Under the pieces are notes generated by a model. The model was given only the letters and a program-made list of their open reading frames with translations. It was not told the DNA's origin and ran no database searches. The translations under genes and the position numbers were made by a program. Below, one piece after another: positions 1 to 16,521 of a stretch of DNA of 16,521 bases; positions within the stretch are counted from its first letter, which is position 1; each line of letters starts with the position of its first letter. The stretch comes from Candidatus Thorarchaeota archaeon (GTDB lineage Archaea; Asgardarchaeota; Thorarchaeia; Thorarchaeales; Thorarchaeaceae): contig PRDI01000056.1 of NCBI GenBank assembly GCA_003345595.1, positions 1-16,521 of the forward strand. The letters run 5' to 3'.

Positions 1-291
1 TGTCAAGACCTGACCGATGGTCAGAAATCCACAATAAACCCCAAGAGCTCGAAGTGGCGCACACTGGAGTTCTTGGCGTCCCAGTCTGTTAAACGCGAGT
101 ACATGGTTCTATCCCGAGGGTACGGGCAGTCTGTTCAGCTGATGGATGCAAAGACATTCACAACGGTAGACGTTGTGGAGACCCCGCTGAGTTCGGAGTG
201 GCGCTCCGGAAGCAGAGTGTTTCTGGTTGAGATCGATGGTGTTCTTTACCCCTTGCCCGAATCTGCTGCCCTTGAATCTGATGCCGTGTAG
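1..291 (+). CDS. nmd3: NMD3 family large-subunit ribosome biogenesis factor, C-terminal part (5'-truncated by window edge)
   Basis: Frame 1 is open from base 1 (CQDLTDGQK...) to TAG at 289-291. 'EYMVLS...VQLMDAKTFTTVDV...GSRVFLVEIDG' resembles the SH3/OB (eIF5A-like) C-terminus of NMD3. It sits upstream of aIF1A-RIO1-KH, consistent with archaeal ribosome-biogenesis clustering. Confidence 0.65.
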   Translation, partial: CQDLTDGQKSTINPKSSKWRTLEFLASQSVKREYMVLSRGYGQSVQLMDAKTFTTVDVVETPLSSEWRSGSRVFLVEIDGVLYPLPESAALESDAV

Positions 292-412
292 AACTGATGG
301 CCGTTTTCGTCGTGGGAAATCTCTTCGCACGAGTATGACAGAAGTAACCCGACCAAGCTCAGTGCGAGGCCTTGGCTGTCAAAGATCGATTGAATGGCTT
401 TGCGTCGCTACG

Positions 413-420
413 CTTAAATG
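413..420 (+). promoter_or_regulatory. Putative TATA box for aIF1A
   Basis: CTTAAATG about 60-70 nt upstream of the likely start codon, in a roughly 190-nt intergenic gap. Confidence 0.4.
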
Positions 421-479
421 CCAACGGACCCACCCGATGGGAAAGGCCCCTGAAACTGCACCGTATGGCCGCTCAATGG

Positions 480-821
480 ATGATCACATTGTCTGACGAC
501 AAAGACGTAGCTCATGACTTTGACTCCTCGTCTGAGGAACTGATAAGGGTGAGAGTTCCCAAGCGGAACGAGGGGGAGATGTTTGGAGTAATAGTGCAGA
601 TGCTTGGCTTCGACAGAGTCAGAGTCAGGTGTGAAGACGGAGAAGTTCGTGTTGGTCGGATTCCAGGTCGCATGAAGAAACGTGTCTGGATGCGAGTTGG
701 GGACACGGTGTTGGTCGTGCCGTGGGACTTCCAGTCGGAGCAGAAATGTGACGTGATTTGGCGATACCGTGATAATGAGCTTGATTGGCTAAAGAAGAAG
801 GGCATTCTCAAGATGTTCTGA
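480..821 (+). CDS. eif1a: Translation initiation factor aIF1A (eIF1A)
   Basis: Motifs 'RVRVP..EGEMFGVIVQMLG..RVRVRCEDG..RVGRIPGRMKKRVWMRVGDTVLVVPWDFQ..KCDVIWRY'. Start is ATG 480 or TTG 489 (GGATGA upstream), not the ORF-track start at 372. Confidence 0.96.
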   Translation: MITLSDDKDVAHDFDSSSEELIRVRVPKRNEGEMFGVIVQMLGFDRVRVRCEDGEVRVGRIPGRMKKRVWMRVGDTVLVVPWDFQSEQKCDVIWRYRDNELDWLKKKGILKMF

Positions 822-874
822 AGTCGAAGTTTCTTATTCATCCGAACCTAGCATAGCGTTGTGCAGGGCCCCGA

Positions 875-1684
875 TTGAGAGGATTGAGCCGCGAATTGAA
901 GCGCATCGATACCAAATATAGGGAGATAGAGTCAGACCTTGAGCGCCAGAGGACAAAGCGGCGGAAGGATGATGATGAGCTGAAGGTTGTGGAGGGCGTA
1001 ATAGACCCACCAACCCTCAAGGCTGTATATCGACTACTCAGTCGTGGCACCCTCCATGCCCTCTATGGTGCAATCAGTACGGGCAAGGAGGCCAATGTAT
1101 ACAGAGGTGTGGACCCGGATGGCAAGTCCGTGGCTGTCAAGATATACAGGGTCACCACGGCAGAGTCTGACTTCATGCTAGAGTATATCGTTGGCGATCC
1201 CCGGTTCAAGAACGTCAAACGCAGGCACAGATCGTTGATTCCTATGTGGGCTATGAAGGAATACAAGAACCTTCAACGTTTCCAAGAGGCAGGAGTGCGA
1301 GCGCCACGACCGATTGCCATACAGCGCAATGTGCTTGTCATGGAGTTCATAGGTAATGTTGATGAAGGTGTGCCCGCACCTCTGTTGAAAAACGTCAGGA
1401 TTCCGTCACCGGCCGAAACTTTCGACGAGATAATAGGGATGATTGACTTGGCGTACAAGAAGGCTGGCTTGGTGCACGCAGACCTAAGTGAGTACAACAT
1501 CCTGTGGCAGAATGGACCCGTTTTCATCGACGTATCGCAGTCTGTACTCGTTAATCATGAAAATGCAGAGCGCTATCTCTATCGAGACCTTGAAAACATC
1601 ACCGCATACTTCCAGAAGCTGGGCGTAGAAACCGAGGACCCCAAGGTCATCATGAAATACATCGTTACCCCTGGTGAAGCATGA
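875..1684 (+). CDS. rio1: RIO1 family atypical serine kinase/ATPase
   Basis: 'ISTGKEANVY', 'AVKIYR', 'WAMKEYKNL', 'NVLVMEFIG', 'LVHADLSEYNIL', 'IDVSQSV'. Start is TTG 875 or 884; CTTATTCA TATA-like element at 833-840. Confidence 0.96.
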   Translation: MRGLSRELKRIDTKYREIESDLERQRTKRRKDDDELKVVEGVIDPPTLKAVYRLLSRGTLHALYGAISTGKEANVYRGVDPDGKSVAVKIYRVTTAESDFMLEYIVGDPRFKNVKRRHRSLIPMWAMKEYKNLQRFQEAGVRAPRPIAIQRNVLVMEFIGNVDEGVPAPLLKNVRIPSPAETFDEIIGMIDLAYKKAGLVHADLSEYNILWQNGPVFIDVSQSVLVNHENAERYLYRDLENITAYFQKLGVETEDPKVIMKYIVTPGEA

Positions 1685-1685
1685 G

Positions 1686-2252
1686 ATGGCGTTTCGCGAG
1701 ACTATTCGAGTGCCGGCAGACAGGGTTGGCGTGATCGTCGGGCGAGATGGTAGAGTCAAGAGAAGAGTCGAGCAGTTGACGAACGCTCGGATAGAAGTGA
1801 CTCCAGATGGGGCTGTCACTATAATGGGCTCTACCGAAACGGCGAATCCGGTCCTCACTTGGAAGGCTCGTGACATTGTCCGGGCAATGGCGAGGGGGTT
1901 TAGTCCCAAGAACGCGTTGACTCTCATCGACGAAGACACGAGGCTTATCGTGATTTCACTACGCGACAGTGTTGGGTCGTCTCCAGACCAGTTGAAAAGA
2001 GTGGCAGGCAGAATAATAGGAGAAAGGGGCCGGACTAGGAGGGTGATCGAGGAGATCACTGAAGCCAAAGTCTGTGTCTATGGTCGAACTGTCTCCATGA
2101 TTGGCACTGATCCCGGGCTAGAGTATGCCACACGGGCACTCACTATGCTAGTTGAGGGTGCACCCCATGCAGTGGTCTACAAGTACCTTGAGAAGATGCG
2201 CAGAGATATGAACCGTCAGAAGGCTGAGCTTTGGGACACGGCTGGACCGTGA
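1686..2252 (+). CDS. KH-domain pre-rRNA processing protein (Dim2/Pno1/Krr1 family)
   Basis: Two KH motifs ('VGVIVGRDGRVK', 'GRIIGERGRTRRVIE'), plus 'ARGFSP' and 'GAPHAVVY'. ATG 1686 directly follows the rio1 stop, with GGTGA at 1673-1677. Confidence 0.93.
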   Translation: MAFRETIRVPADRVGVIVGRDGRVKRRVEQLTNARIEVTPDGAVTIMGSTETANPVLTWKARDIVRAMARGFSPKNALTLIDEDTRLIVISLRDSVGSSPDQLKRVAGRIIGERGRTRRVIEEITEAKVCVYGRTVSMIGTDPGLEYATRALTMLVEGAPHAVVYKYLEKMRRDMNRQKAELWDTAGP

Positions 2253-2314
2253 TGAGCACGTTCGTGTAATACCCGACTCTAATAGGGCTCACCCATATCT
2301 GCTGTCTGAGCAGC

Positions 2315-3829
2315 ATGAGCCAACAAATATCTGGCGGAGAAGCATTCACGAGTATTTCTCCCGCCGAGTTCTTCTACCGGAACCGTCAGATGGCAGGTTT
2401 CGGCAATCCGACACTCGCAGTCTACTCGACGGTGAGAGAGCTTGTTGAGAACAGTCTCGATGCGTGCGATGACTCTGGACGTCTTCCGGTTGTGACTGTA
2501 GATATTACCACAAAGGATTCTGACGCAGTTTCGGTCACTGTTTCGGACAACGGCACAGGAGTTCCGTACGAACATGTTGCTGAGGCCTTTGGCAGAGTGC
2601 TCTTTGGCAACAAGTACAGCGCAAGGCAGAGGCGTGGGACTTTTGGTCTCGGTGCCACGATGGCTGCCTTGTATGGACAGGTGACTACCGATTGTCCTCT
2701 GGAAGTGCATACTCAAACAGAAGAGTCTACAGGCAAAGCATACCGATTGTTCATTGATATAGAGCATAATGTGCCGGTCGTAGAAACAGTAGCAGATCTC
2801 GGCCGGGAGGGCCCGGGTACATCTGTCACAGTCCATCTGAAAGGAGATTTCAAGCGTGCGCAGGACCGTGTCCTTGAGTACCTTCGAATGACTAGTGTTG
2901 CCAGTCCTCATGCAAGATTATTGCTCAGGGTCAATGCAGTCCCACAGGCTGAATTCGGCCCATGGACGGATACTCCGCCGAGGCCAACCACGGCTTCGAA
3001 GCCTCATCCCAGAGGGGCAGATGTTGAACTGCTGAAAAGAATGATTTCAGGCAACAGTGAGAAGCGGCTGAAGGACTTCCTGACAGGTTCATTCCAACAG
3101 ATTGGAGATCGGACGGCATCAAGATTACTCAAGTACATGTGTCTTGATCCTCGCAAGAGTGTAGGATCATTTACACGTGAGGAAGTATCCCTTCTGAGCG
3201 CGGCGCTCCGCAGCTTTGATGGCTTCGATCGTCCCGAGGCTGACTGTCTGAGCCCCCTGGGGAAGGAGGTCTTCCTGACCTCAGTGGGCGCGACGTTTGA
3301 AGTGTCATTCAGCACATACTCTAGAAGAGGGCCGTCCGACTGGGACGGAAATCCCTTCATCATCGAAGGGGTACTGGCAATCGGAACTGGACTCCCACCA
3401 TCTGAAGTGCCAACTCTTTACAGGTTCGCCAATAGGGTTCCTCTACTCTACGACTCGAGCGAGGACGTCTTCATGAAATCACTAAAGAAGATTGACTGGA
3501 CTCGATATGGCCTGACCGCATCTCAGCCAGTTTCGGTGTTTATTCATCTGTGCTCTACGCGAGTGCCCTATAGGGCCGCTGGAAAACAGTCAATAGCTCC
3601 GATTCCTGAAATCGAAGCAGAAGCACTTCCTCTCTTTAGAGAGATGGGCCGGGCTTTCTCCAAATCGGCGGAGAAGATTGCACGTTCAGCCCATGACATC
3701 AAGAAGCTCCGAGAGTTCGCGAAGTCCTTTAGAATGGTAGCAGGATTCGGAGCAGCTCTCGCTGAGTCAGAACCCCCGTCCACCGACCATCTTGTGGCTT
3801 CTCTCTTCGAGGTGAACGATAATGTCTGA
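2315..3829 (+). CDS. top6B: DNA topoisomerase VI subunit B
   Basis: N-terminal strap 'SISPAEFFYRN..MAGF'; GHKL motifs 'ELVENSLDA', 'DNGTG', 'RGTFGLG'; 'KPHP'; H2TH region; transducer 'RFANRVPLLY' and 'STRVPY..AGKQSIA'. Confidence 0.97.
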   Translation: MSQQISGGEAFTSISPAEFFYRNRQMAGFGNPTLAVYSTVRELVENSLDACDDSGRLPVVTVDITTKDSDAVSVTVSDNGTGVPYEHVAEAFGRVLFGNKYSARQRRGTFGLGATMAALYGQVTTDCPLEVHTQTEESTGKAYRLFIDIEHNVPVVETVADLGREGPGTSVTVHLKGDFKRAQDRVLEYLRMTSVASPHARLLLRVNAVPQAEFGPWTDTPPRPTTASKPHPRGADVELLKRMISGNSEKRLKDFLTGSFQQIGDRTASRLLKYMCLDPRKSVGSFTREEVSLLSAALRSFDGFDRPEADCLSPLGKEVFLTSVGATFEVSFSTYSRRGPSDWDGNPFIIEGVLAIGTGLPPSEVPTLYRFANRVPLLYDSSEDVFMKSLKKIDWTRYGLTASQPVSVFIHLCSTRVPYRAAGKQSIAPIPEIEAEALPLFREMGRAFSKSAEKIARSAHDIKKLREFAKSFRMVAGFGAALAESEPPSTDHLVASLFEVNDNV

Positions 3830-4874
3830 CGCTACTGACCCCCAGAATGCTCTCACGCTATTGGGAAGACGGGTTGTCCAGAGCATCATTGAGGGCAGCT
3901 TTCCCACTTTGGAGATACCCGATCGAAGCACTGAGAACATAGTCTTCGACCCAGACCAGCGTCAGTTCGTCCTCGGTGGTTCTCGAGTCGTAAGAAACTC
4001 GAGCAACATCAGGCATGTCAAGAGCTTTGCGCAGCTGCTCTGGACTGCGTACTTCGCAAAGGAACTGCTAAAGGCCTCACGTACCAGCTCGCTCAGAGAC
4101 CTGTACTATTCGAGCGAGGCCTTCGGCGTGAAGTTCACAGATCAATCCGAGTCGGACCGTGTGGTGACGGATCTAGAGTCCCTAATTGGCCTCGCTCGAG
4201 AAGACTTCGGTGTGTTTCCGGAGGAGCATTCATCAGTCTACGGGCAAGTGACAATGCGCTACACGGTACCGGGTTATGATGGACGCGAGGTGGAGCTGAC
4301 TGTCAGCCCCGACGGGCTGCCGATTGGCCCTGCACTGATGACAGCAGAACCTGTTAGAACCGGCGCTGAGATAGTGCTGGCGGTTGAATCCGGTGGGATG
4401 TTTGGGCGACTGATAGAGACGCGTGCTTGGGAGCGGTTCAAGGCGATCCTAGTCCAGCTCGGAGGACAGCCACCAAGATCCACGCGTCGGCTTTTACGTC
4501 GCTTTCATGAGGTGTTGGGACTGCCAGTGTACATATTCACAGATGGTGACCCTTGGGGAATGCATATCGCTCAAGTGATCATCACTGGCAGTGCAAATGC
4601 CGCTCATGTCAGAGGACTCACCGTACCCGATGCCAAGTGGATAGGAGTCACTCCTGCTGATATCAACAACTACTCTCTTCCAACCGAGCAAATGAATGAT
4701 GCTGATCTCAAGAGACTGGATGAGTTGACCCAAGACCTGAGGTACACAGGCAGCATCTGGCAGGAGCACATCCGGGGTTTCAGAGAGTTACGAAGAAAGG
4801 CGGAACAACAGGCCTTCAGCAGGTACGGCATGGACTATGTTGTTGACACATACCTGCCAGACAAGCTTCACTAG
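3822..4874 (+). CDS. top6A: DNA topoisomerase VI subunit A (Spo11 family)
   Basis: Catalytic 'LRDLYY', TOPRIM 'VESGGMF' and 'FTDGDPWG', C-terminal 'KAEQQA'. Overlaps top6B by 8 nt. Confidence 0.97.
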   Translation: MSDATDPQNALTLLGRRVVQSIIEGSFPTLEIPDRSTENIVFDPDQRQFVLGGSRVVRNSSNIRHVKSFAQLLWTAYFAKELLKASRTSSLRDLYYSSEAFGVKFTDQSESDRVVTDLESLIGLAREDFGVFPEEHSSVYGQVTMRYTVPGYDGREVELTVSPDGLPIGPALMTAEPVRTGAEIVLAVESGGMFGRLIETRAWERFKAILVQLGGQPPRSTRRLLRRFHEVLGLPVYIFTDGDPWGMHIAQVIITGSANAAHVRGLTVPDAKWIGVTPADINNYSLPTEQMNDADLKRLDELTQDLRYTGSIWQEHIRGFRELRRKAEQQAFSRYGMDYVVDTYLPDKLH

Positions 4875-5908
4875 AGCCATCCAATCCCCAACGGGTATGC
4901 AAACAGAAGCAAGAGGACGCCCGAGTAGGCAAGCACTGCTTGGAGCAGGACAAGCAACATGACGTTCTTCTTCTCTGTTATTCTCTTGGAGAAGTACGGC
5001 AGTAACCAGTACATCGTGTATGGTCCGGCAACTTCCAGTGTTCCATCAGGACGTGGCGATGCGAACTTTGCATACTTCGCGCCCGAACGTTTGACATGTA
5101 TTCTGTATATGATGTACATAAGGAAGTTCGCAAGATAAGTGACGAAGAGTATCGCAGCCAGCCTGTCCATGTTGCCGAGTATGAGTGCAGCGGCCATCGT
5201 TGCCCCCATTGGCAGAAGACCGACATCGCCTGACAACACCTTTGCTGGATACCTGTTGAAAACCAAGAATGCAATAGATGCCCCAAGTAACGCACCTGCG
5301 ATGGTTGCCGCGTCAATCTGCCCCTGTGTGTTGCTCTCCAGAGTGAAGAATGGCGACAGAACCACATAGACTACTAATGCTGAGGAATTCACACTGGCCA
5401 ATCCCGCTTCAAGGCCGTTCATTCCAGCATACATGTTGGTGGCATCGATTATGAAGGTCGTCATAAGAGGTACTACGACGAGCGGATACAATATGCCTAG
5501 ATTCACTGTGCCTATCACAGGCAGCGACATGGTCGGAGTGCCTACGCTCATAGCAACCATGGGAATCGATGCGAGCAGAGGGAGGGCAATCTTTGTCCTG
5601 TTCCTGAAGTCCAAGTTATCATCAAGCAACCCGATCAGCCCTGCCATCAGGATGGACACAAGCGCCGCCATCAGCCCTGGAGCAACGACCTCTTGCTCTT
5701 GAAACGTGGTGATTCCAATGACGATCAGCAGCGTTGTCACTACTGCAAAAAGCATGATGATACCGCCCCCTTTCGGTATCGCCGGTTTCTCTGGTTTATG
5801 AACATCAATTCCCGTCCTGCCTTTCTCGATGAGCATCCTGATAGTGCTGGGCATGGCTATCATCACGAATGCGAACGCAATCACAACAGCAATGAGAATC
5901 GTGAGCAT
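4871..5908 (-). CDS. UDP-GlcNAc:dolichol-phosphate GlcNAc-1-P transferase (AglH/Alg7/DPAGT1-like, MraY/Glycos_transf_4 family)
   Basis: Multi-TM protein with 'GIDVHK', 'IPKGGG', 'GLLDD', 'TNMYAGMNGLEAG', 'FNRYPAKVLSGDVG'. Start is probably ATG 5908 (MLTIL...); the ORF extends to 5986. Its stop overlaps the top6A stop in CTAG 4871-4874. Confidence 0.85.
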   Translation of the reverse strand: MLTILIAVVIAFAFVMIAMPSTIRMLIEKGRTGIDVHKPEKPAIPKGGGIIMLFAVVTTLLIVIGITTFQEQEVVAPGLMAALVSILMAGLIGLLDDNLDFRNRTKIALPLLASIPMVAMSVGTPTMSLPVIGTVNLGILYPLVVVPLMTTFIIDATNMYAGMNGLEAGLASVNSSALVVYVVLSPFFTLESNTQGQIDAATIAGALLGASIAFLVFNRYPAKVLSGDVGLLPMGATMAAALILGNMDRLAAILFVTYLANFLMYIIYRIHVKRSGAKYAKFASPRPDGTLEVAGPYTMYWLLPYFSKRITEKKNVMLLVLLQAVLAYSGVLLLLFAYPLGIGWL

Positions 5909-6001
5909 GATAGAGTCTTCCGGGTCGGGCTGACTCTGGCTGGGTTTTACACTTTTCGGATAATGAATGCTTTCTCGTGCCATCATCTGTGATGTCGAAG
6001 G

Positions 6002-6032
6002 TACATTTCGTGTATGTACGAAACGTATTTAA
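6002..6032. promoter_or_regulatory. Imperfect 26-bp palindrome abutting a TATA-like TATTTAA in the divergent promoter region
   Basis: TAC-A-TTTCGT-GTATGT-ACGAAA-C-GTA (6002-6027), overlapping TATTTAA (6026-6032). Confidence 0.5.
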
Positions 6033-6119
6033 CGACTCCAGAAACTCGACCGCATCGTTTGCGACTAGGCCAGCCCAGAGGCGATAAGTCGCTGAGAACC
6101 TCGTCTGCGGTGACAAGTC

Positions 6120-9077
6120 TTGAGCCTGCTCCATACAAGAATAGTGCCTCTTGCTCTTTTCATGCTGCTTTTCGTATGCAGTTTTGCAGTACTTGCTCCA
6201 TCGGCAATGACACCGGGACTTGGCACGCCGGTCCAGGACTCACAAGGATACACCGCAGCAGGTTTGGCGTCTAATGCATCTGTTCCCTATGTGGATCGCC
6301 ACTATGGTCTTGCAGATGGGATAGTCGATCCGAAGGAGTACTCCTACAACTACACAGACCCGGTCAGCGGAGTCACAGTGTACCTTGAGCACAACTCTAC
6401 TGTCCTCTTCATAGGGCTCTCTGCTCGCACATCTGGCTGGATTGGACTTGCATGGATGAACTATACTGGGGAATTCACTACAGACGGCATCAACGGCAGT
6501 GACCTGATTCTTGGCTATGCCCCAGGCACTCCTCACGAAGTTGTTCAGAGGGTAACGGGGTCTGAGGCCGTCACCGTGCACTACAAATTGCTCCTGAGAA
6601 ACGGGACTCTGATCCAAGAGGGCAATGTGCCTGATGACACCTCCACAAAAGCGATCCGGGACGAGAGTCTTCTCGATGGCTACAAGCGCCAAGTGTATGG
6701 CATGAGGATCGGAGAAACACGGCACTTCATAATCCCGGCTGCCGAGGGGTATACAACATCCACCGAGCCTCTGTATGGTCAGGACTTGGAATATGTCATA
6801 ACGCTCACCCGGATTGGCACCAACTTCAACAACCCCTCGCGCACAAGCCGTATCACGTACAGTGATTGTCATGGAATCGGCACCTTCCAACACCTCACTG
6901 ACGCCAATCGGAGTCAGATAATTGCTGCAAATGCCAGCGATGATGGTACAACAACGCAAATCGAGTACTTCGTCAGAATGAACAGCACTGACACCAACGA
7001 TGTTCCGTTGCTAAACGCCACGGATATCTGGTATCCTTTCGTATCCATGTTTGGTGCAACAGAGGACCTCAACACTCTCCCTGTTCAGCATAGCGACTGG
7101 TCGAGCCCACTTCTAGCCCGGCTGACCCCAAATGAGGCACCCACGATCACTGTCGAGAGCCCTAAGACAGACGCATCAGTTGCGTGGGTGACCAATATTG
7201 AGGTCAATGCAACGGACAACACTTTTGTCAGGCGTGTATTCTATCGTGTTGACGATGGAAACTGGACAGAGCTAGACTACAACTTCCAGACGTTTCTATG
7301 GGAGTCTGTCCTCGACCTCTCCAAGTATGTGAATGGCACACATGTATTCCACTTCAATGGGACTGATCCTTCAAACATCACGAGTGTTGTCTCAGTGAAT
7401 GTGACAATCAGCCGACCCTACCTTCCGTTACTAGGAATGAAGCTTGATGTCACACGGACAGTGACAACACTTCTGTTCCACGGCACACAGGTGACAGACG
7501 AGTTCACAGTCCAGAACAACGGCTCCGCTCCGATTGGAGCTATCGAGCTGTTTCTGCCTCAGCCTTTCGCCTCGAATTTCCTCTCATTGACAGCACAGGA
7601 CGGCTCGGCGAGACAACTCAGGGTCGTGCAACTTGACGATGTCGGGGGTATGTTGCACTGGAGAGTCCACTTCGCTGAAACAGTTGGCTTCCAGGAGTCC
7701 TATACGGTGAAGATGGTGATGTTCCTTCACTCATTGCACACCCTAACGAACTTCGATTCAAACCTGTACGAGATCAAGTTTCTGAAGTATCCAGTCGTCC
7801 CTTATGTCCTCACCTCTGCATCCCTCAGCATGGGTCTAAGGAGTGGTGACACTGCTCAAGGGGTATCACCGGAGGGCAGAGCTAGCAATCTCCCACCGAT
7901 GAAAATTGAGGAGTTCACGCTCCCAATCAAGTCATATACGCCGCTGATAGTGGCGACGCGTATCACTACGGTAATTGTGGACCCTTGGGGTTGGTTGACC
8001 TATCATGAAACGATTTCGATCGAGAACATAGGTCCTGCAAAAGAGAGCACTTTTGCACTTATCTTCCCAACATACTCGACAGACATCAAGGTCTATGACG
8101 AGGTGGGAATACTACAGGAGTCACAGAAAACTGTAGCGGGCGACTTGTGGAACGGAACAATCCGCTTAGATGTCAATCTGAATGAACGTTTTGGGGAAGT
8201 CCAGTCGTTCTGGCCTGGCTTTCGCTACACATTCCAGATAGACTACAAGGTCTTGGCCTCCAGCCACCAGAGCCCCGCTGGCGGAGCTAGTCTTCTGACG
8301 ATTCCGATAAGCACAATGGGTTATATGACCGTCGTGACGCACACTGTTGATGTAGTCCTGCCCGCATCAGTCGATGTCTTAGAGGTGTCCAAGGGCTACA
8401 GACTTCTGTACGGAGTCTTCGATGACACGCTCAGATTCGTGAGCACTAACACAACTGAGAATAACCCACCGACTGTCACATTACTCTATCGCGCTTCCCT
8501 GTGGACTGCGATGAGGCCTCTTGCCTTCTCATTCATCTTCGGGCTCTTTGCTTTCGTCTACGTAGCGTACAGGAAACTCAAGCTGCCTGCGGCGATGGTC
8601 ACGACTGCAACTTCAGAAGAAATACCTGCAGAGGCCCAACAGGCTGGTGCGCCTCCTGAGCTTCTGAGAAGGTTTGCAAGCACCTATTCAAAGAAGACCT
8701 CGTTGGATCTCGACTTGGAGAAGCTGGAGGCAGCATTGAAGCGAGGAAAAGTGAAGAAGAGAGAATTCACAATCCGCGAGGGCGACATAAAGACTCAGCT
8801 CGAGAAGATCGACAAAGAGCTAAGTGGTCTCAAGGATGAGGTCATGTCCCATGGATCGAAGTATAGAGACATGGTCGCACAGCTTGAGCTGCAAGAGGAG
8901 CGAATTGCCGGTGCAAAGGCCGGCCTCAATCAGCTTCTTATCCGGAAGAAGAAGCAGAGAATCAGTGCCGGGGCCTTTGAGAAGACGCGCCAAGATTACC
9001 TCAAGGCCATGAAGAAGGCGGTAGCTGCCACAGACCGCATCCTCTTGTCAATTCAGGAAGAAGCTGGAGAGGTCTGA
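6120..9077 (+). CDS. Type I membrane glycoprotein: signal peptide + DOMON domain (split by FKBP-like insert) + Ig-like domain + ribophorin I/OST1-like lumenal region + TM + cytoplasmic helical bundle
   Basis: TTG start with GGTGA at 6109-6113. Hydrophobic signal at aa 8-26. DOMON motifs 'SGWIGLAW..GINGSDLILGY', 'DCHGIGTFQHLTD', 'DDGTTTQIEYFVRMNSTDTND'. FKBP-like aa ~143-233. Ig-like aa ~338-432. Ribophorin-like 'VTRTVT..VTDEFTVQN', 'VIVDPWGWLTYHETISIEN', 'VYDEVG', 'VDVVLP'. TM at aa ~800-817, followed by a K/R/E-rich helical tail. Confidence 0.78.
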   Translation: MSLLHTRIVPLALFMLLFVCSFAVLAPSAMTPGLGTPVQDSQGYTAAGLASNASVPYVDRHYGLADGIVDPKEYSYNYTDPVSGVTVYLEHNSTVLFIGLSARTSGWIGLAWMNYTGEFTTDGINGSDLILGYAPGTPHEVVQRVTGSEAVTVHYKLLLRNGTLIQEGNVPDDTSTKAIRDESLLDGYKRQVYGMRIGETRHFIIPAAEGYTTSTEPLYGQDLEYVITLTRIGTNFNNPSRTSRITYSDCHGIGTFQHLTDANRSQIIAANASDDGTTTQIEYFVRMNSTDTNDVPLLNATDIWYPFVSMFGATEDLNTLPVQHSDWSSPLLARLTPNEAPTITVESPKTDASVAWVTNIEVNATDNTFVRRVFYRVDDGNWTELDYNFQTFLWESVLDLSKYVNGTHVFHFNGTDPSNITSVVSVNVTISRPYLPLLGMKLDVTRTVTTLLFHGTQVTDEFTVQNNGSAPIGAIELFLPQPFASNFLSLTAQDGSARQLRVVQLDDVGGMLHWRVHFAETVGFQESYTVKMVMFLHSLHTLTNFDSNLYEIKFLKYPVVPYVLTSASLSMGLRSGDTAQGVSPEGRASNLPPMKIEEFTLPIKSYTPLIVATRITTVIVDPWGWLTYHETISIENIGPAKESTFALIFPTYSTDIKVYDEVGILQESQKTVAGDLWNGTIRLDVNLNERFGEVQSFWPGFRYTFQIDYKVLASSHQSPAGGASLLTIPISTMGYMTVVTHTVDVVLPASVDVLEVSKGYRLLYGVFDDTLRFVSTNTTENNPPTVTLLYRASLWTAMRPLAFSFIFGLFAFVYVAYRKLKLPAAMVTTATSEEIPAEAQQAGAPPELLRRFASTYSKKTSLDLDLEKLEAALKRGKVKKREFTIREGDIKTQLEKIDKELSGLKDEVMSHGSKYRDMVAQLELQEERIAGAKAGLNQLLIRKKKQRISAGAFEKTRQDYLKAMKKAVAATDRILLSIQEEAGEV

Positions 9078-9148
9078 TTTCCAGTCCCATTTAGCAAGTC
9101 TTATCACATATGAAGAGGACCAGAGATGCCCTAATGGGGGATGCCGTT

Positions 9149-10003
9149 ATGGCCAGAAGTACACCCTTTGACAGAGAGAAAGTTAGCGTGCGCAAGACTT
9201 TGGGTTCCGGCACCAAGTCCCTAGAGATGTATCAATACTTGAGCAGATCTCCGAAGGTCCAGTCCTATCTTCGTAGTGCAAACCGTATGGCAGTGTCCCG
9301 TTTGGGGTACACAGACCATGGCCCGGTTCATGCTGAAGTGGCCACGTGGAACGCGCTCACAGCCTTTGACATCCTTGACCAGACTTTTCGCCCCAATGTT
9401 GTTGCAGAGGGGATTGGCGACACGGATGACGCACGCATGGTCGTGCTGGCATCCACTTATCTACATGATATAGGCATGGTCGTTCACCGCAATGAGCATC
9501 CCCAAGCTGCAGTCCCTCTTGCCAGCGCGATTTTAGAAGAGAAGCTCGCAGAGCTCTATGAGGATCCCGGAAAGGCGACGGACATTCTGTCGTTCATGCT
9601 CCATGGAATATACGCACATGATGATGACACACAGTGTCTGACTTTCGAAGCCGGTGTCACGAAGCTGGGCGACGGCTGCGACATGACAAAAGGTAGGACT
9701 ACCATTCCATTTCAGAAAGGCAAGGTCGACATCCATTCATTGAGCGCCATGGCAATAAACGATGTCATACTTGAGCGTGGCACTGAGAAACCGCTTCAGA
9801 TAACGGTCGATATGGACAATCCGGCTGGCGTATTCCAAGTCCAAGCCGTTCTTGAAAAGAAGATTTCGACATCGGGACTGAGTGATTACGTTTCCATAGA
9901 GGCCTTGGTGAATGGTGATCGACTGATCCTGTCTCAAGTCAAGAGGCTTTTCAGAGTTGAGATGGCCGACTCTCCACCTTCGATAAGTGTCAAAGAGAAA
10001 TGA
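9149..10003 (+). CDS. HD-superfamily metal-dependent phosphohydrolase (COG3294-like)
   Basis: 'GYTDHGPVH', 'YLHDIG..HR..H', 'IYAHD', 'DGCDMTKGR', 'DIHSLSA', 'AGVFQV'. Start is uncertain (9110/9134/9149); a TATA-like CTTATCA at 9100-9106 favours the later starts. Confidence 0.88.
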   Translation: MARSTPFDREKVSVRKTLGSGTKSLEMYQYLSRSPKVQSYLRSANRMAVSRLGYTDHGPVHAEVATWNALTAFDILDQTFRPNVVAEGIGDTDDARMVVLASTYLHDIGMVVHRNEHPQAAVPLASAILEEKLAELYEDPGKATDILSFMLHGIYAHDDDTQCLTFEAGVTKLGDGCDMTKGRTTIPFQKGKVDIHSLSAMAINDVILERGTEKPLQITVDMDNPAGVFQVQAVLEKKISTSGLSDYVSIEALVNGDRLILSQVKRLFRVEMADSPPSISVKEK

Positions 10004-10007
10004 TGGG

Positions 10008-10116
10008 TGGTAGCCCCGCCAGGGTTCGAACCTGGGTCGGCGAGGGTCTTCACCTCATAGGCTCAAGGCTATGTGGCTCCAAAACCCGCCATGCTGGACC
10101 ACTACACCACGGGGCT
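10008..10116 (-). tRNA. tRNA-Gln(TTG) with a 33-nt canonical intron at 37/38 (10046-10078); CCA encoded
   Basis: Reverse complement: AGCCCCG acceptor (A1-U72, typical of archaeal tRNA-Gln), GTGT/GCAT D-stem, GCGGG-TT-TTG-G|intron|C-CTCGC, CCAGG-TTCGAAC-CCTGG, CGGGGCT-A-CCA. BHB motif: TTTT/GAAG central helix with GG|A and AC|C bulges. Mature length 76 nt. Confidence 0.95.
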
Positions 10117-10148
10117 GTTTCTACCGGACGATTGCTTTGATTAGCATA

Positions 10149-10469
10149 TCAGGCTTCGGATTTGAGGCCAAAGGGTACCCCATTCTTGAGTATATCTGCT
10201 GGGATGCGTTCTTTCCATCTCTCCAGAAAGGCGTTCTCCTCTCTCCTCTGTCGTCCGTCCATTCTCAAGTCATCTGGTAGCATGCAGGGGATTCCCTCAA
10301 TGACTGGATACCACCGACCGCATTTGGGGCATGTGATAAGCGCTTCGTCTATTTCCTCCACTGTTTTCTCTTCTGCCTCTACGCTGTGTGCGCCGTACAC
10401 TTCAAGATGGAGTTCACTCCTACAGTCGCTTCGAGGGCAGACCAAGATTTCCATCAGCCAGCGCTTCAT
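10149..10469 (-). CDS. trm112: Trm112 methyltransferase activator
   Basis: 'MKRWLMEILVCP...C', 'EIDEALITCPKCGRWYPVIEGIPCMLPDDLR', with all four Zn-knuckle cysteines present. Confidence 0.92.
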   Translation of the reverse strand: MKRWLMEILVCPRSDCRSELHLEVYGAHSVEAEEKTVEEIDEALITCPKCGRWYPVIEGIPCMLPDDLRMDGRQRREENAFLERWKERIPADILKNGVPFGLKSEA

Positions 10470-10510
10470 TCACATTCTCTCCCTGACCTGTTCTGGTTCG
10501 ACTGTAACAG

Positions 10511-10518
10511 TTTAAAAA
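10511..10518 (-). promoter_or_regulatory. TATA box for trm112 (TTTTTAAA on the minus strand)
   Basis: The only strongly AT-rich box in the trm112/gcvPA divergent gap, about 42 nt upstream of the trm112 ATG. Confidence 0.55.
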
Positions 10519-10615
10519 CAATTCTGGAAGGTAACATCCGTCCAACCAATCCAAAAGCGTATTTGGCGGACATGTCGCGCCTTCAGTCGCGCCAAGTGCA
10601 GGCCGGTGTAGTCTC

Positions 10616-12019
10616 ATGGAGTCCGGACACCCATACCTTCCAATAACAAAAGAAGATGAAGAGGAGATGCTCAAATCGATTGGACGCGAGTCGCTCGAGG
10701 AGCTATTCTCTACCATTCCTGAGAAGTTCAGACTGAAGCGTGAGTTGAAGATACCTGATTCACACAGTGAGCTCGAGGTCACACGCCGGATTCAGGAACT
10801 GGCTGGCAGGAACCAATCCCGAGAGGATGGACGCATCTTCTTAGGATCCGGAGTCGGACTGCACTACATCCCAGCAGCAGTCCGTGCCATAGTCGGGCGC
10901 TCTGAGTTCGTGACAGCATATACAAGTTACCAACCAGAGATAAGTCAAGGAATGCTTCAGACACTCTTTGAGTACCAAAGTCTCATGGCGGAGCTCTTGA
11001 GCGTTGATGTCGTTAACAGTAGCATGTACGACATGGCCAGTGCTCTTGCGGAAGCCGCAAGGATGACAGTCCGCATTGGTGCCCGGCGTTCACGCTTCTT
11101 GGTGCCCAGTACAATCAATCCAATGCACTTCAGAGTACTGTCTACGTATGCTGAACCAGCTGCTATTGAAGTACAGAAGGTGGAGTACGATCACGCTACC
11201 GGACTGATGTCGATAGCCGATCTCAGGTCGAAAGTCGATGACACTGTCGCAGGAGTCTATATTGAGAACCCGAGTTATCTTGGCTTCATAGAAACTCAAG
11301 TTGACGAAATCAGTAAGGTTGTACATGATGCAGGTGCATTCCTCGTTGCTGGTGTGGACCTGTTGTCTCTAGGTGTCATGCGTCCCCCGGGCAGCTATGG
11401 CGCCGACATAGTCATAGGTGAGGGACAGGAGCTGGGATCGCCCGTGTCCTATGGGGGCCCGCTTCTGGGAGTATTCGGATGCAGAATGGACAGGCGGCTC
11501 GTCTATCAGATGCCTGGGCGGCTGGTGGGCATGACAAGGACCACCACAGAGCCCTATGAACGGGGTTTTGTGCTCACTCTGAGTCCGCGCGAACAGCACA
11601 TCCGAAGGGAGAAGGCAACGAGCAACATATGTTCGAATGAGGCTCTGCTCGCGGTCACTGCCGCCATCTACCTGTCACTTTTGGGTCCTGCTGGCCTGAA
11701 GCAGATTGGCGAAGCAATAGCCTACAGGTCAAACTATGCTGCAAAGGAACTCAGTACAATACCTGGAGTACTAGCCCCAGCGATTGGCAGGGCTGTCTGG
11801 AAGGAGTTTGTGGTCCGGTTTGAAAAGGGTGTGTCTGTCAAGGCTGTGCATGATGGCCTTCTGGCTCACCATATGCACGGTGGCGTATCACTGACCAAGG
11901 AGTTCCCTGCTCTTGGCGAGGCAATGCTGCTCAGCGTGACAGAAGTTCATACCAAGGCCATGATAGATGATCTTGTGAAGACAGTGAGAGAGACTGTGAC
12001 ACGAGGAGGTAGACGCTGA
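10616..12019 (+). CDS. gcvPA: Glycine dehydrogenase (decarboxylating) subunit 1
   Basis: 'PYLP', 'FLGSG..HYIP', 'EFVTAYTSYQPEISQGMLQTLFEYQS', 'NSSMYD', 'GGPLLG', 'MPGRLVG', 'REQHIRREKATSNICSN'. Confidence 0.97.
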   Translation: MESGHPYLPITKEDEEEMLKSIGRESLEELFSTIPEKFRLKRELKIPDSHSELEVTRRIQELAGRNQSREDGRIFLGSGVGLHYIPAAVRAIVGRSEFVTAYTSYQPEISQGMLQTLFEYQSLMAELLSVDVVNSSMYDMASALAEAARMTVRIGARRSRFLVPSTINPMHFRVLSTYAEPAAIEVQKVEYDHATGLMSIADLRSKVDDTVAGVYIENPSYLGFIETQVDEISKVVHDAGAFLVAGVDLLSLGVMRPPGSYGADIVIGEGQELGSPVSYGGPLLGVFGCRMDRRLVYQMPGRLVGMTRTTTEPYERGFVLTLSPREQHIRREKATSNICSNEALLAVTAAIYLSLLGPAGLKQIGEAIAYRSNYAAKELSTIPGVLAPAIGRAVWKEFVVRFEKGVSVKAVHDGLLAHHMHGGVSLTKEFPALGEAMLLSVTEVHTKAMIDDLVKTVRETVTRGGRR

Positions 12020-13587
12020 TGGTAACGCAAGCGATTGATGATAGCAAGACCCACCAAGCCAAGTGGGATGAGCCATTGATCTTCGAGCGTTCCACCCCCG
12101 GAATGGTAGGGCACATGTTGCCATCCGTTGAGGATGGGATAAGGAAGACAGTAGGCTCAATTGAGTCGCTTGTGCCCGAACAGATGCGACGCATACAGCC
12201 ACCGAAACTACCTGAGATTTCGGAGCTGCAAGTCATACGTCACTTCACACGCTTGTCACAGATGAACTTCGCAGTCAACTTGGGGACTTATCCTCTTGGC
12301 AGTTGCACTATGAAATACAACCCAGCGGTTAATGAATGGGCTGCTGCACTGCCAGCGTTTGCATCGTTGCACCCGTTGCAGGATGTGTCAACTGCACAGG
12401 GTTCACTGGAGATGATGTGGGAACTCGAGCAGTGGCTGAGTGAGATAACTGGCATGGACTCGGTGACGCTACAGCCCGCAGCAGGAGCCCACGGAGAGCT
12501 GACTGGTGTGCTTGTCATGCGGCAGTACCACAAGTGTGTCACAGGAGAGTGTACTCAGCGGAACGAGATGTTGATCCCAGATGCTGCACATGGCACAAAC
12601 CCCGCATCAGCAGCCATGGCAGGTTATGAAGTGGTTGTGATACCTTCCAACAAGGAAGGGTTTGTTGACACTGATGCGCTCAAGAGCGCAGCCGGTCCTC
12701 ATACAGCTGGTCTGATGTTGACAAACCCGAACACAATCGGCCTGTTCGAGAAAAACATAGAGGAGATTGGAGGTATAGTACACGACGCGGGCGGCCTGCT
12801 GTACTATGACGGTGCGAATTTCAACGCAATTGTGGGTATGGTTCGCCCTGGTGATATGGGGTTCGATGTAGTGCACATGAACCTCCACAAGACTTTCTCA
12901 ACGCCGCACGGTGGGGGCGGCCCCGGCTCAGGTCCAGTTGGTGTGAAGCAGAATCTTGCTGAGTTTCTGCCGGTCCCTCGGGTCGTGAAGAAAAGGGATG
13001 GCAGCTTCGACTTGGACTATGATCTACCTCGGTCCATTGGCAAGGTTCATGGCTTTTATGGCAATTTCGGGATTCTGCTAAGAGCCTATGCGTACATATA
13101 CGCACTGGGTCGACGGGGGCTCAAGAGAGCGTCTGAAACAGCAGTTCTCAATGCAAACTACTGTGGATATCACGTTAGTCGGATTCCGGGCTTCAGTCTG
13201 CCATATTCTCGGGACGATCCACGGATGCATGAGTGTGTTGTTTCAGCGGAGGATCTAAAAGCCAATACGGGCGTGGCGGCGATGAACGTGGCAAAACGTC
13301 TTCTCGATTTGGGAGTTCATGCTCCAACTATATACTTCCCGTTAATAGTGCCCGAGGCACTCATGATTGAACCTACAGAGTCCGAGTCAAAACAGGAGCT
13401 GGACGCGCTCATCGAAGCAATGCAACGGGTTTCTCGCGAGGCGTTTCAGGATCCTGAGAGGGTCACTAGCGCTCCGCATAGCACCGCTCGACGTCGTCTT
13501 GATGAGTACAGAGCTGCCCATCCGAAGACACTCACTCTTTCTTGGAGAATGCACTTGGAGCGGCAAGCCGAAGAAGGCGAAAACTAG
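12019..13587 (+). CDS. gcvPB: Glycine dehydrogenase (decarboxylating) subunit 2
   Basis: 'YPLGSCTMKYNP', 'QPAAGAHGE', 'AHGTNPASA', 'YYDGAN', PLP lysine in 'NLHKTFSTPHGGGGPG', 'MIEPTE'. TGATG stop/start coupling with gcvPA. Confidence 0.97.
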   Translation: MVTQAIDDSKTHQAKWDEPLIFERSTPGMVGHMLPSVEDGIRKTVGSIESLVPEQMRRIQPPKLPEISELQVIRHFTRLSQMNFAVNLGTYPLGSCTMKYNPAVNEWAAALPAFASLHPLQDVSTAQGSLEMMWELEQWLSEITGMDSVTLQPAAGAHGELTGVLVMRQYHKCVTGECTQRNEMLIPDAAHGTNPASAAMAGYEVVVIPSNKEGFVDTDALKSAAGPHTAGLMLTNPNTIGLFEKNIEEIGGIVHDAGGLLYYDGANFNAIVGMVRPGDMGFDVVHMNLHKTFSTPHGGGGPGSGPVGVKQNLAEFLPVPRVVKKRDGSFDLDYDLPRSIGKVHGFYGNFGILLRAYAYIYALGRRGLKRASETAVLNANYCGYHVSRIPGFSLPYSRDDPRMHECVVSAEDLKANTGVAAMNVAKRLLDLGVHAPTIYFPLIVPEALMIEPTESESKQELDALIEAMQRVSREAFQDPERVTSAPHSTARRRLDEYRAAHPKTLTLSWRMHLERQAEEGEN

Positions 13588-13656
13588 GCGAAACTGAGCT
13601 CGACCGACGCCCTACCAAAAGCATTAGAGCGTTGCGAGGAGAACAGCGAAACAGCG

Positions 13657-14028
13657 ATGATGATTCAGAAGAGAGTCGGTCGCCACAATATCGTTCTGGA
13701 CGCTAGGTCTGTCGGAAACGACCTATTGGTGGTGATCTACGGTGGCGATGAATACCACATTGGTGCCGTCGCGGTGGCCTATCCCACAATGAGTCATTAC
13801 AGAGCAAAAGGTACTGTCAGCCTGAACTCATTGACGCTACCTGGGCACAGTGACTACGTGGTGGCAAATGTCGCAGCCGAGAAGACATGTAAGGCCCTGG
13901 GGGTCACCACGGTTGTGACTGTCGGTATTCACATGGAAAACGCATCAAGAGAGGAGATTGAGCAAGCAGTCAAAGCCGCTGACCTAATGGTGGATGAGAT
14001 GATCGCTCGCCACAAGAAGCTGCCGTGA
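13657..14028 (+). CDS. LpdD / PAC4-like small protein (prenylated-flavin chaperone LpdD-like fold)
   Basis: 'GNDLLVVIYGG..HIGAVAVA', 'LPGHSD', 'VTVGIHMENASREEI', the three-His pattern of the LpdD-like family. Confidence 0.75.
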   Translation: MMIQKRVGRHNIVLDARSVGNDLLVVIYGGDEYHIGAVAVAYPTMSHYRAKGTVSLNSLTLPGHSDYVVANVAAEKTCKALGVTTVVTVGIHMENASREEIEQAVKAADLMVDEMIARHKKLP

Positions 14029-14046
14029 TGTGTGGAGGTGTGTCGG

Positions 14047-14331
14047 TTGCGAATTGTGTTCAAGTCCTTTGGTCAGCTGCGGAGAGTACTCGGTAGTCAG
14101 TCTATTGAGATAGATGTGCCAGAGCAGTCAACGATACGTGATGTCATTGATAGGGTGATAGCCATTGGTGGTGCAAGTGTGAGAAGGCAGGTTATGGAGG
14201 GTGAACGAATAAGTGGGAGTATGATAGTGTTGCTCAACAAGAGGGATATTGACACGCTCCAAGGGGCCAACACTATTCTGAACGAAGGCGATGAAGTAGC
14301 CATACTCCCACACGTTCAAGGGGGCACATGA
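14047..14331 (+). CDS. Ubiquitin-like beta-grasp protein (MoaD/ThiS/SAMP/Urm1-like) ending in GG-T
   Basis: TTG 14047 preceded by a strong SD, GGAGGTG (14034-14040). 'VFKSFGQLR', 'TIRDVI', 'IVLLNKRDI..LQG.NTILNEGDEVAILPHVQGGT*'. Confidence 0.9.
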   Translation: MRIVFKSFGQLRRVLGSQSIEIDVPEQSTIRDVIDRVIAIGGASVRRQVMEGERISGSMIVLLNKRDIDTLQGANTILNEGDEVAILPHVQGGT

Positions 14332-14364
14332 CCGCGGTTCAGAGATTGGACAATCTTGGGCACA

Positions 14365-15366
14365 TCAGTTCCTTCCCTGAACTGTGACATCGATGATCTT
14401 TCCAGTCTTTGCACTTGCTCTAGCCGCCTCTACTATACGAAGGGCTCCGACGCCATCATCAAGACCGACTTTTGGGGCTCCCCCGGTTTCTATGCATTTC
14501 AGGAAGTCATTTATGACCTCCTGAACTGGTTCTCCATAGACCTTAATCGTCGCACCTCTCTCAGTCAGTTTGATAGTCCTGCTATCTGCCGACGGCTCTT
14601 GGTCCAAGTCTTGCACCTTTATGATTTGACCGAACAGGTCTAGAACCAAAGTGCCCTTAGTCCCTGAGATGTCCATCTCTCTTCTTCTGCCTGCATACTG
14701 CCTAGAAAGATGAAAGACGTGCAGAGTACCCATTTCGAGCTTGACGAGCACCGTCGCTGAGTTTATGACACCTCCCTCAGAATCGCATTGTGCATACAGC
14801 TTTGCGTGACCACTGCTTATCCTTGCCATTATGTCAAAGTCGTGGACTCCTATGTCCTCGAAGACATCACCGAGCGAGGCAATTCTCGAGGGTTGAACGA
14901 AGCCCCTCCTGTCATGTATGATTGTCCGAGGGGTGCCAATGGCCCCGGTCTTTATCAGAGCGATTGCTCTCTCGACCACGGGGTTGTAGATCTCGGAGTG
15001 GGACACAATAGTGACTACCTTCTTTGTACGGAGTATGCCAGCAACCCTATTCGCATCCTCGAGCGTGCTGGCCAACGGTTTCTCAATCAGGATCCCCTTG
15101 ATCCTGTCATAGCTCTTGGCAATCTTCTCCGCAATAGCGGCGTGTGTCGATGTTGGCGTTGATATGACAACCCCATCCAATGGGGTTTCGTCGATCATCG
15201 ATTCGAAGTCGCTGTACGCCTTCACGCCGTATGTAGCCGCGATTCTCTGTGCTTTCTCGAGGTCGGTGTCTGCCAGAGCGGCCAATGCACGCATATTGCC
15301 GAGTATCCTCGCGTGTATCTGTCCCATGTTGCCTACACCGATTATCCCTATCCTTGGAATGGCCAT
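14365..15366 (-). CDS. Gfo/Idh/MocA family NAD(P)-dependent oxidoreductase
   Basis: Rossmann 'IGIIGVGNMG', 'STPTSTH', 'IEKP', 'DIGVHDFD'. TATA-like CCTATAAG at 15419-15412. Confidence 0.92.
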   Translation of the reverse strand: MAIPRIGIIGVGNMGQIHARILGNMRALAALADTDLEKAQRIAATYGVKAYSDFESMIDETPLDGVVISTPTSTHAAIAEKIAKSYDRIKGILIEKPLASTLEDANRVAGILRTKKVVTIVSHSEIYNPVVERAIALIKTGAIGTPRTIIHDRRGFVQPSRIASLGDVFEDIGVHDFDIMARISSGHAKLYAQCDSEGGVINSATVLVKLEMGTLHVFHLSRQYAGRRREMDISGTKGTLVLDLFGQIIKVQDLDQEPSADSRTIKLTERGATIKVYGEPVQEVINDFLKCIETGGAPKVGLDDGVGALRIVEAARASAKTGKIIDVTVQGRN

Positions 15367-15463
15367 CCTTGAGAACCCCTGTTGTTTCCCCTCTGTCGAG
15401 CCCTAGACTCCCTTATAGGTTCCACTCCTGCGCCGTACAACAGACCTGTTTCAAGAAGCTTGA

Positions 15464-15581
15464 TGGTGCGGAGGGAGGGATTTGAACCCTCGATTCGAGC
15501 GCTCAAGCAAGAGCTAGGAGCGTACCCCTACGAGACAGGCGCCTCAGGCCTGCGCCTTTGACCTAGCTTGGCAACCTCCGC
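15464..15581 (-). tRNA. tRNA-Leu(GAG) with a 30-nt non-canonical intron at the 3' side of the variable arm (15494-15523); CCA encoded
   Basis: Reverse complement: GCGGAGG-TT-GCC-AAGCTAGGTCAAA-GGC-G-CAGGC-CT-GAG-GC-GCCTG-TCTCGTAGGGGT|ACGCTC...GAGCGCTCGAA|TC-GAGGG-TTCAAAT-CCCTC-CCTCCGC-A-CCA. Removing 30 nt gives a standard 88-nt archaeal tRNA-Leu. Confidence 0.92.
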
Positions 15582-15610
15582 AGTTTCCTCGCAAATCCTG
15601 TGCAAACCAA

Positions 15611-15617
15611 TGATAAG
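15611..15617 (-). promoter_or_regulatory. Putative TATA box for tRNA-Leu
   Basis: CTTATCA about 30 nt upstream of the mature 5' end; the same heptamer occurs at 9100-9106. Confidence 0.5.
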
Positions 15618-15948
15618 GATTCCTATGGACCGTTCATCAGGGACCATGAGTCAGTCATCAAATCCACTGCAAGAACTTCTGTTAGTCTTGGTGAAATGCT
15701 GCTTGAAGACCCGCAACAAGATCTGACTGATTCTGCTGCAGACGACCAGCAAGGCTAAGTACCACATGTGAATTCTCTCTTGTTGGATCTGTCTGGGGCA
15801 TGATACACCGAAGGCGAAAGACTTTCTGAGAGTGAGCGATGAATTATTAATCAGGTTGGAGTCCGTTTCATCGCTTTCGATTCCATTCATGGCTGCCCAT
15901 AGATGGGTCTGTTTCGTGTATAGAAACCGTAGGAGGTAATAATGAGCA

Positions 15949-16380
15949 TTGAACAAGTCCGTGTTAGTTCGATTGATTGTACTTGCTGTTGGTCTGATTG
16001 GTGCTGCCTATGTATACTTGAGTTTCATCATTCGATGGCTGCCGTATGCCGATGAGGTGCCGTTCTGGTACATGACCTCGAATGGTGACATGAACTTTCT
16101 CTTTGCAACAGGGATTGTCTGGATGTTACTTGCGCTCGTGGCATGGCCATTGACATCGCCAAGTGATCCTAAGGGCGCAGCATTGGCCCTACTGGGTTAT
16201 TCTCTGATGGCAGTGGGGTATGGCTTTGTTGCACCTACGAGGAGTGGGTTTTCCGGTTACTACGGCCTCAACCCGCTGCTGGGATACCTAGTGATCGCCG
16301 TGGGCGCAGTGGTCTTGATACTCGCGTATGTGCTAGTTCGCAGGACGAAAGCTCCTAGAAGCGCCGCGACCACTCCTTAG
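15949..16380 (+). CDS. Hypothetical membrane protein (about 4 TM helices)
   Basis: Four hydrophobic segments and a basic C-terminal tail 'RRTK'. SD GGAGGT at 15932-15937; TTG start. Confidence 0.75.
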   Translation: MNKSVLVRLIVLAVGLIGAAYVYLSFIIRWLPYADEVPFWYMTSNGDMNFLFATGIVWMLLALVAWPLTSPSDPKGAALALLGYSLMAVGYGFVAPTRSGFSGYYGLNPLLGYLVIAVGAVVLILAYVLVRRTKAPRSAATTP

Positions 16381-16521
16381 AGAGTTCTCGGCGTCTGCAT
16401 GTCACATCGCGGACTGACTCAGGGCTCGTCTTCGAAGTCAAGCGCTTCAGTTCGCCAGTTGGGGAGCGTAGTGGGTACGCCAAACTGAATCGAAAGCAGG
16501 GGATTGGGAGGACGACGGTCG

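Follow-up and report, generated by a model that had tools for sequence, protein, structure and literature searches.

In the 16,521-nucleotide stretch of Candidatus Thorarchaeota DNA analysed here (the window), a single uninterrupted gene codes for the ribophorin I/OST1 orthologue of Thorarchaeales. The product is a type I membrane protein in which a head of additional extracellular domains precedes a complete ribophorin I/OST1 half. Ribophorin I/OST1 serves the N-glycosylation machinery for proteins as a helper subunit. It counts among the eukaryote-signature proteins found in Asgard archaea, and even in eukaryotes little is understood of what it does. We favor, with some reserve, the reading that the head works as a tethered foldase or holdase, or as a docking adaptor, at the glycosylation site. 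The features discussed below are the following:

4871..5986, minus strand: divergent neighbor, GT4 polyprenyl-phosphate GlcNAc-1-P transferase (Alg7/AglH/DPAGT1-like), from Pfam Glycos_transf_4
5987..6119, no strand: divergent intergenic region of 133 nt, common to both N-glycosylation genes, from the gene coordinates
6120..9077, plus strand: fused OST1/ribophorin I, whole gene, 985 aa, single uninterrupted ORF
6120..6221, plus strand: N-terminal hydrophobic signal peptide or anchor, aa 1-34, from a hydropathy segment over these residues
6270..6536, plus strand: DOMON-fold beta-sandwich, first half, aa ~51-139, from VIA-align matches to DOMON-superfamily structures (Z 12-16)
6537..6827, plus strand: FKBP-type domain nested in the DOMON sandwich, aa ~140-236, from Pfam FKBP_C and fold matches to SlyD, FKBP2 and FKBP11
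6828..7136, plus strand: DOMON-fold beta-sandwich, second half, aa ~237-339, from the structural match, with conserved H258, M310 and H324
7137..7418, plus strand: Ig-like (Big_7-type) spacer domain, aa 340-433, from a Big_7 match and the fold (Z 14.0)
7437..8498, plus strand: ribophorin I lumenal/extracellular region, two beta domains, aa 440-793, from the top eight Foldseek matches, the profile against human RPN1, and alignments to unfused PF04597 proteins
8499..8579, plus strand: single TM helix, aa 794-820, from model helix 363-389 and hydropathy segment 797-816
8655..9062, plus strand: cytoplasmic four-helix bundle, aa 846-981, from phmmer and profile matches to 8whn_A and four helices in the model

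The TTG start of the frame could be off by as many as 14 codons, with an ATG at codon 15, and one homologue aligns with the protein from residue 2 to the end. The domain order along the 985 residues is signal peptide, DOMON sandwich with the FKBP domain nested inside, Ig-like domain, and complete ribophorin I/OST1. The type I topology is apparent from the hydrophobic stretch at aa 1-34, the single TM segment after the lumenal domains, and the placement of the sequons on the outer side. All 19 NxS/T sequons lie within aa 30-793; the head holds 16 of them and the tail has none, and N92, N161-G-T, N288-S and N413-A-T are near-invariant among homologues. The head is probably heavily N-glycosylated.

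The original prediction had read aa ~440-985 as the ribophorin I layout, and the structural and profile comparisons bear this out. The model of the C-terminal half (aa 432-985, pLDDT 91.9) contains the beta domains, the TM helix and the four cytoplasmic helices (aa 846-981). In a Foldseek comparison with the PDB, RPN1/Ost1 structures took the first eight places (E about 9.5e-30 to 4.8e-18), and the first unrelated fold in the list followed at 4e-8. A generic aminopeptidase-N-like sandwich is ruled out, as RPN1/Ost1 outperformed integrin and aminopeptidase-type sandwiches by 10-20 orders of magnitude. The family profile covered residues 8-604 of human RPN1 (607 aa, E 1.5e-45) and also matched yeast Ost1 (E 7.5e-22). 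Within the alignment to human RPN1, the pairing of VDPWGW, with the lumenal DPWGW motif (aa 620-625), and the RPN1 sequence VSHWGN, proposed from the sequence alone, was reproduced. The alignment was confined to the C-terminal half, indicating that human RPN1 lacks the N-terminal extension, in line with what was originally stated for eukaryotic RPN1.

The solved RPN1 (6S7O, 8B6L) and Ost1 (6EZN, 6C26) structures share fold and topology with the C-terminal half (TM-score up to 0.66 by target) at a structure-based identity of 13-15%. In RPN1, however, the ribophorin domains come first, and the cytoplasmic bundle is missing from yeast Ost1. About 150 unfused proteins of 560-620 aa could be aligned over their whole length with aa ~440-982 (E 1e-40 to 1e-13), and these score up to 116 bits against Pfam Ribophorin_I (PF04597). 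The OST1 of MK-D1 ('Ca. Prometheoarchaeum syntrophicum') and the unfused OST1 forms of the rest of the phylum likewise match the C-terminal half from end to end. They share with it the two outward beta domains, the single TM helix and the four-helix bundle on the cytoplasmic side, whose basic surface is conserved, at ~20-27% identity; they lack the DOMON[FKBP]-Ig head, and their frames are ~400 aa shorter. The Ribophorin_I profile matched 10 of 34 fused homologues directly (best E 4e-8); it had no direct match in the fused OST1 itself or anywhere in its genome. The cytoplasmic domain of MK-D1 OST1 (8whn_A) was reached by a single-sequence phmmer search (E 1.9e-6) and by the profile (E 4e-38), and residues 942-947 of the bundle form a near-invariant basic patch, RKKKQR. 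For the MK-D1 and human proteins, the cytoplasmic OST1 domain has been demonstrated to bind ribosomes (PMC11417166).

Within the family, 81 of 85 genomes carried the full-length head on OST1, in frames of 985-1034 aa, and so did a sister family. Across the phylum, the OST1 profile found a match in 377 of 400 genomes, and outside Thorarchaeales the frames measured 575-635 aa. The head is thus a fixed feature of one entire order, and OST1 in the rest of the phylum goes without it. In the OST1 tree, a single branch (SH-aLRT 100) separated the fused forms from the others. Because of this confinement and this single branch, the head is a derived, lineage-specific addition and not the ancestral state. 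The original prediction had asked whether the genome also encodes an unfused ribophorin; no second copy was found in the 83%-complete genome.

An assembly or gene-calling artefact that joins two separate genes might be imagined, since the head as a free-standing protein and OST1 without it are each found in nature. The survey of relatives rules it out for all practical purposes. The uninterrupted, stop-free fused frame recurs in about 80 independent genomes, single-contig and megabase-contig assemblies included, and synteny was kept in all ten relatives examined, so that the chimera envisaged as a possible outcome did not materialize. From many sources, 103 protein clusters of 930-1000 aa were recovered, and conservation extends over the full length of the protein (mean column identity 61%). 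Some relatives also encode free-standing, membrane-anchored copies of the head, which is therefore able to work without OST1.

A DOMON[FKBP]-Ig head on OST1 was not found described in the literature searched. In public annotation, the fused proteins appear only as 'FKBP-type peptidyl-prolyl cis-trans isomerase' or as 'hypothetical', so that surveys of eukaryotic signature proteins can easily overlook Thorarchaeal OST1.

The assignment of about 430 aa of extra extracellular sequence to DOMON, FKBP and Ig domains proved sound, with fold matches at Z 12-16 and segment limits correct within a few residues. In the model of the N-terminal half (aa 40-438, pLDDT 90.4), six DOMON-superfamily structures (Z 12.3-15.8) covered model residues 12-300, flanking the FKBP insert. 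For the sandwich (aa ~51-339), matches were ethylbenzene dehydrogenase gamma (2ivf_C, Z 15.8), NxrC (7b04_C, Z 14.8), the DOMON domain of dopamine beta-hydroxylase (Z 13.5), the cytochrome domain of cellobiose dehydrogenase (Z 12.6) and CBM9 (Z 12.3). Compared with 2IVF_C, 7B04_C, 4ZEL, 1D7C and CBM9 1I82, with 141-182 residues aligned at rmsd 2.8-4.1, the thorarchaeal sandwich has ~10% identity and differs in being interrupted by the ~95-aa FKBP domain. Its first half contains an invariant DGIxDPxEY motif. Pfam DOMON (PF03351) had no match in the fused OST1 itself and matched 4 of 34 homologues weakly (best E 5.5e-4).

The sandwich might bind heme b, making the head an extracellular redox module unrelated to folding. 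We consider this highly improbable, even though the best structural matches (2ivf_C, 7b04_C, and 1d7c at Z 12.6) are heme-b DOMON-type subunits, and H91, H258, M310 (32 of 39 sequences) and H324, which are candidate heme ligands at most, are conserved in the sandwich. The scarce and weak Pfam DOMON matches argue against heme binding, as do a fusion partner and a neighborhood that indicate a role in secretion and glycosylation and include no redox partner. Moreover, there is no obvious rationale for nesting an FKBP domain inside an electron-transfer domain.

Downstream of the sandwich, the Ig-like fold of aa 340-433 was matched with rmsd 1.6 across 90 residues. The Big_7 profile (PF17957) scored 23.5 bits at aa 341-408, slightly below its cut-off of 24.1, and was matched by 15 of 34 homologues (best E 1.9e-8).

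The FKBP domain was recognized by FKBP_C (PF00254) at aa 146-229 (30.5 bits, cut-off 21.1), and this profile matched all 34 homologues. Fold matches included SlyD (Z 12.0), FKBP2 (Z 11.8), SlpA (Z 11.2) and FKBP11 (Z 10.5), with rmsd values of 1.8-2.4. FKBP2/FKBP13 (2PBC) and the SlyD core (3CGM) superimposed over 84-92 residues at rmsd 1.8-1.9; these stand alone, whereas the thorarchaeal domain sits inserted within another domain. The domain is of the short type and lacks the IF chaperone insert, as SlyD aligned across only 84 residues. This insert is the source of chaperone activity in archaeal and SlyD-type FKBPs.

Pocket residues were mapped by HMMER alignment to FKBP2, using the FKBP12 numbering (Y26, F36, D37, F46, V55, I56, W59, Y82, F99). 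The equivalents of Y26 and Y82 are kept, and the F36, V55 and I56 positions are still hydrophobic. Relative to the FKBP12 consensus, D37 is replaced by Q or E in 36 of 39 sequences and F46 by S in 35 of 39; the other changes are W59 to Y, F99 to Y and R42 to P. The aromatic pocket residues Y155, Y188, Y211 and Y225 are kept in 36-39 of 39 sequences. Catalysis is uncertain because the D37, F46 and W59 positions are altered, and, judged from these residues, the peptidyl-prolyl isomerase (PPIase) activity of the nested domain may be weak or absent. The genome encodes three other PPIases, one long FKBP, one cyclophilin and one parvulin, and no signal peptide or TM segment was found in any of them. 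The head FKBP is the only exported PPIase-type domain found in the genome, which makes the predicted foldase/holdase role at the site of secretion and glycosylation plausible.

The pocket substitutions at D37 and F46 and the missing IF insert also fit a head that is a non-catalytic adaptor. In one version of this alternative, the FKBP pocket binds a fixed partner; in the other, the DOMON sandwich acts as a CBM9-like lectin that recognizes glycans on freshly glycosylated or S-layer proteins. In either case, the head would recruit or retain something at the OST without proline isomerization. CBM9 is indeed among the DOMON-fold matches, free-standing paralogues of the head are membrane-anchored by themselves, and human FKBP11 has been argued to be an adaptor with a pocket buried by CCDC134, not an isomerase (PMC12804085). 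Nevertheless, Y155, L185, Y188, Y211 and Y225 are near-invariant, consistent with a pocket that still binds proline-like ligands, and we regard a purely non-catalytic head as rather unlikely.

The gene is tied to glycosylation by its neighborhood. The divergent neighbor is a putative polyprenyl-phosphate GlcNAc-1-P transferase, with human DPAGT1 as its closest solved relative (E 1.7e-18); such enzymes carry out the first step in lipid-linked glycan synthesis. The head-to-head adjacency of OST1 and this Alg7-like gene is what was kept in the ten relatives. STT3/AglB with a WWDYG motif (930 aa) and an OST3/6 homologue are encoded elsewhere in the genome. Since OST1 and STT3 are unlinked (on separate contigs here and ~100 kb apart in relatives), one could propose that the fused protein is not an OST subunit but a factor for ribosome docking and nascent-chain handling at the Sec translocon, independent of AglB/STT3. 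Ribosome binding by the cytoplasmic domain is, moreover, the only Asgard OST1 activity that has been tested (PMC11417166). This proposal is improbable in view of the conserved pairing with the first N-glycan enzyme, and because all eukaryotic OST structures solved (matched PDB entries) contain Ost1/RPN1 as an integral subunit. Eukaryotic OST has further subunits.

The closest functional parallel to an OST1 with a tethered FKBP comes from human cells. FKBP11 was resolved beside OST-A at the ribosome-bound translocon (PMC12804085), and PDB entries 9N9J and 9YGY contain both RPN1 and FKBP11. Like the thorarchaeal protein in its predicted arrangement, FKBP11 combines a lumenal (outer) FKBP domain next to the OST with a membrane anchor and a ribosome-contacting cytosolic part (PMC12804085). 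However, it is a separate small protein recruited in trans, whereas the thorarchaeal FKBP is a covalent part of OST1, nested in a DOMON domain. The parallel is one of functional analogy only.

For the favored reading of the head as foldase, holdase or docking adaptor, the following arrangement can be proposed. The C-terminal half would adjoin the catalytic AglB/STT3 and the Sec translocon, as in the human and yeast OST structures, and the cytoplasmic bundle would, by homology and from the MK-D1 experiments, touch the translating ribosome (PMC11417166). For the fused protein itself, the AglB/STT3 and ribosome contacts are inferred from homology. The least certain steps concern the head, which may keep its FKBP-type proline-binding pocket above the exit and glycosylation site of nascent secreted chains, where its role may be that of a tethered prolyl isomerase, a holdase or a docking adaptor. 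The FKBP domain might have its scaffold in the DOMON sandwich, unless the sandwich offers a second ligand site, and the Ig domain might act as a spacer. One chain would then do here what human cells do in trans with membrane FKBP11 beside OST-A. The more demanding statement, that the head is a working co-translocational foldase/holdase and a physical part of an archaeal multi-subunit OST, we put forward tentatively, as a possibility on the doubtful side.

The original prediction of one polypeptide that combines DOMON, FKBP and OST scaffold therefore stands as far as the domains are concerned, and the foldase role is plausible. Its framing as a proto-ER quality-control unit goes too far, as the head occurs in one order only and the fused forms are set apart from all other OST1 by a single branch of the tree. 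Being lineage-specific, the head carries little information on the ancestor of eukaryotes.

The whole order uses the head-bearing version as its only OST1, which is a testable hint at nascent-chain handling beside OST1 and has its parallel in the docking of human membrane FKBP11 at OST-A, found in 2025. With folding and OST parts in one polypeptide, the protein may offer a simpler system for studying how folding helpers are placed at the glycosylation site. If the proposed role is true, the fusion would be a natural 'Rosetta stone', an independent pointer to the FKBP-OST partnership known from human FKBP11 at OST-A, and the coupling of folding and N-glycosylation would have arisen before or outside the ER. 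In that case, folding help of the prolyl-isomerase type would be hard-wired, throughout one Asgard order, to the place where nascent chains leave SecY and meet AglB.

The gene for the fused OST1 protein is read from a TTG codon at 6120, although the true start may differ by as many as 14 codons. Hydropathy analysis identified an N-terminal signal or anchor segment (aa 1-34) and one transmembrane (TM) segment (aa 797-816). The predicted outer side carries every one of the 19 NxS/T sequons, with 16 in the head that precedes the ribophorin I/OST1 body. Several of the sequons are nearly invariant among homologues, so that the head, too, is probably glycosylated. The gene content of the window is archaeal, with genes for a RIO kinase, a KH protein, topoisomerase VI subunits B and A, and glycine-cleavage proteins P1 and P2. 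The gene and selected features around it are as follows.

4871-5986, - strand: GT4 enzyme, divergent neighbour of OST1 (best solved relative human DPAGT1, E 1.7e-18)
6120-9077, + strand: fused OST1, a single 985-aa open reading frame
9110-10003, + strand: HD-like open reading frame of 297 aa with a 'YLHDIG' motif, 33 nt downstream of OST1
10011-10116, - strand: tRNA gene of 106 nt (Rfam tRNA, full model)
13657-14028, + strand: proteasome-assembly-chaperone-like gene (Pfam PAC_bac, E 5.9e-32)
15467-15581, - strand: tRNA gene of 115 nt (Rfam tRNA, full model)

The lengths of the two tRNA genes indicate that both probably carry introns. For the first, ARAGORN gave no more than 'tRNA-???' and an anticodon of four bases; it missed the second.

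The original prediction had assigned the C-terminal half to the ribophorin I layout. Direct Pfam and NCBIfam scans of the protein gave no Ribophorin_I match, and a PF04597 search of the whole genome at E <= 10 returned nothing, not even the fused OST1 gene. The model is thus too insensitive for the Thorarchaeal clade. Other comparisons were more informative. The single sequence matched 8WHN, the crystal structure of the OST1 cytoplasmic domain of the Lokiarchaeon 'Ca. Prometheoarchaeum syntrophicum' MK-D1, over aa 843-975 (E 1.9e-6). In an exhaustive HMMER homologue search covering 1.84 billion representatives, about 150 proteins of 560-620 aa covered aa ~440-982 in end-to-end alignments, at 20-27% identity and with E between 1e-40 and 1e-13; those tested exceeded the Pfam Ribophorin_I cut-off over the full model, with up to 116 bits. 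Among the fused homologues, 10 of 34 matched Ribophorin_I directly. Searched against the PDB, a profile of fused homologues alone (A1) reached 8WHN and FKBPs, and did not reach RPN1. A second profile (A2), built from fused C-terminal halves and unfused archaeal OST1, matched human RPN1 (residues 8-604, E 1.5e-45), 8WHN (E 4e-38) and yeast Ost1 (E 7.5e-22). Since RPN1 surfaced only after the unfused sequences had been added, its E-value is partly carried by them. In the alignment of this profile to human RPN1, DPWGW paired with SHWGN as proposed.

The structure prediction agreed with this assignment. In the AlphaFold2 model of aa 432-985 (pLDDT 91.9), beta domains are followed by a TM helix (aa 794-820), and after a disordered linker come four long helices on the cytoplasmic side (aa 846-981). 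RPN1/Ost1 chains took all of the top eight places in a Foldseek search of the PDB, with E from 9.5e-30 to 4.8e-18. Only then came integrin and aminopeptidase-type sandwiches (E 4e-8 and weaker), which rules out the reading of this region as only a generic beta-sandwich. The C-terminal half therefore has the predicted ribophorin I layout.

In the N-terminal half, Pfam identified FKBP_C at aa 146-229 (30.5 bits, cut-off 21.1) and Big_7 at aa 341-408, the latter slightly below its cut-off. Across homologues, FKBP_C was found in 34/34, Big_7 in 15/34, and DOMON, weakly, in 4/34. The model of aa 40-438 (pLDDT 90.4) comprised three domains. Foldseek (PDB) and ESM-Atlas shape searches with this model were dominated by Ig-like matches and did not reveal DOMON or FKBP. 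An exhaustive VIA-align search separated the three folds.

aa ~51-339: DOMON-superfamily sandwich
aa ~140-236: FKBP fold, nested in the DOMON span
aa 340-433: Ig-like fold (Z 14.0)

The FKBP insert resembled the SlyD core (Z 12.0), FKBP2 (Z 11.8) and FKBP11 (Z 10.5). The DOMON part resembled ethylbenzene dehydrogenase gamma (Z 15.8), NxrC (Z 14.8), the DOMON domain of dopamine beta-hydroxylase (Z 13.5), the cytochrome domain of cellobiose dehydrogenase (Z 12.6) and CBM9 (Z 12.3). The DOMON, FKBP-like and Ig-like domains proposed for the head were thus all recovered. The best DOMON fold matches are heme-b subunits, and H91, H258, M310 and H324 are conserved; that the DOMON part binds heme is a rival reading, though an unlikely one.

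The head also occurs without the OST1 body. Free-standing paralogues, about 40% identical to the fused head, were found in two or more genomes of the window's family (G336:C125:6303-7427 and G318:C23:20716-21870) and among metagenomic representative proteins (P0110, P0114, P0115). In these proteins of 567-598 aa, the DOMON[FKBP]-Ig arrangement is extended by a further Ig-like domain, after which come a TM anchor and a short tail. Their existence demonstrates that the head is an autonomous module. BLASTP aligned the nested FKBP with the cytoplasmic FKBP of the genome over a 29-residue stretch only, and thus gave no indication that the nested domain arose by recent duplication within the genome.

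Protein clusters with the whole architecture (930-1000 aa) numbered 103; most were labelled Thorarchaeota, and mean column identity was 61% over the full length of fused OST1. Across 400 genomes surveyed in the phylum, the head was present at full length in 81 of the 85 that belong to the window's family and in the single sister-family genome, always in open frames of 985-1034 aa. Elsewhere in the survey it was not found, and just isolated Ig, FKBP or DOMON-fragment matches were seen. PF04597 being unusable for finding second copies, the searches used the fused protein's own sequence and the A2 profile. With the profile, OST1 was found in 377 of the 400 genomes (89/90 of high quality), with frames of 575-635 aa outside this order. 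No second, unfused ribophorin, a possibility raised with the original prediction, was found in the window's genome (83% complete), which like most genomes of its family gave a single OST1 match. Most family genomes, this one included, thus seem to have no OST1 other than the fused form.

Gene order was kept in all ten relatives examined, sister family included: RIO1, KH, Top6B, Top6A, the divergent GT4 gene and OST1, followed by the 297-aa HD-like gene and a small open reading frame. Next come GcvP1 and GcvP2 in the nine of these genomes that belong to the window's own family; they were not found in the sister-family locus. This synteny and the long open frames reject the alternative that the fusion is an assembly chimera absent from relatives. 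The fusion is a genuine and old one that has become fixed within a single order. In an unrooted quick-search tree of the ribophorin part alone, a single branch (SH-aLRT 100) separated the 26 fused rows from the rest, with one change, a pattern consistent with a single fusion event. In one relative (G312), the head (501-aa frame, C183:4176-5345) and the OST1 body (588-aa frame, C8:23919-25571) lie on different contigs; the cause could be an assembly break, a gene that is split or a duplicated copy.

The HD-like gene, constant in its position next to OST1, is conserved more strongly than OST1 (74-81% identity across most family genera, 45% in the sister family). It matched no Pfam family, with just faint YedJ/phosphohydrolase matches. 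The PAC_bac gene follows the GcvP genes and keeps this position across relatives of the window's own family; on a first reading of the sequence, a candidate Urm1/SAMP-like gene lies right after it (14032-14331).

As human DPAGT1 is its best solved relative, we assign the GT4 neighbour as the Alg7/AglH-type enzyme that starts lipid-linked glycan synthesis. The genome contains one STT3/AglB, on another contig (930 aa, WWDYG at 549-553), with an OST3/6 homologue 4 kb upstream; where relatives have long contigs, about 100 kb separate STT3 from OST1. GcvT-GcvH lies directly upstream of STT3 on contig C75 (G000:C75:34493-39118; L016 6493-11122), and GcvP1-GcvP2 (window 10616-13587) comes after OST1 with two small genes between. 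Each OST gene thus adjoins half of the glycine cleavage system, an adjacency that may be the remnant of one ancestral cluster or a coincidence.

A complex prediction of the head (aa 40-438) with the STT3 lumenal domain (aa 485-930) gave a best score of 0.24 (mark 0.32), which speaks neither for nor against contact between the two. A less likely rival explanation for the whole protein is that it is a translocon factor independent of OST. No signal peptide or TM segment was found in the other PPIases of the genome (a long FKBP, a cyclophilin and a parvulin), so that the nested FKBP is the only PPIase-type domain predicted to lie outside the cell, within the assembled part of the genome.

The FKBP pocket was mapped by HMMER alignment and FKBP12 numbering. 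Y26 (39/39) and Y82 (37/39) are conserved, and hydrophobic residues occupy positions F36, V55 and I56. W59 and F99 are changed to Y, D37 to Q/E (36/39) and F46 to S (35/39), and the domain lacks the IF chaperone insert. The head could act as an isomerase of low activity, as a holdase or as an adaptor for docking. In a rival view it is an adaptor or lectin module; for the adaptor there is a parallel in human FKBP11. With its FKBP domain in the lumen, a TM helix and a C-terminal helix that contacts the ribosome, FKBP11 docks with CCDC134 beside the human OST-A complex; the FKBP11 pocket is buried in this setting, and the authors interpreted this as an adaptor role (PMC12804085).

Asgard OST1 was already known. 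No description of a DOMON[FKBP]-Ig head on OST1 was found in the searchable literature, where the papers found on Asgard OST1 do not describe the fusion, and public annotation labels the fused proteins as FKBP isomerases or hypothetical. By homology with solved eukaryotic OSTs and with MK-D1 OST1, the C-terminal half would sit beside AglB and the Sec translocon, and its basic four-helix bundle would contact the ribosome; the cytoplasmic domain of MK-D1 OST1 pulls down ribosomes (PMC11417166). The head may then hold the FKBP pocket near emerging chains, the least certain step. Fused OST1 would directly parallel human FKBP11 at OST-A, as an analogy and not by ancestry.
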